Below the pieces are notes generated by a model. It did not search any database. It saw only the letters and a list, made by a program, of their open reading frames with translations, and was not told where the DNA came from. Below, piece after piece: positions 1 to 64,000 of a stretch of 64,000 nt of DNA. The translations under genes were made by a program, and so were the position numbers. Source of the stretch: Leptospiraceae bacterium. GTDB taxonomy: Bacteria > Spirochaetota > Leptospiria > Leptospirales > Leptospiraceae. The stretch is from positions 112,741 through 176,740 of the forward strand of contig JAKRSH010000026.1 in assembly GCA_022402465.1 (NCBI GenBank). The letters are read 5' to 3'. Positions within the stretch are counted from its first letter, which is position 1. Each line of letters opens with the position of its first letter.

Positions 1-121
1 ATTAATAAAAATTCTTTATCATTATTCTATAAATCATCTTGAATTCTAATTGGAGGAAGGAATTGTATTTATTTAAAATCAAAGACTTGATGAATATTCT
101 CAAAGATTTATCTTAGTATAT

Positions 122-769
122 ATGAATAAAATATTTACTGCTTTCATTTTGCTGCCTATTTTTCTCTTGAACTCTAATTGCATTCAAAATCTTACAAAAT
201 GTCCGATAGATACTCTTTCATTAAAGAGTGAATGTGAGAGTGAGAGAAAGCAGGAGGAACAAAACTTATTTCTTCTTTTGGGTCTAGCTGCTGCGTCTGC
301 GAGCTCAGATAATCTTTCAGGAAAGGCATTAGAGTTTTACAATATTATAGAGTCATACCGTACAAATGGTTCTTACACTTTAACGAATGGAACTACACGA
401 ACCTTCTTGAATTCTTCGAAATGTTCTGGCTCTACTTCTCAACATCCTTCTCTCAACAGGGCTGCACAGAAACACAATGACAATATGGTTCGTTTCAATT
501 TCTTTTCTCATACTGGACAGGATGGTTCGACACCGAGTACACGAGTTAGAGCAGAAGGACTTAACGTGGGTGCTGGAGAAAATATAGCAGCAGGCAATGC
601 AAGTGCCGAAGCAACTTTTGATCAGTGGTGGAATTCTTCAGGGCACAGATCCAATATGGAAAATTGCAATTATACTCATGTTGGAATAGGATATACCGCA
701 CGTGAGACGGTCAATTCCAGTGCAAATTTTTCTCATTACTGGACGAACGTATTCGCGACCATTCGTTAG
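122..769 (+). CDS. CAP/SCP-domain (YkwD-like) secreted lipoprotein
   Basis: 215-aa ORF. N-terminal signal peptide with a lipobox-like LLNSNC. The C-terminal half follows the CAP/SCP pattern (FFSHTGQDGSTP..R....G......GENIAAG....A...W..SSGHRSNM....YTHVGIGY). Confidence 0.7.
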   Translation: MNKIFTAFILLPIFLLNSNCIQNLTKCPIDTLSLKSECESERKQEEQNLFLLLGLAAASASSDNLSGKALEFYNIIESYRTNGSYTLTNGTTRTFLNSSKCSGSTSQHPSLNRAAQKHNDNMVRFNFFSHTGQDGSTPSTRVRAEGLNVGAGENIAAGNASAEATFDQWWNSSGHRSNMENCNYTHVGIGYTARETVNSSANFSHYWTNVFATIR

Positions 770-803
770 TTTATCTATTAGATTAAAATTATTTTTCTTT
801 GAT

Positions 804-1550
804 TTACGGAAGATACCGAAAGCCAGCGCCAAATCGGAAACCTTCTTCTTTAAGAAAGTCGGTTCGACCTAAATCAGAGAAAATGGAACTTCGGTATATC
901 TCTAAAGAGACTGCAATATTTTCTATTACAACTCTTGTTCCTAGGGATAAGGATTCTTTGCGGCCAGAGCCGCCGTCCCAAATTTGTCCTAAACCACCCC
1001 TCAAGTAACAATCGTAAATGTTGATAGGAAAATGCAGAGAAGCCTCTAGTTCAGCAGAAGCAATGCTTGCATTTAAAGTTCGTGGGAAAAATGATCCAAA
1101 GTTCGTAAGCTCAGGTGAATCCTCTCTCGGATTAGGAACAGGAATACCAAAAGATGCTAAAACTAGATAATCTCCAGGCAACACATTTGTCACTCGAGTA
1201 TTAGAACGTGTTAGGCTGCCTCCTATACCCAACCAGGAAAGTATTCCATATTCCACTCCCCATCGAAGGTTTTGATTGATTATTTCTGATTCTTTATAAT
1301 CTAGAGCTTTGGCGATTCCTAAATTTCTTCTTTCAGGGTTCGAAGAGAGGACAAGTGGAGCTACATCATAAAGATAAAACAAGGTTGTAAACCTTTCTGG
1401 AGAAGCATCATCTGAGACTTTACTTTGTAAGGAGCCACCTTGAATTTCAAAGAGCCACTGATTTTTTTCAAATGCAGATGTTTCTGCAAAAATATTCATA
1501 CTAGTGCTATAACTTAGCAAAATTGAAATGATAACTCTAAAATGATTCAT
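804..1550 (-). CDS. putative small outer-membrane beta-barrel protein (hypothetical)
   Basis: 248-aa ORF convergent with the CAP gene. Signal peptide (..STSMNIFA/ETS), alternating hydrophobic/polar segments and an aromatic-rich C-terminus (GFRFGAGFRYLP). No family recognised. Confidence 0.45.
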   Translation of the reverse strand: MNHFRVIISILLSYSTSMNIFAETSAFEKNQWLFEIQGGSLQSKVSDDASPERFTTLFYLYDVAPLVLSSNPERRNLGIAKALDYKESEIINQNLRWGVEYGILSWLGIGGSLTRSNTRVTNVLPGDYLVLASFGIPVPNPREDSPELTNFGSFFPRTLNASIASAELEASLHFPINIYDCYLRGGLGQIWDGGSGRKESLSLGTRVVIENIAVSLEIYRSSIFSDLGRTDFLKEEGFRFGAGFRYLP

Positions 1551-1641
1551 AATTTCTATTTAGACTATTTTATTATAAAGATACTTTTTTTCGTTTCATT
1601 CTATTTATCTACACATCAATCTATATCCCTTGAATCAATTT

Positions 1642-4600
1642 TTATTGTTCTACGCATAGCAGACGATTAGAATTAGAACATAGCGTTGAACCATTTGTTA
1701 CGTAATTGAACAAAACAGTAGAGTCTGAAAGACCAAAGCTTCCGCTTCCAATCGTATTTGTAAAATTGTTACAATTAAAAGCAGAAGTATTAAAATTACT
1801 ATTTGCACCACCTGACCAAAAATTCCCTGCAACTGTAGAGAATGATGTGTTTATGCCCACTGTAAAATCTGATTTGATAAATCTACCAAGGCTGTCTGTC
1901 AAACCTATCAATGTTGATCTATCACTTCTATAGTATGCAGCATTTGGTTTAAAAACCCAATCAATACCTCCTGGAATTCGATTTGGTGTCAAAAGCAACA
2001 TGGCCTTGTATCGACCTGACTTAGGGTGATTTAAATCTGTTAGATCATTGCATTTTGCATCAGCTCCAGTGAGACCACCTAAATTACCATTGTTTGTATT
2101 ATTCGTTACCCAGATACGATGTCGTGATTCAAGACAATAAAGACGATTAGCAGTATTGCATTGAATGAAAGAATTAGAATGCCAAGAATTAGTTGCCGAG
2201 TTAGTCGTACCCCGCATTCCATTAACAAGATTTGAATTGCTTGTCCAGTTGGAACAATTATTGGTTGAAATACTGAAGCCTGGATCAAAGCCAGTCCAGG
2301 TGAAGGCAAGAGTACCATTCCATGAGCTTAAGAGTGAAACTTGTGGATTTCCTAATGCATCACTTGTCTGAATGCTAGTAGTATTATCTGTACGCCTATA
2401 TTCCGTTAGTGGCTGAAAAGGATTTCCTACCCCTAAGTTTCTTTGTGGGCTTGCTGATCCAAGAAATGCCAAATACGGAACTCCAGGTGTTGGGCGATTG
2501 CTATCGGCATTGCATTTATCATCCGCGCCTATGGGGCCGCCAAGATTCCCATCAAAGGTCGAATCACTTACAAAGGCTCTGTAATAAACTGTTCCCAATG
2601 GAAAGAATGTTCGAGTGGAGAGAGATCCATTCGGGTTGTAATTTGCTTTACATACTCTAACAGCCGTAGTAATTCCAACAGCACCCGAATATAAATACGT
2701 ACCTGTATTTAAACCTAAGTCTGTCATACCAGCCCCACAACTTGCACCAGAACAAATTGGATTTACAGTGGTAGGGTGTGGTTTAGTATCTAAGCATAAT
2801 CTACCACCGATTGTATTCGTTTCAAAACGAACCGTAATTGGTGGAGTAAAAATATCTCCACCAATAATTGTATCGGTTATATGATTTTTAACAATAGGCA
2901 CTCCAGTTTCAAAAGTAAAATCTCTGCTTAATGCAGTTGAGGTTAAATAGTTTGCTTTACAAGCTATAGCCCTAAGTCCTAGACTTGCACTGGCTGCTAG
3001 GTTCGGTAAATCCAGAGGTAATGTATAAAGACTACCAGAAGCGCAATCAGCTGGATTCAAACTATCTAAGCGATAACGGATTGTTGAGCCTGTGGTTATT
3101 GAGGTAATAGTCACCAATTCATCATTGATCTTAGTGCCTGAAGTAGAAACTGTGTCAGGTATTGCAACTTGGTAAGTATAATTTAAATCAGCAACCGCAG
3201 AGGGCGTTTTACCTGGAGCACAACCAATTGCTTTAATATTCGCTGCCCCTAATGATGTGGGTGCTTGAAGAAAAGGTGTTGAATAGGTGCTTGCACCTAC
3301 TCCTGTACAATCAGGGTTTGTACCATCTGTTCGGTAATAAATTATTGTGGAATCAAGAGAACTCAGAGTGATAGTTGGGTCGTTGTTTACGATACTTGGT
3401 GCTGGTGAGGCAGAAACGGCACCTACAGTTCCAGTTATATTAAAAGTTTGCAGAACTACATTTGACTGCTGGTGGTTGTTGCTGCAAGCCCTGATTCTAA
3501 AATCACTCGTTACACTAATTATCGGTCTAGCCCCAGAATTGTAAACTGTTGATCCACTAGCACAAGTTTGACCCAAAGGATTGGCTACTCCACCTAGGGT
3601 TGTAGAACATTCAGGATCTGCTCCAATTCGATAGCAAAGAGCTTGCATAGCGGGAGGTGCATTGATGGAAGCAGTTACTCGGTTCGCAGGGTCCAAGCTA
3701 GCAGATAGAGTAGGTGAAGTAACTGGACCATTTACCGTATAGCTACCGCTAAACAAATTCGATGTAACAAAGCCTGCTCTGCAAGCTATTGCTTTCACAG
3801 ATCTTAATGCTGGACTTGGGAAGGCAGCTATAGTTACGCTATTTATGATAGGATCAGCACAAGTTGGATCTGCTGGAGGTGTAAAAAATGAACCTTCAAC
3901 AACTCGTAAACTAGCACCAGCAGAGCTTGCAAAAGTAATGGTAGCTGAATTTCCAAATATTGTAGCATTAGCAAAATTTGGTGTCGGAGTGTCTGCACGT
4001 AGTGTGAATGTAGCAGTACCAATTAAGGAATCATTCCATCCTGCTAAACAAGCTATTGCTCGAATTCGAGTGTCTGTTTGTACAACGGAAACGGGTTGAG
4101 TCGTGGATCCAACTCCACATGTTGGATTAGGAGGATCTGAGCCTGTAGCAAGATTATAATAAACCGTTGAGCCAGCATTGGAAGCTATAGTTACACTTTG
4201 AATATCATTATAAGTTCCAGTGGTCGGAGTAAAAGTAGGAGTTGCTAATGTTCCAGTGATTGTATAATTAGAAGATGTCGAAGATGAAGGGTTCCATAAA
4301 GGAGTATTCCTACAACTAATAGCAGTTATTGTCTGAGATATGGGAACTGAAATAGGAGAAGAATAAACTGTGTCAGAGCAAGTAGCTGGACTTCCATCCG
4401 TCCTATATCTTATTTCTGTTCCTACTGGGTTTCCTGAGCCATTGTTTAATGTAATATTTTGTGTGGAGGTAAATGTTCCAGAGGCTGGAGTAAAACTAGG
4501 TGCAACCAAAGTTCCTGTGAGAATATAATTGCCACTGCTAACAGAAGAAGGATCGAAGTTTGCTCTACATGCAATTGCTCTTATTTGAACTGCAACTTCA

Positions 4601-6000
4601 GAGGCATCGGCTATCACAGTTGGAGGAATGGTTGAACTGACACAAGTTGGAAGGGAACCATCATCAGTAAAATGAATGATGCTAGATGAAGTACTAGAGG
4701 ATGCAGAAACGATTTGAGAACTTTGTATTGCAAAAGGTGGTGCAGGGCTAAGTATCGGATTTGCAACTTCTAGAGTGTAGGTTTGTATAGGAGAAGGAGT
4801 GCTAGGCATCCAAGCAAGCAAACAACCAATGGCTTGGATTCTAGTATTTGTTGAATTCACTAATATAGGCGAAGTATAAAGTGTAGAAGAACAATTAGCT
4901 ATAGGTGCGGACCCATCCGTTGTGATTGCATATCGAATCTCAGCACCAGGTGTAACTACACTTAAGCCTATCGTTTGTTCGTTGTTATATGTTCCTCCTG
5001 CGATCGAAAAACTTGGTGTATCAACAGTTCCCGTTATGATATAAGAAAAACTCGCCAAGCTTGATGCAGTCCAATCAGGAGCACAGGCAATTGCTCGTAT
5101 TGTTGTAGAGGCAAGCATAGTCACAGGATTCGGTGTGGATGGACTCGAACATGTTGGAGTTGTGCCATCAACAGTGTAGTGTATAGTTGTCCCTGCTGGA
5201 GGAGCAGCTGGTGGACTGAGCATAGTATTCTGAGGGCTTGTCGTATAATTTGCTGAAGGCGGATTGGTTGCAAGAGTGGATGTAACCATTCCTAATTGGC
5301 CATTTGTGATTCGGTAAATCCCTGTTTGTATGCTGGATGATTTTTGTAACAAGCAAGCAATAGCTCTTAGTTCAAGGCCTGGAAGACTAGGCTGAGGAAT
5401 TGCTATGGGAGTGGTATATTCTGTTCCAACACCAGTACCATCCGGGTTACAAGCAGGATTCGAACCATTGGTTGTAAAAAAAATTTTAGCCAGAGGAACA
5501 GAAGAACTTATTATAACAGCTGTTGGGGCGGAAAATTCCCCAGGATTGGGCGAGAAATTCGGAATGGGAAGTAGGGATTCTTGGCATTGGACTAAGATAG
5601 AATTTATTGCTGTTCTTCCCATGGTTCCTTGGTTTCCTCCAATGGTGCAAGATTGATCTGGATTGGACGGTTGTTGGAGGATAGTGATGGAATACCTGGA
5701 ACTAGGACTAGGCACTAAATTAAAGCGAAAAGAACCATTAGAATTTACTTCCAAACTCTCTTTTTCTTTACTACCATTCAACTCGGATTCCAATTCAAGT
5801 GTTAGTCCCCTTCCTAGGAGTCCAGAAACTTCCCCTCCCAAAGACGGCCGGTTGAAAAGACTAAACAGGATATTAAAGGTTGCAAAATCAGAACCAAGCC
5901 TATCCAAACCAGGCATACAAGATAACCCGAAAGCAAGAATCAATGCATAGGAAAAAAAAATTATCAATTTATTCTTGAAAATGTTACAATAATTACGCAT
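1642..6000 (-). CDS. giant surface lipoprotein: ~10 chitobiase/FN3-associated-like repeats plus two C-terminal DUF1554-like domains
   Basis: 1452-aa ORF. Lipobox AFGLSC near the N-terminus. About ten ~70-85 aa modules each end in [IV]-[RK]-A-I-[AG]-C-x(4-7)-S (e.g. LRAIACLLQKSS, IRAIACAPDWTAS, IQAIGCLLAWMPS). The C-terminal ~320 aa carry two copies of the Leptospira DUF1554 pattern (AFVSDSTFDGNLGGPIGADDKCN; IWVTNNTNNGNLGGLTGADAKCN; each ending ..RLYC / RLLCVEQ). Confidence 0.8.
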   Translation of the reverse strand: MRNYCNIFKNKLIIFFSYALILAFGLSCMPGLDRLGSDFATFNILFSLFNRPSLGGEVSGLLGRGLTLELESELNGSKEKESLEVNSNGSFRFNLVPSPSSRYSITILQQPSNPDQSCTIGGNQGTMGRTAINSILVQCQESLLPIPNFSPNPGEFSAPTAVIISSSVPLAKIFFTTNGSNPACNPDGTGVGTEYTTPIAIPQPSLPGLELRAIACLLQKSSSIQTGIYRITNGQLGMVTSTLATNPPSANYTTSPQNTMLSPPAAPPAGTTIHYTVDGTTPTCSSPSTPNPVTMLASTTIRAIACAPDWTASSLASFSYIITGTVDTPSFSIAGGTYNNEQTIGLSVVTPGAEIRYAITTDGSAPIANCSSTLYTSPILVNSTNTRIQAIGCLLAWMPSTPSPIQTYTLEVANPILSPAPPFAIQSSQIVSASSSTSSSIIHFTDDGSLPTCVSSTIPPTVIADASEVAVQIRAIACRANFDPSSVSSGNYILTGTLVAPSFTPASGTFTSTQNITLNNGSGNPVGTEIRYRTDGSPATCSDTVYSSPISVPISQTITAISCRNTPLWNPSSSTSSNYTITGTLATPTFTPTTGTYNDIQSVTIASNAGSTVYYNLATGSDPPNPTCGVGSTTQPVSVVQTDTRIRAIACLAGWNDSLIGTATFTLRADTPTPNFANATIFGNSATITFASSAGASLRVVEGSFFTPPADPTCADPIINSVTIAAFPSPALRSVKAIACRAGFVTSNLFSGSYTVNGPVTSPTLSASLDPANRVTASINAPPAMQALCYRIGADPECSTTLGGVANPLGQTCASGSTVYNSGARPIISVTSDFRIRACSNNHQQSNVVLQTFNITGTVGAVSASPAPSIVNNDPTITLSSLDSTIIYYRTDGTNPDCTGVGASTYSTPFLQAPTSLGAANIKAIGCAPGKTPSAVADLNYTYQVAIPDTVSTSGTKINDELVTITSITTGSTIRYRLDSLNPADCASGSLYTLPLDLPNLAASASLGLRAIACKANYLTSTALSRDFTFETGVPIVKNHITDTIIGGDIFTPPITVRFETNTIGGRLCLDTKPHPTTVNPICSGASCGAGMTDLGLNTGTYLYSGAVGITTAVRVCKANYNPNGSLSTRTFFPLGTVYYRAFVSDSTFDGNLGGPIGADDKCNADSNRPTPGVPYLAFLGSASPQRNLGVGNPFQPLTEYRRTDNTTSIQTSDALGNPQVSLLSSWNGTLAFTWTGFDPGFSISTNNCSNWTSNSNLVNGMRGTTNSATNSWHSNSFIQCNTANRLYCLESRHRIWVTNNTNNGNLGGLTGADAKCNDLTDLNHPKSGRYKAMLLLTPNRIPGGIDWVFKPNAAYYRSDRSTLIGLTDSLGRFIKSDFTVGINTSFSTVAGNFWSGGANSNFNTSAFNCNNFTNTIGSGSFGLSDSTVLFNYVTNGSTLCSNSNRLLCVEQ

Positions 6001-6297
6001 AATTCTAAATAACTTAAAAGCTATAACAACTGAAAACTATTTTTTCTCAATTTTGAATATTTTTCAAAAAAATCCAAACCAAATTTTAATGAGAGCTTTC
6101 ATTAACATAGAATAAATTACATTACTCATTTACGGAATCATTGTTTGGTTTTGGACAAAATTTCAGAAAAAATAAGATTAGATCCAAGAATAATTTACCA
6201 GATCATCCCCAATCATGCACGGTTGTCTAAGAGTAGTTTTTCAAAAATAAGTATTTTTTTCTTTTCTCTAAGCGCTACTAAGCTGTCTATTTGGTAG

Positions 6298-7368
6298 ATG
6301 AAATTTATCCTAATTCTAATTTGCTTCAGTTTAGTTTTTCCTCTTTTTGCAGAGGAAGACCCATTTCTTGAGATGGAGGTGCAAGTATCCAATGACCTTG
6401 TATTTCGAGGTTCATCCTTTAACGGAGATTTGACGAATGATAGAAATAATCGTAAATACCAGTCTTATACTGACGCTTGGTCCATAATTCCTGATTTACG
6501 ATTTAGAACACCTTTAGAGGGTTTAAGTGTATTTTTATGGGGAAATATCAATCTCCAGCATTATGGAGATAGGGATACGGATCAGTATCTCTTTCAAAAC
6601 GGCGCGGGTCAGCCTGATAGGACCCAAGAAATTTTGAGCAATGTAGGAAGTCCAGGTTTTGGTTTCGACCCTAACCAAGTGAAGAGGTACAAAGAAAAAA
6701 ATGGAGCCCAGCGGTGGAATAGCGCCTTTATGGGTATAGATTATTCTTGGGATACCAAACTTGGTGGACTTACTTATGGAACTTGGCTTTGGTCTAGTGC
6801 TAACCCAGAGGATAAATCTATTTGGCAAGAATGGTTCTTTAGATATAGACCACCTATCTTAGATTATTTGAATCCGGAGTTTGGTTTTTTCATTAATACA
6901 TCCACTAACTCACAAACTAATTCTGCACAGCTACAAGAGAATACCACAGGTCAGAAGTATTTTTCATTTGAAATGCGGCATACCTTTTTTGATGGAGATT
7001 TCTTTCAAATTGAATGGGAAGGGCATACTGGATATTTAATGCACAATGACAATAAGAACAGATTGTCTGGGGTTTCTAATATAACCAACACCCTACGTTT
7101 TGTATTTGGTGATATCTTTTTGGGAGGTTCATGGATCTATAGACCCGAGGTTGATCTATTCGATAGATTTGATTCTAATCCTAAGGATGGAAGGATAAGT
7201 GATCCATCCAAACTTTATGGAATTGAAAATCAATTTATCCAAAATCAAATCTTATCTTTGATTGCAAATGATCCTAATTTGTCGAATCTAGTCTATGAAA
7301 GAATTACGAGTCAATCTGTTATCCGTAATTTATTCACGGTTAACTTAGGTTATAGAGTTGTATTTTAG
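6298..7368 (+). CDS. putative outer-membrane beta-barrel protein (hypothetical)
   Basis: 356-aa ORF with an ATG start, a signal peptide (..VFPLFA/EED), Gly/aromatic-rich alternating segments and a C-terminal ..NLGYRVVF ending in Phe, as is typical for OMPs. No family recognised. Confidence 0.5.
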   Translation: MKFILILICFSLVFPLFAEEDPFLEMEVQVSNDLVFRGSSFNGDLTNDRNNRKYQSYTDAWSIIPDLRFRTPLEGLSVFLWGNINLQHYGDRDTDQYLFQNGAGQPDRTQEILSNVGSPGFGFDPNQVKRYKEKNGAQRWNSAFMGIDYSWDTKLGGLTYGTWLWSSANPEDKSIWQEWFFRYRPPILDYLNPEFGFFINTSTNSQTNSAQLQENTTGQKYFSFEMRHTFFDGDFFQIEWEGHTGYLMHNDNKNRLSGVSNITNTLRFVFGDIFLGGSWIYRPEVDLFDRFDSNPKDGRISDPSKLYGIENQFIQNQILSLIANDPNLSNLVYERITSQSVIRNLFTVNLGYRVVF

Positions 7369-7391
7369 AAATATATTTCCAAATTCATATT

Positions 7392-9572
7392 TCAAGAATA
7401 GGAAGATTTTTTATTCTTAGCTTTCTTTTTCCCAAGTTTTTTTAGCTCTCTTGCTCTTCGAATCATGATTTCTCGCATACTAAAATGAAATACGGGAGCT
7501 GAGTCGACTATACTTCGAATTTCCCCACTGTCTATCTTTAATAAAACACCTGCTCTAGTTGCAGTCACAGTAGCATTACGAACTGTATCATCTAAGGATC
7601 TATATTCTCCAAACATCTCTCCTGAATGAAGATCCCTTACTTTAGTATCATTATGTCTAACGCTAAATTCTCCATCGAGTATAATATAAAATCCAGTTTC
7701 TTTACTTCCTTGTGCGACTATAGTCTCCCCTTCTTGGACTTCGAAACGATTTGCAGCACGTGCTATTCTGTCATTTACATTATCCGCGAATTCATTGAAA
7801 GGAGCAGATTTTTCAATTTCTGAACGAATCAGCCAAAGTTTCTTGAGACCATCTATTCGCTTTTCATCTTTAATGAAATGATAGAAAAGTCTTTCTTCTA
7901 TAGCACAAAGTACTACTGGGGTGGAGGCTACAATAGAGGCTGATCTTGTTTTGTATTCATCAAGAACTGCCATATCTCCTACAAAATCCCCAGCTTCTTT
8001 GTAAGCTTTGATATCTAATTGTTTTCCATCATGCATCATAACGGAACATCTGCCTGCTAGTATAATATAAATTAAACCATTGGATGGTTCATTCTGTTTG
8101 AAGATCACATCTCCCGCATTGATATGGACGATATGAAAATTATTCATAAGTGCTGTTGCCCAATGGTGGGAGATATTTTTAAATGAGTCTGCAAGTATTT
8201 GCATGGTTCGAATCAGATAAGAGTCTTTTGTTCCAGAAATGATAGTATAGCGTTTACCGGCTACTGCATGGGAGAATGTTGCATCAAATTCAGAAGGTAA
8301 TTTCTCTAGGTGCATAAATACAATGCGATCTGATTTTGATTTTAAGGCATCCTTGGGATCACCGTGAAGTATGCCCATTCCACCATCTGCAAATAAGATA
8401 TCATATTTTTCTGTATACTTTTTCTGAATAAGTTCGAACTTTTCTTTGCGAACTATACCTTTTGCAACTAAATCCTCTATATCATGAAAAGATTTATTAT
8501 CACCTATAAATACTATGCTCTTATTCTCCCCTCGATCTTTCATGTGAAAGGTAGCACCTATGGTTGGTATAGAGTGAACAGTATAATGTGGTTCAATCTG
8601 CACGCCAAAAAACTCAGTCGTCTCACCGACTTTTACTTCAATGAACTCAAACATATGTGCTAGGTCTTCTAATGGAAGCAAGGTCTGAAGGGAAAGCTTC
8701 ATCATCGCCATCCAAAAGATTTCTTTAGTTGTAATGAGTTTGATCTTATTGGACAATCGAATTAGAGGAAAAATATTGCAATGATCATCATGGATATGCG
8801 TTAGAAAGATAGATCTTATCTCTGTAGTTGAAATGCCTCTTGCGTTTAATGCTTGTTGTAGATAAGGTGGACAATCAATCAACATTAGTTCAGAGTTATA
8901 ATGAAGTAAAAGAGAAGAACAAGGCTTATCTGTGATAAAACCAGAAGCACCACCTAGCACAGTAGCTCCAAAATGAATCGGAACATTGCTGACAAAATCA
9001 TTTCGGAGGTCATAGGGTGGATTTTGTTCTACTTGAAAGCTTATATCAATAGGCTCTCCTTGAATGGAAAATTTATCTACTCCTTTGTGCTCGATAGTTA
9101 TCCCATCTGAAAGTACAGCTCGTCCAGATTCGAATGGAATGAATTCTACAAAATCATCAATGCTCAGTTCCATGCCATCTTTATTTTTCAATGCCATGGC
9201 TCTAGACTCATTGTATAGATCATCAAACCAATAGTACCCACCTAATTCTTGGTATTCTTTTCTTGTTGGACCGAGTAAGGTAAGTCTTAGTAATTTGCGA
9301 TTTGCTTTTAGATGTAGGGGTGTACCTACGATCCGTAACTTTTTCCCTTTGAAGAAATTGCCCTGAACAAAAAGAAAGGAATATAAAGGAAATTCAGTAC
9401 AATTCTGAAGAACATCAAATCGATATGGTGTGTCAGGTAGAACAATGGTATCAGGTGGAGGACAATTTTGGTGGTCTAAAAATTTTATAACTTCAGGAGG
9501 GCATCCAAAAAGTATCGTTTTGTCATTGAAGTTGGCAACTTGTACACCAGGTACTATTGAAAGAATTTTCAT
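7392..9572 (-). CDS. metallo-beta-lactamase-fold hydrolase fused to two cyclic-nucleotide-binding domains
   Basis: 726-aa ORF. It has the HxHxDH motif (FLTHIHDDHCN) in an MBL-like core. Two C-terminal cNMP-binding-type segments follow (..GDFVGDMAVLD..TRSASIVA.. and ..GEMFGEYRSLDD..RNATVTA..). Confidence 0.8.
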   Translation of the reverse strand: MKILSIVPGVQVANFNDKTILFGCPPEVIKFLDHQNCPPPDTIVLPDTPYRFDVLQNCTEFPLYSFLFVQGNFFKGKKLRIVGTPLHLKANRKLLRLTLLGPTRKEYQELGGYYWFDDLYNESRAMALKNKDGMELSIDDFVEFIPFESGRAVLSDGITIEHKGVDKFSIQGEPIDISFQVEQNPPYDLRNDFVSNVPIHFGATVLGGASGFITDKPCSSLLLHYNSELMLIDCPPYLQQALNARGISTTEIRSIFLTHIHDDHCNIFPLIRLSNKIKLITTKEIFWMAMMKLSLQTLLPLEDLAHMFEFIEVKVGETTEFFGVQIEPHYTVHSIPTIGATFHMKDRGENKSIVFIGDNKSFHDIEDLVAKGIVRKEKFELIQKKYTEKYDILFADGGMGILHGDPKDALKSKSDRIVFMHLEKLPSEFDATFSHAVAGKRYTIISGTKDSYLIRTMQILADSFKNISHHWATALMNNFHIVHINAGDVIFKQNEPSNGLIYIILAGRCSVMMHDGKQLDIKAYKEAGDFVGDMAVLDEYKTRSASIVASTPVVLCAIEERLFYHFIKDEKRIDGLKKLWLIRSEIEKSAPFNEFADNVNDRIARAANRFEVQEGETIVAQGSKETGFYIILDGEFSVRHNDTKVRDLHSGEMFGEYRSLDDTVRNATVTATRAGVLLKIDSGEIRSIVDSAPVFHFSMREIMIRRARELKKLGKKKAKNKKSSYS

Positions 9573-9657
9573 AAAAATTAAAACCCCTATAAATTATCGA
9601 CAACTTGGTAGTCAATCTTCTCCCGCAGTGCACAAAATGATTTGCAGAAGTAACGAG

Positions 9658-9675
9658 ATTGTAATATTATTGTAA
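9658..9675 (+). promoter_or_regulatory. candidate operator: direct repeat ATTGTAA-N4-ATTGTAA upstream of exbB
   Basis: ATTGTAA occurs at 9658-9664 and again at 9669-9675, an 11-bp phasing. A third TGTAAT lies ~12 bp downstream. The site is ~45-65 bp upstream of the exbB-like start codon at 9722. No known consensus matched. Confidence 0.2.
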
Positions 9676-9721
9676 CAAATTTCCAGTGTAATGATCCCAT
9701 ATAAAAATCTGGAGTAATTTC

Positions 9722-10564
9722 ATGTCTACCATTCGTGTTCCCAAATTAGCAATCAAGCTAATGACTTATTCTATCATTCTGTCTGCAGGATTATATTTTA
9801 TATCTCCTTCCCTTCAATCGCAGGAAGCACCATCAACTGGAGTAGCCCAAGAAAAGTCAGAAAGTACCGAAACTGCAACCAAAGCTCCAGAGGCAGCCCA
9901 AGAGCAAGTTGCTGCCCCCAAAGCAAAGATAGGATTTGTTGATTTATTTGTTACAGGTGGATGGTCTATGTGGCCTCTTCTACTTTCCTCTATTATAGCT
10001 ATGGGAATTATTTTTGAAAGAATGTATTTTTTCTTCACTACAAAACTGATTGCAAAAGGTTATAACCAAGACTTACAAGATGCAATTGATACAGGTGGAC
10101 TTGCAGGTGCTGAAAAATTCTTAGCAGATCATAGCGACCAAAGAATAACAGAAGTTTTAGTAAACGGTATGGCTGTATCACAGAATGATCCTGAAATTTT
10201 TTCACAAGGTGTAGAAAGAGAAGCAGGTGAGATTATCACTCTTCTTGAGAAAGGTTTAGTTGTTCTTGCTGCTGTATCAACCATAGCTCCTTTGATCGGA
10301 TTCTTAGGGACGGTATCAGGTATGATCAATGCCTTTGATGCAATTGCAAATGCGGACCAAGTGAACGCAAAAGTAGTTGCTGGTGGTATCAAAGAAGCTT
10401 TGATTACGACAGCTGCAGGTTTGATTGTAGCGATTCCAGCTATGGTTTTCTACCAATACCTAACTTCTAGAGTAAATGCCTTTACCTCTGAAGTGGAAGA
10501 AGCCGCTAATAAAATTTACAAAGAATACCTCAAGAAAAAAGCAACAGTAAAATCTGGTAACTAA
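9722..10564 (+). CDS. exbB: MotA/TolQ/ExbB proton-channel protein
   Basis: 280-aa ORF. It has an N-terminal signal/periplasmic extension, then three TM segments with the conserved ExbB C-terminal core (..[42 protein letters not shown]..). It is the first gene of a tightly spaced exbB-exbD-exbD-tonB cluster. Confidence 0.85.
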
Positions 10565-10566
10565 TC

Positions 10567-10986
10567 ATGGTTAAACTTAAGAAAAAGAAAGAGCTGGAGG
10601 AAATATCAGCGGCATCCATGTCCGATATTGCCTTCCTTCTTCTTGTATTTTTTATGGTTACAGCTGTTTTCTTTGTGAAGGAAGGATTGAATATCAGCCT
10701 TCCCAAAAAGAATTCTGAGCCAGTTCCTTTTCTAAGAAAGAATGTGTATGAAATCCTTGTAACCCAAGATAAATTTAAAATGCGAAACACATCTTTTGGA
10801 ACTAAGGAGTTTACTGATCTCAAAGAATTCAGAAACGAATTGAACAAACTTGAAATCCCTCAATTGAATGAGAAGCTTGCACTCATTGTTACAACAGGGG
10901 ACACCAAGTATGGAAAGATGTTAGATGCACTTTCCGCGGTTCAACTTCGGGGATTTGAGAAAATCTCCGTAAGGAAGATGAAATAA
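10567..10986 (+). CDS. exbD: ExbD/TolR biopolymer transport protein
   Basis: 139-aa ORF starting 3 nt after the exbB stop. It has the ExbD N-terminal pattern (..[19 protein letters not shown]..) and a periplasmic domain. Confidence 0.8.
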
Positions 10987-10987
10987 T

Positions 10988-11416
10988 ATGCTTAAAAGAA
11001 AAAGGAATCCTCCCACAGTTCCTGTAAGTTCGATGGCAGATATCGCCTTTTTACTATTGGTTTTCTTTATGGTAACTTCTGTATTAGATACAGATCCTGA
11101 TATTCCAATTGAACTTCCAGATGTTCCTGGCGGAGAGCAGTTGAATAAAAAGGTTGCTAATCTTTATCTTAGTGCAGATGCGAACAGAACGGTATACTAC
11201 AATTCTATTCCCAAGGCTATGAATGAAGCTATGAATGAGATCAAGGCAAAACTTTTGACTACCCCTGATCTTAAAGTATTGGTTCATGCAGATCAAAATC
11301 TCCGATACGAAGAAATTGATGCAACTTTTGAAAGGCTAAAAGAAGTCGGTGCCTTAAAAGTTTCACTAGTAACGAAAACAACCCAGGGTGGTGGACTGAA
11401 GGGGAATGGACTGTGA
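10988..11416 (+). CDS. exbD: ExbD/TolR biopolymer transport protein (second copy)
   Basis: 142-aa ORF starting 2 nt after the previous stop. It shares the N-terminal pattern ([20 protein letters not shown]) and has ..[24 protein letters not shown].. typical of ExbD. Confidence 0.8.
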
Positions 11417-12015
11417 CTGAAACTCAAGTACAAACTGTAGTTATCCAAAGAACCACCAAACAAAAGATACATCGTTTTATTGAAAGGTATCGACTAGAAA
11501 CGGGTATTGCTCTTTCGACTCTATTACAAGCATTAGTCATCTTTTTTTGGTATACACCGCCATTTGAATATGATAATTTAGACAATCTCGTGGAAGAAGT
11601 TGCCTTTATTGATTCTGTATCCATACAAGAACCTGCCGATGCTCAATTGGAAGATGGTGATTTTGAGTTGACAGACAAAGAAAAGGTTGAGAAAAAAGAA
11701 GATCCAAGGATAGCCTCTGCCTCTGATCCTATAGTCTCTGGTGCAACTAGCCCTGTTGATCTTACTCCGAATCTAAAGCCAGAGTATACAGCAGAAGCAA
11801 AATCAGCTGGGATAACAGGTACTCTAACCTTGGAGATGATTATTTCTGAAACAGGAGAAGTACTTAGAGTACGATCTGTGGGCAAGAAATTAGGTGCGGG
11901 TTTGGAAGAAGCAGCGATCTCAACTTTTCGTCAGAAGAAATTTTCGCCTTCCATCCTACAGGGTAAGGCAATTACTGTAAAAGTTCTTGTTCCTGTTCGA
12001 TTTACTTTGAATTAA
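11413..12015 (+). CDS. tonB: TonB-family energy transducer (C-terminal domain protein)
   Basis: 200-aa ORF overlapping the exbD stop by 4 nt. It has one N-terminal TM segment, an acidic linker, and a TonB C-terminal-like region (..[34 protein letters not shown]......F.PS...GK.I.V.V.VPV.F.L). Confidence 0.7.
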
Positions 12016-12027
12016 AAGGATATTTTT

Positions 12028-12921
12028 ATGAAACGATCTCTACTTATATTACTAACATTTGCTATGTGTAACTGTGGGCCTAAAGAAATTTTAACCATCA
12101 CAGGATCAGAGACTATGCATGGAATGGCTGAATACTTGGGTAAAGAATTTGAGAAAGAAAATTCCAAAATTAAGGTGCAAGTATTTGGTGGTGGATCCTT
12201 ACAAGGAATCAATAAACTTATAAGTGGGGAGACAAATATTGCCTTATCCTCTAGAGATCTTGATGAGAAGGAACTTTCCAGCTTAAGCAAGAAGGGAGAT
12301 CTTGAGAAATTAATTATTGCCTATGATGGGGTTGCGATTGTAGTTCATCCTTCCAATTCAATAACAAAATTAGATCTGAGGCAAATTTCAGATATATTCC
12401 AAGGCAAATTGGTGAACTGGAAACAAGTCGGCGGATTGGATTCACCAATTCAAGTTGTTGTTCGAAATGATAAAAGTGGCACCTTGAGTTATTTTACAGA
12501 TCATATTCTAAGACAAAAAGATCTAGGACCTAAGGACTTTGAAAAGAACAAGAACAATAACTATATTGGTACAGCCAAAATTGTATCTGACAACGATGAA
12601 ATGGCTGATTTTATATCCAAGAATCCTACGGCAATAGGTTTTATGGGTATGGGTTCCGCTTTAGTGGAAAATAAAGGCAAACTAAAGACTCTTTCCTATG
12701 CAATACAAGCAAATGATACCTTTGTTGAACCTAGCATTGAAAATGTGTACAATAGAAAATACAGAATGTCCAGAGCACTCTATATGATTTACAGAGCTGA
12801 TAGTCATGGTAGTGTTGATTCATTTGCATCCTTCTTAACAGGTGAAGTAGGTCAAAAACTTATCCTAAAACGCGGTTACCTCAGGGCGAGCTTACCCGAA
12901 GTGGAAGTCAAGGCTGAATAG
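12028..12921 (+). CDS. PstS-like (PBP-like 2) phosphate/anion-binding periplasmic lipoprotein
   Basis: 297-aa ORF. Lipobox FAMCNC. The ITGSETMHGMAEYLGKEF... and ..GTLSYFTDHIL.. patterns match phosphate-ABC substrate-binding-like proteins. It is the last gene of the TonB cluster. Confidence 0.65.
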   Translation: MKRSLLILLTFAMCNCGPKEILTITGSETMHGMAEYLGKEFEKENSKIKVQVFGGGSLQGINKLISGETNIALSSRDLDEKELSSLSKKGDLEKLIIAYDGVAIVVHPSNSITKLDLRQISDIFQGKLVNWKQVGGLDSPIQVVVRNDKSGTLSYFTDHILRQKDLGPKDFEKNKNNNYIGTAKIVSDNDEMADFISKNPTAIGFMGMGSALVENKGKLKTLSYAIQANDTFVEPSIENVYNRKYRMSRALYMIYRADSHGSVDSFASFLTGEVGQKLILKRGYLRASLPEVEVKAE

Positions 12922-13037
12922 GCATCTAATTTTATAATATTCTTAGATTATTTAGTTTAAAATAATAAGATTTTCGATATTGAAATTTTTTAAAATTTGC
13001 GGTTTTAAAATAAGTAAGTTATTAAAACCTGGAATCA

Positions 13038-14843
13038 ATGGATTGGAAAGCTCGGATACGATCTACTTTAGGAGTTCGTGGTCCCAAAAGCCTCTATGTT
13101 TATGCTATCTTAATTGGCGTAATGTCTGGATTAGGTGCTTTTGCATTTGCCTATGGTCTTTCTAATGCTGAATATTTGGTTCAGACTCTTTGGATGGGAT
13201 GGAATAAATCTCATCCTGCAGGCGAGCCTTCTTTAGGGCACTCAACATCCTATTTCTATAGAGAATATCTACTTTTTCTGCCAGCTATTGGTGGTCTTAT
13301 AACAGGTTGCATTACATACTTTCTCTGTAGAGATGCACAAGGGACAGGAACTGATGCAATGATCAATGCCTTTCATTACAATGAAGGTAAGATAAGCGGA
13401 AAGGTTCCTTTTTATAAAGCAATAACTACGATTATTACACTAACAACAGGGGGAAGCGCTGGTAAAGAAGGACCAACTGCTCAGATAGGTGCAGGTATAG
13501 GCTCAAGTATAGGTAAGTTCTTGGGAGTAGGTGCGCGTGCAAGACGTACTCTGCTTCTTGCTGGAACCGCTGGTGGCTTAGGCGCAATTTTTCGAGCTCC
13601 ATTTGGAGGAGCCCTAACTGCTGTAGAGGTAGTTTACAAAGAAGACATAGAAAGTGATTCTTTGGTGCCATGCATTATTTCTTCTGTTTCCGCCTATCTA
13701 GTGTTTACTGGAATTGTCGGCAGTGGTGCAGTCTTTCAAGTTGGTAATGTCGGTCTCAAAAGTTATTATGAGTTAATATATTATTTTTTCTTGGGCATTC
13801 TTTGCTATGGTGTAGGTTTCATTTTTGTAAAGCTGTTTAATGGAATAGAGGCATATTTTACTAAATGGAATATTCATCCTGTATTAAAGCCAGCCATAGG
13901 CGGAATGATTATCGGCCCATTTGTTTACTTGATTCCTGATTTAACAGGAACTGGTTTTGGATTATTGCAAGAAGTGATTGATGGGAAGCAAATCCCAAAT
14001 TGGAATTCAAATCTCGAGCTTGCTACTTTTTTTCTTAGTGTTGCTTTCTTAAAAATCTTAACAACATCTTTTACGATTGGATCGGGTGGTTCAGGTGGAG
14101 TTTTCGGACCTTCTTTATTCATTGGTGGAATGTTAGGTGGTTTTGTTGGCTGTCTTGGACGAATTATATCTCCGGAAATGGATTTTTATATTCCTTCCTT
14201 CGTCTTAGTTGGTATGGGTGCTTTTTTTGCAGGTGTGGCAAAGGCTCCTGTTGCGGGTATGGTTATGGTGTGTGATATGATAGGTTCATACGCACTTCTT
14301 CCACCTCTAATGATTGTCTCTGTTATCACAGGAATTCTATCTAATCGTTTTTCAATTTACAAAGGGCAAGTAGTAAATCGATTTCATTCTCCCTCTCACC
14401 ACTGGGATATGAACCAAGATATTATGGAAAGAATGCTAATTTCTTCAGCATTTAAAGAATTTAGAAAACTAGCTATAGTTAAAGGTTCAACTCTTTTAAA
14501 GAATTTAGACAATCTCTCAAGTAAAATCCAAGCAAGTGATTTTATAGTGATAGATGAAGAGAATAAATACAAAGGAACTATTTCCTTACGTAAGCATAGA
14601 TTAACTGATGAATATGAAAATCTTGTAGACAATCTAATTACAATTGATGATGTCTCTGAATCCACTCCAACTGTCACAGTTCATGATTCACTAGGTAAGG
14701 CATTGAAATGTATAGTTGATTATGATATTGATAAAGTAGCAGTATTGGATTCAAATAATTCCGTACTTGGCTATCTTAGATACATAGATCTCTTTAGAAT
14801 GTATCATGAAGAAATCAAAAACCATTCAAGGATTAAGAGGTAA
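13038..14843 (+). CDS. ClC-family voltage-gated chloride channel / H+-Cl- antiporter with C-terminal CBS pair
   Basis: 601-aa ORF. ClC selectivity motifs are present (GGSAGKEGP, GSGGSGGVFGPS). It has multiple TM helices and a C-terminal ~130 aa CBS-like region. Confidence 0.85.
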   Translation: MDWKARIRSTLGVRGPKSLYVYAILIGVMSGLGAFAFAYGLSNAEYLVQTLWMGWNKSHPAGEPSLGHSTSYFYREYLLFLPAIGGLITGCITYFLCRDAQGTGTDAMINAFHYNEGKISGKVPFYKAITTIITLTTGGSAGKEGPTAQIGAGIGSSIGKFLGVGARARRTLLLAGTAGGLGAIFRAPFGGALTAVEVVYKEDIESDSLVPCIISSVSAYLVFTGIVGSGAVFQVGNVGLKSYYELIYYFFLGILCYGVGFIFVKLFNGIEAYFTKWNIHPVLKPAIGGMIIGPFVYLIPDLTGTGFGLLQEVIDGKQIPNWNSNLELATFFLSVAFLKILTTSFTIGSGGSGGVFGPSLFIGGMLGGFVGCLGRIISPEMDFYIPSFVLVGMGAFFAGVAKAPVAGMVMVCDMIGSYALLPPLMIVSVITGILSNRFSIYKGQVVNRFHSPSHHWDMNQDIMERMLISSAFKEFRKLAIVKGSTLLKNLDNLSSKIQASDFIVIDEENKYKGTISLRKHRLTDEYENLVDNLITIDDVSESTPTVTVHDSLGKALKCIVDYDIDKVAVLDSNNSVLGYLRYIDLFRMYHEEIKNHSRIKR

Positions 14844-14892
14844 TTTTTGCTATATTGAATCTAACTGATTTTCTTTAGCTATTAAAAATAAC

Positions 14893-15432
14893 ATGAGAAT
14901 TAAAAATAAAATTATTCAATATTTTAGTATATTCTTACTTTCAAATTGTTCTCTACTCCATTTTACAAGAGAAGAACCACAAGCAGTTGAAAAGAAAGTA
15001 GTGATTATACAAACTCAATACCCTAAGCCTATAGTTGGGCGAGTAGAATGGATAGATTTACCTGATTTTCAGCTAAAAATTAGGTCTAGAATAGATACAG
15101 GTGCAAAGTCTTGTTCTCTTCATGCTACAAATATAGTTCCAGAAAAGGAAGGGGATGCCTTGTTCGTAAATTATGATTCAATAGGGAATGATGGAAAACC
15201 CGTTCGCTTACGATCCAAGGTTCTTTATGAATCTAAGGTAACAAGTACTAATGGAAAAACAGAATCACGTTATGTAATTCGTGCTAAAGTGAAACTTGGA
15301 AAAGTTTCAGAAATAGTTAATGTTAATCTTAATGATAGAACAAATTTAACTTATAATTTTCTGGTTGGAAGGAATTTACTGATGGGTAATTTCGTAGTTG
15401 ATGTTTCTTCTTCCCATGTCTTGGGGGATTAA
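14893..15432 (+). CDS. retropepsin-like protease of the 'ATP-dependent zinc protease' (RimB-like) family
   Basis: 179-aa ORF. Lipobox-like LLSNCS. The aspartic-protease signature D-T-G-A lies at nt 15094-15105 (RIDTGAKSCSLHA). It is the first gene of a three-gene overlapping operon. Confidence 0.65.
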   Translation: MRIKNKIIQYFSIFLLSNCSLLHFTREEPQAVEKKVVIIQTQYPKPIVGRVEWIDLPDFQLKIRSRIDTGAKSCSLHATNIVPEKEGDALFVNYDSIGNDGKPVRLRSKVLYESKVTSTNGKTESRYVIRAKVKLGKVSEIVNVNLNDRTNLTYNFLVGRNLLMGNFVVDVSSSHVLGD

Positions 15433-17054
15433 TGAGAAAAATTATTTATATTCCTGCTTCTATATTGATAGCAATTCCACTTCTAACAATTTTTTATAAA
15501 ATCTATTTTGCTGGGTTGTCATTTCTTCCTGTTAGCTTAGATTATATATGGAATATTGAAATATTAATTTCGCCTAAACAAGAATCTAAGTATATTCAAC
15601 TGAATTTTCCTATTTTAAAAAGTACAGATGATCTCGAAGTTATTCAATCTAATTTTGACAATCGTTCTTTGAATTTAGATCTTGAAAAAAAGAGCTATGG
15701 TAATCTTGCCAAATGGGAATCAGAAAATGATGAAGGTGAAACGTATGATGTTCTCCAGCAGAAACCTATTGTTTATAATGCAAAAATAAAGTTAATAAAT
15801 GTTGATTATCCAATTATTGAAAAAGATTCAAGCAGAAAATATACACCTAAAATTAATAAGTATCTCGAACTCAACCAATATTCCAAAAAAGAATTATTAG
15901 AAGCTAATAAATTGATAAAAGCACTATCTATAGAAGATAAAGATAAAACTGAAAAAGCAAAGTATATTTATTATTTCATCCATGAAGAAATTCTTAATAC
16001 TTTAAAAACTCTTTCCCTGGAAGAGTCTATGCTTTTAAGGAAAGGTTCTAGTTACAATAAATCCAAATTGTATACACTTCTATGTAGACTATCAGGCGTT
16101 CCTACTCGAACTATCATGGGCATTTATTTAGATCAGAACCAAAACAGCGAAGAAGAAGATAAATTCAAAATTCAATATTGGAATGAAGTTTATTTAAATA
16201 ATCGTTGGTTCCCCGTTCTTACTATGAATGAATATTTTGGAACAAAGCCATCACATTATGTTAGTTTGTATAGAAATGCAGATCGAATCTCATCTTCTTT
16301 CGAGGATTCTAATTCTAATTTTAACTATAGAATTTATGCAAAACAAGTCCAAGCAAATAGCTATAACCTTAAAGAGTATGCTAAGGAGGTTAAAGAGTCA
16401 GGAACTTTTATAAACCTTATATCTTTGTATGGTCTACCTATTAACCAACAAAGTTTATACAGAATGATTTTACTTCTTCCTCTTGGAGGTCTGATACTTT
16501 CCGTCTTTAGAAATATAATAGGTGTTCCAACATTTGGAATTTTTACCCCAATATTATTGACCTTATTTTTCTTTGAATCAGGTTTAGCCTTTGGATTAGT
16601 CTTTTTCACATTGATAGTTGCCTTTGGTTTCTTTGAACGGTATATACTAGATAAGCTTTATCTTCTTGCTGTTCCAAGAATGTCAATAATTTTGACTTTA
16701 ACTGTTTTTTCATTGGTTCTCTTCTCTACATTTACAAATAGCTTCCAACTTCTTTCCGGAATTGGCATTAATTTATTTCCTATTGTAATAACAACAGTCT
16801 TTATCGAAAGATTTAGTGTTATGCTCATCGAGGAAGGCAGTCTCAACACTATTATTGCAGTCTCTGGAACTTTATTTGTTTCAATAACAACGTATTTACT
16901 TTTTTTGATTCCTAATCTTTCTATAATCTTTTTTACCCACCCTGAATTACTTTTAATGATAGTAGGATTCCTACTGATTCTAGGAGATTACAAAGGTTAT
17001 CGAATTTCTGAATTAATCCGTTTTAAAGATTTGGTAAAAGTAAAGGGATTATGA
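15432..17054 (+). CDS. inactive transglutaminase-like domain fused to a 7-TM module
   Basis: 540-aa ORF whose start overlaps the previous stop by 1 nt. The periplasmic domain has a transglutaminase-core-like segment in which Ser occupies the expected catalytic Cys position (RKGSSYNKSKLYTLLCRLSGVPTRTIMG). Seven hydrophobic helices fill the C-terminal ~210 aa. Confidence 0.6.
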   Translation: MRKIIYIPASILIAIPLLTIFYKIYFAGLSFLPVSLDYIWNIEILISPKQESKYIQLNFPILKSTDDLEVIQSNFDNRSLNLDLEKKSYGNLAKWESENDEGETYDVLQQKPIVYNAKIKLINVDYPIIEKDSSRKYTPKINKYLELNQYSKKELLEANKLIKALSIEDKDKTEKAKYIYYFIHEEILNTLKTLSLEESMLLRKGSSYNKSKLYTLLCRLSGVPTRTIMGIYLDQNQNSEEEDKFKIQYWNEVYLNNRWFPVLTMNEYFGTKPSHYVSLYRNADRISSSFEDSNSNFNYRIYAKQVQANSYNLKEYAKEVKESGTFINLISLYGLPINQQSLYRMILLLPLGGLILSVFRNIIGVPTFGIFTPILLTLFFFESGLAFGLVFFTLIVAFGFFERYILDKLYLLAVPRMSIILTLTVFSLVLFSTFTNSFQLLSGIGINLFPIVITTVFIERFSVMLIEEGSLNTIIAVSGTLFVSITTYLLFLIPNLSIIFFTHPELLLMIVGFLLILGDYKGYRISELIRFKDLVKVKGL

Positions 17055-18019
17055 TTTTTCAGACATTGAAAAATTCTGGCATACTTGGAATGAACCAAAG
17101 AATTGGTGAATTTATTTTGCCCTTGAATCCTAGGCATCTTTATCCTTTAGTTGATGATAAATCTATTACTTATAATCTTTCACAACAATTCAATATTCCC
17201 ATGCCCAAGACATTTTTTGAGATTAAGGAATTTGGTGAAATCAAAGAAACCGAAAATAAATTGAAAGATATTCCGAGTTTTGTTATAAAACCTTCTAGGG
17301 GTGGTATGGGAAATGGTATCCTTGTTATAAATGATACAATTTCAAATGGTAAAGAAGTTTTTTACAAACGAGGAAGTAATGTAACAATTACGACCCAAGA
17401 ACTTCACCATCATATATCTGGGATACTTTCTGGTCTTTATTCTTTGAATGGGAATCCTGATAAAGTTATCTTTCAAGAAAAATTAAATCTGCATCCCATA
17501 TTTCATGGTTATGTAGATTCAGGCATCCCAGACCTTAGGATTATTTTATTCAAAGGAATACCCGTACTATCGATGTTACGTTTCCCAACCAAAGATTCTG
17601 GAGGTAGGGCAAACCTGCACCAAGGTGCTGTTGGAGTTGGATTGAATATGTTAAATGGAAGAGCCACTTTCTTAGTTCATAGAAATAAAATGGTAAACGA
17701 TTATATTGAATTTACTAAGGATATACAAAAATTTCAGATCCCAGATTGGCCTCAAATTTTACACCTGGCTTCAAAAACTTATGATATGGTTAATATGGGT
17801 TATTTGGGTGTGGATATTGTTTTAGATCCTGATAGAGGGCCTATTCTACTAGAATTGAATGCTAGACCAGGATTAGCGATTCAACTCGCCAATCGTATGG
17901 GGCTTGCAAAGATCTTGCAGGATATTCAATCTAGAGAACTTGAGCTTGATTCCTTTGAAAGTAGAGTCGCATTTTGTTTTGAATTTTGGAATTCGCAAAA
18001 AGCTTCACAATATATTTGA
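17051..18019 (+). CDS. RimK-related ATP-grasp ligase (alpha-L-glutamate ligase-like protein)
   Basis: 322-aa ORF overlapping the previous stop by 4 nt. ATP-grasp pattern (..FVIKPSRGGMGNGILVI.. ; ..GRANLHQGAVGVGL.. ; ..GYLGVDIVLDPDRGPILLELNARPGL..). Confidence 0.7.
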   Translation: MIFQTLKNSGILGMNQRIGEFILPLNPRHLYPLVDDKSITYNLSQQFNIPMPKTFFEIKEFGEIKETENKLKDIPSFVIKPSRGGMGNGILVINDTISNGKEVFYKRGSNVTITTQELHHHISGILSGLYSLNGNPDKVIFQEKLNLHPIFHGYVDSGIPDLRIILFKGIPVLSMLRFPTKDSGGRANLHQGAVGVGLNMLNGRATFLVHRNKMVNDYIEFTKDIQKFQIPDWPQILHLASKTYDMVNMGYLGVDIVLDPDRGPILLELNARPGLAIQLANRMGLAKILQDIQSRELELDSFESRVAFCFEFWNSQKASQYI

Positions 18020-18073
18020 GATAAGATCCAATTGAATTGACCAATGTCATTTATGTGAGATATTGACAAGAAA

Positions 18074-20140
18074 ATGTTGAATTCTCTATCTTACACCAAG
18101 CAGTTTTTCCATAGGAATAAATCTGTCTTGGCTCAACTGCTAAAAGCAATTCTAGTTATTTTTTTATTTACAAATAATCTACACTCTGAACCTATAATTC
18201 TTGATTCAATTAGTCGAGAGATTCCTTTAACTTCTCAAACAGAATACATAATTGATGAATCTCATCTATTTACAATAGATTCCATCTTAGAAAATTCAGA
18301 GATATCTTGGCAAGCTAACCCTGGTAAGGTATTAAACTTTGGTCCCAAGAGTTACGCAATATGGACAAGGATTCAATTCACCTTTCCTGCTGAGGCCAAG
18401 GGTCCTTACTTTCTTAAATTTGATTTTCCAACAATAGATCAAATCGATTTTTATGAAATTAGCAACACCAACCAAATCATCCACCATCAGATGTTGGGAG
18501 ATTCTCTTCCTTTTTATTCGAGACCTATACCCAGTCATGTTTTCTTGTATCCATTTACAGCAGAACCGAAAGCATCCAAAACTTTTATTATTCGAGCCCA
18601 TACTACAGCTTCCTTAAGTCTTCCCCTTTTCTTAATGGATTATAAAACTTTATATGAAAATGACACCGTGCTTTATTTAATGTTTGGTTTGTATTTTGGC
18701 TTAATATTAGCAATGATCGTATATAATTTTGTGTTTTATCTTTATACTAAAGATATTTCCAATGCACTCTATATTTTCTATGCATTCTCTTATTTTATAG
18801 TTATATTTGCTGGATTCGGTTTTGGTTTTAGATTTATATATCCTGAATCGATTTTTATAGAACAGAGAATTTTTGTTACAGCAGTTGCTATAAATAGTGC
18901 ACTTTCTTTAGTATTTTCCATACAATTTTTGAAACTAAAATTAACTTACCCCAAGATAACTAAATTTCTTTATTTCTTTGCTTTTATATCTTTAGCTTGG
19001 GCTATTTTATTCAATATTTTATATGATCAAAAGTTCTATACTTTAACAGTATACATTACTGGGATTCCTATCTTTTTTATTTTTGGTCTAGCTGTATTAG
19101 AATGTAGGAGAAGTGTTTTTGCCTTGTATTTTGTGATTGGCTGGGCCGCTTTTCTTTTGTTTTATGCGGTTTCCATTCTCCGCTTAGTTGGATTTTTACC
19201 TACAAACTTCTTAACATATTATGGAATTCAAATCGGATCTGCAATCCAAATGCTCTTATTATCTCTTTCTATAGGTCATAAGACTTATGAAATTCGTAGA
19301 CAGAGTAATGAAATTTTTAAAGAGAATATACATCTTAAAGATAAGGCGAATCAGGAATTAAAAGAACAAGTCAAAGAACAAACAATAGAACTAAATCAAT
19401 ACATAAGTGCAATTGATTCAGATGTTGAAATGGCTAGGAGAATTCAATTGAATACCTTGCCCAAGAATGATTTATGGAAAGAAGAGAAAGTTAAGATTGC
19501 AAGCATCTTTCTTCCAAAGGATAGAGTCAGTGGTGATATTTATGATTACTGCAAATTGGATGAAGATAGATATAGATTTTTTATTGCAGATGCGACTGGG
19601 CATGGTATCCAGGCTGCATTCCTAACGATGAATATTCAAACGGAATACCAAAGAATAAAGACACAATATATGGATGTAGCTCAGATCTTGCGAATGTTAA
19701 ATGACAGTGTCTTTAATACTTTCGGAAATGAAACAATATTATACAGTTGCTGTTTGATTGATATAGATTTATCTCAGAAATATTTGAGTTATAGTTCGGC
19801 AGGTCATCCTACCCAATACCTCTTGCAGGACGGTGAGATACTTGAGTTAAATAGCCTTTCAACTTTGATTGGTTTTAAGAATGATGTAATTATTAAGAGT
19901 AAGAGTATAGAATTGAAAGATACTTTTAAATTACTTCTCTATTCTGATGGTCTTACAGAAGCAAGTAATGGAGATTTGGAAGAATTTGGAGAAAATAGAT
20001 TTAAACAATTGATTCTTGCTAATCAAAATTTAACGTCAACAGAATTGAATATTGAGATTTTTAAATCAGTTACATCTTTTATAAAAGATCATTACTTCGA
20101 AGATGATTATACTTCTTTAATTGTTGATGTTAAGAAATGA
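18074..20140 (+). CDS. 7TM-DISM receptor fused to PP2C/SpoIIE-type serine phosphatase
   Basis: 688-aa ORF. It has a signal peptide plus a periplasmic beta-rich sensor domain and seven TM helices. A coiled-coil linker leads to the SpoIIE/PP2C pattern (..LPKDRVSGDIYDY..FFIADATGHGIQAAFLTM..YSSAGHP..LLLYSDGLTEA..DDYTSLIV). Confidence 0.8.
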   Translation: MLNSLSYTKQFFHRNKSVLAQLLKAILVIFLFTNNLHSEPIILDSISREIPLTSQTEYIIDESHLFTIDSILENSEISWQANPGKVLNFGPKSYAIWTRIQFTFPAEAKGPYFLKFDFPTIDQIDFYEISNTNQIIHHQMLGDSLPFYSRPIPSHVFLYPFTAEPKASKTFIIRAHTTASLSLPLFLMDYKTLYENDTVLYLMFGLYFGLILAMIVYNFVFYLYTKDISNALYIFYAFSYFIVIFAGFGFGFRFIYPESIFIEQRIFVTAVAINSALSLVFSIQFLKLKLTYPKITKFLYFFAFISLAWAILFNILYDQKFYTLTVYITGIPIFFIFGLAVLECRRSVFALYFVIGWAAFLLFYAVSILRLVGFLPTNFLTYYGIQIGSAIQMLLLSLSIGHKTYEIRRQSNEIFKENIHLKDKANQELKEQVKEQTIELNQYISAIDSDVEMARRIQLNTLPKNDLWKEEKVKIASIFLPKDRVSGDIYDYCKLDEDRYRFFIADATGHGIQAAFLTMNIQTEYQRIKTQYMDVAQILRMLNDSVFNTFGNETILYSCCLIDIDLSQKYLSYSSAGHPTQYLLQDGEILELNSLSTLIGFKNDVIIKSKSIELKDTFKLLLYSDGLTEASNGDLEEFGENRFKQLILANQNLTSTELNIEIFKSVTSFIKDHYFEDDYTSLIVDVKK

Positions 20141-20541
20141 TAATTACTAAATTACAAATACGATTCAATGATATGGACCCTATGCAAAGGGTTAATAATG
20201 CCACTTACTCAAGTTATTTGGAATTAGGGAGGCTAGACTTTTGCAATAAATATTTGACTATACGAGAACTATCCGATATTCCTTTTGTTCTCGTTCGAAT
20301 TGAAATGGATATTGTGAAATCTTTACTTCCACTCCATAATGCTGAGGTTCATACTTCGGTTTCTCGAATTGGGACTAGCTCTTGGGAATTCAGCTATGAG
20401 ATCATAGACTCTGACAGTTCAGAGATTTATGTGAAAGCAAAATCAACTCAGGTTTACTTCGATTATAGACTTCAGACTAAGATGAATATTCCTGATGATT
20501 TCAGAAAAAATTTGCAAGCTGAAATGAAAAATTCTTTGTAG
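20137..20541 (+). CDS. hotdog-fold acyl-CoA thioesterase (YbgC/4HBT-like)
   Basis: 134-aa ORF overlapping the previous stop by 4 nt. N-terminal pattern ..IRFNDMDPMQRVNNATYSSYLELGRLDF.. is typical of 4HBT thioesterases. Confidence 0.6.
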   Translation: MIITKLQIRFNDMDPMQRVNNATYSSYLELGRLDFCNKYLTIRELSDIPFVLVRIEMDIVKSLLPLHNAEVHTSVSRIGTSSWEFSYEIIDSDSSEIYVKAKSTQVYFDYRLQTKMNIPDDFRKNLQAEMKNSL

Positions 20542-20573
20542 CTTATTATTAAAACGCAATATTTGGATTAATT

Positions 20574-21002
20574 ATGGAAAATTTCACACCAGTCTCATCC
20601 CTATTGGGGGGCTTACTTATAGGACTATCATCAATCGCATTGCTTCTATTAAGTGGTAGAATTGCAGGCATATCCAGCATTTTGGAAAATGGACTCTTTG
20701 CTTGGAAAGATGTTTCTAACCGCGTCTGGTCTTTATGGTTTTTGGTCGGGCTGTTCTTAGGTGGGGAAATCTTACGAAACTTCCTTCCTGATTCATTCGG
20801 AGGAGTCCATCAGCATAAAATGTGGATGATTGTTCTTGGAGGACTATTAGTAGGATTCGGATCTAGATTGGGTTCAGGTTGTACTAGTGGACACGGAGTC
20901 TGTGGATTGGGCAGACTATCTTCGCGTTCCTTGGTCTCAGTATTACTCTTTATGGGTTCGGCTGGTCTTACTGTTTGGTTAATTAGGACTTTCTCTCTAT
21001 GA
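20574..21002 (+). CDS. YeeE/YedE-family sulfur-compound transport membrane protein (subunit 1)
   Basis: 142-aa ORF with four TM segments and the conserved Cys motif GSGCTSGHGVCG. Confidence 0.7.
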   Translation: MENFTPVSSLLGGLLIGLSSIALLLLSGRIAGISSILENGLFAWKDVSNRVWSLWFLVGLFLGGEILRNFLPDSFGGVHQHKMWMIVLGGLLVGFGSRLGSGCTSGHGVCGLGRLSSRSLVSVLLFMGSAGLTVWLIRTFSL

Positions 21003-21436
21003 TAAAGAATCTTATAATAGTTTTTCTAGGAGTCTTATTTGCAATAGGCTTAGGTGTATCTAAAATGACTAACCCAAGTAAGGTGATTGGTTTTCTGGAT
21101 GTTACAGGGAATTGGGATCCTTCACTTGCATTTGTGATGGCTGGAGCAATGACAGTTTATTTGATTGGTTATAAATTGCTTTTTCCTAAACTATCAAAAC
21201 CCATACTAGCTTTTCGATTTTACCTTCCGACCTTAATCCACATTGACAAAAAATTAATAATAGGATCTCTGCTTTTTGGAATTGGTTGGGGTCTTGCGGG
21301 TTTTTGCCCAGGACCCGGACTTGTCGCCTTAGCCTCTAGTCACCTAGAAGCAATCTACTTTGTCATATCTATGATACTTGGAGTTGCTATTTACCATTGG
21401 CTCAGTGAAGAATACTCCGATATGATGGATGGCTGA
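20999..21436 (+). CDS. YeeE/YedE-family membrane protein (subunit 2)
   Basis: 145-aa ORF with an ATGA overlap onto the previous gene. It has four TM segments and the motif GLAGFCPGPG. Confidence 0.65.
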   Translation: MIKNLIIVFLGVLFAIGLGVSKMTNPSKVIGFLDVTGNWDPSLAFVMAGAMTVYLIGYKLLFPKLSKPILAFRFYLPTLIHIDKKLIIGSLLFGIGWGLAGFCPGPGLVALASSHLEAIYFVISMILGVAIYHWLSEEYSDMMDG

Positions 21437-21524
21437 TTCGGGATGGAGTGGTGAGGAATGGTTCGATCTAGAATTATAGTAATCTGGATCTATATTAGAA
21501 TATGAATATATAGTAAAATAAAAT

Positions 21525-22118
21525 TTATTTTGGCAAAAAATAGCCTAATATACACTCAGGATTTCGAATACAGATTTGTATGTGATTTTTTTCATGGAAG
21601 CCAGCATTGGGATAAATCTCCTTTCCTTCTCGAAAATATCCTCTAACAGAATCAAATGAGATTAATTTTTCTTGTTCTCTCATTGCATGTAGATTTTCAA
21701 TTACAGCACAATCTAAATTTCTTAATAAGATGTCATTTTCATTATCAATTGGTTTGTTAATTGGCATTGGAAATCCAGAATTTTGAATTGTTTCATGAAG
21801 CAATTTGTGACTCAATTTCAAGAATTGAATATTTTCAGAATTGAGAAGATTTAAGCAATTTCTTAAATCTATAACAGCTGCAATCACTGAAGGATTTGAA
21901 ATTTTAATTTTGCTTCTTTTGTTATTGTTTTTGAGATGTATCGCATATTCTAATGCTCTGGAGTAATTCCCTTCCCAAAAATATATTCCGTTTCCAAGCC
22001 AATCATACTTATTTTCGCTTTTCTTTAAGTTGCTCTTTCCCATTACAACATCTTCAGCAATTTTTTTGTCAGTTCCATGGAATCCAAGGACAAGACCTGG
22101 AATGTAGGAATCGATCAT
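21525..22118 (-). CDS. hypothetical protein with PARP/ADP-ribosyltransferase-like H-G-T and G-x-G-I-Y-F motifs (candidate toxin; DUF3990-like pattern)
   Basis: 197-aa ORF. GFHGT lies at H14 (nt 22077-22079). WLGNGIYFWEGNYSRALEY follows at Y46 (nt 21981-21983), 32 residues later. The spacing and wording resemble the H...Y elements of H-Y-E ADP-ribosyltransferases; candidates for the third acidic residue are AVIENL or IRNPECI. The function is inferred from motifs only. Confidence 0.4.
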   Translation of the reverse strand: MIDSYIPGLVLGFHGTDKKIAEDVVMGKSNLKKSENKYDWLGNGIYFWEGNYSRALEYAIHLKNNNKRSKIKISNPSVIAAVIDLRNCLNLLNSENIQFLKLSHKLLHETIQNSGFPMPINKPIDNENDILLRNLDCAVIENLHAMREQEKLISFDSVRGYFREGKEIYPNAGFHEKNHIQICIRNPECILGYFLPK

Positions 22119-22279
22119 TTTTTATAAATAGATTTAAGATTTCCAGAATTTGTATAGATTCCAGTTTTTTTTAAATAATTTTCGCTCGCAGATTTTGAGG
22201 AGGTAACTTTCTTAGAAAATTCCTTAAGTTTCTTGACCTCTTCTTGAATTGTTAGAATTTTTGCTTTTTTCTCTTCCAT
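22115..22279 (-). CDS. small ORF (54 aa) not in the supplied track; candidate antitoxin/partner
   Basis: Hand translation of the minus strand gives ATG at 22279-22277, then MEEKKAKILTIQEEVKKLKEFSKKVTSSKSASENYLKKTGIYTNSGNLKSIYKK, then TGA at 22117-22115. This stop overlaps the ATG (22118-22116) of the 197-aa ORF as ATGA. The ORF is below the 60-aa cut-off of the track. It is Lys/Glu-rich with a probably helical N-terminus. Confidence 0.4.
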   Translation of the reverse strand: MEEKKAKILTIQEEVKKLKEFSKKVTSSKSASENYLKKTGIYTNSGNLKSIYKK

Positions 22280-22501
22280 TTGTATATTTTAATTTATTCT
22301 TGAGATTAAATCAATAAAAATCTATATTATATATAAGTTATTAGTTAAATAAGAATATTGTCCCGCCTGGAAAAATGTCTTAATTTTGGTAAACTCGTAT
22401 TTCAAAACCATTTAACCTATCTTCGCATCCTTCTTAGAAAATACTTATTTTAAAGTAAGAATAATTTTATATTTTTAAAATGCTTGTTTGATTAAATTCT
22501 C

Positions 22502-25258
22502 TTAAACATAAGGCTCGATCCTTTTGTACCGCATCTGAAAAGCATCTTTTCCACCTTCCAAAATGGAACAGATCTCTTCTCGAATTTTTTTATCTTGCAA
22601 ACAACCCTTAGTTTCCAAATTAGTTTGACCATATTTCGATTCTAAGCAGTATACCAATTCAGAATCTCCATTTACGACTATATTAGCGTTATGTGTAACT
22701 ACTATAATTTGTCGCTTTACTTTTGATTCTTTTAATTGTTTTACTATCAATTCGTAAATTAAACGATTATCCAAATCATCTTCTGGTTGATCTAAAATGA
22801 TTGGATCACTTCCATAAGATAAAACGAATGATAATAATGCAGCCGTTTTTTGTCCAGGTGATCCTTGATCTATTGGCTGATATTGCTCTCTTGCATTTTT
22901 ATATTCTATGTTCAATGAGTCTTCAGGAAAGAATAGTTCGAGTTGGTCAATACTTTGTGAAGGAAGTTTTAATATTCGCTCTTTGAATTGCGTATACCCT
23001 CTAACACTTTGAGTAAAGTCCTGTCCAATTAATAGTCCCTTTATTCTTTTTTTTAAATCAATTATATTATCCTCACTAATTCCATTTGAATAAAGATCAT
23101 AAACTAAGCCATCGTCCGAATCAATACTTCCAATAATTTTATCAAAACCAGTTTCCGTATTTAATATTTCTCGGAGTTTAGCTTCAACCCCCTGCTTGTT
23201 TCCAAATGGAATTATTTCTATTTTAACCGATTGATTAGATTGAAACACCTTATCCAGAAACTCTTGTCTTTTTGTTGAAAGATTTTTTCTATGTTCCAAT
23301 AATTCTCTTAAGACGGTTTCAATATCTTGCTCTAATTGACTGCATTCTTTTTTAGTTGATTCTATTTTATGAATTTTTGATTCTAAATCTTGTTTAACTT
23401 GAAAGAGTTTGCCAAATTCTTCTTGTGCATTTGTGGAATTAGCAGATAAATCTTTTAAAGTCTCATCATAATTCTTAATAGAATTATTGAATCTCTGAAT
23501 CCAAATACTTTGTTTTTTATCTCTATTCCATTTCTCTAATGCAACAATCAATGACTTTGCTTGCTCTGATAAAGAGGATTTTATTCTTTCAACTTCAGCA
23601 TTTACTGTCTGAATTAGATTTTTTAAATCTTCATCGGCTTCATCACTGTCAGCAATCGATTCGTTCGGGAGATTAATTAATATTATCTCTTCAGTAATAC
23701 TTGATATCTTGTCGGGAATTTCTGCAAAATTCAATTCCCAGGAATTCAAACGACTATTTTGGTTTTGACGCTTTTGGTATTCTATTAAAATATCTTTAAA
23801 TCCCTTTTCTTCTAGAGTGATTATCTTTTTAGAAATATCTGAAAGTTCTCCTTTCCAATCTACTTCTTTATCGAGAGTTAGTTTTAATTCTCTCAATTTA
23901 TTTTTGTATGAATAAAATTTATTCTCTAGTTCTTCTTTTTTCGATTCCCAATCTCTATATCCAACTTCTTTTTGTTGGCTAATCACATCGATAAGATACT
24001 TAGGATTATCCGCAAAAGAGTAAATCTGCTTCTGACTATAAATACTAATAGGGAATCTTTCTTTTATATTTCCTTCTTCTTTGATCCATTCATTCCCGTC
24101 CCATGACTCAATAGAATTTAAACCAGAGTCTGTATATTCCCAATTGATTTTGTATTGGGTGTTGTTCTTTACATAGACTAGACTAAATTTAGAATCAGCG
24201 GTTAATAAGCCTCTCTGTGATCTATTTTCAGGAATTTCATTGTACTTAATAAATTCAGATTTCAAATTTTCAGGAATTTCATCTTCTCTTCTCATAACTA
24301 AACGAACAAACTCTACGATAGAGGATTTACCTGTTCCTCTTCCGCCAATAAAAGAATTCATCCAAGGATTTAATTTTAATTCTTGCTTTCCAATTCTGCC
24401 TATATATTTGGAATTTTCAATATTTATACTTTCAATATAGTTTAAACTATGTTCGTTAGGATTATTAGGATTTTCATCCGATCTTTTAATCGATAATACC
24501 CCGTCCATTAGAGCAAGTTTCAAACCATCCAGAGAAGGATTACCCATCTTAACCCAGGTAAAACTTTTCCCAGGATAACTCTGATTGCCTGTCCCTGTCG
24601 GATGGTGTGAATCAGAACTAAGAACAAGTGGAAGATTTCTTGTGCCTAATTTACTAAGTAATGGAGAAGTTAAATCAACCACCTCTAATGCTGTAATCGA
24701 ATTATCTAATATTTGATTTAATGAATTTCCAGAAAATTTATCCAATAAACCAGAAGCTTGGTCAATATGTGCTGGTATTGCAATTCCGCCTTTGTCATGG
24801 ATAATCTGAATTACTTCCTTTACTGATTTCGAAGTAACCGCATCACTTTTACCCTTAGTACCGTCATAGCCTGCCAAAGCTAAGACTTCGGTAATCTTAT
24901 CTTTATTCTCATTCAATTTAAAGATTGCTAAAATATGTATTCCACCATTCGCACTTATTTCAACACCAGGAAATAAATACATTTCTCTGAAATCCGCCTC
25001 TTGTTTCTCTGCATTTCTCATTTCTTCAAAGGCTGTATTCAATTGGTCAACCCATTCACCTGAATTATGATCTGTAATTGCAACACAGTCTATTTGAGCT
25101 TTCATAAAGTTCAATAGCCATTCCTTAGGAGTGATATTCATTAACTGTTGTTGATTAGAACCTTTACCATAATCATCCGATGCTGGCGTATGTGTATGAA
25201 AATCAAATTTCCACCATTTGGCTCCAATCCAATTATTAGTTGAGTCCACCCCCATCAC
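22502..25258 (-). CDS. PHP-domain phosphoesterase fused to SMC/OLD-like ABC ATPase (Ppl-like architecture)
   Basis: 918-aa ORF. The PHP motif set is DFHTHT, ITDHN, GVEIS, IPAH and SSDSHH, all within aa 1-260. Walker A GGRGTGKS is at nt 24323-24346, followed by a long Lys/Glu-rich coiled-coil-like insert. Then come the signature-like SPGQK, Walker B IILDQPEDDLD (nt 22769-22801) and VTHN. The track start is GTG at 25258; an ATG at 25255 is the next codon and an equally likely start. Confidence 0.8.
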   Translation of the reverse strand: MMGVDSTNNWIGAKWWKFDFHTHTPASDDYGKGSNQQQLMNITPKEWLLNFMKAQIDCVAITDHNSGEWVDQLNTAFEEMRNAEKQEADFREMYLFPGVEISANGGIHILAIFKLNENKDKITEVLALAGYDGTKGKSDAVTSKSVKEVIQIIHDKGGIAIPAHIDQASGLLDKFSGNSLNQILDNSITALEVVDLTSPLLSKLGTRNLPLVLSSDSHHPTGTGNQSYPGKSFTWVKMGNPSLDGLKLALMDGVLSIKRSDENPNNPNEHSLNYIESINIENSKYIGRIGKQELKLNPWMNSFIGGRGTGKSSIVEFVRLVMRREDEIPENLKSEFIKYNEIPENRSQRGLLTADSKFSLVYVKNNTQYKINWEYTDSGLNSIESWDGNEWIKEEGNIKERFPISIYSQKQIYSFADNPKYLIDVISQQKEVGYRDWESKKEELENKFYSYKNKLRELKLTLDKEVDWKGELSDISKKIITLEEKGFKDILIEYQKRQNQNSRLNSWELNFAEIPDKISSITEEIILINLPNESIADSDEADEDLKNLIQTVNAEVERIKSSLSEQAKSLIVALEKWNRDKKQSIWIQRFNNSIKNYDETLKDLSANSTNAQEEFGKLFQVKQDLESKIHKIESTKKECSQLEQDIETVLRELLEHRKNLSTKRQEFLDKVFQSNQSVKIEIIPFGNKQGVEAKLREILNTETGFDKIIGSIDSDDGLVYDLYSNGISEDNIIDLKKRIKGLLIGQDFTQSVRGYTQFKERILKLPSQSIDQLELFFPEDSLNIEYKNAREQYQPIDQGSPGQKTAALLSFVLSYGSDPIILDQPEDDLDNRLIYELIVKQLKESKVKRQIIVVTHNANIVVNGDSELVYCLESKYGQTNLETKGCLQDKKIREEICSILEGGKDAFQMRYKRIEPYV

Positions 25259-28200
25259 ACACCACCTTCAACAATTTTTATTTCGTCTGAAGAGAGTTCG
25301 TAAAGTTCATAGACTGCGAAATCAATTTTCCTATTTAAAGAATTCATCTCTCGAAGTGTTGTATTCTTAATTGACTCAACTTTTGTGTCGAAGGTTTTCT
25401 GTTTCAATTCCATCACCTTTGATACATAATTTGAAATATCGTCATGATATTTGCGATTATTAACGTTAATTATTTTTATTGGTAATGTACCAAAATATTG
25501 CTTAGTACATGTTATCCAGCCACCTCTGAAAATGTTACTGATTTTACGTAAATTCCAAAACAGTAATTTTGAATTTAAAAGACCTAAAATGTAATAAGGA
25601 GAATAATCTTTATTTTGAATAGTAATCGAAAAGCCTCCACTAGCCATTAAACAATACATTTCTTTGGATTCATCTGGGATTAATGCAAATATACCACTAT
25701 TCGCTAATAGTGGTATAACTATATCTGCTTTTGTATGTAAATTTAAACTTCTAGGAGCGCTGAAAGAATACCAACTCGAGAATTGCTTCCTTTTTTCTAA
25801 TAGTTTTTTATTTTCAAGTAAATATGAATACACATTAGGAAACTCTCTTTTTAGCTCCTTCTCTTGGATTAATTCAAAACCTTTATTATTTATTACATAC
25901 GGAAAAATAATTCTTTCATCGTTTAATGGATTAAAAGAATACCTATTAAAATCTGTAGCATATAAAGGAATCTTTAGCAAAGCAGGCTCAAGATTTATTA
26001 CTTCTCCATTTTTAGTTTCGTATTTATCTTTCGATTTTTTTACAATAAAGACACTATCATTTCCTGATGAGCTTCCTCTCGAAATTGCACAAGGTAATTC
26101 TAATAGCTTTAAAGTATTTTGTGAAAGTTTTTTTAGTATTAATTTTTCCTCAGTAGTTGAAAAAACCCAAGTATTATTTTCGAGCAATGAACTATGATCA
26201 AAAATTTGTTCATCATTTCCACTATTCTTGATTGAATTTGGAGGTGAGCAAACTCTATAAGTAAAACCCGATGTATTCATTTTTGACAAAAACAATAAGC
26301 AGGTATAAGTACTAGGTCCATCAAAAACTTGTTCATGTTTAAAATCAATTATTTGAGATAAATGACTACCTTTGATTATTAATGATCGCAGCGCCTCTCC
26401 GTAGTCCGTCGTAAAAAATTTGCTTGGTAAGATAAAACCAAATAATCCTCTATTATTGAGTAAAACTTTCAATGCTTGTTCGACAAAAAGTATATAAATA
26501 TCGTAGTTACCAATTTTACCTGTTTCATATGTACTATTGTAATAGAGAACTGTTTCAGGTGAAATTTCTTTTAAAGCTTGAATGCGAATGTAAGGAGGAT
26601 TTCCAATTATACAATCAAATCCGTTTTCTTTTTCTGATTCGTTGTTTCTTGGATTCAAAATATTAGAAAACTCATACCTCCAATCAAAGGCATTTATTTT
26701 TGATTTTTCTTTATCTGAAATACTAAATAATTTAATGTCTTCATATATATCCGTTCCCACCAAACTATTCCCACATTTAATATTCCCTTCTAATGTTGGT
26801 AATATGGTAGTATGAAACAAAGTTCTCTCATTATAGACTTCATAATGGTTGGTATTTTCCAATGCCTTGAGAGACAAGCTCATCTTAGTTACTTCGACTG
26901 CTTGTGCGTCTATATCCACGCCATAGATGCAGGACTTAAGAATATCTCTTTTTATTTTGGATGTTAGGCGGATTTGTCCATCGGAATCCATATAAACCAG
27001 TTTTCTTTCTTCTTTTGATATTCCTTTGAGTTCGGAAGACTGGGAGTCATTATCAGTATCGAATTTGATTTTTGATTCATAGTAAGATATAGTCCATTGG
27101 ATTAAATGATCGTAAGCAGTGATGAGAAAAGACCCAGATCCACAGGCTGGGTCACAGATTTTGATTTCTAAGAGGTCTTCAAGTTTCTTACACTCCTTTA
27201 ACTTTTCACCGACAGTCTTTTCAACTATATAATCAACAATATAGTCAGGTGTATAATATACTCCTCCAGCCTTTCGAATCTCGGGCTTATAATCAATGCT
27301 AGCTCTTTTGTCGGTTGTTACTACAACTTTGCCCAAGAACTGTTCATAGATAGTTCCGAGAATTTCAATAGGAATTACTTTGAAGTTGTAACGAGAATTT
27401 TCAGGAAGTAAATCCTTTAGGATTTCTAAGAGTATTTTATTGCTTACCTTGACCTCATCCAATTCCGATCGTTTGGTAAAAATGCTTCCGTTATATGTTT
27501 TGTCCAAGGAATCAAAAACATCTCTACATTCATCATAGATAATTCCTTCTTCTTTATCTTTTATAGAAGATATCTTAATGACAAGATTTTTGATGATATC
27601 TTCTTCAATGTCTCGGTCAGAGAGAACTTTTATGAAGATGAAACGATCGAGAATTAATTGTACCGCTTGAGTGATGAATTCAGCTGAAAAATCAGGTTGG
27701 TATTTTTTTATATCTTTAGCTAATTTAATCCTCCAACCGTCTTTCTCATCATCCAAATCTTTAAGGAAAGCCTTATCAGGAGGGATGCGATTCTCTTTGA
27801 TTTTCTTCTCATTGATATAGAGAGATTGTAAGCTGCCATTTCTTACATTTTCTCTTTCAAAATATTCCCAGAGCTTATCAAAATTTTGAATGTAATCTTG
27901 GAATTTCCAATCTATTACGCAATAATTATTTAGAGTTTGGTGGTTCTTAACAGGAAATGTGCAATCAAAAAATCTAAACTCCTCAAAATCTGTAAGTAGG
28001 GCAAAGTCTACTTTTTGATATTTAGCCTTACTTTGAGTGGAATAGGAATAGCTATAGGCTTGCCAAATAAAATCAGTCTTCTTTTGAAGATCATATTTTG
28101 AATGCTTAGCCTCAATATAGAATAAGGGATTTTTATCTAATTGCAGTAGATAGTCAGGTTCTTTTCCATTTTTAGCTTGGGCTTGTACGATAAATTCTCT

Positions 28201-28386
28201 TTCCGCAGGATTTTTTATTCCTTCATTGGATATATTCCAGTTTAGATAGCGAAATAAAGGTTTAATAAATTCATCTTCTATCTGGGCTTCTTTGTATTGC
28301 CCTGATGTTTTGATAAAATCCAATTTGTCTGCAAAATTCTCTGTTAATTCTTGAATCTTTGATTTTGATTCTTCTTTGGTGAACAT
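25255..28386 (-). CDS. type IIG restriction-modification enzyme (fused PD-(D/E)xK-like nuclease, gamma-class N6-adenine DNA methyltransferase and target-recognition region; Eco57I/MmeI-like)
   Basis: 1043-aa ORF. The N-terminal motif is EPDYLL..(x)..FYIEAKH (D78, E92, K94; nt 28105-28155). SAM-binding motif I DPACGSGSF is at nt 27130-27153. Catalytic motif IV GNPPY is at nt 26590-26604. About 440 aa follow motif IV, where related enzymes place the specificity domain. Confidence 0.85.
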   Translation of the reverse strand: MFTKEESKSKIQELTENFADKLDFIKTSGQYKEAQIEDEFIKPLFRYLNWNISNEGIKNPAEREFIVQAQAKNGKEPDYLLQLDKNPLFYIEAKHSKYDLQKKTDFIWQAYSYSYSTQSKAKYQKVDFALLTDFEEFRFFDCTFPVKNHQTLNNYCVIDWKFQDYIQNFDKLWEYFERENVRNGSLQSLYINEKKIKENRIPPDKAFLKDLDDEKDGWRIKLAKDIKKYQPDFSAEFITQAVQLILDRFIFIKVLSDRDIEEDIIKNLVIKISSIKDKEEGIIYDECRDVFDSLDKTYNGSIFTKRSELDEVKVSNKILLEILKDLLPENSRYNFKVIPIEILGTIYEQFLGKVVVTTDKRASIDYKPEIRKAGGVYYTPDYIVDYIVEKTVGEKLKECKKLEDLLEIKICDPACGSGSFLITAYDHLIQWTISYYESKIKFDTDNDSQSSELKGISKEERKLVYMDSDGQIRLTSKIKRDILKSCIYGVDIDAQAVEVTKMSLSLKALENTNHYEVYNERTLFHTTILPTLEGNIKCGNSLVGTDIYEDIKLFSISDKEKSKINAFDWRYEFSNILNPRNNESEKENGFDCIIGNPPYIRIQALKEISPETVLYYNSTYETGKIGNYDIYILFVEQALKVLLNNRGLFGFILPSKFFTTDYGEALRSLIIKGSHLSQIIDFKHEQVFDGPSTYTCLLFLSKMNTSGFTYRVCSPPNSIKNSGNDEQIFDHSSLLENNTWVFSTTEEKLILKKLSQNTLKLLELPCAISRGSSSGNDSVFIVKKSKDKYETKNGEVINLEPALLKIPLYATDFNRYSFNPLNDERIIFPYVINNKGFELIQEKELKREFPNVYSYLLENKKLLEKRKQFSSWYSFSAPRSLNLHTKADIVIPLLANSGIFALIPDESKEMYCLMASGGFSITIQNKDYSPYYILGLLNSKLLFWNLRKISNIFRGGWITCTKQYFGTLPIKIINVNNRKYHDDISNYVSKVMELKQKTFDTKVESIKNTTLREMNSLNRKIDFAVYELYELSSDEIKIVEGGV

Positions 28387-28609
28387 AGTGAGAGTTTTAC
28401 TCTTGTGATTCTATATGTCAAAGGAATTTTTCTTGTAAGGTGTTAAATAAAAGAAAAATTAAAATCTTAATCGAGAGATTGTTAAAATAAATCAAAATAG
28501 ATGGCCAATTTATGTATATAAGTGTTTGTATGGAGGGATTTAAAGTTAAAAATAAGATATTTAAATGTTGAAGATTTCTTAAAGAATTAGAAAAATAACT
28601 TCCTTCTTG

Positions 28610-28636
28610 CGCCTACCACCAATCAGGCAATAGGCG
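28610..28636 (-). terminator. weak candidate hairpin downstream of the DUF6580-like gene
   Basis: CGCCTA (28610-28615) and TAGGCG (28631-28636) form a 6-bp GC-rich stem with a 15-nt loop, 12 nt past the stop of the 28648-29163 ORF. No clear U-tract follows on the minus strand. Confidence 0.2.
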
Positions 28637-28647
28637 ACGATTAGGAT

Positions 28648-29163
28648 CTAGCGAACAGGAACAGAAAGCAGGCGATTGCGAACTAGGTAATACATTCCAC
28701 CAAATAGGATTCCAGAAAATAACAGGTCTCCTAAGATTTGATTTTGTAGAAATGGAACAGCCATTACATAAGAAGCAATGAGACCAGAATAATCCAAAGT
28801 ATACATTCCAGACGTCAACCAGACAAGAAAATTCGTAACTACAAAGAAAACGACGGAACTAGAAATGCTCGTTGCACCTATCTTCCATGCACTGGATTGA
28901 TTGGAAAGGTTTCTGCCTAAAAAACTAAAAGCGATCATCAAAGCATAGATCGGTAGCATTAAATCATGGAAACCAAGAATTAAGTCAGACACAAACATGG
29001 CAGCTACAGGAATCAGAGCTCCCATCCATCGATGCGTTAAGTAGGCACCACCAAAGAGTGAAATCGCAATGATAGGAGTGAAATTTGCTGGATGGGGTAA
29101 GAGGCGAGTTGCGGCAGCAGCAATGATAAAAAGTACAACGATTAATAAATTGGATCTAAACAT
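28648..29163 (-). CDS. DUF6580-like small polytopic membrane protein (putative transporter component)
   Basis: 171-aa ORF with five hydrophobic helices. The N-terminal pattern ..ATRLLPHPANFTPIIAISLFGGAYL.. matches what I recall for the DUF6580 family. Confidence 0.55.
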   Translation of the reverse strand: MFRSNLLIVVLFIIAAAATRLLPHPANFTPIIAISLFGGAYLTHRWMGALIPVAAMFVSDLILGFHDLMLPIYALMIAFSFLGRNLSNQSSAWKIGATSISSSVVFFVVTNFLVWLTSGMYTLDYSGLIASYVMAVPFLQNQILGDLLFSGILFGGMYYLVRNRLLSVPVR

Positions 29164-29301
29164 GGAATTCCTACTTAGTTGATTCTAGATTTCCAAGATG
29201 CCAGCAAATCCAACAAAAACAAGCAAAAAAAGAATTACAATTCCTGGAGAAATCTTGATTTTAGGTGAAATTTTTTTCTAATGTGCCCAGATTAGTCCTC
29301 T

Positions 29302-29928
29302 ATGGCAAATTTAGAAACCTCTCAGGACCATGAATTTCATATTCGCTACCTAAAATCTCGTTTAGTAAAATGCAAGAGCAATCCAAAAATAAATGCGGAA
29401 CAGATAAAGATCCTTCAGAAAATTCTTTCCATCGCAGAAGTTGCTACAGATTACAATGATTATATTCTCAAATTAGCAGAGGCACATGATTTTTTTCCTC
29501 TAGCGCAAGCCGAACAGATTGACCGTTTTCGAAGTTTAGAAGATTTTTATAAGTCCATAGAATTCAAGGAATATGTAATCTCCAACCAAGCAAAAAGACA
29601 TGCTGCTGAGACATCTAAGGATTATTCTGATCTTGCTTCAAAAGTTCCACAGGGATATGGGAGTGGATTCCAAAATGAAATTACAGCACAGGCTAGATTG
29701 AATTCTATTGCAAGTCTGCTTGTTTATTTGATTCATTATTCCTGCTTAGGCGATGAGAAAGAGCGAGCTTCTCTTATGCGTACCATAGTTGGTGAGTGGG
29801 ATAAAATTCTTTCGACGGATCCTCAATTTAGTTTTGCTTCCTTAATGAATAAGCCTTATTCTTTACTCCATCCCTTTGATGAGAAAAAAATTAAACACTT
29901 AGAGAAAGTTTTTCAGGAGAATAGGTAA
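29302..29928 (+). CDS. hypothetical protein (all-alpha, cytosolic)
   Basis: 208-aa ORF with an ATG start. No signal peptide, TM segment or recognisable motif. Its stop overlaps the next start by 1 nt (TAATG). Confidence 0.5.
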   Translation: MANLETSQDHEFHIRYLKSRLVKCKSNPKINAEQIKILQKILSIAEVATDYNDYILKLAEAHDFFPLAQAEQIDRFRSLEDFYKSIEFKEYVISNQAKRHAAETSKDYSDLASKVPQGYGSGFQNEITAQARLNSIASLLVYLIHYSCLGDEKERASLMRTIVGEWDKILSTDPQFSFASLMNKPYSLLHPFDEKKIKHLEKVFQENR

Positions 29929-30998
29929 TGGAAGCAGGAATCAGAGAACTCATTGATGCTTATAAATCGGGAATGGCTACTTATAGTGACAAGCTTTCAA
30001 ATAATAATCCTATAATGAAAGAAGTTGAAGCACTTATGAATCAAGTGGAGGCACTAGGTGAAGAGAATGATTATATGGGTTTTATGACAAAAGCACAGGA
30101 ACTTGGTATTTTTCATAAACTTATCCAACTGCAAGCACAGCTAGCCTCGGAGAGTGCAAAAGTTTCTAAAAATGATTCTGGTAATTTAAAAATTCCAAGT
30201 CCTAAAGAAATCGCAATTGCTTATCACAATGCTTATGATTCTATCCCGGAAGATTATCGATCTAAAGAAATTCGTAGCATCTATGAAAAAGTTTTTCATT
30301 GGGAAGATGTTTCTAAATCGGCGGCTGAGTTCATAATGCATCTTGAAGAAGAAGATTTATATCTAGGGATGTCAAGAGTTCATTTAGCAGAAGTTATGAG
30401 AAAAGGACTTAGGGATATGCTAGGTGCGGGCTCCGATTGGACCGAATCTGGCATGGGTGTAATTTCTAATCCTCAAATGGAAAAATATTTTGAGACTATG
30501 GAAGAGACTATGCTTTCCGCTAAGTCCCTCTTAGAAATGGAGATACTAGCAATCAGCGAAGCAGAAAATTCTAGATTTTCCAATCTTTGGGATACTATCT
30601 TTATTCAATCCATCTTACTTGAGTTAGTGTCTCCTATCTCTGCATGGAAGATGGCAAAAACAGAATCCAACCGTTTGAATGTTGTAAGTTCCTATTACTA
30701 TCTATGTGAATTTTGGGGACTTAGCTGGGAGCAGTTTTTTCAGATTCCTAGAGTCTGGGATTTTTTTGAAAAGTCAATCTACTATCCAAGCCAAGATAGT
30801 TTAAGAAATCTTGGAATCAATACCATACAAGATTTTATTAAGGATCTAAAATCTGACTTAGATTTTTGTCTAAAGAATAACCAAAGAGCTCTTGATTTGG
30901 ATACAAGCAGACAGATTGTACTTTTTCGAGGCAAAGAAATTCCTTTAAGTGAAACCTTGCATGCCTTAAAAACAGCAAGTTTATCAAAAACATCTTGA
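29928..30998 (+). CDS. hypothetical protein (all-alpha, cytosolic)
   Basis: 356-aa ORF translationally coupled to the preceding ORF. No recognisable motif. Confidence 0.5.
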   Translation: MEAGIRELIDAYKSGMATYSDKLSNNNPIMKEVEALMNQVEALGEENDYMGFMTKAQELGIFHKLIQLQAQLASESAKVSKNDSGNLKIPSPKEIAIAYHNAYDSIPEDYRSKEIRSIYEKVFHWEDVSKSAAEFIMHLEEEDLYLGMSRVHLAEVMRKGLRDMLGAGSDWTESGMGVISNPQMEKYFETMEETMLSAKSLLEMEILAISEAENSRFSNLWDTIFIQSILLELVSPISAWKMAKTESNRLNVVSSYYYLCEFWGLSWEQFFQIPRVWDFFEKSIYYPSQDSLRNLGINTIQDFIKDLKSDLDFCLKNNQRALDLDTSRQIVLFRGKEIPLSETLHALKTASLSKTS

Positions 30999-31028
30999 TT
31001 CTTTTATAAAACAAGATACTATGAAAGT

Positions 31029-31769
31029 ATGGAATCAATCCTAAGAAAATTTGCTTGGAAGAAGAATCCAGAGAATTCTATCTTCGTTAGAATTCTTAAT
31101 CTATCCTCATGTTTATTTTTTTTAACAGGTTTCTTTATCCATTGTTCTAAGCCTTTCCCGGAATCTCCCTTACTTGACCTTGTTCTTTTACAATCCATAC
31201 AGAAAGAGCTTAGAGTTAGTGATACAAATGCAGAAGGAATAGCAAATACAAGGAAATATATTTTTGTAAGCCAGGGCACATACCAAGGAAGTCTAGGAGG
31301 AGTGAGTGGAGCAGATACGATTTGTCAAAATGAAAAGACTAATAACTTTGCTTCTTTACCAGGGGCTAATTCAGATTATAAAGCTATCTTAGTCGATGGA
31401 TCGAATCGTATAGCATGTGTAGCTGGGAATTGCAATACGGCTGCAGGGAACAATTCAAATTGGCCCTTAATTGCAAATACACAATACTTTCGTCCAGATA
31501 ACCAAGTCATTTTTCAAACCAACGGAGCAGGAATTTTTGTCTTAGGTGCACTAAGCAATGCCTTTAGCAATTCAGGTACTGACAGATGGTGGACAGGATT
31601 AGTAACTAATTGGACAAGTAGTACGGATGACTGTGCAAATTGGATTAGCAATGGAGGAGCAGTTTTTGGAATATTTGGCTTAGGTGGGGCAACGGATGAT
31701 TCTTCGATTTCAGATTTTAGCTCAGATGCATGCTCCACTTCCAAAAAGTTACTTTGTGTCCGCAATTGA
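31029..31769 (+). CDS. DUF1554-domain lipoprotein
   Basis: 246-aa ORF. It has a hydrophobic N-terminus with Cys (FFIHCS). The DUF1554 pattern is IFVSQGTYQGSLGGVSGADTICQNE..., with further conserved Cys/Trp residues and a C-terminal KKLLCVRN, as in the C-terminal domains of the 1642-6000 protein. Confidence 0.65.
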   Translation: MESILRKFAWKKNPENSIFVRILNLSSCLFFLTGFFIHCSKPFPESPLLDLVLLQSIQKELRVSDTNAEGIANTRKYIFVSQGTYQGSLGGVSGADTICQNEKTNNFASLPGANSDYKAILVDGSNRIACVAGNCNTAAGNNSNWPLIANTQYFRPDNQVIFQTNGAGIFVLGALSNAFSNSGTDRWWTGLVTNWTSSTDDCANWISNGGAVFGIFGLGGATDDSSISDFSSDACSTSKKLLCVRN

Positions 31770-31782
31770 ACATGAACAAGCT

Positions 31783-32433
31783 TCACAGATTTTTATTTGC
31801 AAAAAGTAATAATTCTGTAGCCTTATGAATATCCAATTTATCCATGATATTCTGCCTATGGATCTTGGCGGTCTTGGGCTTTATCTTGAGTTCTTCGCCT
31901 AACTGGATATCATTCAACCCTTCTGCAATGAGTCTGAGAATTTCTCTTTCTCTTGCAGTAAGCAGTTTCAATTTATCCGTATCATTTTTTTCGAGATCGT
32001 GTTCCTTCTCAAGATGATTCGATTTAGTCATTAATCTAGGACTAAGATAATAGAATCCATCCATTACAGACTTCGCAGCATCCACTAAGTCCTTGCCTGC
32101 CTCATCTTTAAGAACATAGGCATGGACTCCTATCCTTTTGGCTTTTTGTATATATTCAAATTGATCATGTCGGGATAATAAAATAATTTTTGTTAGTGGA
32201 AGTTTGGTTCTAATTTCTGAGGCAAGTTCTAATCCAGATTTTCCTGGCAAAGAGATATCTAATACAATTAGGTCTGGTTGGAGATGAAAAATCTCTAGGA
32301 GAGCAAGTTCAGCACTTCCAGCTTGTCCGACAATCTGAAATCCAGGATTCATTTGAAAAATCAAGACCAGACCCTCTCTAAGAATGGTATGGTCATCAAT
32401 AAAATAAACACTGTAAGGTGATTTATTCTTCAT
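31783..32433 (-). CDS. NarL/LuxR-family response regulator
   Basis: 216-aa ORF. The receiver domain shows DLIVLDISLPGKSG. The C-terminal LuxR-type HTH is LTAREREILRLIAEGLNDIQLGEELKIKPKTAKIHRQNIMDKL. It overlaps the upstream kinase gene by 11 nt. Confidence 0.85.
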   Translation of the reverse strand: MKNKSPYSVYFIDDHTILREGLVLIFQMNPGFQIVGQAGSAELALLEIFHLQPDLIVLDISLPGKSGLELASEIRTKLPLTKIILLSRHDQFEYIQKAKRIGVHAYVLKDEAGKDLVDAAKSVMDGFYYLSPRLMTKSNHLEKEHDLEKNDTDKLKLLTAREREILRLIAEGLNDIQLGEELKIKPKTAKIHRQNIMDKLDIHKATELLLFANKNL

Positions 32434-33391
32434 GAATCTCTGCCTCTTCTTTCTTAGGGATTTGGATATAAATTTCTGTACCCTTACCAGGATTGGAATG
32501 AATGTTTATTGAACCTTGGACATTTTCCACCCTACGTTTGGTATTTTCTAATCCAAAGCCAGTAGAATGAATTCTTACTCGTTCTGGTTGGAAGCCAATT
32601 CCATTGTCTTGTATACTTAAGATTATTTGATTGTTCTTAGTTAAGAGTTCAATATGTACTTCAGATGACTTAGAATGTTTTATAATATTTGAGCAAGATT
32701 CTTGGATGATTCTGTAAATTTGCAATTCTACATTAGATGAGATAGATTCTTTCAAGTTTTCTATAAAGTGAACCTTGTGATCTACAAAAAGATTTCTTAA
32801 TAATTCTCTAATAGCTGGAATCAGTCCTAATTCGGTGAGATGAGAGGAGAACAAATTTGAGTAGACTTCTCTAAGTTCTTGGCTTGCTCTATCAATGATT
32901 GCAAGACCGTCTTCCATTTTCCCAGCTTGAAAATGTAGCTTAGCTGCAAGAATTGTCTGACCAACACTATCGTGTAAGTCTTGTCCAATTTTCTGTCTTT
33001 CTTTCTCTTGTAGATTGAGTAATTCGCTATAGAGTGTTTTAATCTTTTTCTCTAACTTTTTGTTATCAGTGATATCCCTAAGCAGAAAAAGAATCTCATT
33101 CTTTGAGGGCTTTAAGCTATATCCATAGGTCTTTTTATTGTATTGAAACTCTTTGTTTAAAATAGAATGCTTTCTTGCTGAAAGTAGGTTCTTATGCAAG
33201 TCCTGCCACTGTTCTTGGTCAAGATTAAATAGACCCAGGAAGCTTTGGCCTATAGGATCATTAATTTTAGGAAATTCTTTTCTAAAAGATAGGTTACAAA
33301 ATGCAACAATCCCTTGCTTGTCAATACTAAGTAAAGGAGATAGGCTATCTATCAAATCAATAAAATATTCCCTAGTCTGTCTTGTCTGCAT
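32423..33391 (-). CDS. sensor histidine kinase (PAS-like + HisKA_3 + HATPase_c), cytosolic
   Basis: 322-aa ORF. H-box QDLHDSVGQTILAAKLH is of NarX/DegS type. The ATPase region shows N-box-like ..IIQESCSNIIKHS.. and G-boxes ..IQDNGIGF.. and ..GFGLENTKRRV.. . No TM segment. Confidence 0.8.
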   Translation of the reverse strand: MQTRQTREYFIDLIDSLSPLLSIDKQGIVAFCNLSFRKEFPKINDPIGQSFLGLFNLDQEQWQDLHKNLLSARKHSILNKEFQYNKKTYGYSLKPSKNEILFLLRDITDNKKLEKKIKTLYSELLNLQEKERQKIGQDLHDSVGQTILAAKLHFQAGKMEDGLAIIDRASQELREVYSNLFSSHLTELGLIPAIRELLRNLFVDHKVHFIENLKESISSNVELQIYRIIQESCSNIIKHSKSSEVHIELLTKNNQIILSIQDNGIGFQPERVRIHSTGFGLENTKRRVENVQGSINIHSNPGKGTEIYIQIPKKEEAEIHEE

Positions 33392-33437
33392 TCATCAAGA
33401 CTTTCATAGGGGAAGATTCCTTTGACAAGGAAAAAAC

Positions 33438-34760
33438 TTAGAAAGAAACTACTTGAGATGCTTCCTTGTTTAAATACCAATCCTTATAATTGGCTCCAGA
33501 AGATGTATACCAATCATCAAAGAAAGAGTACGCATTGTTTATATTTTTCTTTTCTAAGGGCCAAGAGAACTCACCGGGAATCATAAAAACCCAAGGGAAT
33601 CCTGCTGGATCCAGGTAGCTATCGCTTCCATCTGCATTTTTATACAATCCAAGTCTATGAATTGCGAGATTAGTGTTCTTTACTTGGATGTATAAATCGT
33701 ACGGAGAATTTCCAAGTGCTAATTTAGAGACTGGGGTATCTAAAACCAATTCCCATTCAGCCTTGTCTCCTGGAAGGAAAGTCTGTCCCTGGCTTGTATT
33801 GGATTGGGGTATGGTTGTATTGCTTTCAGGTAAAATCTGTATGCTGGATGATTTTTGTAGAAAACTAGAATCAGAAAAGTATTCACTACCATTTGGCTTA
33901 GTTCTAGTTAAGGTATAATTTCCAGAGACCGTATTCGGAAATTTGATATGGAGAGTATGGTTGTAGCCTGCACCTTTTGCAACATGGGTGTAGTATCCTC
34001 TAATCCGAGTTACACGCCCCTGGGAATCTAAATCTTCTTCATTGTAAACACGAACAACGTAATCATTGAAGTCAGCATCCCCCTTCTTAGGGAAAAGATC
34101 TTCGTAGCAAATTGTGTAGAAAGAATCAGAAGGAATTCGAATCATCGTTGCACGACTTGGATCATTTGGATATTCATCCTCTGAATCTTGGATACCATCC
34201 CCATCGGTATCTACTATAGGAGCAGGGACTTGAACTAGTGGTGAAGTAAAAAGAAAGATATCTCTGCTTACTTCAAGAATATTGATCAAATTTATTTCGA
34301 AAAAGTAATCTTTCCCTAAGTGTGTAACTTGCAAGCGAACCTTGGGCTCTTCTCTGTTATTGATCGTAAACGAACCTGTAACATTTCCAGAGGAATCCGT
34401 GATTGCTTTAAACACCGCATTGCCTGCAACATCTTGTTGTCCTAGCTCTATGATTTGAACTAGAGTTCCAGAGATAGGATTGATAAGGTCTCTAACCTTG
34501 ATACGAAGTGGATAGGTAGTAGTATTTTCGAATAAAAAATCAGAGCCACCATTTAAGTCTTCTATTGTCATAGAAAAAGGTACTTCGCTTGGGCTATCTG
34601 AGCCTGGTAGAGTTTGTGGTGAATTTCCAACAGGAGCTAGAGGTTGTAAGATAGCCATCATCCATAGGTAATTGGGGTCTTCCTTGGATGCACAAGAGAT
34701 TGTTAAGGCGATTCCAAGCACCAACAAATTGAGAGACTTCATCTTTTTATATTTTTCCAT
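33438..34760 (-). CDS. LruC-domain lipoprotein
   Basis: 440-aa ORF. Lipobox LTISCAS. It has a calcium-binding-type DTDGDGIQDSEDEYPNDP segment. This is followed by ..YEDLFPKKGDADFNDYVVRV.., the hallmark pattern of the LruC domain as I recall it. Confidence 0.7.
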   Translation of the reverse strand: MEKYKKMKSLNLLVLGIALTISCASKEDPNYLWMMAILQPLAPVGNSPQTLPGSDSPSEVPFSMTIEDLNGGSDFLFENTTTYPLRIKVRDLINPISGTLVQIIELGQQDVAGNAVFKAITDSSGNVTGSFTINNREEPKVRLQVTHLGKDYFFEINLINILEVSRDIFLFTSPLVQVPAPIVDTDGDGIQDSEDEYPNDPSRATMIRIPSDSFYTICYEDLFPKKGDADFNDYVVRVYNEEDLDSQGRVTRIRGYYTHVAKGAGYNHTLHIKFPNTVSGNYTLTRTKPNGSEYFSDSSFLQKSSSIQILPESNTTIPQSNTSQGQTFLPGDKAEWELVLDTPVSKLALGNSPYDLYIQVKNTNLAIHRLGLYKNADGSDSYLDPAGFPWVFMIPGEFSWPLEKKNINNAYSFFDDWYTSSGANYKDWYLNKEASQVVSF

Positions 34761-34862
34761 ACCAGTACCTCAAAGTTTATAATAAGGTGAAAAAGGAAAA
34801 AGAGCAATAAGCCAAAAGGCCTAGAATAATAAATTTTTTTCCAAAAAATTCGTGGAATCTGG

Positions 34863-37220
34863 ATGATAGGATTATCTAATGGAGCAATGGAATCCTTGGG
34901 TATCAACTTTCCTTCTGGGGCAGCTCTTAAGATTAAACTTATTGCAGAAGCTCAAATTCAAGAGATTCCTTCCCTTACGGAAAAATTCCTAAAATCCAAT
35001 AAAGAGAACCAAGTATTTTGTTATTATCCAAATGAAAAATCAATAAGAAATAAATTATTGAATGTAATTCAGTCTATTAACAAGGATCAAATTAACATTC
35101 TCCCCATTGATCATAAGAGAATTCTGAATAAAGAGTTTTTATATTTTAAGAAGTTAGCTTATTTTATTCGTAAGAAATCAGAAAAGGGAGATATCTTACT
35201 ATTAGTTCCAGAAATTCTTAAAGATGCTTTAGAAACTCTTTTACCTATATTATTCCTACGACCTTTGCATTCATCACCAGAGCTAGTCTTACTTCAACTT
35301 TTCAAAAGAAAAGAAATTCTTGAATCAGATCGAATTATTTGTGAATACCTTAACTATTTAAACCCAAACTACCAAATTTCTATCCTTTTTAAAAAGTTGG
35401 AAAAGAAAACAGAGCATTCTATTCCCAAAATACAAACAAAATTTAGTATCCGTTTCAAATTGTTAGGAATCACTACTATTCTTTTAACTTTTTCTATTTC
35501 GGTATTAATATACTTTGCATCTTTATTTTTTAAAGAAACAATTTCTGTCATGGTTCAAGATTATAACCTAAGTCTTGCTCGCTTGTTGGGAGATGTAGTT
35601 AAATCTGATATAGAAAATCTTATATATAGAGCGGATATTTTTACTAATTCTTCTTTGAGTGCAAATGCTAACAATCGCCAAATACTAAAAAATGAATATT
35701 TTTTAAACAATCCTTCCGTAGTTTGGATACATATTATCCAAGACGAGAAAAGTTCTAAGGAGAATTCCTACTTCAATACAAGCTATACGAAAGATTATCC
35801 ATTTTCTGAGGAAGAATTTCTTGCGCTTATTCAAGAACGAAAAGAAATCCTAAACAGAACAAATCTTGGTTCAGCTTATATATTAAATCTAACAAAATAT
35901 TTAGATTATCCTATGCTAGCTCTTCTCTCACCTAAACTTGGTAAAAATTCTATCACAACAGTTCAGTTTGTAACACCAAGTTACTTTTTGGATTCGATAC
36001 GATCTTCTAAGCAAAGTGACTTTTTTGATTTACATATCGTAGATTCTCAAGGAAATAAAATATTTTCAACCAATGATACCTTAGATTTAAGACAATTTCC
36101 AATCATAGCAAAGATGCTCTCATCAGGAATTGACAACGGTTCCCAAAAATTCCTTCACCAATCTATCGCTTACCTTGGATCCTTTCGAATCATAGATAAA
36201 TATGGATTAGGAATCATATCATCTGTTCCTGAAGACAAAGCTTTCGAGGCAGTATATAGAATTCAGAATCAAAATATTTTACTCTTGCTAATGACTTTAT
36301 CACTCACATTTGTCTTGGTTTACCTTTTTGCCAAAACTCTATCGATTCCTATCATACGACTTGTATCTGCTACAGAAAAGATTGAACACGGAATTTTGGA
36401 ACTGGATATCGAACCAACATCAAATGATGAAATAGGTGTGCTTACTTCTTCCTTTAAGCACATGGCGAATGGCTTACGAGAGAGAGAAAGAATCAAGGAG
36501 GAATTTGGTAAATTCGTATCTCCTGAAATTGCAGAAAGAGCACTCAAGGGCGAGATAATGTTAGGTGGCGAAAAGAAGATTTGCACTGTATTTTTCTCAG
36601 ATATACGAAGCTTTACGGCAATGAGTGAATCCAAGGAACCAGAGGAAGTTGTAGAAATTCTCAATGAGTATTTTACTCAAATGGTTGATTGTGTTCATTT
36701 AACGGGCGGCATAGTTGATAAATTTATTGGGGATGCAGTCATGGCTCACTGGGGATCTGTTGTCTCAGATCCATCTGACCCCAAGAATGCAGTGGATTCT
36801 GCACTTCTTATGAGGCGTGCCTTGTTGGTTCTCAATGAAAAATTAGTAAAAGAAGGCAATAATCCTATTCGAATAGGATGTGGAATAAATTCAGGGCCAG
36901 TCATTGCAGGTCAAATTGGTTCTCAGAAGAGACTGGAATTTACCGTGATAGGAGATGCAGTTAACTTAGCATCACGAGTAGAATATTTGAATAAGGATTT
37001 TGGAACCGACATATTGATTTCTGAAAGCACATATCAGGAGTTAAACGGAGAATATGATTGCATACCAATGAAAGAAATACTTGTTCGTGGTAAAGAAAAG
37101 CCCCAAAAAACCTATGCAGTATTAGGTAAATTTACCGATGAAGGTCGGCCCAAGGATTTAGATGCACTTAGAAAACTTGTCGGAATTCCAGATTTGAAAG
37201 AAGAGCATGGGCATGAGTAA
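34863..37220 (+). CDS. membrane-bound class III adenylate/guanylate cyclase with periplasmic sensor and HAMP domains
   Basis: 785-aa ORF. Two TM segments flank a ~270 aa extracytoplasmic region. A HAMP domain follows (PIIRLVSATEKIEHG...IGVLTSSFKHMANGLRERE). The cyclase core shows CTVFFSDIRSFT, KFIGDAVMAHWG, GINSGPVIAGQIGS and FTVIGDAVNLASRVE. Confidence 0.85.
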   Translation: MIGLSNGAMESLGINFPSGAALKIKLIAEAQIQEIPSLTEKFLKSNKENQVFCYYPNEKSIRNKLLNVIQSINKDQINILPIDHKRILNKEFLYFKKLAYFIRKKSEKGDILLLVPEILKDALETLLPILFLRPLHSSPELVLLQLFKRKEILESDRIICEYLNYLNPNYQISILFKKLEKKTEHSIPKIQTKFSIRFKLLGITTILLTFSISVLIYFASLFFKETISVMVQDYNLSLARLLGDVVKSDIENLIYRADIFTNSSLSANANNRQILKNEYFLNNPSVVWIHIIQDEKSSKENSYFNTSYTKDYPFSEEEFLALIQERKEILNRTNLGSAYILNLTKYLDYPMLALLSPKLGKNSITTVQFVTPSYFLDSIRSSKQSDFFDLHIVDSQGNKIFSTNDTLDLRQFPIIAKMLSSGIDNGSQKFLHQSIAYLGSFRIIDKYGLGIISSVPEDKAFEAVYRIQNQNILLLLMTLSLTFVLVYLFAKTLSIPIIRLVSATEKIEHGILELDIEPTSNDEIGVLTSSFKHMANGLRERERIKEEFGKFVSPEIAERALKGEIMLGGEKKICTVFFSDIRSFTAMSESKEPEEVVEILNEYFTQMVDCVHLTGGIVDKFIGDAVMAHWGSVVSDPSDPKNAVDSALLMRRALLVLNEKLVKEGNNPIRIGCGINSGPVIAGQIGSQKRLEFTVIGDAVNLASRVEYLNKDFGTDILISESTYQELNGEYDCIPMKEILVRGKEKPQKTYAVLGKFTDEGRPKDLDALRKLVGIPDLKEEHGHE

Positions 37221-38820
37221 ATTAAGAAATTTAATTTTTAAAAATTTGGAATTAGACAAGAAGGATTGGATAGTAATAGTATTTTCATTTCTTGTTTTTT
37301 CATTCAGTGCCTTATTATTTATTTTCTTGGAAATACAAATACATGAATCAAGTCGTGAAGTAGTTGGAACAGTAATCTATAGAAATCGAGTTGCTCAAAG
37401 AAGAAATTCTTCTTCATCGATTTGGTCTGATGTAGCTCAGAAGGAACAAGTGAGAAATTTTGATTCCATTCGTACGGATGAGTTAGCGGAGGCTATCATA
37501 ACCCTGAATTCTGGTACTCGTATTGAATTGGATCCATTTAGTATGATAGTATTGAATATCATAGATGAAGCAACGGAGATTCAACTCCTGAGAGGTTCAA
37601 TTCTTGTAGATCCTATTGAAAATGATAATATTAAAATCAAAAAAGGCGAAGATACAACAATTTATTTCAAACAATTGATCCGAATTTTCGGAGATGAGTC
37701 AGATTTCATCCAAATTTTTTCTAATGGTAAAATTGAGATTCTCAATTCTATAGAAAGAAAAATCTATTTAGAGCAACATTTAATCGAAATGGATAGTAAG
37801 ATTTCCAATGATAGAGGTATAAGTCTTGGTACAATTTCGCCAACTGATAATTCTAGATACTTTGTGAATTCTTCTCAATCACTTAGCATAACATTTCTTT
37901 GGAAGAATGAATCTTCAGAAAGCCATGAATTTATACTATCATCGGATCCATTCTTTCGGGAGGTAATATTTAGAAAAAATACAAATGATGATTTTCTAAA
38001 ATTAGCCTTGTATGATGGTAATTATTATTGGAAAATAAAATCAGCTAAGTCCGAATCATTGACCAAAAGATTTAAAATCAAAGCTCTCGAATCTATTTCC
38101 AGTATTAGCCCTGCGGAGAAAGAAGAAATCAGTCTTTTTAAAGGAGAACTAGTCGCATTTTCCTGGGAGTTGTCTGAGTTAGCTTCTGATTATAAAATAC
38201 TCATTACGAAAGATCAGCAAAGGAATGAAGTCTTCCTTACTAAATCTTCTCAGAGAAATGCCATCTCTATAAGCTTACCTAGCGGCTCCTACTCTTGGAA
38301 GGTTGAGGGCAATGGTTCTCTGCCGGGATCCAATACGAGTTCTGAATGGAAAAAGTTTAGCGTATCTATATTAGATGATGCGAATCTAAAGATCAATCAG
38401 AATCAGAATACAATTCCCAAGACTGAAACAAATATAAATACGGAAAAGATTCCCAAACTTGATACAAATTTAAATGCAGATCCGAAAAATCAAACTGCTC
38501 TCTTAGTCCCTAAGGCTATTTATCCTTTGTCTGTAGTGGATATGGCAAAAAAGGATAAACTAGTATTTCGTTGGCAGAAAGTTCCCAGTGCTCAAAATTA
38601 TGAATTGATACTTCGAAATGGATCTTCGAATGGGAAAGAAGTATTCCGCAAGACTATTAACACGAATCAATATGTTTTAACGGATCTTACGATTCTTGAT
38701 GTTGGAAATTTTTCCTGGGAAGTGAAGGTTTATTCGGAGACTGGCGACTCGATGAGTTCAGGAAATATAAATTTTAAGATCATACTATCCAATGAATTGG
38801 AAGCTCCGGTGATTGAATAG
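37207..38820 (+). CDS. FecR-like domain membrane protein with three beta-sandwich-like repeats
   Basis: 537-aa ORF overlapping the cyclase stop by 14 nt. It has one N-terminal TM segment and a FecR-like segment (VGTVIYRNRVAQRR....W.......V.NFDSIRTDELAEAIITLNSGTRIELDPFSMIVL). Three ~65-aa modules of pattern F-x-W....Y-x-[IL].....G-x-[YF]-x-W-[KE]-[VI] follow. Confidence 0.55.
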   Translation: MGMSKLRNLIFKNLELDKKDWIVIVFSFLVFSFSALLFIFLEIQIHESSREVVGTVIYRNRVAQRRNSSSSIWSDVAQKEQVRNFDSIRTDELAEAIITLNSGTRIELDPFSMIVLNIIDEATEIQLLRGSILVDPIENDNIKIKKGEDTTIYFKQLIRIFGDESDFIQIFSNGKIEILNSIERKIYLEQHLIEMDSKISNDRGISLGTISPTDNSRYFVNSSQSLSITFLWKNESSESHEFILSSDPFFREVIFRKNTNDDFLKLALYDGNYYWKIKSAKSESLTKRFKIKALESISSISPAEKEEISLFKGELVAFSWELSELASDYKILITKDQQRNEVFLTKSSQRNAISISLPSGSYSWKVEGNGSLPGSNTSSEWKKFSVSILDDANLKINQNQNTIPKTETNINTEKIPKLDTNLNADPKNQTALLVPKAIYPLSVVDMAKKDKLVFRWQKVPSAQNYELILRNGSSNGKEVFRKTINTNQYVLTDLTILDVGNFSWEVKVYSETGDSMSSGNINFKIILSNELEAPVIE

Positions 38821-39621
38821 ATGAAGAATTTAACTATAATAATGACATTTTTGTTAGTTGGAGTTCAATTTGAACTTTATTCTCAAGAGAAAGAATTTGT
38901 CCTAAAATGGAAGGATGTATCAGGAAATAAAGGATATATAGTCAAAATCTCTACGGATCAAACACAAAAAGAGATTAGTTCAATCTCTAATATAACAACT
39001 TTAAAACTAAATCCTGGTAAGTATTCTATTCAAGTAGCAGCTAAGAATCGTTTCGGCAAGCCAGGAAAATTCTCAGAACCTAAAGAAATCAATATAAGCA
39101 TTGCCTCACAGAAAGAAATAGATTTATCTCAAGAAAAACCTCTGTTAGATTTTCTTGAATATTCTGCAATTGATTATGGTAATTATCAGACATGGATACC
39201 TGGTTATCTTCAATACAAGAAATCTAATTGGAAAGATGCTTCTCTTTATTGGATCACTATGCCTAGTCTTGCGTATATTGGTTATTCTGAAAAAATTCGA
39301 GGCGATAAGATCGCAAATGATGCTTGGAATGATCCCGTGAATTTGTTTTTTCTGCTTCAAAACCGTTCTCCTTTGGAAATATATTATTTTAGAAATCGTA
39401 GAGATGAGCAAAAATCAAAGTACTCAGATGCTCAACTCAATCAAAAGTATATAGCTAGTGGTTTATTTCTTTTCTATGCATTACATTGGGTAGATTTGTA
39501 TTTTTTTAATGGGGAAGGGATTATTAATAGCTTTTCTTCGTCTCATAGAGAACAAGCAAATCTTGGAATAGATCATATAACAGGTGTAGAGTTTCAATGG
39601 AGATTTGATACAAGTCGATGA
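38821..39621 (+). CDS. hypothetical secreted/membrane protein carrying one copy of the same beta-sandwich-like module
   Basis: 266-aa ORF starting at the nucleotide after the previous stop. It has a signal peptide, the module FVLKWKDVSGNKGYIVKIS...LNPGKYSIQVAA, and hydrophobic segments in the C-terminal half. Confidence 0.45.
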   Translation: MKNLTIIMTFLLVGVQFELYSQEKEFVLKWKDVSGNKGYIVKISTDQTQKEISSISNITTLKLNPGKYSIQVAAKNRFGKPGKFSEPKEINISIASQKEIDLSQEKPLLDFLEYSAIDYGNYQTWIPGYLQYKKSNWKDASLYWITMPSLAYIGYSEKIRGDKIANDAWNDPVNLFFLLQNRSPLEIYYFRNRRDEQKSKYSDAQLNQKYIASGLFLFYALHWVDLYFFNGEGIINSFSSSHREQANLGIDHITGVEFQWRFDTSR

Positions 39622-40700
39622 AAAGAATTCCTATAATCATAATCATATCTTCAACTTTGATCGCATTTATACCTGTTCTCGGTTTTATCTTGGTTGCTCA
39701 CTCGAAAATGATTCCAGTTTCTGAATTTTCACGAATAATTAGTCATTATAATATCTTTCAATTGTTATTTAATGTTTTTTTAATTGCTGTTGCAATAGGA
39801 ATGCTGCGAATCCAAAAGTGGTCCTTTATAAGTTTCATAGTATTGGGTGTTTGTTTTTTGATTTATTCGATTATTTTGATATCCTTATCCCTTCTTGGCT
39901 TAAGTTCATATGAGTTTCACGTTTTTGATTATACAATTCTATTGGTCATTATTTCAGTTTTATTTGCTTCCCTTGCTTATATTATTCGCAAAGAATTATC
40001 TATGCCTTATTTCTCGATTCTAGGTAGAGGATGGCGACTTTCTAGGAGAGAATCCTTACCTATAAAGATAGAATGGAATAATGATCTTGGACAAAAAGGA
40101 TATTGCTTAACAGAAAATATTTCTTCCAAAGGTTGCTTACTGCCATTAACAGAATCTATGGAAATAATTTTTCTTCCATACACTGAGATTGAGATTAAAT
40201 TGTATTTCTATGAGAATCATATTTTGAAAGTTATACCTGTAATTGGAACTATTTTAAGAATCGAAGAAACCTTGCCCGTGGTACTCAATCAAGAGGCAAT
40301 TGCTAAAGCTGGTATCATCTTTAAATATGTAAATGGTAGAAAGGATGAAAAATGGGTCTCAAACTTTTTAGATGAGAAATACTCTGCGAGATATGCAACA
40401 GATCTTATTGCGAGCCTAATACAGAATGATATTACTATGTCCACAAGGCTCTTTAATTTATCTCGCACGGGAATGTATCTTATACGAGATGAGATGCTTC
40501 CTGAGAAGACAGAAGTGATTGTTGAATTCAATACGAATTTTGGAAGAGTAAGTTGCAATGCTCAAGTAGTTTGGACGAATCCAAAGGGACTCTATGATAA
40601 ACCTCCAGGAATGGGAATTCAGATTTTGAAGGTACACCAATATATAAAATTTACTATTTATCTTTTCTACTTAGCGTATTTGGATGAAGTAAGAAGATAA
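39618..40700 (+). CDS. polytopic membrane protein with two PilZ-like (c-di-GMP-binding) domains
   Basis: 360-aa ORF with a 4-nt overlap onto the previous gene. It has four N-terminal TM helices. PilZ-type motifs follow: RLSRRESLPIKI...CLTENISSKGCLL, and a second, more degenerate copy (..SARYATD...LFNLSRTGMYL..). Confidence 0.6.
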   Translation: MKRIPIIIIISSTLIAFIPVLGFILVAHSKMIPVSEFSRIISHYNIFQLLFNVFLIAVAIGMLRIQKWSFISFIVLGVCFLIYSIILISLSLLGLSSYEFHVFDYTILLVIISVLFASLAYIIRKELSMPYFSILGRGWRLSRRESLPIKIEWNNDLGQKGYCLTENISSKGCLLPLTESMEIIFLPYTEIEIKLYFYENHILKVIPVIGTILRIEETLPVVLNQEAIAKAGIIFKYVNGRKDEKWVSNFLDEKYSARYATDLIASLIQNDITMSTRLFNLSRTGMYLIRDEMLPEKTEVIVEFNTNFGRVSCNAQVVWTNPKGLYDKPPGMGIQILKVHQYIKFTIYLFYLAYLDEVRR

Positions 40701-40702
40701 CT

Positions 40703-42754
40703 TTGAAAAAATCAACAATCTATAAATTCTTTCCAAGCTTAGTATTATCTCTAGTTGTATTTTTAATTTTTATATTTTGCTTTTTGCTCTTTATCAATAA
40801 GACCAATAACTCGAAACGCGAGCTAGGCGCTAAATCTTCCTTGGAATATACAATTTCTCATCGATTGGATTCTGAAAATAGTTTAGAAAAGATAGTTGCC
40901 TTGCAGCAATCAGATTGGATAAAAATGTATTCTTCCAAGCTTCCCTATGGTTACTTAGAAGATTCGGTATGGGTGAAAATACGAGCAAGGAATTCAGAAC
41001 CTACTGAGCAACAAGAAATTATTTTATTGGAACAGTCAGCCTTGGATATGATTGAATTTTTTCAATTCGAAGGTTCTAATTTAATTCTTTCTAAGAAACA
41101 AGGAGATCTCTTTAAGTTTCAGGAAAGGGAGTTGCAATTCAGAAATTTTTCTTTTTCTTTCTCTATGAAGCCAAGTAGCGAGACAGAGATCTATTTGAAA
41201 ATTAAAACTTCTGGTTCTTTGAATTCCTCGATAATCATAATGGACAAAGATGCTTTCTCGGAATATCTTTCTAAGGACAATTTGGTTTTTGGATTATTCT
41301 TTGGCTTTATGATGGCAATACTACTTTATAATATAATTATTTACGCATTTACTTCAGAATTCAGTTTTTTGCTTTCAGCGCTTACGTTATTTTTATATTT
41401 TTCATTAATCTTTGTTGCCTTTGGATTCGGCTTTATGTATTTATATTCGAGTTTCCCTATCATACAATCTAGAGCCTATCTAAGCTTTAATATTTTAACA
41501 AATATTTCTATGATTATCTTGTTTGCTAGGATTTTGACATCGAGTGATACTTCTACAAAACTTAACAGAATTCCATTAATCCTTCTTGCACCACTTTTAA
41601 TATTATTAATTTCACATATTTATTCTCCAAAGCATATTTATTATAATTGTGTTCATATATTAAATTTAATTTCAATTTCCATACTAATATTCATTAGCTT
41701 ATTATCCATCAAAAAGAATAATATAACTAGATACTATGCTTTGGCATTAGTTATCTTAGTTTTGATTATTGCTCCTATAATATTTGCCTTATCAGGTTAT
41801 GTTGAAGGTGATGGATACTCTACGTATTCTTTCTTATTCAGTTCTTCTTTGATTTTAATCATTATTACATCAGCTATGGGAAGAAAAGTATATAATTATA
41901 AATCTGAAAGAGATCATTATATACTAAGAATACTTAGAAGTCAGAAGCATTACAATAGAAAGCTTGAAAAGAAAGTTAGAGAGAAAACTTATGAATTAAG
42001 TAATAATTTACAGAACCTATCACTAGATATAGAATTAGCTCGTTCCATCCAACTTGCAACTCTACCTATTTTAGAAAATTTTAATTTACCCAATTTTAAA
42101 GTCGCAGGATCATTTTTGCCTAGAGATAGAGTGGGTGGAGATCTTTTTGATTTATTTACCATGGAAGATGGAAGAATCCGTGCTATAGTTTGTGATGTTA
42201 CTGGTCATGGAATTCAAGCGGCACTGGTAACTATGTCAATACGTGCTGAGTTTGATCGAATCAAAAAGCGCGATATGCCTATAGAAAAAATATTGCGACA
42301 ACTCAATCGCACTATACTTGCGTCTTTTTCAGAATCACCCTTGTATGCTTCTGCAGTTTTAATTGAAATAGATCGGAAGAAACAAATCATTCGATTTGCA
42401 AATGCTGGACATCCAAGTCAATATATTATTTCGAAAGATCAAATCGTAGTAATGGATCCTCAATCACGAATATTAGGAATACATGATGATACAGAATTCT
42501 ATCATACTGAGCTTGCTTTGAGTGATCCATATACTATTTATTTATTTTCAGATGGCGTTTTTGAAGAGTTTAATAAAAAAATGGAAGTCTTTGGCGAACA
42601 AAGGTTTTTTGATTTGATCAAGAAAAATCCTGAAGAAAATCTACAAGAAAAGATTAACAATATTTATGATGAACTATTCGATTTTGTTGGAGAAAAAGGA
42701 TTTGTGGATGATGTTACTATGCTTTTTCTACGAGATGATTTGCTTAGTCCTTAA
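40703..42754 (+). CDS. 7TM-DISM receptor fused to PP2C/SpoIIE-type serine phosphatase (paralogue of 18074-20140)
   Basis: 683-aa ORF with a TTG start 3 nt after the previous stop. The architecture matches the 18074-20140 protein. The SpoIIE pattern is LPRDRVGGDLFDL..AIVCDVTGHGIQAALVTM..FANAGHP..IYLFSDGVFEE..DDVTMLFL. Confidence 0.8.
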   Translation: MKKSTIYKFFPSLVLSLVVFLIFIFCFLLFINKTNNSKRELGAKSSLEYTISHRLDSENSLEKIVALQQSDWIKMYSSKLPYGYLEDSVWVKIRARNSEPTEQQEIILLEQSALDMIEFFQFEGSNLILSKKQGDLFKFQERELQFRNFSFSFSMKPSSETEIYLKIKTSGSLNSSIIIMDKDAFSEYLSKDNLVFGLFFGFMMAILLYNIIIYAFTSEFSFLLSALTLFLYFSLIFVAFGFGFMYLYSSFPIIQSRAYLSFNILTNISMIILFARILTSSDTSTKLNRIPLILLAPLLILLISHIYSPKHIYYNCVHILNLISISILIFISLLSIKKNNITRYYALALVILVLIIAPIIFALSGYVEGDGYSTYSFLFSSSLILIIITSAMGRKVYNYKSERDHYILRILRSQKHYNRKLEKKVREKTYELSNNLQNLSLDIELARSIQLATLPILENFNLPNFKVAGSFLPRDRVGGDLFDLFTMEDGRIRAIVCDVTGHGIQAALVTMSIRAEFDRIKKRDMPIEKILRQLNRTILASFSESPLYASAVLIEIDRKKQIIRFANAGHPSQYIISKDQIVVMDPQSRILGIHDDTEFYHTELALSDPYTIYLFSDGVFEEFNKKMEVFGEQRFFDLIKKNPEENLQEKINNIYDELFDFVGEKGFVDDVTMLFLRDDLLSP

Positions 42755-42931
42755 AATTCTATTTTTAATTTTTCCTAACACTTGATGCTTATCGGGATTC
42801 GTTCTTTTTTGGCTGCTTCTAACTATTTCAATTCCTTGACGAAAGAGGCTCAGAAATAAGTCTGAAATTTATAGCCTATCTTTTAGCTATAAAATAAATC
42901 TGGCTCAATCGAAGCCACGGAGTGTTGTATT

Positions 42932-44251
42932 ATGAAAATCAATCAGAAAATTATCTTAGCAGCGCCTGCAAGAACTCCTTTTGCACAAATAGGAAAGGCT
43001 CTTGCTAACTACCCAGGCCACCATTTAGGGAAATTAGTTGGTGAAGAAGTCATAAAAAGAAGCGGTCTTAAGCCGACAGATATAGATGGAGTTATTGTAG
43101 GTGAGGGTTTTTCTAACGCTCCTAACTCAGCAAGAGTGATTGCAAATCTATTGGGTCTTCCTATGGATATTCCTTGTCTAACTGTAGCCAATAACTGTGT
43201 ATCAGGTTTAGAGGCTGTTGCAGAAGCATCCAGAAGAATTATGCTTGGTGAAGGAAAAGTCTTCTTAGTGATTGGTGAAGAGTCCCAAACTTCTATGCCT
43301 TTTGTTGTTAAAAATGCTCGATTAAATAAGAAAACAAACTCTTTGGATTCTTTAAAAAAGGTTCTTCCAGACAATCTTCCTGAGGGAGTTGAATTAAGAG
43401 ATACCTTAGAAGATGGTCTAGGTGATGGAGAGACATCTTTTGGAATGCAAGTCACGGCTGAAATTCTAGCTCAAAATTATGGACTTTCTCGTGAGATCCA
43501 AGATAAGGTAGCCTTTGAATCTTTCAAAAGAGCCTTTGAATCTACTGAGCAAGGTAAGTACAAACCGTACATTATGGAATTCAAAGATGAGGATGGTTCA
43601 TCCTTGCAAGCCGACGAAGCCGTACTTTTGAGAGAAGGTTTAGTGAAAAATCCTACTCGTATGGGTCGTGCTATGTTAATGTTTGAGAATCCTCAAATGA
43701 AATTCGAACAATTCAAAGAAAAGTATTCTAAATATTTGAAGAAATCTCATGGACCAACACTCTCTATCTTCAATGCAAGCCCAAGATCCGATGGAGCGGC
43801 TGGACTAATTGTTGCATCCGAAGACAAGGCGAAAGAGCTAGGATTGAAAGCTAAGGCAACTATTTCTGGTTTCAAGATGAAAGGTGTTGATCCTAACCTA
43901 ATGGGACTTGGACAAGCAGAAGCGACTGTAAGTCTTTTAGAAGAGTTAGGTGAGAAGATTGAAAACATCGATTATATTGAAATTCATGAAGCTTTTGCAG
44001 CTACTGCAGTTGCAGCACTTGAGGAAATTAAGATCAAGACAGGACTGGATTGGGAAAAGAAATTTGATGAGAAGCACATCAACCCTAACGGTGGTTCTAT
44101 TGCAATTGGTCACCCATTTGGTGCAACTGGTGTGAGATTACTTCACAATGCGATTATGGATTTTGAAGAAGATCCTTCTGCTAAGAAAGTATTGGTAACA
44201 GCATGCGCACACGGTGGAATTGCTGGTTCAATGGTAGTAGAAAGAGTATAA
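42932..44251 (+). CDS. thiolase (acetyl-CoA C-acetyl/acyltransferase)
   Basis: 439-aa ORF. The thiolase landmarks are the active-site Cys region VANNCVSGLEAV, then IEIHEAFAA, NPNGGSIAIGHPFGATG and the C-terminal CAHGG. Confidence 0.85.
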   Translation: MKINQKIILAAPARTPFAQIGKALANYPGHHLGKLVGEEVIKRSGLKPTDIDGVIVGEGFSNAPNSARVIANLLGLPMDIPCLTVANNCVSGLEAVAEASRRIMLGEGKVFLVIGEESQTSMPFVVKNARLNKKTNSLDSLKKVLPDNLPEGVELRDTLEDGLGDGETSFGMQVTAEILAQNYGLSREIQDKVAFESFKRAFESTEQGKYKPYIMEFKDEDGSSLQADEAVLLREGLVKNPTRMGRAMLMFENPQMKFEQFKEKYSKYLKKSHGPTLSIFNASPRSDGAAGLIVASEDKAKELGLKAKATISGFKMKGVDPNLMGLGQAEATVSLLEELGEKIENIDYIEIHEAFAATAVAALEEIKIKTGLDWEKKFDEKHINPNGGSIAIGHPFGATGVRLLHNAIMDFEEDPSAKKVLVTACAHGGIAGSMVVERV

Positions 44252-44326
44252 ATAATTTTTAACGTCAACCAAACCTTTTTGCAATTATGAAATTGGTAAA
44301 TTGGTTTAACGTGAATTTAATAAAAA

Positions 44327-44352
44327 AGCCCCACTTAAAAATGGGGCTTTTC
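44327..44352 (+). terminator. rho-independent terminator after the thiolase gene
   Basis: AGCCCCA (44327-44333), an 8-nt loop and TGGGGCT (44342-44348) are followed by TTTC and preceded by an A-tract. This is the only strong GC-rich stem seen in the flanking AT-rich spacer. Confidence 0.7.
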
Positions 44353-44416
44353 AATTAGAATGTATTGAAGAAAACCGCAGGAAAAAAATTTTACATATTC
44401 GATTGAGGAAAAACTT

Positions 44417-44737
44417 ATGAGTGAAGATTTTAAAGATGTTACTGTTGTAAAGAAAGCAAATTTTTACTTTGATGGCAAAGTTACAAGTCGTACCATCCTT
44501 TTCGCAAACGGTGAAAAGAAGACTCTTGGGGTGATGCTACCAGGGGAATATGAATTTGGAACCGATGTTGCTGAGAATATGGATATTCTTCAAGGCAGTC
44601 TAGAAGTTCAATTGCCCGGCTCCTCAGAATGGAAGAAGATTAATGCGGGAGATAACTTTGATGTACCTGCTCAGTCAAAGTTTAAAATGAAAGTCTTAAG
44701 TCTGTCTGATTATTGCTGTAGCTATTTTAATTCTTAA
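44417..44737 (+). CDS. ppnP: pyrimidine/purine nucleoside phosphorylase PpnP (DUF1255 cupin)
   Basis: 106-aa ORF. Its length and the pattern ..[39 protein letters not shown]...E.M.I..G.L.V.LPG...W... are typical of PpnP. Confidence 0.75.
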
Positions 44738-44806
44738 AATTGGAAATGGAATTAAATATTCATATAAGAATTGAATGTGCATTTTAACAAAAAGGGATCA
44801 TGAATC

Positions 44807-45721
44807 ATGGATGAATTGACAAAGATAAATCAAGAAACCCACCCCATGGATAGATTAAAATCAATCATGGCGACTCTTAGGGGAAGCAATGGATGCCCTT
44901 GGGATCTTGAACAAAATCATAGAAGTTTAATTCCATGTCTACTAGAGGAATCTTATGAAGTAGTTGATGCTATTGAATTAGATGATAAGTCTGGTCTCAA
45001 GGAAGAGTTAGGTGACTTGCTTTTCCAATCTGTCTTTCATGCACGTATTGCTGAAGAAGATGGGCATTTTTCACTAGAAGATGTGATCAATGGAATATCT
45101 GATAAATTAATTCGAAGGCATCCTCATGTTTTTGAACAAAAGTCTGGAGTTGACTCATCTGATAAAGTTGTGACTCAATGGGAGGAGATTAAAAAGCAAG
45201 AAAAACTTTCCAAATCCAATGGACTAGACACCGATGCTTCCGTCTTGGATTCTATTCCCAAATCCTTTCCAGCTATCCTTCAATCAGAGAAAATACAATC
45301 CAAGGTTGCAAAACTTGGATTTGATTGGGAAGAGTGGCAAGAGCCCATTGATAAACTATGGGAAGAAGTATCTGAGCTCAAAGAAGAACTTGATGAGTTA
45401 AAAAAATGGAAGGATGCTCATCATAACCAAACACTTATAAAAGATACTGGTAAAAAAATCAAAGATCTCATTCCAGATCAAATAAAATCAAATATTGATA
45501 ACGAGATGGGAGATGTTTTATTCTCTATTGTAAATGTTGCAAGGCATCTAGGCATAGAGGCTGAGACCGCTCTTCGTCGAACGAATCATAAGTTTTCTTC
45601 TAGATTTCGATACATAGAAAAAAAGAGCGCAGAGTTAGGTAAGTCTCTGAAGCAAATGAATCTATCTGAAATGGATCAATTATGGAACCAAGCAAAACAA
45701 TTAGAATCCAAACAAGCATAG
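44807..45721 (+). CDS. mazG: nucleoside triphosphate pyrophosphohydrolase MazG
   Basis: 304-aa ORF with two MazG-type domains. The first reads ..LRGSNGCPWDLEQNHRSL...LLEESYEVVDAIE...L.EELGDLLFQ. The second has an EExxE-like segment ..EEVSELKEELDE.. and ..EMGDVLFSIVNVARHLGIE... Confidence 0.85.
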   Translation: MDELTKINQETHPMDRLKSIMATLRGSNGCPWDLEQNHRSLIPCLLEESYEVVDAIELDDKSGLKEELGDLLFQSVFHARIAEEDGHFSLEDVINGISDKLIRRHPHVFEQKSGVDSSDKVVTQWEEIKKQEKLSKSNGLDTDASVLDSIPKSFPAILQSEKIQSKVAKLGFDWEEWQEPIDKLWEEVSELKEELDELKKWKDAHHNQTLIKDTGKKIKDLIPDQIKSNIDNEMGDVLFSIVNVARHLGIEAETALRRTNHKFSSRFRYIEKKSAELGKSLKQMNLSEMDQLWNQAKQLESKQA

Positions 45722-46152
45722 ATGATTTAGAGGATATCCAAATGATCTCTTCTATGATTTGGGAGGGAATTGAATCTCGATTTCAAATCCATAATTTAGA
45801 AAACTCTCCTTCCAATTTACAGAACAAAGTGTTCGGTGAAGAATTAAAATGGACGAATCCAGTATTTGAATCCAAAGAATGGCCTAAGAAAATTCAATTT
45901 ACTATCGAAAAAGATTCTCTTCTCGGTCTAAATAATCAAAGTCAGACCTTCCAAATTATTGCTTCAAATATGGGATCTATCACTCTTCGTCCTTTAGATG
46001 CAAAAAAATATCCAATTTTTTATATGAGTTTATGTAAATATTCTGATCTAAGCTACCAATGGGAAAATGAAGAACAGGATAGACTAGAGCCTAATTTATG
46101 GGAGAAATATTTTCTTCTAGCGATTAGAAACTACTACAATAACATAAATTAA
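45682..46152 (+). CDS. hypothetical protein
   Basis: 156-aa ORF in the track, overlapping mazG by 40 nt. An internal ATG at 45742 (MISSMIWEG..) would remove the overlap and is an equally plausible start. No motif recognised. Confidence 0.4.
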   Translation: MEPSKTIRIQTSIDDLEDIQMISSMIWEGIESRFQIHNLENSPSNLQNKVFGEELKWTNPVFESKEWPKKIQFTIEKDSLLGLNNQSQTFQIIASNMGSITLRPLDAKKYPIFYMSLCKYSDLSYQWENEEQDRLEPNLWEKYFLLAIRNYYNNIN

Positions 46153-46227
46153 CATTTGACTTATTTTTAAATTATTAAAATATTTTGATTTTTTTAGTAA
46201 TTTCAAAAACTATCCTAGGAAATTGAA

Positions 46228-47622
46228 ATGAAGCTTTTAGAAAACGATAAACCAAAAGGAAGTATTAGAGAACTTATTCCTATCGCTCTACCAATTTTCA
46301 TTTCCCAAGCTATCGATGTATTAATGGTTTTTAGTGACCGATTCTTTTTGTCCAGACTTAGTATAGAAGATCTTGCCGCGACATTGAGTGGAGGAATTCT
46401 GCAGTATGTATTCTCTACCTTAGTTTTAGGAACTATGGGACAAATCACAGCTTTATCTAGTCAATATATTGGTGCAAAACAAAAAGACAAAGCAATTCAA
46501 ACAGTTTACCAAGGCTTGATGCTTTCAATTGTTTTTGCTCCTATGCTAATATTAATTAGTCAAGAACTTGCATATCCCTTATTTGAGTTTTTCGGTCATG
46601 ATAAATCTCTTTTAGGAAAAGAATTGGAATATTATTCAATTTTAAGTTTTACTATTTTCACAATGTCAATACGAACAACATTTGCTTCCTTCTTCATAGG
46701 AATTGGCAAAACGATTATAGTGACTTTCGCATCATTTTCAGCTGTTCTTATTAATTTACCACTAACATATGCTTTAGTGTTTGGGAAGTTTGGTTTTCCA
46801 GCTCTTGGTATAAAGGGTGCTGCTTTAGGGACATTAATTGCAAGTATACTACCAATTATAATTTTATTGATCTACTTCTATTCTAAAAAGATCCATAAAG
46901 TCTATAATACAAGAATCAAACTTACATTAAATTTTAAATTAATGAAGAAGCTAGTAAGATATGGTTTGCCATCTGGTATTGAGATGATGGTGAATGTTTC
47001 TGGTTTTATGTTTTTTACAATGGTAATGTATTCTTATTCCGCAGATGTGGCAGCGGCTACTACAATAGTATTGAATTGGGATATGGTTAGTTTTATTCCA
47101 CTTCTTGGAATTGGTCAAGCTGTTGGAGGACAAGTTGGAAAATACTTGGGTGAAGGGAATAAGGAGATTGCACTTAAATCTGCGTATTCTGCACTGATAC
47201 TTGGTGTTACATATTCAATAATAGTTACAATATTGTACATAAGCTTTACGCATTCCTTTGTTTCTTTATTTGCACCTGATTATAAACTCGAATCCTTTCA
47301 AAATGTTCTGAATTATGCTACTATAATGCTTAGAATTTCTTGTTTATATCTTTTCTTTGATTGTATTTATACAATCTTAGGAGGAATACTAAGAGGTGCA
47401 GGAGATACTATCTGGGTGATGATAGTATCGAATTTGGCTATGTGGATATGTGCAAGCATTGTGTATTATTCTAAGAATCATTTAGAACTAAGTCCTATTG
47501 GATCCTGGTGGATGCTTACAGGAATGGTAATGAGTCTTGGAATATTATATTCATTTAGATTCTTTCAAAAGGCATGGCTAAATCGTTTGATGATAGATAT
47601 AGAGCCACCGATTTTGTCATAA
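46228..47622 (+). CDS. MATE-family multidrug/sodium efflux transporter
   Basis: 464-aa ORF with about 12 TM helices. The N-terminal pattern ..LIPIALPIFISQAIDVLMVFSDRFFLSRL.. and the internal repeat ..LVRYGLPSGIEMMV.. are typical of MATE/NorM-like pumps. Confidence 0.85.
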   Translation: MKLLENDKPKGSIRELIPIALPIFISQAIDVLMVFSDRFFLSRLSIEDLAATLSGGILQYVFSTLVLGTMGQITALSSQYIGAKQKDKAIQTVYQGLMLSIVFAPMLILISQELAYPLFEFFGHDKSLLGKELEYYSILSFTIFTMSIRTTFASFFIGIGKTIIVTFASFSAVLINLPLTYALVFGKFGFPALGIKGAALGTLIASILPIIILLIYFYSKKIHKVYNTRIKLTLNFKLMKKLVRYGLPSGIEMMVNVSGFMFFTMVMYSYSADVAAATTIVLNWDMVSFIPLLGIGQAVGGQVGKYLGEGNKEIALKSAYSALILGVTYSIIVTILYISFTHSFVSLFAPDYKLESFQNVLNYATIMLRISCLYLFFDCIYTILGGILRGAGDTIWVMIVSNLAMWICASIVYYSKNHLELSPIGSWWMLTGMVMSLGILYSFRFFQKAWLNRLMIDIEPPILS

Positions 47623-47761
47623 TTAGAGTTAAGAGTCACCAGTAATTAATCTTAGATACATAAATAAATTAATGACAATTTTTCATCTATAAAAGAAATT
47701 TATATAATTATAGATCTTAGCTAATTTGCTTAGATATTTTAAAAAAAAAGAGAAATAACAT

Positions 47762-49135
47762 ATGAAGCAATTTTATAATGTTTTATTTGTTTTTGTTTTA
47801 TTCTCTCAGATTTATTGTGTGGAAGCTCCCAAGAATAACATCTGTGACTCAAGCACCCTTGGATTTCAAGATACCTTAATTTTAAAATTTATTATTTCTG
47901 ATTACACACCTCACTGCGGATTTTCTTTATTTGGTGGCAGGACAGTATACTTTGATCCTAACCCAGGCTACTACAGCATGCCTCAGGAATTTTTTATACT
48001 CTCAAAAATTGCTGATACTAAAGTATATTATACTATTGATGAAAGTTATCCTAATCCGCAATCATCCATTCAAGCAATGTCACCGCTTTCTATCTGGTCC
48101 CATGCTGGATTGAAGATTAAAGCCTTAGGATTTAAATCTGGTCAACAAAATAGCGTATTACTTGAAGGAACTTATTCCTACCTATCCCTCCAAACAGGTC
48201 AAATTATTTCTTATTCTGCCAATGATGACGGTGCCACACAATTAGGAATTAAATTTGATTCTTTTCTGCCTACAGCCACTGCTTCTTATCCAAATGATTA
48301 TCTATCAAAGGACAAATCTACTGGTTTAGTTTGGAAATCTTGTTCTGAAGGCCAATCTGGCGCTAGTTGTGCTGGTGCGGTTTCAAATTTAAATTTTGCT
48401 GATGCAACAATTTCTTGTAATGCTTTGAATAATGCTAACTCGGGTGAAGGTTACGCAGGTTTAAAAACTTGGAGATTACCAACAATGCGCGAGTTGCATT
48501 CCATCAATGATGCAAGTAAAGCATCTTTAACTTTAAATGCTCTTGCATTTCCTAATACGGCTAACTTTGCTTATTGGTCATCCACACCTTTTCCAACTAA
48601 CAATACTTTTGCATGGTATGTAGATTTTGTTAATGGAAATTCATATGCTAATACTGCAACTAGTCTTTATCATGCGCGTTGTGTAGCTTCTAAAATTTCT
48701 CAAGCTGCAAATAATTTTCAAGATAATAGAGATGGAACTGTAATCGATAATTCCACTAGACTTTTCTGGGAGAGATGTACCAAAGGAATGACATATAACA
48801 ATGGTTGCAGTGGAAGCTCTTTACCAGATAATTGGAACATAGCTTTGAATTACTGCAACAATCTTACACTTGCTGGAAAGAAATGGAGATTGCCTAATCG
48901 TACAGAACTTTTCTCTCTGGTGGATTTTTCTAAATCAGGAAGTGGTGCTACAATAAATGATATTTTTATCCCTGGAACAGATCCTGCTTTTTATTGGACA
49001 TCCACTTCTTATGTGCCAAATTCTCCAGCGAATAATGCGTGGTATATGAATTTTGGAACTGTATCAAATTCCTTATACGATTTTAATTCAAAATCTGGTT
49101 CAGCTAATCGTGTTAGATGTGTTGCAAATGAATAA
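47762..49135 (+). CDS. lipoprotein with one chitobiase/FN3-associated-like module and two DUF1566 (Lcl C-terminal-like) domains
   Basis: 457-aa ORF. Signal peptide with Cys (SQIYCVEA). The N-terminal module is ..KVYYTIDESYPNPQS...LKIKALGFKSGQQNS.. . Two DUF1566-type units follow: GLVWKSC...WRLPTMRELHSI...YWSSTP...ARCV and RLFWERC...WRLPNRTELFSLV...YWTSTSY...VRCV. Confidence 0.7.
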   Translation: MKQFYNVLFVFVLFSQIYCVEAPKNNICDSSTLGFQDTLILKFIISDYTPHCGFSLFGGRTVYFDPNPGYYSMPQEFFILSKIADTKVYYTIDESYPNPQSSIQAMSPLSIWSHAGLKIKALGFKSGQQNSVLLEGTYSYLSLQTGQIISYSANDDGATQLGIKFDSFLPTATASYPNDYLSKDKSTGLVWKSCSEGQSGASCAGAVSNLNFADATISCNALNNANSGEGYAGLKTWRLPTMRELHSINDASKASLTLNALAFPNTANFAYWSSTPFPTNNTFAWYVDFVNGNSYANTATSLYHARCVASKISQAANNFQDNRDGTVIDNSTRLFWERCTKGMTYNNGCSGSSLPDNWNIALNYCNNLTLAGKKWRLPNRTELFSLVDFSKSGSGATINDIFIPGTDPAFYWTSTSYVPNSPANNAWYMNFGTVSNSLYDFNSKSGSANRVRCVANE

Positions 49136-49162
49136 AATCTTTGAATTTTTTTTGTTATGGAT

Positions 49163-50125
49163 CTAGAGCCATCTGCGTTTCCAGAAATACAATAAGAAGC
49201 TAACAGGAAGTAAGCCAACTAAACAAATAGTTGAAAATAGCAACCAAGGCTCGTTAAACGGGATCATTGTAAAATTCATTCCAAAAAATCCAGTCAAAAA
49301 TGTCAAAGGCAGAAATATGAATGAGACTAATGTCAACTTTTTAACAGTCTCATTTGTCTTTTGAGATACTAAGGAAAAGTATGCATCCAATAAGTTTCCA
49401 AGTAAATCCCTTTCAAGTTCTATTGATTCATGAATTCTTGTTAAATGATCAAAAACATCTCTGAAATATAAGCGAATTTTTTCTGAAACGAACTTAGAAT
49501 CAAATCTAGCCAAATTTTGAAATACATCTCTTTGCGGAGAAAGTGTTCTTTTCATTTTCAGCAATGATCTTTTGATTAAGATGGTGCTTTCAATTAGATT
49601 CTTTTCTTGTTCTTTCCAAAGAGAAGATTCTAACTTTGCAATTTCTTTTGAAATTCCATCTAAAACAGGGAAGCTTGAATCTACAATCTGATCGCAAACT
49701 AAATGTAAAAGAGAGTCTATGCCTGTTTTTAGAATACAAAATTCTGTCATACTGTTTTTCTCAAGTAGATTCTCGATTGCTAGTTCAGGATGTTGGTGAA
49801 TGGAAATTAAGAAGTTTTCATTGAAGAAAAAATGGATCTCTCGAATTTTAATAGAGTTAGGTTTTATAAAGTGAATAGTATGAAGAACAATAAAAATGTA
49901 ATCTCCATAGTCTTCTATCTTTGGTCTTTGGTTTAAATTCTTTGTATCCTCTAAGGCAAGTGGATGAAGTGCAAAATGTTCAGCTAAGAAATTAATTTCA
50001 TCAAGTGAAATAGTTTCTATGTCTATCCAAATTTTATTGTTATTAAATGGAATATCTTGCAGGCTAGCATTTGCTTTGAATTGTGGTTTATTTGATTTTG
50101 AGTTGTATTCTAAGATTCGAATCAT
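49163..50125 (-). CDS. corA: CorA-family magnesium/cobalt transporter
   Basis: 320-aa ORF. It has a cytosolic alpha/beta domain, then two C-terminal TM helices with the GMN signature (FLTGFFGMNFTMIP). Confidence 0.8.
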   Translation of the reverse strand: MIRILEYNSKSNKPQFKANASLQDIPFNNNKIWIDIETISLDEINFLAEHFALHPLALEDTKNLNQRPKIEDYGDYIFIVLHTIHFIKPNSIKIREIHFFFNENFLISIHQHPELAIENLLEKNSMTEFCILKTGIDSLLHLVCDQIVDSSFPVLDGISKEIAKLESSLWKEQEKNLIESTILIKRSLLKMKRTLSPQRDVFQNLARFDSKFVSEKIRLYFRDVFDHLTRIHESIELERDLLGNLLDAYFSLVSQKTNETVKKLTLVSFIFLPLTFLTGFFGMNFTMIPFNEPWLLFSTICLVGLLPVSFLLYFWKRRWL

Positions 50126-50149
50126 AGCGTCTTTTAATTCATTCTTCTT

Positions 50150-51856
50150 TTATTCTTCTGAATAGGCATTCCATTTTTTATAAAAAAGATCGAATTCCTT
50201 ACTTGAAGTTTGTTCGTTTGGATTGTTTTCGTTCAAATCCATTAAAAATAATTGATTTCTTCTTTTGTCTAAAATATATTTCGTATCTCCCTCAATTAAA
50301 CCTATAAAAGTATTTGAATTCCATGTTTTTAAGGGCATCCTGAGTGAATATTTATCGCTAAAAATATCTTTCTCTAAATTAGATTGATCAGTATTGGGTG
50401 TTATTAAATTCTTTATACTAAATCCAATATCCATTAGACCAGCAGATTTAATGGACAACTTGTTCTTGAAGCTACTATGGATAAAGATGCATGGAATTTT
50501 GGTTTCTTGGTTGTAGATTGAATAATTATGGTTATGGAAATTTCTTTCACCAAAGGATTCTCCATGATCTGATAAGATAAGAAATAAGGGTTCTTTCTTT
50601 CTTCTTTGTGAGAAACGATTCATTAAATCCACCAGAATAGTTTCTGTTCTTTTAATGCTACTCTTGTATCTTTCAAGTTTATTTAATTTACCTTTTGTGT
50701 GATCTGGATTCGTAGAAGGAATAAAATAGGGACTATGTGTATTAGAAAAGCCTATTAAGGTAAAAATTGGTTCTTGGGTACTTAGTAAATATTCATCTAC
50801 ATAATCTATTAAAATAGTGTCGTCAATTCCCCAAGCGAAGGTCTGATAATTTAGATTTTTATTCTTTGACCAGGCTTCCAAGGCTCTGCTATCAATTTTA
50901 TTTTGAAATAATTTATTGGCTATATCATCTATATTTTCAAAAGCAAAGCTTTGCGTAAAAATAAAATTAGTTTGGTAGCCTAAAGATTGAAAGAAATTCG
51001 GTAAGGAATTTTGAATCAATTGATTGTTTAAGTTAGGTCTTGTGGTATTTAGTTGAATGGACCCCGTTAGTAAAGTAAAGATACTTTTGCTACTATGCGG
51101 AATAGGTATAAAACAATTTTCTACTTTTTGAATATTGCTTTTATCTATCTTTGAATTCTTCGAAGGAAAATCTAAATAAGAATCAGAGACTCCTTCCAAA
51201 AGAAAAATAATGACATCAGGTTTATCAAAAAGATAGGGATTGCTACTTACCTTAGTATAATTGTCATTATTAAGCTTATTATTGTTTATTGTTTTCTTTT
51301 GGTTTAGTGTTGAGTCGAATTGTATGGAAAGATAGAAAGAAAGTAGAAGTGGAAGCATCCATATACACCTCTTTAAATAATTGTCCTTAGCATCTAAGAA
51401 AGAAAGTACAAAAGACATGAGGAGGCAAATAGTATGCAACCAAATTCCAGGATACACATCAGAAATGAATTCGACGCTGTCTGAATATAATATTGAATAA
51501 TTTTCAATATAATAAATCAAAAGTCCATTATCAATAGATGTTTGGAAATAAATTTCCCAGTAGGATGTGAGACAGATCAAAGAAATACATATTATTATTG
51601 GAATATAAGAAAATATTCCTTTGTAATTCAACTTACTATTCCTTAGGAGATGATATGGAATAGCCATAAAAAGAAAAATACTAGCTATAAGATATAATCC
51701 TAGAGAAACAGAATTCTGTTGAATGCGCCATTGGCTCCAAAATGGTAAAGGGAAGAATGCAATCGCAAACAAGATTATGACTATTAACTTATTATTTTCT
51801 TTTTCTTTTATTTTTTGTTGGAAATATTTAAGGATTGATGTTGTAGAAAAATTCAT
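50150..51856 (-). CDS. membrane-anchored sulfatase-superfamily enzyme (LTA synthase / phosphoglycerol- or phosphoethanolamine-transferase-like)
   Basis: 568-aa ORF with about 5-6 N-terminal TM helices. The extracytoplasmic domain carries sulfatase-family patterns (..VIIFLLEGVS.. ; ..HS.KSIFTLLTG.. ; ..LILSDHGESFGE..). Confidence 0.65.
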   Translation of the reverse strand: MNFSTTSILKYFQQKIKEKENNKLIVIILFAIAFFPLPFWSQWRIQQNSVSLGLYLIASIFLFMAIPYHLLRNSKLNYKGIFSYIPIIICISLICLTSYWEIYFQTSIDNGLLIYYIENYSILYSDSVEFISDVYPGIWLHTICLLMSFVLSFLDAKDNYLKRCIWMLPLLLSFYLSIQFDSTLNQKKTINNNKLNNDNYTKVSSNPYLFDKPDVIIFLLEGVSDSYLDFPSKNSKIDKSNIQKVENCFIPIPHSSKSIFTLLTGSIQLNTTRPNLNNQLIQNSLPNFFQSLGYQTNFIFTQSFAFENIDDIANKLFQNKIDSRALEAWSKNKNLNYQTFAWGIDDTILIDYVDEYLLSTQEPIFTLIGFSNTHSPYFIPSTNPDHTKGKLNKLERYKSSIKRTETILVDLMNRFSQRRKKEPLFLILSDHGESFGERNFHNHNYSIYNQETKIPCIFIHSSFKNKLSIKSAGLMDIGFSIKNLITPNTDQSNLEKDIFSDKYSLRMPLKTWNSNTFIGLIEGDTKYILDKRRNQLFLMDLNENNPNEQTSSKEFDLFYKKWNAYSEE

Positions 51857-51868
51857 TCTTAACTTATA

Positions 51869-54079
51869 TTAGTCTTTAAATTGAACGGTAAATTCTACTT
51901 TTTGCAGTACGGAATCTTTATTCTTTATTTCAATCTTGTGTCTGCCCTTGCTAAGATTAATTCCTAATTTACTATTTTGTCGTACATTTATGTTTGTTGA
52001 TTCATCTAAGAGAATTTGGTAGCTATCTGATCCAGAGAGATTTCGAAATTGAATGGGGATCTTTTGAGAATCTAAGGGAAGTTTGTTGGATAAATAAAAG
52101 ACTTGTCCATTTGAGGGTGAAATAATTTCTAAAGATTTAGAAATTTTATGATCTTGGTGGAATTCACATATCTCAGAAGGATGGAAAGACTTCCTCATTT
52201 TTATAGAGATCATTGGACAAGTTTCACTTGCCCTCATTCCCGTTTTTCTACACACAGAAATAGATTCAGTATGGTAGTACTGGTTCTGAGCTACAGCACT
52301 TGTCGAAACTAAATGGCGCATGATACTTTGGAAGATTCTACCAGCTCCCCAATTGCCTGTAACATTTTCCATGGAACCACCTGAGAAGTTTCCTACCCAA
52401 GTTCCAACAATATAACGGTCGCTAAATCCTATAGTCCAGGAATTTCTAAAGTCCTTTGATGTTCCTGTTTTTAGTCCTATAGTATAAGGAAAATTTAAAA
52501 ATCCACGATCCGAAAAAGCCTTCTTTCTAAGGTCAGAGTCTCTTAGAATTCCAGAAATTTCTTCTGCAGTTTCGCTTGAGATCACTCGTTTTACTTTATT
52601 GACTGTTAGTTTAGTCTTTTCTTGATTGCCAATTTCAATAATAGGCAAATTGCCATCTAAGACAAATGCAGAATAAGCATAGGTTACATTAAACAAGGAG
52701 GCTCCCCCAGTTCCCATTGCCAATCCATGTCCATAATACTCTGTGGATCGATTGAGATGATCAAATCCTAATTTCTCTAAAAATTTACGAAATTCTAAAG
52801 TTCCTATTGCATCAATGGTCCTATAGGCTGGTATATTTCTAGAATTAGCTAAGGCTTCTGCTAGGGTAAGATCTCCCCAAAATTTTAAATCAGCATTCTT
52901 AGGAATAAAAATTTCAGAGGGATTTTCAGAATGTATTCTAAATTCCTTATCTTCTAATATTGAATTGGGCTTAAATAATCCTAAATCTATAGCATGTGCA
53001 TAGAGAAAGGGTTTTAATATAGATCCAGCATCTCTATAGGCTATTGAACCATTAACTTGCCCCGCATCATAATCAAAAAAATTCCTAGAACCAATCATGC
53101 TAACTAACTTAATCTTTGTTTTATCCTTAGGATCAATCTCAAAGACAACAACAGAGGCATTGGACGCTTTGTATCTTTCTAATACTCGTAACTCAGACAA
53201 AACTATCTCATAAATTGTTCTATTTAGTTCTGAAGAAATTGTTGATAAAATATTTCCTTTGAAATTAGGGAATTGGTGTTTCATCCATTCTGTAAAATGA
53301 TAGTTTTCAGCTCCTATTTCTTCATTGCGAAGAGAACTGGGATTTTTGAAAAGTAATCTGGATTCTAAGTATCCTAAATTAACTTCTTCTTTATTGCCTA
53401 GGCTTTGAGAGAGTTCTTGAACTCTTCTATGAAAACTTTCTTCACTAGGATAGTTATTTCTCATTAGTACAACTAGACCAATCGACTCTTCTTTAGATAA
53501 GTACTTAATGTTCTTTCCGAAATATCTTTTGGCAGCTATAGAGAATCCCTCAGAATTATTTCTGATAGAGACTGAATTTAAGTAGGCTTCTAGTATAGAT
53601 TTCTTAGTATAACGAAGATTTATCGCTAATGAAAATAAAACTTCTTTGCACTTTCGTATAATTGTATGATCCCCTCTCCATGAGGGATTTAGTATTCTAC
53701 TCAATTGTTGTGTAATTGTTGAACCACCTCCAATCACTCTGCCCGTGGTAAGAAAATGTTTAAGAATACGCACCAAGGACAGAGGATCTATCCCTGGATG
53801 GTAGTAGTATCTTTTATCTTCAGAAGCTATCACAGCATTTATCAGATATTCAGGAAAATTCTCGATTTGATTCCATTCTCTAAATTTTCCTAAATCTGAA
53901 GACTGATGAAAGAGTAGATTCTCTTCTTGAGAATAGTATAGTGTAGATATATTTTCTTTTAATAAATCTTCAGTAAGAAAAACTCTTAAAGAAAATATGA
54001 ATAAACTTATTGATACAAAGATAAGAGCAAAAAAAGAAATCCATTTCTTGCTCTTAAGAACTTGAATACCTAACATCAT
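51869..54079 (-). CDS. pbpC: penicillin-binding protein 1C (bifunctional glycosyltransferase/transpeptidase)
   Basis: 736-aa ORF. GT51 motifs are present (VIASEDKRYYYHPGIDP, GGSTITQQL, RKCKE). The transpeptidase region shows GSILKP and KTGTS. A C-terminal beta-rich extension is present. The stop of the upstream alpha-2-macroglobulin gene overlaps its start by 4 nt. Confidence 0.85.
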   Translation of the reverse strand: MMLGIQVLKSKKWISFFALIFVSISLFIFSLRVFLTEDLLKENISTLYYSQEENLLFHQSSDLGKFREWNQIENFPEYLINAVIASEDKRYYYHPGIDPLSLVRILKHFLTTGRVIGGGSTITQQLSRILNPSWRGDHTIIRKCKEVLFSLAINLRYTKKSILEAYLNSVSIRNNSEGFSIAAKRYFGKNIKYLSKEESIGLVVLMRNNYPSEESFHRRVQELSQSLGNKEEVNLGYLESRLLFKNPSSLRNEEIGAENYHFTEWMKHQFPNFKGNILSTISSELNRTIYEIVLSELRVLERYKASNASVVVFEIDPKDKTKIKLVSMIGSRNFFDYDAGQVNGSIAYRDAGSILKPFLYAHAIDLGLFKPNSILEDKEFRIHSENPSEIFIPKNADLKFWGDLTLAEALANSRNIPAYRTIDAIGTLEFRKFLEKLGFDHLNRSTEYYGHGLAMGTGGASLFNVTYAYSAFVLDGNLPIIEIGNQEKTKLTVNKVKRVISSETAEEISGILRDSDLRKKAFSDRGFLNFPYTIGLKTGTSKDFRNSWTIGFSDRYIVGTWVGNFSGGSMENVTGNWGAGRIFQSIMRHLVSTSAVAQNQYYHTESISVCRKTGMRASETCPMISIKMRKSFHPSEICEFHQDHKISKSLEIISPSNGQVFYLSNKLPLDSQKIPIQFRNLSGSDSYQILLDESTNINVRQNSKLGINLSKGRHKIEIKNKDSVLQKVEFTVQFKD

Positions 54080-57000
54080 TCTACTTGTAGATAATTAGTT
54101 GAAGTATTTCCGTAAATTGTTGAATCGTACATCATGATAGCTTTTGCTGCTGGCATTACAGACTTTCCTTTAGATAAAGGTCTAAGCAGATAGGTAAATT
54201 CGTAATCTCCTGAATCTAAATAATCTTTAGAGAATAAAACCTTATCATCTCTATACTCAATGTAAGCTGGAGAATTTGTCCACCAATCACCATCGTTCGA
54301 TTCTTCACCATCTAAGGACGAATATTCGGAACTTTCTGTTTTGAATTTGGTATTCACCACTTCTGCATTGCTAGGAATATAATCTTGTATCATTACAAAA
54401 TTTCTAGGCACATCGGTTGAAATTCTTAATTTAACTAAGTAGCTGGTTCCTCTTTTCAAGGTTCCATTTGCTTCTTTGGTTATGAATTCTCCATCACTGT
54501 CTTTACCATTGATGCTATAGATTTGCTTTTGTATTTTGATACCATTGGAACTTGCTTTTTGTTCATCCTTGTACGGTATATATTTCAAAGCTGAATTAAA
54601 ATACAATCTACCTTTCTCAGAGGTTCTTTGGAAAATAAGATCCTTAGAAGGAAATTTCCAATCAGATGCAAGAGAACCTAGAGAAGCATACTTCGAAAGA
54701 ATAGAATTATCATCACTTCCTATAGAAAGATCCATTAATGTTTTTGAGCCTATTTTTATGCTAGCCTCTGTATCAGTATCTGTTGCTTCGAATTTGTCTC
54801 TATATTCTCGCAAAGCAAAAGCTAGAGTTGCCGAACTTTGTGTATCTAACCAAAGATTGCCTGCTTTAGAGGAAAGAATAAATCGAATTAATACCGGAAG
54901 AGATTTATGATCGGGCTCAATTCTAATCATAGTTGTAAGTAAAGCTGCATAAGCAGAACCCTTGCTATAATAGGATAACCAAAATTTAAACGAAGTAATC
55001 CAAGTTAGATCAACTGAATCTTTATTGAATTTAAATTGAGATATATAAGATTGGTAGAGCTTCTTCAATTGGGCATCTTGGTTAATTGATGTTAAACCTC
55101 TGGCGTCATAAATCGCAGATAGGAAGATGCCTTGTGATTTAGGATTCAATTTAGAAAAGTTATCCATAAGAGTTCTATCTAAGCCTAAAGTATCTAAACC
55201 ATCTCTTGCAAGAATTGAGTAAACTAGACTTAGGGTTTGATAAGAATCCTCTTCACTTTCCTTGGGCGTTTTTACCAAGGAGATTAAATATTTAAGACCT
55301 AATTTATAAGATTGTTCATTGATCTTGTAATTGTATTTTTTTGCCATTTGCATAGTATAAATTACATAAGCAGTTAGATAGGGATATCCGTTGCCATAAA
55401 CAGAACTTTCTTTCCAAAGTCTAAAGCTTCCATCCGAATTTTGAAAATCAGGCATGTCATTTACGAATAATTTTTCAATATTATTAAAGTCATAAGAGTC
55501 ACTGTTAGGTGGCTTATATCCGAATTTATTGAGCAGGTGTCCTGAACTAATACTGAGTAAGTAAGCAGATGTTCTCTGCTCCATGCAGTAATACGGATTA
55601 GAGCCATAAAAATCAAAGGCACTTTTTAAGCCTGTTAATACAGTTCCTGATACATTAAAATCAAAACCCGCCTCTCTAAGTAAAACTTTATCTACGCTTG
55701 GGAAATTGATTGCAAAACTTTCGCTGCTATCTGTATAACCACTGATACGATTGCTAATTACAGGTTCCGGTTTTTTGAAAGGAAACTTAACTTCAATTGC
55801 ATCTTTGATATCAGATTTAATGATTCCTGACTTAGTATAAAGTTCAAAATTTTCGGGTTCTACTGAAACCTTATATGTAAGTTCTATCTCTGTTTCATTA
55901 AACTTTTTGTTTAAAGTTTCGTATAGCTTGCTATCAACATTTATTGTACTTGCTATTTCCTTGGTCTGTAAGGCATCTAGTTCCAGAATCTGGTTGCTAT
56001 TCTTAAGATCCAAATCCTTGGAATCAAAGTTTACTTTGAATTTGCCTTTAATTTTAGTATTGTTGGTAATAGTTGCTCCTACAGAAATTGTATCATTTAT
56101 TCTTACAAATCTCGGAGCGCTTTTCTTGAGGATAAGAGATTTTTTGACAAGGAATTCTTTATTTTCAGCGCCGTAATTTCCATTTTGTGAAACAGATGCC
56201 ATTACTCTAAAAGTTGTTAGGTTATCTGGAAGAGTAAATTTTATTTCAGCTTCTCCATTGGAGTCAGTCTTAATATTCGGATTCCAATATGCCGTTGGTT
56301 TGAAATCTTTCCTTGTTCCGTCCTCCGACTCTTTGCCAAATCCACCATCCGATTGGTCATCCCCATAATCCCCTCCAGGATTATCACCTTTACCAGTATA
56401 GATCGATTGCTTTACGATCCAATCTCTAATATCAAAACTTCGAACAATACTATTCCAAAGCTTATAAAATTGGCTAACGGGATTAGTAAATCTATAATTT
56501 ACAAGATCAAGGATTCCTCTATCAGCTACTGAAATTAAAACTTCTGACTTAGGAAGAGTTTTGATTTTAATCTTTATTTCTTCACGCGGAGAGTACACCT
56601 CTTTATTAAAAATGAGTTCCACTGGTGCTATCTTTGTATCCGTATTAACTGTTAGTTGAATACTTCCAATTTTTACCTTAGGTACTCCGTAATCTGTTGA
56701 AACAAAATCTTCTAAATCTTTCTCGCTTAAATCCTTGGGTGGAGGCGTACGACCTGTAAGTAAAATTACATTAAACTCAACATTGGGTAGGTATTCAGGT
56801 TTGATAGGAATTGATATAGGTTCACTGTTGCCTTTTAAATGTATAGATTTACTCCAGTATACTCCATCTCTCTCAACACTTATAATTGCTCTCGCCTCAG
56901 GATAGGGTGATTGAATGATAACTTTTGCTACATCGCCAATATTGTATTTGGGTTTATCTGAAGAAAGTTGAATGCTATCATCCGAGCGAAAATCCCAGGC

Positions 57001-59238
57001 ATAGAAAGAATCTCTTTTGTAAACATAGAAATCCATTCTTGAATAAGAGCCCTTATCATCGACAATGAGTAGGCTATGAGAACCAGCATGCTTTGGACTA
57101 TAATCAAAGTTAATCGCTTCCCCACTGAGTTTAATTGTCTTTGAATCCAGAGTTTTTTTATCAAGTGAATTAGTTCTAAATAAAGATCCAATGAAGCCTT
57201 TGGATTCTACAGAGGACCAATTGTTATGAATGATGTATGCTGTTGCTTTGAATGTTTCTACCTTTTTCGGATCTATGGGAACTCCTACAATTTTGAATTT
57301 TAGAGTATCTTTGATTGATTTGTATCTATCCTCGCATTGGATACCAATAAGATTATTAGAAGGTAAATAATGGATAGTATGAGTATTCGTAATCGATTTT
57401 GCATCTACATCTTTAACGGTTGCTTCTATTTGGATTTTGAAAGGATCTACTATAGTTATTTTATCATTAGATGTTTCAAAAATTGATTCAATATTTGTTA
57501 ATGAAGAATCCACTTTTGCATGACCTTGGCTATCAAGCTCGCCCTCATCTCCTGATAGATAGCCAGAGCTGTCTTCTTGTTCATATTCACTTTCGTAGTA
57601 ATCATAATAGTCTTGTTCGTATCCGAATGAATACTTATCATAGCCTTGGATATCTGGTGTATAACTTTTCTTAAGAATGGAATACTTGTATTTTGCTCCG
57701 CCCATAGGAGTTCCAAAAAGATAATTTGCTTGGATATCAAATTCGAAGCTATCTTTAGCAATAATTTGTTGAGTAGATGATGTTACTGTAACTCCAAAGC
57801 TTACTGGACGAAATTCTTCAACTTGAAAGCTATCCGAACTTAGATATGATTTTGATCCTGCAGTATTGATATAGACGGTATAATGTCCTAGGGGAGCTTC
57901 TTTTGGAATTGAATAATTAAGCCACAGTCCACCTTGTTCACTAGTTACCAAGGTAGAGTTTACGACTTCTTGTCCTCTTGTATTTGTAATTTTTACAGTT
58001 GCGGATTTGTTAGCATATGGAAGAAAATTATTTTGACTCCGTTCGCCTAGCAAAGCTTTAATTTCCACCTTTTCTCCTGGGCGATAGAGCTTTCTGTCAA
58101 AATAAATTTTAGCAGATTGATTGGTTCTATCATAATATGAGTAGGGCTGATAGAGTTTCATGTTTTCAAAATAGAGAAACGATTTATCATTCCCTTTTTC
58201 AGCTACAATAACGGACTTTTTAGAGTTCAATTGTTGGGAAAATTTCGGAATAGAGCAATAGCCATCTTGGTTTGTCCTGCAAACACCAGAGTTGGAACCT
58301 GAAGTATAGAGAGTTACTTCAGCACCCTCTACAGGTTCCGCCTTGGAGAGAGAATTAAGCCATACATAAATATTCTCATTATCTTCTTTGCTCGTTATAC
58401 CTATGTTAGTTGATTGGACTAGAATATTGGACGATTTAAGTGTCTCTTCTATACTTCCATACTCTACTACTTTTTGTGAGACTCGCATTAGAATCCAAGC
58501 TTGTTTATCCTTACCTAATAAGTTATCTAAAGGAAAACCGATTTCCCCATTCGAGTTATACTTATTGTTTACCTTCCAATTGATTTTCTTCCAACTAACG
58601 GAGTCTACCTTACTACTGTATTTCAACTCGAAATTAGAGATGGCTGAAACTAAATGAGCAGGATTCACCAAAGAGTATTCTATATTCAAATTATCTAAAT
58701 TACTAACTTGGATGGGTAGGATACGATTGCTTTCTGACTCAATTACATTGTTCTCAGTTAACCAAAAGTTGGGTCTATAGTTTTTGGCTGGGAGCTTAAA
58801 CTCAAGAGTCTGGGAAAATTTGCAATCATCCTTACTGAAGAAAGGATCTATAGTTATTTTGTAAGCGATTCCAGGCTTGATATTCCAGGATTCAAGAGAG
58901 AAGAATCTAGAGCCATAACGGGTTAATGGATTATTTGGATAATTTGTTTTATAGTATTCAACCGCAGGCTCAAAATGAATGGCAGGAATAAATTCTTCTT
59001 CTTCTACCTCGGTTGAAAATTCAATATTTGTATTGTATCTATCATCGAAGAAATTGTAATTCTTTAAATCTAGTGCAACTTCAAAATTGCAACTGGGTGG
59101 AAAAAGAGAACGCTTCATCTTACGAAAGGAAAGTTTAGCTGACTCAAAAACAGAGCAGGATGAAAGTAAGCCTATTATAAAAATTAGAACTAAATTTTGG
59201 AATGTAGGATGAGTAGAAGTTGGTTTCTTTTTGTCCAT
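54076..59238 (-). CDS. bacterial alpha-2-macroglobulin-family lipoprotein (YfhM-like) with intact thioester motif
   Basis: 1720-aa ORF. Lipobox GLLSSCS. It has long arrays of beta-sandwich (MG-like) domains. The thioester motif C-M-E-Q lies at nt 55576-55587 (NPYYCMEQRTS). It shows the classic pairing with pbpC. Confidence 0.85.
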   Translation of the reverse strand: MDKKKPTSTHPTFQNLVLIFIIGLLSSCSVFESAKLSFRKMKRSLFPPSCNFEVALDLKNYNFFDDRYNTNIEFSTEVEEEEFIPAIHFEPAVEYYKTNYPNNPLTRYGSRFFSLESWNIKPGIAYKITIDPFFSKDDCKFSQTLEFKLPAKNYRPNFWLTENNVIESESNRILPIQVSNLDNLNIEYSLVNPAHLVSAISNFELKYSSKVDSVSWKKINWKVNNKYNSNGEIGFPLDNLLGKDKQAWILMRVSQKVVEYGSIEETLKSSNILVQSTNIGITSKEDNENIYVWLNSLSKAEPVEGAEVTLYTSGSNSGVCRTNQDGYCSIPKFSQQLNSKKSVIVAEKGNDKSFLYFENMKLYQPYSYYDRTNQSAKIYFDRKLYRPGEKVEIKALLGERSQNNFLPYANKSATVKITNTRGQEVVNSTLVTSEQGGLWLNYSIPKEAPLGHYTVYINTAGSKSYLSSDSFQVEEFRPVSFGVTVTSSTQQIIAKDSFEFDIQANYLFGTPMGGAKYKYSILKKSYTPDIQGYDKYSFGYEQDYYDYYESEYEQEDSSGYLSGDEGELDSQGHAKVDSSLTNIESIFETSNDKITIVDPFKIQIEATVKDVDAKSITNTHTIHYLPSNNLIGIQCEDRYKSIKDTLKFKIVGVPIDPKKVETFKATAYIIHNNWSSVESKGFIGSLFRTNSLDKKTLDSKTIKLSGEAINFDYSPKHAGSHSLLIVDDKGSYSRMDFYVYKRDSFYAWDFRSDDSIQLSSDKPKYNIGDVAKVIIQSPYPEARAIISVERDGVYWSKSIHLKGNSEPISIPIKPEYLPNVEFNVILLTGRTPPPKDLSEKDLEDFVSTDYGVPKVKIGSIQLTVNTDTKIAPVELIFNKEVYSPREEIKIKIKTLPKSEVLISVADRGILDLVNYRFTNPVSQFYKLWNSIVRSFDIRDWIVKQSIYTGKGDNPGGDYGDDQSDGGFGKESEDGTRKDFKPTAYWNPNIKTDSNGEAEIKFTLPDNLTTFRVMASVSQNGNYGAENKEFLVKKSLILKKSAPRFVRINDTISVGATITNNTKIKGKFKVNFDSKDLDLKNSNQILELDALQTKEIASTINVDSKLYETLNKKFNETEIELTYKVSVEPENFELYTKSGIIKSDIKDAIEVKFPFKKPEPVISNRISGYTDSSESFAINFPSVDKVLLREAGFDFNVSGTVLTGLKSAFDFYGSNPYYCMEQRTSAYLLSISSGHLLNKFGYKPPNSDSYDFNNIEKLFVNDMPDFQNSDGSFRLWKESSVYGNGYPYLTAYVIYTMQMAKKYNYKINEQSYKLGLKYLISLVKTPKESEEDSYQTLSLVYSILARDGLDTLGLDRTLMDNFSKLNPKSQGIFLSAIYDARGLTSINQDAQLKKLYQSYISQFKFNKDSVDLTWITSFKFWLSYYSKGSAYAALLTTMIRIEPDHKSLPVLIRFILSSKAGNLWLDTQSSATLAFALREYRDKFEATDTDTEASIKIGSKTLMDLSIGSDDNSILSKYASLGSLASDWKFPSKDLIFQRTSEKGRLYFNSALKYIPYKDEQKASSNGIKIQKQIYSINGKDSDGEFITKEANGTLKRGTSYLVKLRISTDVPRNFVMIQDYIPSNAEVVNTKFKTESSEYSSLDGEESNDGDWWTNSPAYIEYRDDKVLFSKDYLDSGDYEFTYLLRPLSKGKSVMPAAKAIMMYDSTIYGNTSTNYLQVE

Positions 59239-59398
59239 GAATTATTGACCTATAGTTTTGTTAGCGAGAACTCTTTCTGGCATCTGGTCATTATAATAAA
59301 TCAATTTAAGCTTCGCATCTCTTTTTCTGGACTTCCAATGAATTCAATTGACTGAATAAAGAAATTATTTACCTTGTTATTTGTTGAGTAGTTTGCCC

Positions 59399-60475
59399 AT
59401 GAAGAAAATTATACATGTTGATATGGATGCCTTCTATGCCTCTGTAGAAATTCGTGAGAATCCTTCTCTACTAGGCAAGCCAGTAGTTGTCGGTGGTTCA
59501 CCGAATTCAAGAGGTGTGGTGTGTGCAGCTAGCTATGAAGCCCGTAAGTATGGGGTGCGGTCCGCAATTCCATGTTCCTTGGCAAAAAGGCTATGCCCTG
59601 AGGCTATTTTTGTTTATCCTAATTTTCCATTGTATAGTTCTATTTCTCAAGAGATTCGCGCTATCTTTCATAGTGTAACTGATTTAGTGGAGCCTTTATC
59701 CTTAGATGAGGCATATTTGGATGTGACCTGCAATCATTTCCAGGAATCCATAGCTACCAAACTAGCTGAGCAGATTCAGAGAACAATTTTCCAAGAAACA
59801 AATTTAACAGCATCCTGTGGAGTTTCTTATAATAAATTCCTCGCTAAAATTGCGAGTGATTGGCGAAAGCCTAACGGAATTTTTGTGATACGACCTAAGG
59901 ATGCACCTAAGTTCCTTTTGGAACTTCCTATAGGGAAATTTTATGGAGTTGGCAAAGTTACTGAAACCAAAATGAAATCTTTGGGCATCCACAAAGGAAA
60001 AGATTTGTATCTTTGGAATAGAGATGATTTAGTCTTTCATTTTGGCAAAGTTGGGGCTTTTTATTATGATATTGTTCGAGGTGTGGACAATCGCAATGTG
60101 AATCCAACGAGAGAAAGAAAATCTTTAGGAATAGAAGATACTTTTTCTCAAGATAGCAAGGATGCAAATTTTCTGGAGACTAAGATAGAATCTCTTGTGG
60201 ACGGATTGGAACAAAGAAGACTCAAGCGAGACATTCGGGGTAGAAGCTTAACAGTTAAAATCAAATATTCTAATTTTACAGTAAAGTCCATGACTAGAAC
60301 CTATACATCTTGGTTAGAGCAGAAGGAAGAGATTACAAGTATCGCTAAGGATCTTTTTTTCCAAGTTTGGGACCATGCAACGAGTTTACGATTGCTTGGC
60401 ATTGCACTTGGGAATCTTGACCGCGACAACCAAGACGAAGATTCACCAAGTTTATTTGATCAAATGGAAGTTTAA
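59399..60475 (+). CDS. dinB: DNA polymerase IV (Y-family translesion polymerase)
   Basis: The track ORF starts at a TTG (59381). The ATG at 59399 gives the canonical N-terminus MKKIIHVDMDAFYASVE. Further Y-family motifs are present (PVVVGG, SLDEAYLDVT, ASCGVSYNKFLAKIASD, GVGKVT). Confidence 0.9.
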   Translation: MKKIIHVDMDAFYASVEIRENPSLLGKPVVVGGSPNSRGVVCAASYEARKYGVRSAIPCSLAKRLCPEAIFVYPNFPLYSSISQEIRAIFHSVTDLVEPLSLDEAYLDVTCNHFQESIATKLAEQIQRTIFQETNLTASCGVSYNKFLAKIASDWRKPNGIFVIRPKDAPKFLLELPIGKFYGVGKVTETKMKSLGIHKGKDLYLWNRDDLVFHFGKVGAFYYDIVRGVDNRNVNPTRERKSLGIEDTFSQDSKDANFLETKIESLVDGLEQRRLKRDIRGRSLTVKIKYSNFTVKSMTRTYTSWLEQKEEITSIAKDLFFQVWDHATSLRLLGIALGNLDRDNQDEDSPSLFDQMEV

Positions 60476-60504
60476 ATTCTCTTTCAATAAGATCTTTTTG
60501 TAGA

Positions 60505-61656
60505 TTATTTTTTTGCCTTAGTATTCAATTGAAGAGATTTATAATCAACTGACTCTACTTCATCCAGATTTAATTTTTTGATTCCTTCTGTTGAATGCAA
60601 GATAATTGTCCCTCCTACTTGAGTAATAATAGCACCTGAATAATGATTTCCATCGCTTGTATTTACGATCTCTAAGACGGAATAGAATTTTTGGATGTCG
60701 GCTTCCGAACTTAGATTTTGTTTTTCTGCCTTAGTCTCTAAGCTTGTAATAGCTGCATTTAAATTCTTACTTTGATCTTGTGCAATAGCTTCAGAGATAC
60801 TGAGATCTATGGCAGACTCGGGATTTTTACTGCTTTCTAATGCCTTTTCCACCAAAGCAGTTTCTGTACCAACAAGAGTATCAAGTTCAGCCTGCTTCTG
60901 TGGTGAGCTAGGGAAGGTTTCTTTGTCCATCATTTCTTCCATTTGTTTGCTTAGCTCAGTTTTTTGGATATCTTGGCTTACAAGCTGTCTATTATTTATT
61001 AAAATTACAAGCTCTTGTAGCTTAGGACTTAGATTGGATTCTTCCATTTCACCAAGTATGACCTCATTCTTCTCTAGGAAAGAAATCATTTCCTCATAGC
61101 TTTGGTCATCTATAGATCCCTTTTCAATATTAACAGGTTGAAATCTAGCTCCCACTGCTACAGAACCTTCAAAAACTTTTACTTTAGGGATCTTATCTTT
61201 TTCAAGTTCAACTGTAAAAATAGTTCCCCTAACTCCCGCTACAGTAGTCGGAGTCAAAACTTTAAAATCACTATTCGATTTCAATTTTTTGGTTTTAACA
61301 ATTAGCTCACCCCATTGGATGTCAACACTTGTCTTAGAACCTTCCCCATCTTCTAGACTTGAAATAGATAGCTTGGAATAAGATTTAACCCGGATTAGGT
61401 CTCCACTTTTATTCTGGATATCCAAGCTTCCTGATTCAGTCATGATAATATCTTTAGAATCTAGAATAGTTCCAACTCTTGGCTTAAATTTTTCCTTAGC
61501 CCTAAGTATATTCACGTCTCCATTTGCAAAGATAACAACAACCTTGCTTTCCTGGGTGGATTCTTGCCCTAGGATTTGTCTGATCTTACTGCACTGGTGA
61601 GTGAGTAGAGAAATTGCAATAAGTAGAGCAAGAAATAGGGTTTTGGTATGTTTCAT
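60505..61656 (-). CDS. FecR-like domain lipoprotein
   Basis: 383-aa ORF. Signal peptide with Cys (LLTHQCS). It has a FecR-like beta-rich N-terminal half (..ANGDVNILRAKEKFKPRVGTILDSKDIIMTESGSLDIQNKSGDLIRVKSYSKLSI..) and a helical acidic C-terminal half. Confidence 0.5.
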   Translation of the reverse strand: MKHTKTLFLALLIAISLLTHQCSKIRQILGQESTQESKVVVIFANGDVNILRAKEKFKPRVGTILDSKDIIMTESGSLDIQNKSGDLIRVKSYSKLSISSLEDGEGSKTSVDIQWGELIVKTKKLKSNSDFKVLTPTTVAGVRGTIFTVELEKDKIPKVKVFEGSVAVGARFQPVNIEKGSIDDQSYEEMISFLEKNEVILGEMEESNLSPKLQELVILINNRQLVSQDIQKTELSKQMEEMMDKETFPSSPQKQAELDTLVGTETALVEKALESSKNPESAIDLSISEAIAQDQSKNLNAAITSLETKAEKQNLSSEADIQKFYSVLEIVNTSDGNHYSGAIITQVGGTIILHSTEGIKKLNLDEVESVDYKSLQLNTKAKK

Positions 61657-61757
61657 GTTAGGATATCCTATTTAGGTATAATTTTCAGTACAATAAAGGG
61701 TAATTCTATGAATACATAACAGATTGGAAATAAGAATTTGCAAATGGAATAAAAAAA

Positions 61758-62729
61758 TTATCTGAGAATATCTTCTTTTAGACTTTTTAGAAAATCTATG
61801 CTCCCTTGTTGGAAGACCATTTGGAGCATTTCCTTTTGAGAATCACTAATCACATTTTTTTCTTTGAGCTGGTTTAGGATTTCTGAAATCATTTCCTTTT
61901 CTAGTCCTCTAAGTTCAGAATAGATATTCTGAATAGTCAAACCAAAACTATGTTCTTCATAGTATTCAATTAACTTTGTTGTGATATCAAGAATTGTCTC
62001 CTGTCTTTTAACTAGTTCTTCCATGGTGCTTAGGATGATGTAAATTTCTGGATCATCTTGGAAGAGATTCATCATATGCGGATAGATTCTAGGTGATTGT
62101 ATAGGTAGTTCGTAAATGCTGTCGCCTAATGCAAGAAATAGATTTCTCTCTTCATCCATGGTAATATCAGTAAAATCTTGCAGCTTAGATACGACAGCAG
62201 GGGGTAAAAGAACTATAAATTGGGATACCAGGGAGTATTCATTTTTCTCTCTAATTGAGTAAAGAATGAGATCGCAAATTTTCTGAAAGCTTATCCCTTT
62301 CCAAAATTGATTGCCTTTGATTTGGAAGAAATTTCTAGTATTGTACTTCTTTTTGTAATTATCTTGGAGTTTTAAAAAGTTATCATAGTTTGTTTTGAAT
62401 AATTCAAAGAGAACTTGAATTGAAAAATGTTCAAGAATATCAGAAACGGAACCTGGTTCTGATATGGATAAAAAATAACTGACTAGTTCTTGGTTTTCTG
62501 GTTTAGCAACTGTAAAACGATTTAAGATGAATGAGTTGGCTTGGTAGAAAGCAGAGATGCCAACATTAAAGGTAACTTCACCATCAAGAAAGGAATTGAG
62601 TTTATCTTCAGCTATACAAGATTGTGCTAATTGAACTATAGAAGTATTACCCGAAAGAACGGATTTACAGCTCTTCGGGCATGATTGGTATAAATTTGTA
62701 TCAATTAAACAAGTTTTAGTTGTGTTCAA
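61758..62729 (-). CDS. hypothetical protein
   Basis: 323-aa ORF overlapping the upstream lipoprotein gene by 14 nt. It has an N-terminal Cys cluster (C..C....CPKSC). No family recognised. Confidence 0.45.
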   Translation of the reverse strand: MNTTKTCLIDTNLYQSCPKSCKSVLSGNTSIVQLAQSCIAEDKLNSFLDGEVTFNVGISAFYQANSFILNRFTVAKPENQELVSYFLSISEPGSVSDILEHFSIQVLFELFKTNYDNFLKLQDNYKKKYNTRNFFQIKGNQFWKGISFQKICDLILYSIREKNEYSLVSQFIVLLPPAVVSKLQDFTDITMDEERNLFLALGDSIYELPIQSPRIYPHMMNLFQDDPEIYIILSTMEELVKRQETILDITTKLIEYYEEHSFGLTIQNIYSELRGLEKEMISEILNQLKEKNVISDSQKEMLQMVFQQGSIDFLKSLKEDILR

Positions 62730-63192
62730 CTAAGGACCCACAATCCCTCATCTCTGGTGAATAGGGATTCTCTATGCTTCTTCCTTTAGCAAGCCAATAC
62801 TTATTCTCCATAGGACAGTAGAATTTATTTACTCCATCTACCGAAAAAAGTTTGGTAAGTTTGGAAAGATTTTCTGAGAATAAAGAAAATTGATTGAAGT
62901 CTTTTTCTTTATCTATTCCTTTAATTTCTCTTAGGTTCAGTTTCATCTTGCTTACCTGAGATGAAACCTCTGAATTTTCGGTTTTATCAAAAGCATCTAG
63001 GGCTGCTGAAATTCCTTGCAGAGAAGGTAAGCCACTCTCTGTTTTCATCAGAAAGCTATGGATCTTTTCATTTTCTTCGAGTAAGAGCTCCATAGAGCGC
63101 TTATCCTCATCAGTTAATTTATTGCTCCCACAGGAAAATGCGAAAAGAAGGATCAATGCCAATAAAGAACAATATTCCAAAAACAACTTCAT
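62716..63192 (-). CDS. small lipoprotein with DUF3347-like C-terminal C-P-M...C motif (putative metal-binding)
   Basis: 158-aa ORF. Lipobox FAFSCGS. The body is helical. The C-terminal ..KFYCPMENKYWLAKGRSIENPYSPEMRDCGSLVE resembles the conserved end of DUF3347 proteins as I recall them. Confidence 0.4.
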   Translation of the reverse strand: MKLFLEYCSLLALILLFAFSCGSNKLTDEDKRSMELLLEENEKIHSFLMKTESGLPSLQGISAALDAFDKTENSEVSSQVSKMKLNLREIKGIDKEKDFNQFSLFSENLSKLTKLFSVDGVNKFYCPMENKYWLAKGRSIENPYSPEMRDCGSLVEHN

Positions 63193-63306
63193 AATTTCTA
63201 TCCTTATAAAGGAAAAAGTATTTTAATTTTGGAACATGTCGAGAAAAATTCTAGACAAGGCAGGTTTTTCAAGTAGCTTGACTTAAAAAGGGAACCGAAG
63301 AAAATT

Positions 63307-63660
63307 ATGATCATTGTTGAAGGCCTGGACCACGTAAATATTCCAGTTACCAATTTAGAAGCTTCTAAAGTATTTTATTCAGAATTGTTTGATTTTGAAG
63401 TGGAAGAGGAGGATTCTGAGGCGGTAGTGATGGGGCTTGATTCTCATAGATTAAGATTAGTCAAAGTTGCTGATTGTTCCCCACTTCCTTTTCCAGTTGT
63501 TAGTTTCGTTATGGATGTAGATGATTTTACAGAAGCGATTACTGAAATGGAAGAGAAAGAAATTTCAATCATAAAAGGACCAGAAGGTTCTTCCAAAGGT
63601 GAATACCTTGTATTCGCTGATCCAGATAAAAATCAGATAGAAATCTTTTACCAACAATAG
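63307..63660 (+). CDS. VOC-family (glyoxalase/bleomycin-resistance/dioxygenase fold) protein
   Basis: 117-aa ORF. The N-terminal GLDHVNIPVTNLEASKVFYSELFDFEV and C-terminal ..FADPDKNQIEIF.. are typical VOC beta-alpha-beta-beta-beta patterns. Confidence 0.7.
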   Translation: MIIVEGLDHVNIPVTNLEASKVFYSELFDFEVEEEDSEAVVMGLDSHRLRLVKVADCSPLPFPVVSFVMDVDDFTEAITEMEEKEISIIKGPEGSSKGEYLVFADPDKNQIEIFYQQ

Positions 63661-63703
63661 TTTTAGTTGACTTTAGTTTTGGGCAATACAATCTCAATGA
63701 TTG

Positions 63704-64000
63704 ATGCCCATTTCTATATCCGACGATGACTATGAAATTAAAAAGCTAGCTGACTTCAGGCGAGGCTACCACTTCTTCCTCTCGCAATTCACAAGTCTTG
63801 CAACTGGGCTTCAGAACTTCTTTGCCTCCAATGGAATAAATGATGCGGTTAAACGTGAATTGCTTCCTTACAGAAAGCAATTGGATTCGGATATAGTCTC
63901 AACTATCAAAGTCGCCAAAGACCTGATGATTGAGTTGGATGAGAAGCATCTACAGCCTGCAGCTAGGAAAGATTCAATAAGTTATTTCCAAAATGGTAAT
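63704..64000 (+). CDS. hypothetical protein, 5' fragment running off the window
   Basis: The ATG at 63704 opens a frame that stays uninterrupted to the window end: MPISISDDDYEIKKLADFRRGYHFFLSQFTSLATGLQNFFASNGINDAVKRELLPYRKQLDSD... It is absent from the track because no stop is reached. Confidence 0.4.
   Translation, partial: MPISISDDDYEIKKLADFRRGYHFFLSQFTSLATGLQNFFASNGINDAVKRELLPYRKQLDSDIVSTIKVAKDLMIELDEKHLQPAARKDSISYFQNGN

Follow-up and report, generated by a model that had tools for sequence, protein, structure and literature searches.

A conserved, mobile gene pair encoding a putative CmdT-like ADP-ribosyltransferase and a 54-residue partner: a candidate chaperone-independent toxin–antitoxin module

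On the minus strand of a 64-kb stretch of DNA from a Leptospiraceae bacterium (the whole of which is referred to here as the window), an open reading frame (ORF) of 54 codons runs directly into one encoding 197 amino acids. The arrangement raises two questions: are both genuine genes, and, if so, do they operate together as an ADP-ribosyltransferase (ART) toxin and its antitoxin, as an earlier note on this DNA had proposed? The layout is as described there: the minus-strand ORF at 22279-22115 is present in both the sequence and the ORF list, and shares an ATGA with the larger ORF. The features of the locus are:

22115..22279, minus strand: small partner gene, 54 aa, putative antitoxin/immunity protein (ORF list; ATG at 22279-22277, TGA at 22117-22115)
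21525..22118, minus strand: CmdT-like ADP-ribosyltransferase gene, 197 aa, putative toxin/effector (ORF list; ATG at 22118-22116)
22115..22118, minus strand: ATGA stop/start overlap of the 54-aa and 197-aa ORFs (sequence; consistent with translational coupling)
22280..22501, minus strand: AT-rich spacer, 222 nt, from the Ppl stop to the small ORF; presumably the pair's promoter region
22502..25258, same strand as the pair: Ppl/TrlF-family PHP-ATPase, 918 aa
25255..28386, same strand as the pair: type IIG restriction-modification (R-M) enzyme, 1043 aa

At ~30% GC a random open frame of 54 codons has a probability of roughly 1% (our own arithmetic). More decisively, when 81 loci from many phyla were scanned with a profile hidden Markov model (HMM) of the small protein, 79 had a same-strand match directly upstream of the enzyme gene, compared to 0/81, 1/76 and 0/76 in control regions. 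Both ORFs are therefore real genes, beyond chance. The spacer contains one weak sigma-70-like site (22314-22286, minus strand), such matches being fewer than in shuffled sequence. A scan of the spacer upstream of the small ORF found no terminator; neither a clear operator-like inverted repeat nor a clear promoter was found upstream of the pair, inverted repeats there being unremarkable. There is no tRNA within the 64-kb window, and the ORF list shows no genes downstream of the ART within it.

The 197-aa protein gave an AlphaFold2 (AF2) model with a pLDDT of 87.1 and a pTM of 0.84, and Foldseek matches for this model in the PDB are nearly all ART catalytic domains. They include exotoxin A (E 4e-4, probability 1.0), PARP1/10/14/15, the NatR toxin (8qnl_C), the anti-CRISPR entry 6kyf and, among the weaker matches, Tpt1 structures (E about 0.1); the top PDB match is described as a cyanophage pre-ejectosome protein. 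Against BFVD the matches are phage ART-PolyVal domains, with E-values down to 5e-6. The fold is thus common to the protein, the ART-PolyVal domains and the exotoxin A/PARP group (Foldseek probability up to 1.0, E 5e-6 to 1e-3), but identity is 11-20%, TM-scores for the PDB and BFVD matches are a modest 0.35-0.47, and the ART-PolyVal and exotoxin A/PARP domains sit in large multidomain proteins, target proteins and have no small partner. Searches of Pfam, NCBIfam and PDB sequences returned nothing significant for either the 54-aa or the 197-aa protein. The Pfam PARP model (PF00644) gives sub-threshold matches in 6 of 23 tested family members (best E 1.9e-4), none reaching the gathering score, and no match for the window protein.

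The earlier note had suggested a resemblance to the DUF3990 family, a member of the ART clan that serves as the toxin domain at the C-terminus of Rhs5, a T6SS effector of Serratia (PMC4524185, PMC7955679). The current Pfam model (PF13151) does not support membership: neither the window protein nor any of the 23 members matches it at E<=1. The two families belong to the same ART superfamily, and the only pointer to DUF3990 is one family member (UniProt A0A5D3WIR0) that is auto-named 'DUF3990 domain-containing protein' and is itself without a match to the current HMM.

The motifs from which an ART had been predicted are where they were said to be. The peptide LVLGFHGTDKKI carries H14 and WLGNGIYFWEGNYSRALEY carries Y46, with a His-Tyr spacing of 32 residues; the QICI strand lies at residues 181-184. 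Both H14 and Y46, the predicted His and Tyr, are invariant in 23/23 members, and in the AF2 model they fall on predicted strands (9-17 and 45-49, respectively). The codons concerned, together with that of a candidate third catalytic residue, are:

22077..22079, minus strand: H14 codon, strand beta-1, motif F-H-G-[CT]-D; this His is predicted to bind NAD (invariant, 23/23)
21981..21983, minus strand: Y46 codon, Tyr of the W-L-G-x-G-x-Y-F-W motif (invariant; aligns with the CmdT catalytic Tyr)
21627..21629, minus strand: E164 codon, Glu of the R-G-x-F-x-E-G strand, candidate third catalytic residue (invariant)

In the H-Y-E clade the third catalytic residue is a Glu (or Asp/Gln) on strand 5. E164, within predicted strand 157-167, appears to be the best candidate for it on the strength of its conservation and its place in that predicted strand, the alignment to CmdT being of low confidence in this region; D156 and Q181 are other conserved residues and offer alternatives. 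From fold and motifs, the protein is probably an NAD-using ART of the H-Y-E (diphtheria toxin/PARP) clade.

Which ART is it closest to? CmdT is the toxin of CmdTAC, a toxin–antitoxin–chaperone anti-phage system (PD-T4-9) from E. coli ECOR22 (PMC9519451, PMC11618068); it blocks translation by ADP-ribosylating single-stranded mRNA at the N6 of adenine within GA dinucleotides. Both PADLOC profiles for CmdT (PD-T4-9_A) are matched by 23/23 members (best E 6.5e-7; E 2e-3 for the window protein), and hhalign of the enzyme family against a 34-sequence CmdT alignment gives a probability of 95.1% (E 3.2e-8). The confident part of that alignment is the N-terminal 51 columns only; when extended, it stays collinear across 172 of some 200 columns, and CmdT aligns over its full length with one family member at 23% identity (193 columns, E 2e-4). 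H14 aligns with the invariant His of CmdT, and the invariant Y46 with a CmdT tyrosine numbered Y43 by PGAP and Y41 in PMC11618068, where Y41A is reported to abolish both defence and toxicity. As judged by these comparisons, CmdT is the nearest characterised relative and the window protein a distant homologue of it. Orthology was rejected, identity being about 20-25%. The earlier note did not name CmdT; the enzyme is accordingly not an entirely new ART but a remote offshoot of a toxin lineage already known.

The likeness to CmdT extends to overall form: each is a free-standing ART of about 190-200 aa, the order of motifs is the same (GFHxC; WL..G.YFW; ..LDL..; F...[IV][KR]; ..Q[QI].C[VI]), and both resemble the exotoxin A catalytic domain according to Foldseek (for CmdT, PMC11618068). 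Each system also includes a small gene for a partner, of 54 aa in the present pair and 77 aa in the case of CmdA, and each occurs on mobile elements. However, the order is reversed: the partner lies upstream of the enzyme here, whereas CmdA lies downstream of CmdT (T-A-C). Moreover, the partner is unrelated to CmdA and lacks the long, disordered chaperone-addiction (ChAD) tail that CmdA has at its C-terminus, its model predicting a folded protein throughout; a tblastn search for CmdA-like sequence at the loci found none (best E 1.8). The rule for calling CmdTAC places the SecB-like CmdC within two genes of the toxin (PMC11618068), but there is no such chaperone here: in 83 loci tblastn did not find CmdC (best E 0.9), and SecB is not among the recurrent neighbour families. 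Finally, the present family is centred on Bacteroidota, while CmdT is centred on Gammaproteobacteria.

Other ART-based systems offer a looser parallel. DarTG, ParST and NatRT each pair an ART-fold toxin with an adjacent cognate neutraliser, are mobile, and have defence or addiction roles, which for the present pair are putative. Their neutralisers are of another kind: DarG, a macrodomain or NADAR hydrolase, takes the modification off again, and partners of the ParS and NatT type are folded domains of greater size, whereas the partner here is a helical micro-protein of 50-60 aa with no enzymatic domain. At the level of sequence, Pfam, NCBIfam and PADLOC profiles revealed no relation of the enzyme to DarT or ParT. 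Literature searches on DUF3990, PD-T4-9, CmdT and RNA ADP-ribosylation turned up no account of such a two-gene family.

The two genes have been conserved, and passed on, together. In addition to the upstream position of the small gene, the tight junction is kept: the two ORFs overlap by 25 nt in 29 loci, by 1 nt in 9 and by 4 nt in 2, the rest being mostly gaps of 1-13 nt, so that most junctions are overlaps or gaps of <=13 nt. The enzyme and its partner have diverged in a correlated way (Mantel r 0.47, 0/2000 permutations), the small protein evolving faster (mean identity 33.5% vs 54% for the enzyme), and in one locus (L078) the whole pair has been tandemly duplicated as a unit. Apparent exceptions to pairing (L055, L079, L043 and L040) were explained as ORF-choice artefacts or tandem duplications. 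Where the pair decays, the pattern is toxin-first: in L018 the ART is truncated and the small gene intact; in L040 the ART start codon is lost and two copies of the small gene are kept. Against a neutralising partner, L077 retains an intact ART beside a small protein with a diverged C-terminal motif. The earlier note had staked its proposal on an ART fold for the larger protein and on retention of the small ORF in orthologous loci: both were found.

The small protein ranges from 48 to 70 aa across loci. The 54-aa version is modelled confidently (AF2 pLDDT 89): a long helix spanning residues 2-26 is followed by another at 29-39 and then by a short hairpin. The family carries a conserved C-terminal motif, S-S-K..A..[FY]L...G-I.T..G.L...Y. 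Searches for relatives gave little: Pfam on 41 members returned noise and no family, and Foldseek with the confident model found no fold match in the PDB (best E 3.3). No HTH, RHH or other DNA-binding domain was detected by Pfam or fold search, nor was similarity found to a known antitoxin family or fold, or to CmdA. The idea of a uniformly basic, nucleic-acid binding protein was dropped: members differ greatly in charge, with a pI anywhere from 4.6 to 11.6, and those of Rhizobium are acidic. This range therefore suggests no single mode of inhibition, such as nucleic-acid mimicry.

Not confined to the Leptospira-like genomes of which the earlier note spoke, the enzyme family comprises 3,344 representatives at 50% identity from at least 585 species, all annotated "hypothetical". 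It is mostly found in Bacteroidota but is spread patchily over Planctomycetota, Bacillota, plasmids of Pseudomonadota and other groups, and identity between the Leptospira and Bacteroidota enzymes is about 57%, which implies horizontal transfer. Most copies are chromosomal, many among housekeeping genes, and members occur on 70 plasmids, 35 of them conjugative. On pPSR1 the pair adjoins an integrase, IS elements and a Phd/RelE module; on pRL8 it abuts the traA-F-B-H relaxase operon. The enzyme matches a PHROG family (E 2.5e-23), and only 1 of 50,697 phage records contains a match, which is partial.

No third gene recurs beside the pair, as shown by blastp clustering of 396 flanking proteins and by Pfam and PADLOC counts on the 145 nearest neighbours. 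Among 80 other loci, two other Leptospira species being represented, no neighbour family is present in more than four, and the immediate neighbours are mostly housekeeping, not defence, genes. That the pair sits beside R-M and ATPase genes, as the earlier note stressed, is correct for the window, but the linkage is local to the species: it was found only in the window and 7 near-identical contigs and is absent from the 80 other loci. The pair is thus a mobile two-gene cassette without a chaperone or third gene.

We favour, with moderate confidence, the view that this cassette is a self-contained type II-like toxin–antitoxin (TA) or abortive-infection/addiction module, in which a chaperone-less CmdT-like ART is matched with a neutralising partner. 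Features of type II-like TA systems are present: small, co-directional genes that overlap or abut, a conserved pairing, a variable genomic context, occurrence on plasmids and, in the window, a place in an islet richer in AT that also contains the Ppl and type IIG R-M genes. The enzymatic activity, toxicity, neutralisation by the small protein, RNA target and trigger that we infer would fit together as follows. The 197-aa gene would encode an NAD+-dependent ART of the H-Y-E clade, a distant full-length homologue of CmdT, to which the 54-aa gene would be translationally coupled via the ATGA overlap; its product would most likely bind and neutralise the enzyme and may also aid its folding. Loss or displacement of the partner, through faster turnover, phage infection or plasmid loss, would free the enzyme to ADP-ribosylate a nucleic-acid target, most likely RNA, and so arrest growth.

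Several observations count against this reading: the low TM-scores, the short confident stretch of the CmdT alignment, the mostly housekeeping neighbours elsewhere, the small protein's lack of likeness to CmdA or any known antitoxin, its variable charge and the state of L077. A further point comes from CmdTAC itself. CmdT alone is non-toxic, because it needs CmdA to fold (PMC11618068); the small partner could therefore be an activator as well as an inhibitor. Taken further, the pair would be an obligate two-subunit enzyme: the small protein would serve folding, stability or specificity, much as the chaperone-like side of CmdA does, and restraint would come from expression level, substrate availability or a host factor. 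CmdT is insoluble in the absence of CmdA, and CmdT plus CmdA is reported to be the toxic combination, kept in check only by the chaperone CmdC (PMC11445053). A small gene that comes first and is translationally coupled would likewise suit co-translational assembly, and the near-universal co-occurrence and co-divergence of the two proteins would be expected of subunits. However, no restraining third component is conserved, without which a toxic ART that was always active would be difficult to retain. The loss of the ART from L018 and L040, with the small gene kept or duplicated, is also better accommodated by a protective small gene. We regard a two-subunit enzyme as unlikely.

Rather less probable is a counter-defence or host-manipulating ART carried by mobile elements, after the manner of AcrIF11, T4 Alt/Mod or ART-PolyVal, which would act on a defence or regulatory protein of the host, with the small protein as regulator or adaptor. 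The structural comparisons lend this some weight: the best viral matches are ART-PolyVal domains, the top PDB match is the cyanophage protein, and the anti-CRISPR entry among the PDB matches, 6kyf, is one that we take to be AcrIF11. AcrIF11 has been described as an ART (PMC12421852). The conjugative half of the plasmids, the tra context in pRL8 and the PHROG match point the same way. Yet by sequence no anti-defence ART comes as near to the family as CmdT, a defence toxin, most copies are chromosomal among ordinary genes, phage genomes are almost devoid of the family, and a tightly overlapping, conserved micro-gene upstream is not typical of anti-defence genes.

A non-toxic metabolic or resistance enzyme – an Arr-like small-molecule ART or a Tpt1-like RNA 2'-phosphotransferase, preceded by an unrelated conserved leader peptide – would account for the many loci amid housekeeping genes and for the weaker Foldseek matches to Tpt1. 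We consider it very improbable: the enzyme has no Pfam or NCBIfam match to the Arr or Tpt1 families, its distribution is patchy, horizontally transferred and plasmid-rich, and a leader peptide is at odds with a small protein that is conserved and has a confidently folded predicted structure. Hardly credible, finally, is a four-gene defence operon of the pair, the Ppl ATPase and the type IIG enzyme: all four genes are co-directional and closely spaced, the block recurs in the 7 near-identical contigs and it forms an islet AT-richer than its flanks, but the lack of conserved linkage in the other loci largely refutes it. The 222-nt spacer intervenes between Ppl and the small ORF, and Ppl and type IIG enzymes each count as systems in their own right in the PADLOC and NCBIfam models.

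Returning to the preferred reading of a two-gene TA or abortive-infection module, its interest lies in scale. ADP-ribosylation of mRNA as a bacterial defence was shown with CmdT in 2024. CmdT proper forms a small family, with 121 clusters at 90% identity, and is bound up with a SecB-like chaperone; the present family is more than 40-fold larger (>5,000 clusters at the same identity) and simpler in architecture. If it is indeed such a module, nucleic-acid ADP-ribosylation would be a much commoner conflict strategy than is currently documented, and defence and TA annotation pipelines would gain a missing entry, along with a new antitoxin fold. More tentatively, the pair may represent a very widespread and unrecognised class of chaperone-independent ART TA or abortive-infection systems, in which a helix-helix-hairpin protein of roughly 55 aa would be a new type of ART inhibitor, perhaps blocking the NAD+ or substrate cleft with its conserved G-x-L-x-x-x-Y hairpin, and might also sense infection, while the enzyme would modify RNA or another nucleic acid with a specificity unlike that of CmdT. 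Were this true, ADP-ribosylation of mRNA or other nucleic acids would reach beyond one small system of Gammaproteobacteria into thousands of lineages, among them gut Bacteroidota, Leptospira and plant-pathogen plasmids.

The micro-protein partner of this family is often missed by gene callers. The small gene is annotated in 7/7 of the near-identical contigs and also in RefSeq plasmid annotations.

The 54-codon ORF that the earlier note described as ATGA-coupled to the ORF for a 197-aa protein is present in both the sequence and the ORF list, as are the peptides it quoted from the larger product (H14 in LVLGFHGTDKKI, Y46 in WLGNGIYFWEGNYSRALEY). The restriction-modification (R-M) and ATPase genes said to lie beside the pair were identified upstream, on the same strand.

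22279-22115, minus strand: 54-codon ORF; its TGA is shared with the next ATG in ATGA
22118-21525, minus strand: 197-codon ORF; its ATG lies inside the ATGA overlap with the 54-codon ORF
Upstream of the pair, minus strand: Ppl/TrlF-family PHP-ATPase, 918 aa (NCBIfam TrlF, 618 bits; PADLOC Ppl, 482 bits)
Upstream of the pair, minus strand: type IIG restriction-modification enzyme, 1043 aa

Read from the sequence, the ATGA overlap is consistent with translational coupling of the two genes; regulatory signals for the pair did not rise above chance level.

The 197-aa protein has no significant match in Pfam, NCBIfam or a PDB sequence search. It is matched by a PHROG of unknown function (E 2.5e-23). 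Its homologs fill >5,000 clusters at 90% identity; those that score best are ~205 aa long and 55-60% identical to the window protein, and they come from phyla that include Bacteroidota, Desulfuromonadota and Verrucomicrobiota. All homologs are called "hypothetical protein" except for a single UniProt entry auto-named "DUF3990 domain-containing". When 1.84 billion representatives were searched exhaustively with a profile, 3,344 matched at E≤1e-3 and, of these, 2,179 reached E≤1e-10; almost all are stand-alone proteins of ~200 aa. Alignment of 23 family members shows 43 invariant columns, including F13-H14-G15-x-D17, Y38-D-W-L-G-x-G-x-Y46-(F)-W48, R54, R133..D136-C-A-V, R159-G-x-F-x-E164-G, A172-G-F and Q181.

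The AlphaFold2 model of the protein is confident (pLDDT 87.1, pTM 0.84), and its Foldseek matches in the PDB are almost exclusively ADP-ribosyltransferase (ART) domains: a cyanophage pre-ejectosome protein, exotoxin A (E 4e-4, probability 1.0), PARP1, PARP10/14/15, Tpt1, the NatR toxin and the anti-CRISPR entry 6kyf, with modest TM-scores of about 0.37-0.41. Matches among viral models are ART-PolyVal domains (E down to 5e-6), and 6/23 family members have weak Pfam PARP matches. Together the fold matches, the invariant H/Y/E residues and the weak PARP matches therefore support the ART fold with an H-Y-E-type constellation that had been proposed from the PARP-like motifs. The suggested resemblance to DUF3990 fared less well, membership being unsupported with the current Pfam model (0/23 members). 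Pfam does place DUF3990 in its ART clan (PMC7955679), and a Serratia Rhs effector carries it as a toxic C-terminal domain (PMC4524185).

The only named family matched by all ART members is PADLOC PD-T4-9_A (23/23, best E 6.5e-7; window protein, E 2e-3). PD-T4-9 is CmdTAC (PMC9519451). The ART that serves as its toxin, CmdT, has an H-Y-[E/D/Q] triad, is similar to exotoxin A and loses activity on Y41A mutation; it blocks translation by attaching ADP-ribose to N6 of adenine in GA dinucleotides of single-stranded RNA (PMC11618068). A cmdTAC copy, found through 45 nt of native sequence in a published primer, sits in a P2-like prophage (CmdT 192 aa, CmdA 77 aa, CmdC 129 aa). When the ART family was compared with an alignment of 34 CmdT sequences by hhalign, the N-terminal 51 columns matched at 95.1% probability (E 3.2e-8); at a greedier or global setting the two families are collinear over ~172 columns, with motifs in order.

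Motif pairs in the extended hhalign alignment (CmdT; ART family)
GFHxC; GFHGC
WLtQGyYFW; WLGnGiYFW
LLDLVG; CLDLLD
FPYxAIKAQD; FDSVRGvFxEG
RQQMCVF; HIQICIR

Pairwise alignment of one ART family member to CmdT spans 193 columns. Because the published primer begins GTG-CAG-GTA-GTT-CAT-ATA, PGAP numbering of CmdT equals that of the paper +2, and the catalytic Y41 therefore aligns with window Y46; the invariant His of CmdT aligns with H14. By the profile, motif and pairwise alignments, the window protein is thus a distant, full-length CmdT homolog. Its family, a sister to that of CmdT, is far larger and covers a wider taxonomic range, against just 121 clusters for CmdT; the published count of CmdTAC was limited to systems with CmdT and CmdC ≤2 genes apart (PMC11618068). 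The pair differs from CmdTAC in that its small protein is not related to CmdA and both CmdT partners are missing beside it: no SecB/CmdC-like or CmdA-like sequence was found in 83 loci.

Conservation of the small ORF and of its tight junction, a point raised in the earlier note, was confirmed at homologous loci. From one-genome-per-species contigs (at least 585 hits confirmed), 80 loci were examined, and nearly all carry a same-strand ORF of 48-100 codons ending at or overlapping the ART start: the overlap is 25 nt in 29 loci, 1 nt in 9 and 4 nt in 2, and most of the remainder have 1-13 nt between the two ORFs. These upstream ORFs are homologous – the window 54-aa sequence alone matches ~60 of them (phmmer) – and share the core ..S-[SK]-K..A..FL...G-I.T..G.L...Y. 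An HMM of the small protein finds a same-strand match ahead of the ART in 79/81 loci, compared with 0/81, 1/76 and 0/76 control regions, and still matches 7/9 loci excluded from training plus both plasmid loci; the 54-aa gene is called in all 7 contigs near-identical to the window. In pairwise comparison the small protein and the ART diverge in a correlated way (Mantel r 0.47, 0/2000 permutations), with faster evolution in the small protein (mean identity 33.5% vs 54%). Its charge is variable (pI 4.6-11.6, median 9.7; Rhizobium versions are acidic). The family lacks a Pfam domain and a name in any source. Its model is confident (pLDDT 89; helix 2-26, helix 29-39, short hairpin) and has no PDB fold match.

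A few loci depart from the simple arrangement. The ART is truncated beside an intact small gene in L018, and in L077 an intact ART accompanies a small protein with a diverged C-terminus. Two Pedobacter sp. loci carry tandem copies of the small gene: in L040 (about 5600-6000) the ART start codon is lost (MYST -> TYTT), and in L043 (about 5690-6020) the ART is intact, the ART-proximal copy has an internal deletion and the upstream copy is intact. Two complete pairs stand in tandem, ~3.7 kb apart, in L078 (Segatella copri, gut Prevotellaceae; about 1950-2700 and 5643-6408), and L051 (1432-1785) holds a partial second ART copy (residues 41-156).

Among 396 flanking proteins there is no third recurrent gene; nearest neighbors are heterogeneous (a few defence-type ATPases, two integrases, many housekeeping genes). 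The ART family occurs on 70 plasmids, 35 of them conjugative. On Pseudomonas syringae pPSR1 the pair lies beside an integrase, IS elements and a Phd/RelE module, and on conjugative pRL8 of Rhizobium johnstonii (L081, 3825-4618) it adjoins the traH-traB-traF-traA relaxase operon; RefSeq lists both genes as hypothetical proteins on both plasmids. (traM and a traR-like gene are also near the pair on pRL8.) The small gene and the ART are a real, co-inherited, mobile and widespread two-gene cassette, whose larger product combines an ART fold with invariant H/Y/E residues and can be recognized as a homolog of CmdT, the toxin that modifies mRNA.

The pair would belong with the ART toxin modules, CmdTAC being the closest; no description of it was found in the literature searched, and its novelty lies in the partner family and the large unannotated distribution. 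We think it somewhat more probable than otherwise that the cassette is a chaperone-less type II-like toxin-antitoxin/abortive-infection or addiction module: the enzyme would be toxic, probably via nucleic-acid (RNA) ADP-ribosylation, and the small protein would be its neutralizing partner. The main rival reading makes the small protein an obligatory subunit, for folding or specificity, in place of an inhibitor. The dual role of CmdA lends it plausibility: CmdA aids CmdT folding and also neutralizes CmdT, and SecB-like CmdC keeps CmdA stable until displaced by phage capsid protein (PMC11618068). This reading is distinctly less probable. An anti-defence role like that of AcrIF11 or ART-PolyVal is possible at lower probability still: ART-PolyVal domains among the fold matches speak for it, and against it only one phage genome has an ART match, a partial one. 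A non-toxic enzyme is quite unlikely.

The phage match is a Synechococcus phage S-B28 protein (MK016662.1 24512-24667), 52% identical solely to ART residues 8-59, the segment with the His and Tyr motifs. A 117-aa, DUF6321-containing S-B28 protein among the BFVD fold matches is probably the same protein; a truncated ART and a decoy are both possible readings of it. Structurally, the top matches of all lie in phage proteins >1,000 aa, as ART-like domains of PDB 9k3a_B (cyanophage A4 pre-ejectosome component) and BFVD A0A6J5PCY7 (annotated ParB/Sulfiredoxin), which suggests that injected phage proteins carry related ART modules.

An AT-richer islet of ~6.9 kb (GC about 0.28-0.33 vs about 0.35-0.39 in the flanks) holds the pair, Ppl and the R-M gene in the window. 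The genes flanking it are ordinary chromosomal ones: Sulf_transp/DUF6691 to one side, DUF6580 to the other and, ~2.6 kb farther out, a DUF1554 gene. In other Leptospira species the surroundings of the pair differ, which makes its linkage to Ppl and the R-M enzyme a local one; that all four genes form one system is very improbable.

The R-M and Ppl genes (22502-28386, minus strand) share 4 nt (25255-25258), and so look like one operon. Among near-identical contigs (L084-L087) the R-M product is 961, 1004 or 1043 aa and Ppl is constant at 917 aa; these length differences suggest a variable or frameshifted part in the R-M gene. Some closely related strains have three to five additional small genes between DUF6580 and the R-M gene (L084 840-1767; L085 723-1650; L087 540-2009), encoding 160, 51 and 97 aa and, in L087, also 82 and 73 aa. 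They are missing in L086 and in the window (gap 28387-28647), and make up another variable mini-cassette, possibly a further toxin-antitoxin-like module. Finally, a 7TM-transglutaminase (540 aa), an ATP-grasp protein (322 aa) and a RimB-like protein, encoded at 15432-18019 and further upstream (cf. L084 12105-15231), adjoin a 7TMR-DISM-SpoIIE phosphatase; the group has the look of a conserved cluster for peptide modification or signalling, with no relation to the pair.

Follow-up and report, generated by a model that had tools for sequence, protein, structure and literature searches.

Two adjacent minus-strand genes in a Leptospiraceae chromosome, one for a type IIG restriction-modification (R-M) enzyme and one for a TrlF-family (Ppl-like) PHP-ATPase protein, overlap at their junction. 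Do they form one composite defence system, as a sequence-only reading of the DNA had proposed, or separate defences stacked in one operon? The window analysed is a 64-kb stretch (64,000 nt) of contig JAKRSH010000026.1; both genes, and two further ORFs described from the same island, lie on its minus strand.

The island and its coupled genes

The two genes lie in a low-GC island (21437..28647; G+C 0.29-0.33 versus 0.35-0.37 outside) between DUF6691/sulphur-transport genes on one side and a DUF6580 gene on the other. The flanking genes are housekeeping-like, and the site is likewise occupied in three related assemblies (loci L001, L090 and L091). The island also contains a toxin-like 197-aa protein of ADP-ribosyltransferase fold (21525..22118; H14, Y46, E164) and a 54-aa ORF (22115..22279) which overlaps it by 4 nt, is kept in the same three loci and is probably its small antitoxin-like partner. 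Searches of Pfam, NCBIfam and PADLOC gave no match for the 197-aa protein; the best Foldseek matches of its AF2 model (pLDDT 93.7) are exotoxin A, PARP, Tpt1 and NatT, and H14, Y46 and E164 are invariant. For this protein 2,522 clusters were counted. The pair is also present without TrlF in L094 and L095, and is an independent cassette, though within the island.

ORF A (1043 aa, 25255..28386) is the type IIG enzyme, a single chain of nuclease, m6A methyltransferase (MTase) and target-recognition domain (TRD). It matches the PADLOC model REase_MTase_IIG (PDLC03604) over its full length (E 2.5e-202, residues 6-1038) as well as the Pfam models Eco57I (7e-45), N6_Mtase, MmeI_Mtase, HSDR_N and TaqI_C, and the identical NCBI entry carries the name Eco57I R-M methylase domain protein. 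The PD-(D/E)xK nuclease domain (aa 1-200, 27787..28386; HSDR_N on aa 64-143) contains P77-D78 and E92-A93-K94 (28102-28155; D78 at 28141-28155, IEAKH at 28102-28116). The gamma-class N6-adenine methyltransferase core (aa 341-700, 26287..27366), assigned from Pfam, motifs and homologue alignment, carries motif I DPACGSGSF (27127-27153) and motif IV GNPPY (26590-26604; NPPY at 26590-26601), and among solved structures the closest to it is that of the CamA adenine MTase (7lni/8cxz, E 2.8e-18). The strain-variable target-recognition region follows (aa 701-1043, 25258..26286; TaqI_C on aa 871-970). Among 18 homologues, with identity down to 42%, P77, D78, E92, A93, K94, motif I and NPPY are invariant, and invariant columns are few past aa 690.

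ORF B (917/918 aa, 22502..25258) fuses a PHP phosphoesterase to an SMC/Rad50-like ABC ATPase. It scores 617.8 bits against NCBIfam NF045780 (TrlF_fam_ATP), passing the cut-off of 350, and has more than 4,000 homologues; the E. coli members, about 44% identical, carry the TrlF family name. The likeness to Ppl noted in the sequence-only reading is borne out by the full-length match to PADLOC Ppl (E 9.8e-145, residues 10-913) but not by the NCBIfam Ppl equivalog NF042955, where the score of 608 bits is below the cut-off of 1000.

The PHP metal-phosphoesterase domain of ORF B (aa 11-260, 24476..25225; H20, H22, D62, H63, E99, H107, H163, D215, H217) carries the motifs DFHTHT (25187-25204), ITDHN (25064-25078), GVEIS (24953-24967), IPAH (24767-24778) and SSDSHH (24602-24619). 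The Pfam PHP model gave no match to ORF B at E <= 0.01. Residues 13-195 match NCBIfam CehA/McbA (3.5e-11) and RNase RNM (1.7e-6), and Foldseek, run with an AF2 model of low pLDDT in parts of the PHP domain, found the PHP phosphoesterase 3e0f/3o0f and EndoQ, together with SMC, JetC and Rad50 heads. These heads correspond to the ABC ATPase N-lobe (aa 272-430, 23966..24442), with Walker A GGRGTGKS at 24323-24346. A coiled-coil insert (aa 433-671, 23243..23959), modelled as long helices and best matched by the Smc head 5xei, which includes coiled coil, separates it from the C-lobe (aa 677-917, 22505..23227; Pfam AAA_21 and SMC_N), which holds the signature SPGQK (22847-22861), Walker B (22769-22798) and the H-loop VTHN (22688-22699). 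The nine PHP residues named above, H218, and G304-S311, S799-K803, D822-D829 and T854-N856 are invariant in 14 TrlF homologues of 43-85% identity. Because of this invariance the motifs of ORF A and ORF B are family-conserved positions and not chance strings.

Both ORFs and their enzyme classes are therefore as first read, on the evidence of these profiles, structural matches and invariant residues. The motif coordinates given here were recomputed; DPACGSGSF spans 27127-27153 (27130-27153 in the sequence-only reading) and Walker B 22769-22798 (22769-22801 there).

The junction (minus strand, ...GAA GGT GGT GTG TGA TGG GGG) confirms the described overlap GTGATG (25253..25258), in which the TGA of the type IIG gene (25257-25255) meets a trlF start at either GTG 25258 (4-nt overlap) or ATG 25255 (1-nt overlap). 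A Shine-Dalgarno-like AAGGTGG lies 6 nt ahead of the ATG, and the upstream start is favoured because the syntenic L001 starts at the ATG of an ATGA overlap. The two genes are tightly coupled in one operon, in agreement with the coupling originally proposed, and L001, L090 and L091 keep the pair at the same place in the chromosome. TrlF stays intact in all four assemblies (about 85% identity), whereas the type IIG gene next to it varies. In L001 the nuclease N-terminus of that gene is deleted and TrlF is intact; in L091 aa 1-340 are 96% identical to ORF A and the C-terminal target-recognition region 21-32%: the TRD is swapped in this syntenic locus.

Neighbours of the TrlF family

A census covered 80 species-representative TrlF loci, with flanks of up to 8 kb fetched on each side. 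The family's conserved partner is TrlG (Schlafen/AlbA_2-HATPase_c_4), immediately downstream in 63 of the 80 loci. Neither a TrlG gene nor a remnant was found anywhere in the 64-kb window. A type IIG homologue also occurs without TrlF (L092). R-M or BREX genes are present within the flanks of 36 loci, and in 20 such a gene, on the same strand, is the immediate upstream neighbour. Sixteen of these 20 encode methyltransferases (PglXI 11, PglX 3, other N6_N4 MTases 2); HsdS (1), type III Res (1) and BrxL (2) make up the remaining four. A nuclease-MTase fusion was found directly upstream of TrlF in none of the 80 representative loci. The proposed composite system is partly supported: the PHP-ATPase family is strongly enriched beside methylation-based defence genes, but type IIG enzymes are neither the enriched class nor the typical neighbour.

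Whether or not TrlG accompanies it, TrlF recurs immediately after the methyltransferase gene or the specificity gene in R-M and BREX systems. Its upstream neighbours comprise BREX PglXI/PglX, type I HsdS, type III Res, type ISP and other MTases, in gene orders such as PglX>TrlF>TrlG>PglZ>BrxL and BrxC..PglXI>TrlF>(TrlG)>BrxHI>PglZ>BrxA, and its clades follow the type of host system. The pairing recurs, although both genes here are new members of familiar classes. The interesting lead is this recurrent embedding.

R-M contexts, including the type IIG enzyme of the window, were also compared within the close clade (59-85% identity). Close TrlFs lie behind a different Eco57I-family enzyme (L002, L083), behind a type ISP enzyme (L084) and between hsdS and hsdR of a type I system (L003), where AAA_21 and RloB occupy the same gap. 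Since TrlFs at 59-76% identity follow four non-homologous R-M enzymes, a specific stoichiometric IIG-TrlF complex is disfavoured. The stop/start overlap had been taken as a sign of stoichiometric co-expression; it is a derived, lineage-specific feature, and TrlF of the sister loci has its own Shine-Dalgarno sequence and a gap of 5-43 nt from the upstream gene. In the wider family a 4-nt overlap is common, with 13 such TrlF junctions; it is seen in L001 and, in 12 other loci, where the end of PglXI or PglX meets the beginning of TrlF. The sisters L002, L083 and L084 carry the canonical pair of TrlF and TrlG, whose genes overlap. Solo TrlF homologues of E. coli adjoin prophage tail genes and belong to a different clade from the window protein.

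Explanations for the pairing

On the observed gene identities, catalytic residues, coupling and comparative pattern, the explanation favoured here, with somewhat better than even confidence, is a stacked two-layer anti-phage operon in the Leptospiraceae chromosome, with TrlF autonomous. The single-chain type IIG enzyme would methylate adenine in its own recognition sequence and cleave unmodified DNA at a distance. The co-transcribed, translationally coupled TrlF would be a metal-dependent PHP 3'-5' exonuclease controlled by the ATPase with its coiled-coil insert. If it behaves like its E. coli homologue Ppl, bound NTPs would keep it inactive and infection would lead to digestion of DNA from free 3'-OH ends. 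Ppl is described as a single-gene system and an NTP-inhibited ssDNA 3'-5' exonuclease that requires 3'-OH ends (PMC12904381; PMC11482910; bioRxiv 10.1101/2022.08.27.505566), which come from another nuclease (PMC12904381). Its mechanism is extended to ORF B tentatively, because of the score below the equivalog cut-off and the modest identity to the E. coli homologues. Since Ppl reportedly protects as a single gene, an obligatory pairing is not implied. TrlF is probably an autonomous module and not a restriction-enzyme subunit; co-production with the restriction enzyme would supply the DNA ends that it needs, a putative synergy. TrlG, the usual partner and a fusion of a Schlafen-type RNase with a HATPase_c_4 domain, would have been lost in the window lineage. 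TrlF without TrlG might be incomplete, since most of the family pairs the two and the Photorhabdus phenotype maps to TrlG, not TrlF (PMC7554251); solo forms persist in a TrlG-less enterobacterial clade. Independent defence genes embedded inside other systems are a described phenomenon (bioRxiv 10.1101/2024.01.29.577857; PMC12839542).

It is unlikely that TrlF is instead a functionally integrated accessory nuclease, a dedicated downstream arm of methylation-based immunity. R-M or BREX would then mark or open foreign DNA, and TrlF would load on 3'-OH ends and destroy it, so that repair, recombination and partial-methylation escape are prevented and protection is more than additive. MmeI/Eco57I-type enzymes leave 2-nt 3' overhangs, and Ppl reportedly needs 3'-OH ends made by another nuclease. 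Loci of type I, IIG, ISP, type III-like, BREX-1 and BREX-3 systems all have TrlF directly after an MTase or specificity gene, in many cases with a stop/start overlap, and at least three partner changes within a shallow clade left it every time directly 3' of the R-M gene. This placement in at least six system classes, with clades tracking host type, suits functional integration no less than mere hitchhiking. However, non-homologous partners leave no specific protein-protein interface to be conserved, and because BREX is not known to cut DNA or to make DNA ends, the idea that restriction supplies the ends fails for the BREX association. R-M/BREX genes are absent nearby in about half of TrlF loci, solo homologues exist, and the gap between MTase/specificity and effector genes is a generally permissive insertion spot for other cassettes, as with AAA_21 and RloB in L003 and the PARIS and OLD modules inside BREX loci (PMC12839542).

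A PrrC- or PARIS-like guard or backup of the R-M system appears quite improbable. The ABC ATPase of TrlF would then monitor either the MTase-containing enzyme or the anti-restriction factors of phages, for example DNA mimics and SAM-degrading enzymes, and the PHP nuclease, with TrlG if present, would be unleashed only when restriction is blocked. The architecture does resemble ABC-ATPase-plus-nuclease modules nested in R-M/BREX loci, with AriA among the Foldseek matches; OLD-ABC/TOPRIM and Schlafen modules have been read as 'backup effectors' in BREX loci (PMC12839542), the Photorhabdus locus causes growth arrest under stress, an abortive-type behaviour (PMC7554251), and L001 keeps TrlF beside a truncated nuclease domain. 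Yet the Ppl triggers reported in PMC12904381 are NTP depletion and DNA 3' ends and no anti-restriction proteins, the diversity of partners argues against direct sensing of one enzyme, and TrlG, the likely suicidal effector, is missing here. That missing gene, the lineage-specific overlap, the clustering of defence genes in islands and the unrelated toxin cassette would also suit chance co-location, or a non-functional TrlF left over after loss of TrlG, with an overlap of no functional meaning. Such an origin is very improbable: TrlF is full length with all catalytic residues intact, persists in four assemblies beside a varying neighbour, and belongs to a family whose upstream R-M/BREX frequency (20/80) is far above the roughly 0.1% expected for a random gene, a figure that we estimated from the usual number of MTases in a genome.

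Comparison with known systems

Ppl was reportedly introduced by Gao et al. 2020 as a single-gene anti-phage system. ORF B shares with it, end to end, the N-terminal PHP phosphoesterase and the ABC ATPase with coiled-coil insert, the conserved catalytic motifs and the lack of a TrlG partner, but is not an orthologue by NCBI's criterion and does not stand alone, being coupled to the type IIG gene. By the TrlF cut-off it belongs with the Photorhabdus temperature-restriction locus trlR-trlF-trlG (PMC7554251), unlike which the window lacks TrlG and TrlR and has an R-M enzyme, not a small regulator, upstream.

ORF A resembles the type IIG enzymes of the Eco57I/MmeI kind in its single polypeptide of PD-(D/E)xK nuclease, gamma-class m6A MTase and C-terminal TRD, in its full-length match to the REBASE-derived PADLOC model and in the TRD swap between strains; its class is assigned from sequence, and only its operon context, with a coupled downstream TrlF gene, differs. 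BREX PglX, directly upstream of TrlF in BREX-1 loci, has the Eco57I-type MTase core in common with ORF A. An identity with PglX was rejected, as ORF A scores 99.6 bits against a cut-off of 500 and carries a nuclease domain, and no BREX core genes (PglZ, BrxC, BrxL, BrxA) were found near it.

Embedded defence modules include PrrC in type I EcoprrI, and PARIS, OLD and Schlafen-HisK modules inside BREX (bioRxiv 10.1101/2024.01.29.577857; PMC12839542). TrlG corresponds to the Schlafen-HisK(-wHTH) class, for which a link to BREX core loci has been reported in at least 1017 taxa (same sources). The PHP-ABC protein TrlF is unmentioned in these reports, and in PMC12839542, main text and supplements alike, 'PHP' has no real match. 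Like these modules, TrlF is an ABC-ATPase-plus-nuclease module whose place in R-M and BREX operons is within the methyltransferase or specificity gene or immediately after it; unlike them, it is appended and not nested in the window, where the host system is a single gene.

The type IIG gene and the TrlF gene

The type IIG restriction-modification (R-M) gene, ORF A (25255-28386, minus strand), encodes 1043 aa, of which residues 6-1038 are spanned by PADLOC PDLC03604, a REBASE-derived type IIG model (E 2.5e-202). Pfam matches were obtained to Eco57I (7e-45), N6_Mtase, MmeI_Mtase, HSDR_N and TaqI_C. A PD-(D/E)xK endonuclease domain lies at the N-terminus of the same polypeptide (HSDR_N, 2.1e-8, aa 64-143), and 18 homologues, down to 42% identity, all share its residues P77, D78, E92, A93 and K94. 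The gamma-class N6-adenine methyltransferase (MTase) carries both motif I (xPxxGxGxF) and motif IV (NPPY); DPACGSGSF (D412-F420) and NPPY (N596-Y599) are invariant in the same 18 homologues (≥42% identity). With the C-terminal target-recognition domain (TRD; TaqI_C, aa 871-970), nuclease, MTase and TRD are present in a full-length type IIG (Eco57I/MmeI-like) enzyme. An assignment as an orphan PglX, one of the BREX methyltransferases, was rejected: BREX_1_MTaseX scored 99.6 bits against a cut-off of 500, the nuclease domain is present, and PglZ, BrxC and BrxL were not found among the housekeeping-like neighbours in the gene annotation of the flanks. In locus L092 a IIG homologue, 68% identical across two thirds of its length, stands without TrlF. 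The terminator scan flagged a perfect 12-bp inverted repeat with a 4-nt loop (25690-25717, minus strand) in the TRD-coding part of the gene.

ORF B (22502-25258, minus strand) encodes 917 or 918 aa. The protein lies above the cut-off of the TrlF family (NCBIfam NF045780, 617.8 bits vs 350, residues 11-913) and below that of the Ppl equivalog (NF042955, 608 bits vs 1000). The PADLOC Ppl model, which is without a curated cut-off, matches it end to end (E 9.8e-145). The Pfam PHP model did not match ORF B; the PHP-superfamily NCBIfam models for CehA/McbA (3.5e-11) and RNase RNM (1.7e-6) did. All of 14 homologues of 43-85% identity conserve the PHP His/Asp residues along with Walker A, the SPGQK signature, Walker B and the H-loop, and PHP metal-binding residues, ABC motifs and a coiled-coil insert together give the architecture of Ppl. 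An AF2 model of moderate quality (pLDDT 71.6, parts of the PHP domain low), from which the fold class only was taken, resembles the heads with coiled coil of SMC, JetC, Rad50, LmuB and AriA as well as the PHP phosphoesterase 3e0f/3o0f and EndoQ. A sequence search of the PDB with the single TrlF sequence gave no match and a profile search gave weak matches to SMC and Rad50 heads; no Ppl structure was found. Both ORF products are 100% identical to proteins labeled 'MAG: Leptospiraceae bacterium'.

These profiles, invariant residues and fold matches bear out the domain calls of the sequence-only reading (a type IIG enzyme next to a Ppl-like PHP-ABC ATPase). Upon recomputation its motif coordinates were right except for a slip of 3 nt for motif I and for the end of Walker B, and the motif positions are invariant in the families. 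The overlap of stop and start codons was also confirmed. The minus-strand junction reads GAA GGT GGT GTG TGA TGG, in which the TGA stop of ORF A (25257-25255) overlaps the alternative ORF B starts, GTG at 25258 or ATG at 25255, with the Shine-Dalgarno-like stretch AAGGTGG just upstream.

The island and its closest relatives

The two genes belong to a four-gene region on the minus strand (21.4-28.6 kb), together with a 54-aa ORF (22115-22279) and a 197-aa ORF (21525-22118) that overlap by 4 nt. The G+C fraction is 0.29-0.33 within the island vs 0.35-0.37 outside. The flanks are housekeeping-like, with a DUF6580 membrane protein on one side and sulphur-transport/DUF6691 genes, a thioesterase and a 7TM-SpoIIE phosphatase on the other. 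Promoter and terminator counts from a scan of the island equaled the shuffle background. Upstream of the island (14893-18019, plus strand) lies an unrelated operon of RimB-like, transglutaminase-7TM fusion and ATP-grasp (ATPgrasp_ST) genes, which is kept in the syntenic assemblies.

The 197-aa protein has a confident ADP-ribosyltransferase (ART)-like domain (AF2 pLDDT 93.7) with invariant H14, Y46 and E164. At 50% identity its family comprises more than 2,500 clusters, for which Pfam, NCBIfam and PADLOC have no model; UniRef labels one homologue DUF3990. The 54-aa/197-aa pair is found without TrlF in toxin-antitoxin arrays of Leptospira sp. 'Mane' (L094) and beside a KAP NTPase in Echinicola (L095). 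It is a cassette separate from IIG-TrlF and probably serves as a toxin-antitoxin or defence unit, as yet unannotated. The pair was considered as a replacement of TrlG, the Schlafen/AlbA_2-HATPase_c_4 protein that is the usual partner of TrlF, and was rejected, since the pair, an autonomous ART-like toxin cassette, is found elsewhere in toxin-antitoxin arrays without TrlF and is absent from 80 species-representative TrlF loci (L003-L082). TrlG is absent downstream of ORF B, so the window does not hold a TRL operon with adjacent TrlG, and tblastn detected no TrlG remnant or second copy in the 64 kb.

The same island occupies the same chromosomal site in three more assemblies (L001, L090, L091), where the overlapping IIG and TrlF genes precede the 54-aa and 197-aa genes. 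TrlF is intact in all three, with about 85% identity to that of the window. The TRD of the IIG enzyme is swapped in L091 (7001-10015), where identity is 21-32% over aa 701-1043 vs 96% over aa 1-340; as read from these alignments, this suggests strain-level switching of specificity with TrlF unchanged. In L001 (6925-10004, syntenic to 25255-28386) a 52-nt frameshifting deletion in the IIG gene leaves a longest ORF that begins after D78 and lacks the first 82 residues, with MTase, TRD and TrlF intact; a true nuclease-dead variant and an error of assembly are both possible explanations.

The next-closest TrlF proteins stand behind other enzymes: a distinct 1245-aa Eco57I-family enzyme, IIG- or DrmMI-like, in L002 and L083 (TrlF 76% identity) and a type ISP enzyme in L084 (64%), while in L003 (59%) TrlF is inserted in a type I system, with hsdS on one side and hsdR on the other. 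TrlG is present in L002, L083 and L084 and absent in the window lineage and L003. In L003 (1310-10748) two cassettes are nested between hsdS and hsdR, namely TrlF without TrlG and a pair of AAA_21 ATPase and RloB.

Stop/start overlaps of 4 nt were found at 13 junctions: eight with PglXI and three with PglX, both BREX methyltransferases, one with the IIG gene of the window and one with that of L001. In the junction alignment, the different TrlF contexts are homologous only from the W-I-G codons of TrlF onward, and in the sister loci TrlF is preceded by a Shine-Dalgarno sequence of its own and a gap of 5-43 nt. This marks the overlap with the IIG stop as derived in the window lineage. A mobile-element junction common to the TrlF contexts was not found in this alignment.

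Neighbours of TrlF across species

One genome for each GTDB species was scanned with a pattern, which yielded 80 TrlF loci from many phyla. Neighbours were collected by an operon walk and seed phmmer searches and clustered, and the cluster representatives were annotated with Pfam, PADLOC and NCBIfam. In 63 of the 80 loci the next gene downstream of TrlF is TrlG, mostly overlapping it, so that TrlF and TrlG form a conserved module. R-M or BREX genes are present within the fetched flanks (≤8 kb per side) in 36/80. An extra Pfam pass covered 71 neighbours in the 44 loci (40 of them representative) where the seed searches had found no R-M or BREX gene; it added a few R-M-type genes (EcoRI methylase, HsdM_N, DUF499/DUF3780), along with AAA_21/DUF4276 pairs and ordinary metabolic genes.

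The same-strand gene directly upstream of TrlF is an R-M or BREX gene in 20 of the 80 loci (PglXI 11, PglX 3, other N6_N4 MTase 2, type I HsdS 1, type III Res 1, BrxL 2), and an MTase in 16. Since a genome carries thousands of genes and only a few of them encode MTases, a random gene has, by our own estimate, a chance of about 0.1% of an MTase gene directly upstream. A type IIG nuclease-MTase fusion was directly upstream in none of the 80. Adjacency beyond chance, on which the sequence-only reading had staked its proposal, thus holds for R-M and BREX genes and fails for type IIG genes in particular: the association of TrlF is with methylation-based defence operons in general. The typical order is PglX > TrlF > TrlG > PglZ > BrxL in BREX-1 and DUF6079/BrxC ... 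PglXI > TrlF > (TrlG) > SNF2 helicase > PglZ > BrxA in BREX-3. Judged from gene order, the TrlF-TrlG dyad appears to have been recruited repeatedly directly behind methyltransferase genes, in at least six system classes.

Two tandem TrlF-TrlG modules or fragments, the first copy more divergent or partial, occur in the BREX-1 loci L065, L067 and L079; they lie between pglX and pglZ in L067 and L079, and only a BrxL fragment was detected near those of L065. In a neighbour-joining tree of TrlF the BREX-1-embedded, BREX-3-embedded and TrlG-less clades are apart. The TrlG-less clade includes Enterobacterales (Dickeya, Hafnia, Pectobacterium) without TrlG or an R-M/BREX neighbour, and the E. coli homologues are solo genes adjoining prophage tail genes. 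BREX-3-embedded TrlFs without TrlG from Desulfobulbus, Spirochaetales and Verrucomicrobia MAGs (L012, L015, L018) cluster very near solo enterobacterial ones (L011, L013, L059), which hints at a recent horizontal transfer of TrlG-less TrlF between phyla and contexts.

Interpretation and relation to known systems

The study of Ppl by Gao et al. dates from 2020. Ppl is credited to these authors in bioRxiv 10.1101/2022.08.27.505566. As summarized in a review, Ppl of E. coli is reported to protect as a single gene and to act as a ssDNA 3'-5' exonuclease; NTPs inhibit it by binding to both domains, and it depends on 3'-OH ends generated by phage homing endonucleases (PMC12904381). The name TrlF stems from the Photorhabdus temperature-restriction locus trlR-trlF-trlG, in which loss-of-function mutations of trlG (AlbA_2 + HATPase_c_4) lift the growth arrest at 36°C (PMC7554251); in the literature searched the name was found in this paper only.

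ORF A and ORF B are each a further member of a known family, and the locus fits best among the known cases in which defence genes are stacked or embedded in an R-M operon. We incline, at slightly better than even, to a stacked operon of two layers, in which a working IIG enzyme and an autonomous TrlF exonuclease-ATPase, both with predicted activities, would be co-expressed from one operon, and TrlF may profit from 3'-OH ends left by restriction. Even close relatives of TrlF have R-M partners that share no homology, which makes a specific stoichiometric IIG-TrlF complex unlikely. The composite-system idea is partly supported, the association being with methylation-based defence operons and not with type IIG genes in particular. 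That the pairing reflects chance or decay of TrlF is very improbable, an MTase standing directly upstream in 16/80 loci vs the 0.1% estimated for a random gene.

A more far-reaching view is that TrlF, mostly with TrlG, is a dedicated and hitherto undescribed accessory arm of methylation-based immunity rather than one more solitary defence gene, recruited repeatedly behind the MTase or specificity genes of type I, IIG, ISP, type III-like, BREX-1 and BREX-3 systems and functionally coupled to them. TrlF would then finish DNA marked or opened by the host system, or fire when that system is blocked, and the window would be a minimal form with one R-M polypeptide and a translationally coupled TrlF. 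We hold this view tentatively, as a possibility on the unlikely side. True functional integration of TrlF with the R-M system, taken by itself, has a low probability. The gap between MTase or specificity gene and effector is also used by other cassettes, such as AAA_21/RloB in L003 and PARIS or OLD modules in BREX (PMC12839542), so position alone cannot prove coupling. For the window alone the result is modest: one operon encodes a type IIG enzyme and a Ppl/TrlF-family protein, each of a known kind. More is gained from the comparison across loci, in which about half of the sampled TrlF loci lie in or beside R-M and BREX operons, typically right after a methyltransferase gene. If the coupling were functional, an auxiliary nuclease would be named for BREX, whose effector step is debated, the source of DNA ends for Ppl-type exonucleases would be explained, and two-gene pairs like that of the window would offer a simple setting for synergy of restriction and end-processing nucleases.

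TrlG is a member of the Schlafen-HisK(-wHTH) class, and among the Schlafen architectures of prokaryotes Schlafen-HisKinase is the commonest (bioRxiv 10.1101/2025.07.24.666596). A 2026 survey of BREX counted at least 1017 taxa in which Schlafen-HisK-wHTH proteins are linked with BREX core loci, and called these proteins backup effectors; this survey makes no mention of a PHP-ABC protein beside them (PMC12839542). A description of TrlF-TrlG recruitment behind methyltransferase genes was not found in the literature searched, the coverage of which is incomplete. Independent defence genes nested within other systems are a described phenomenon (bioRxiv 10.1101/2024.01.29.577857). Among these are the embedded or guard modules of the PrrC, RloC and PARIS type, and a role of TrlF as such a PrrC/PARIS-like guard of the R-M system is quite improbable in our estimate. 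The likeness is one of composition and position: ORF B is likewise an ABC ATPase with a nuclease next to an R-M gene, and nesting like that of PrrC, RloC and PARIS is seen in its relatives in the type I locus L003 and in the BREX loci.
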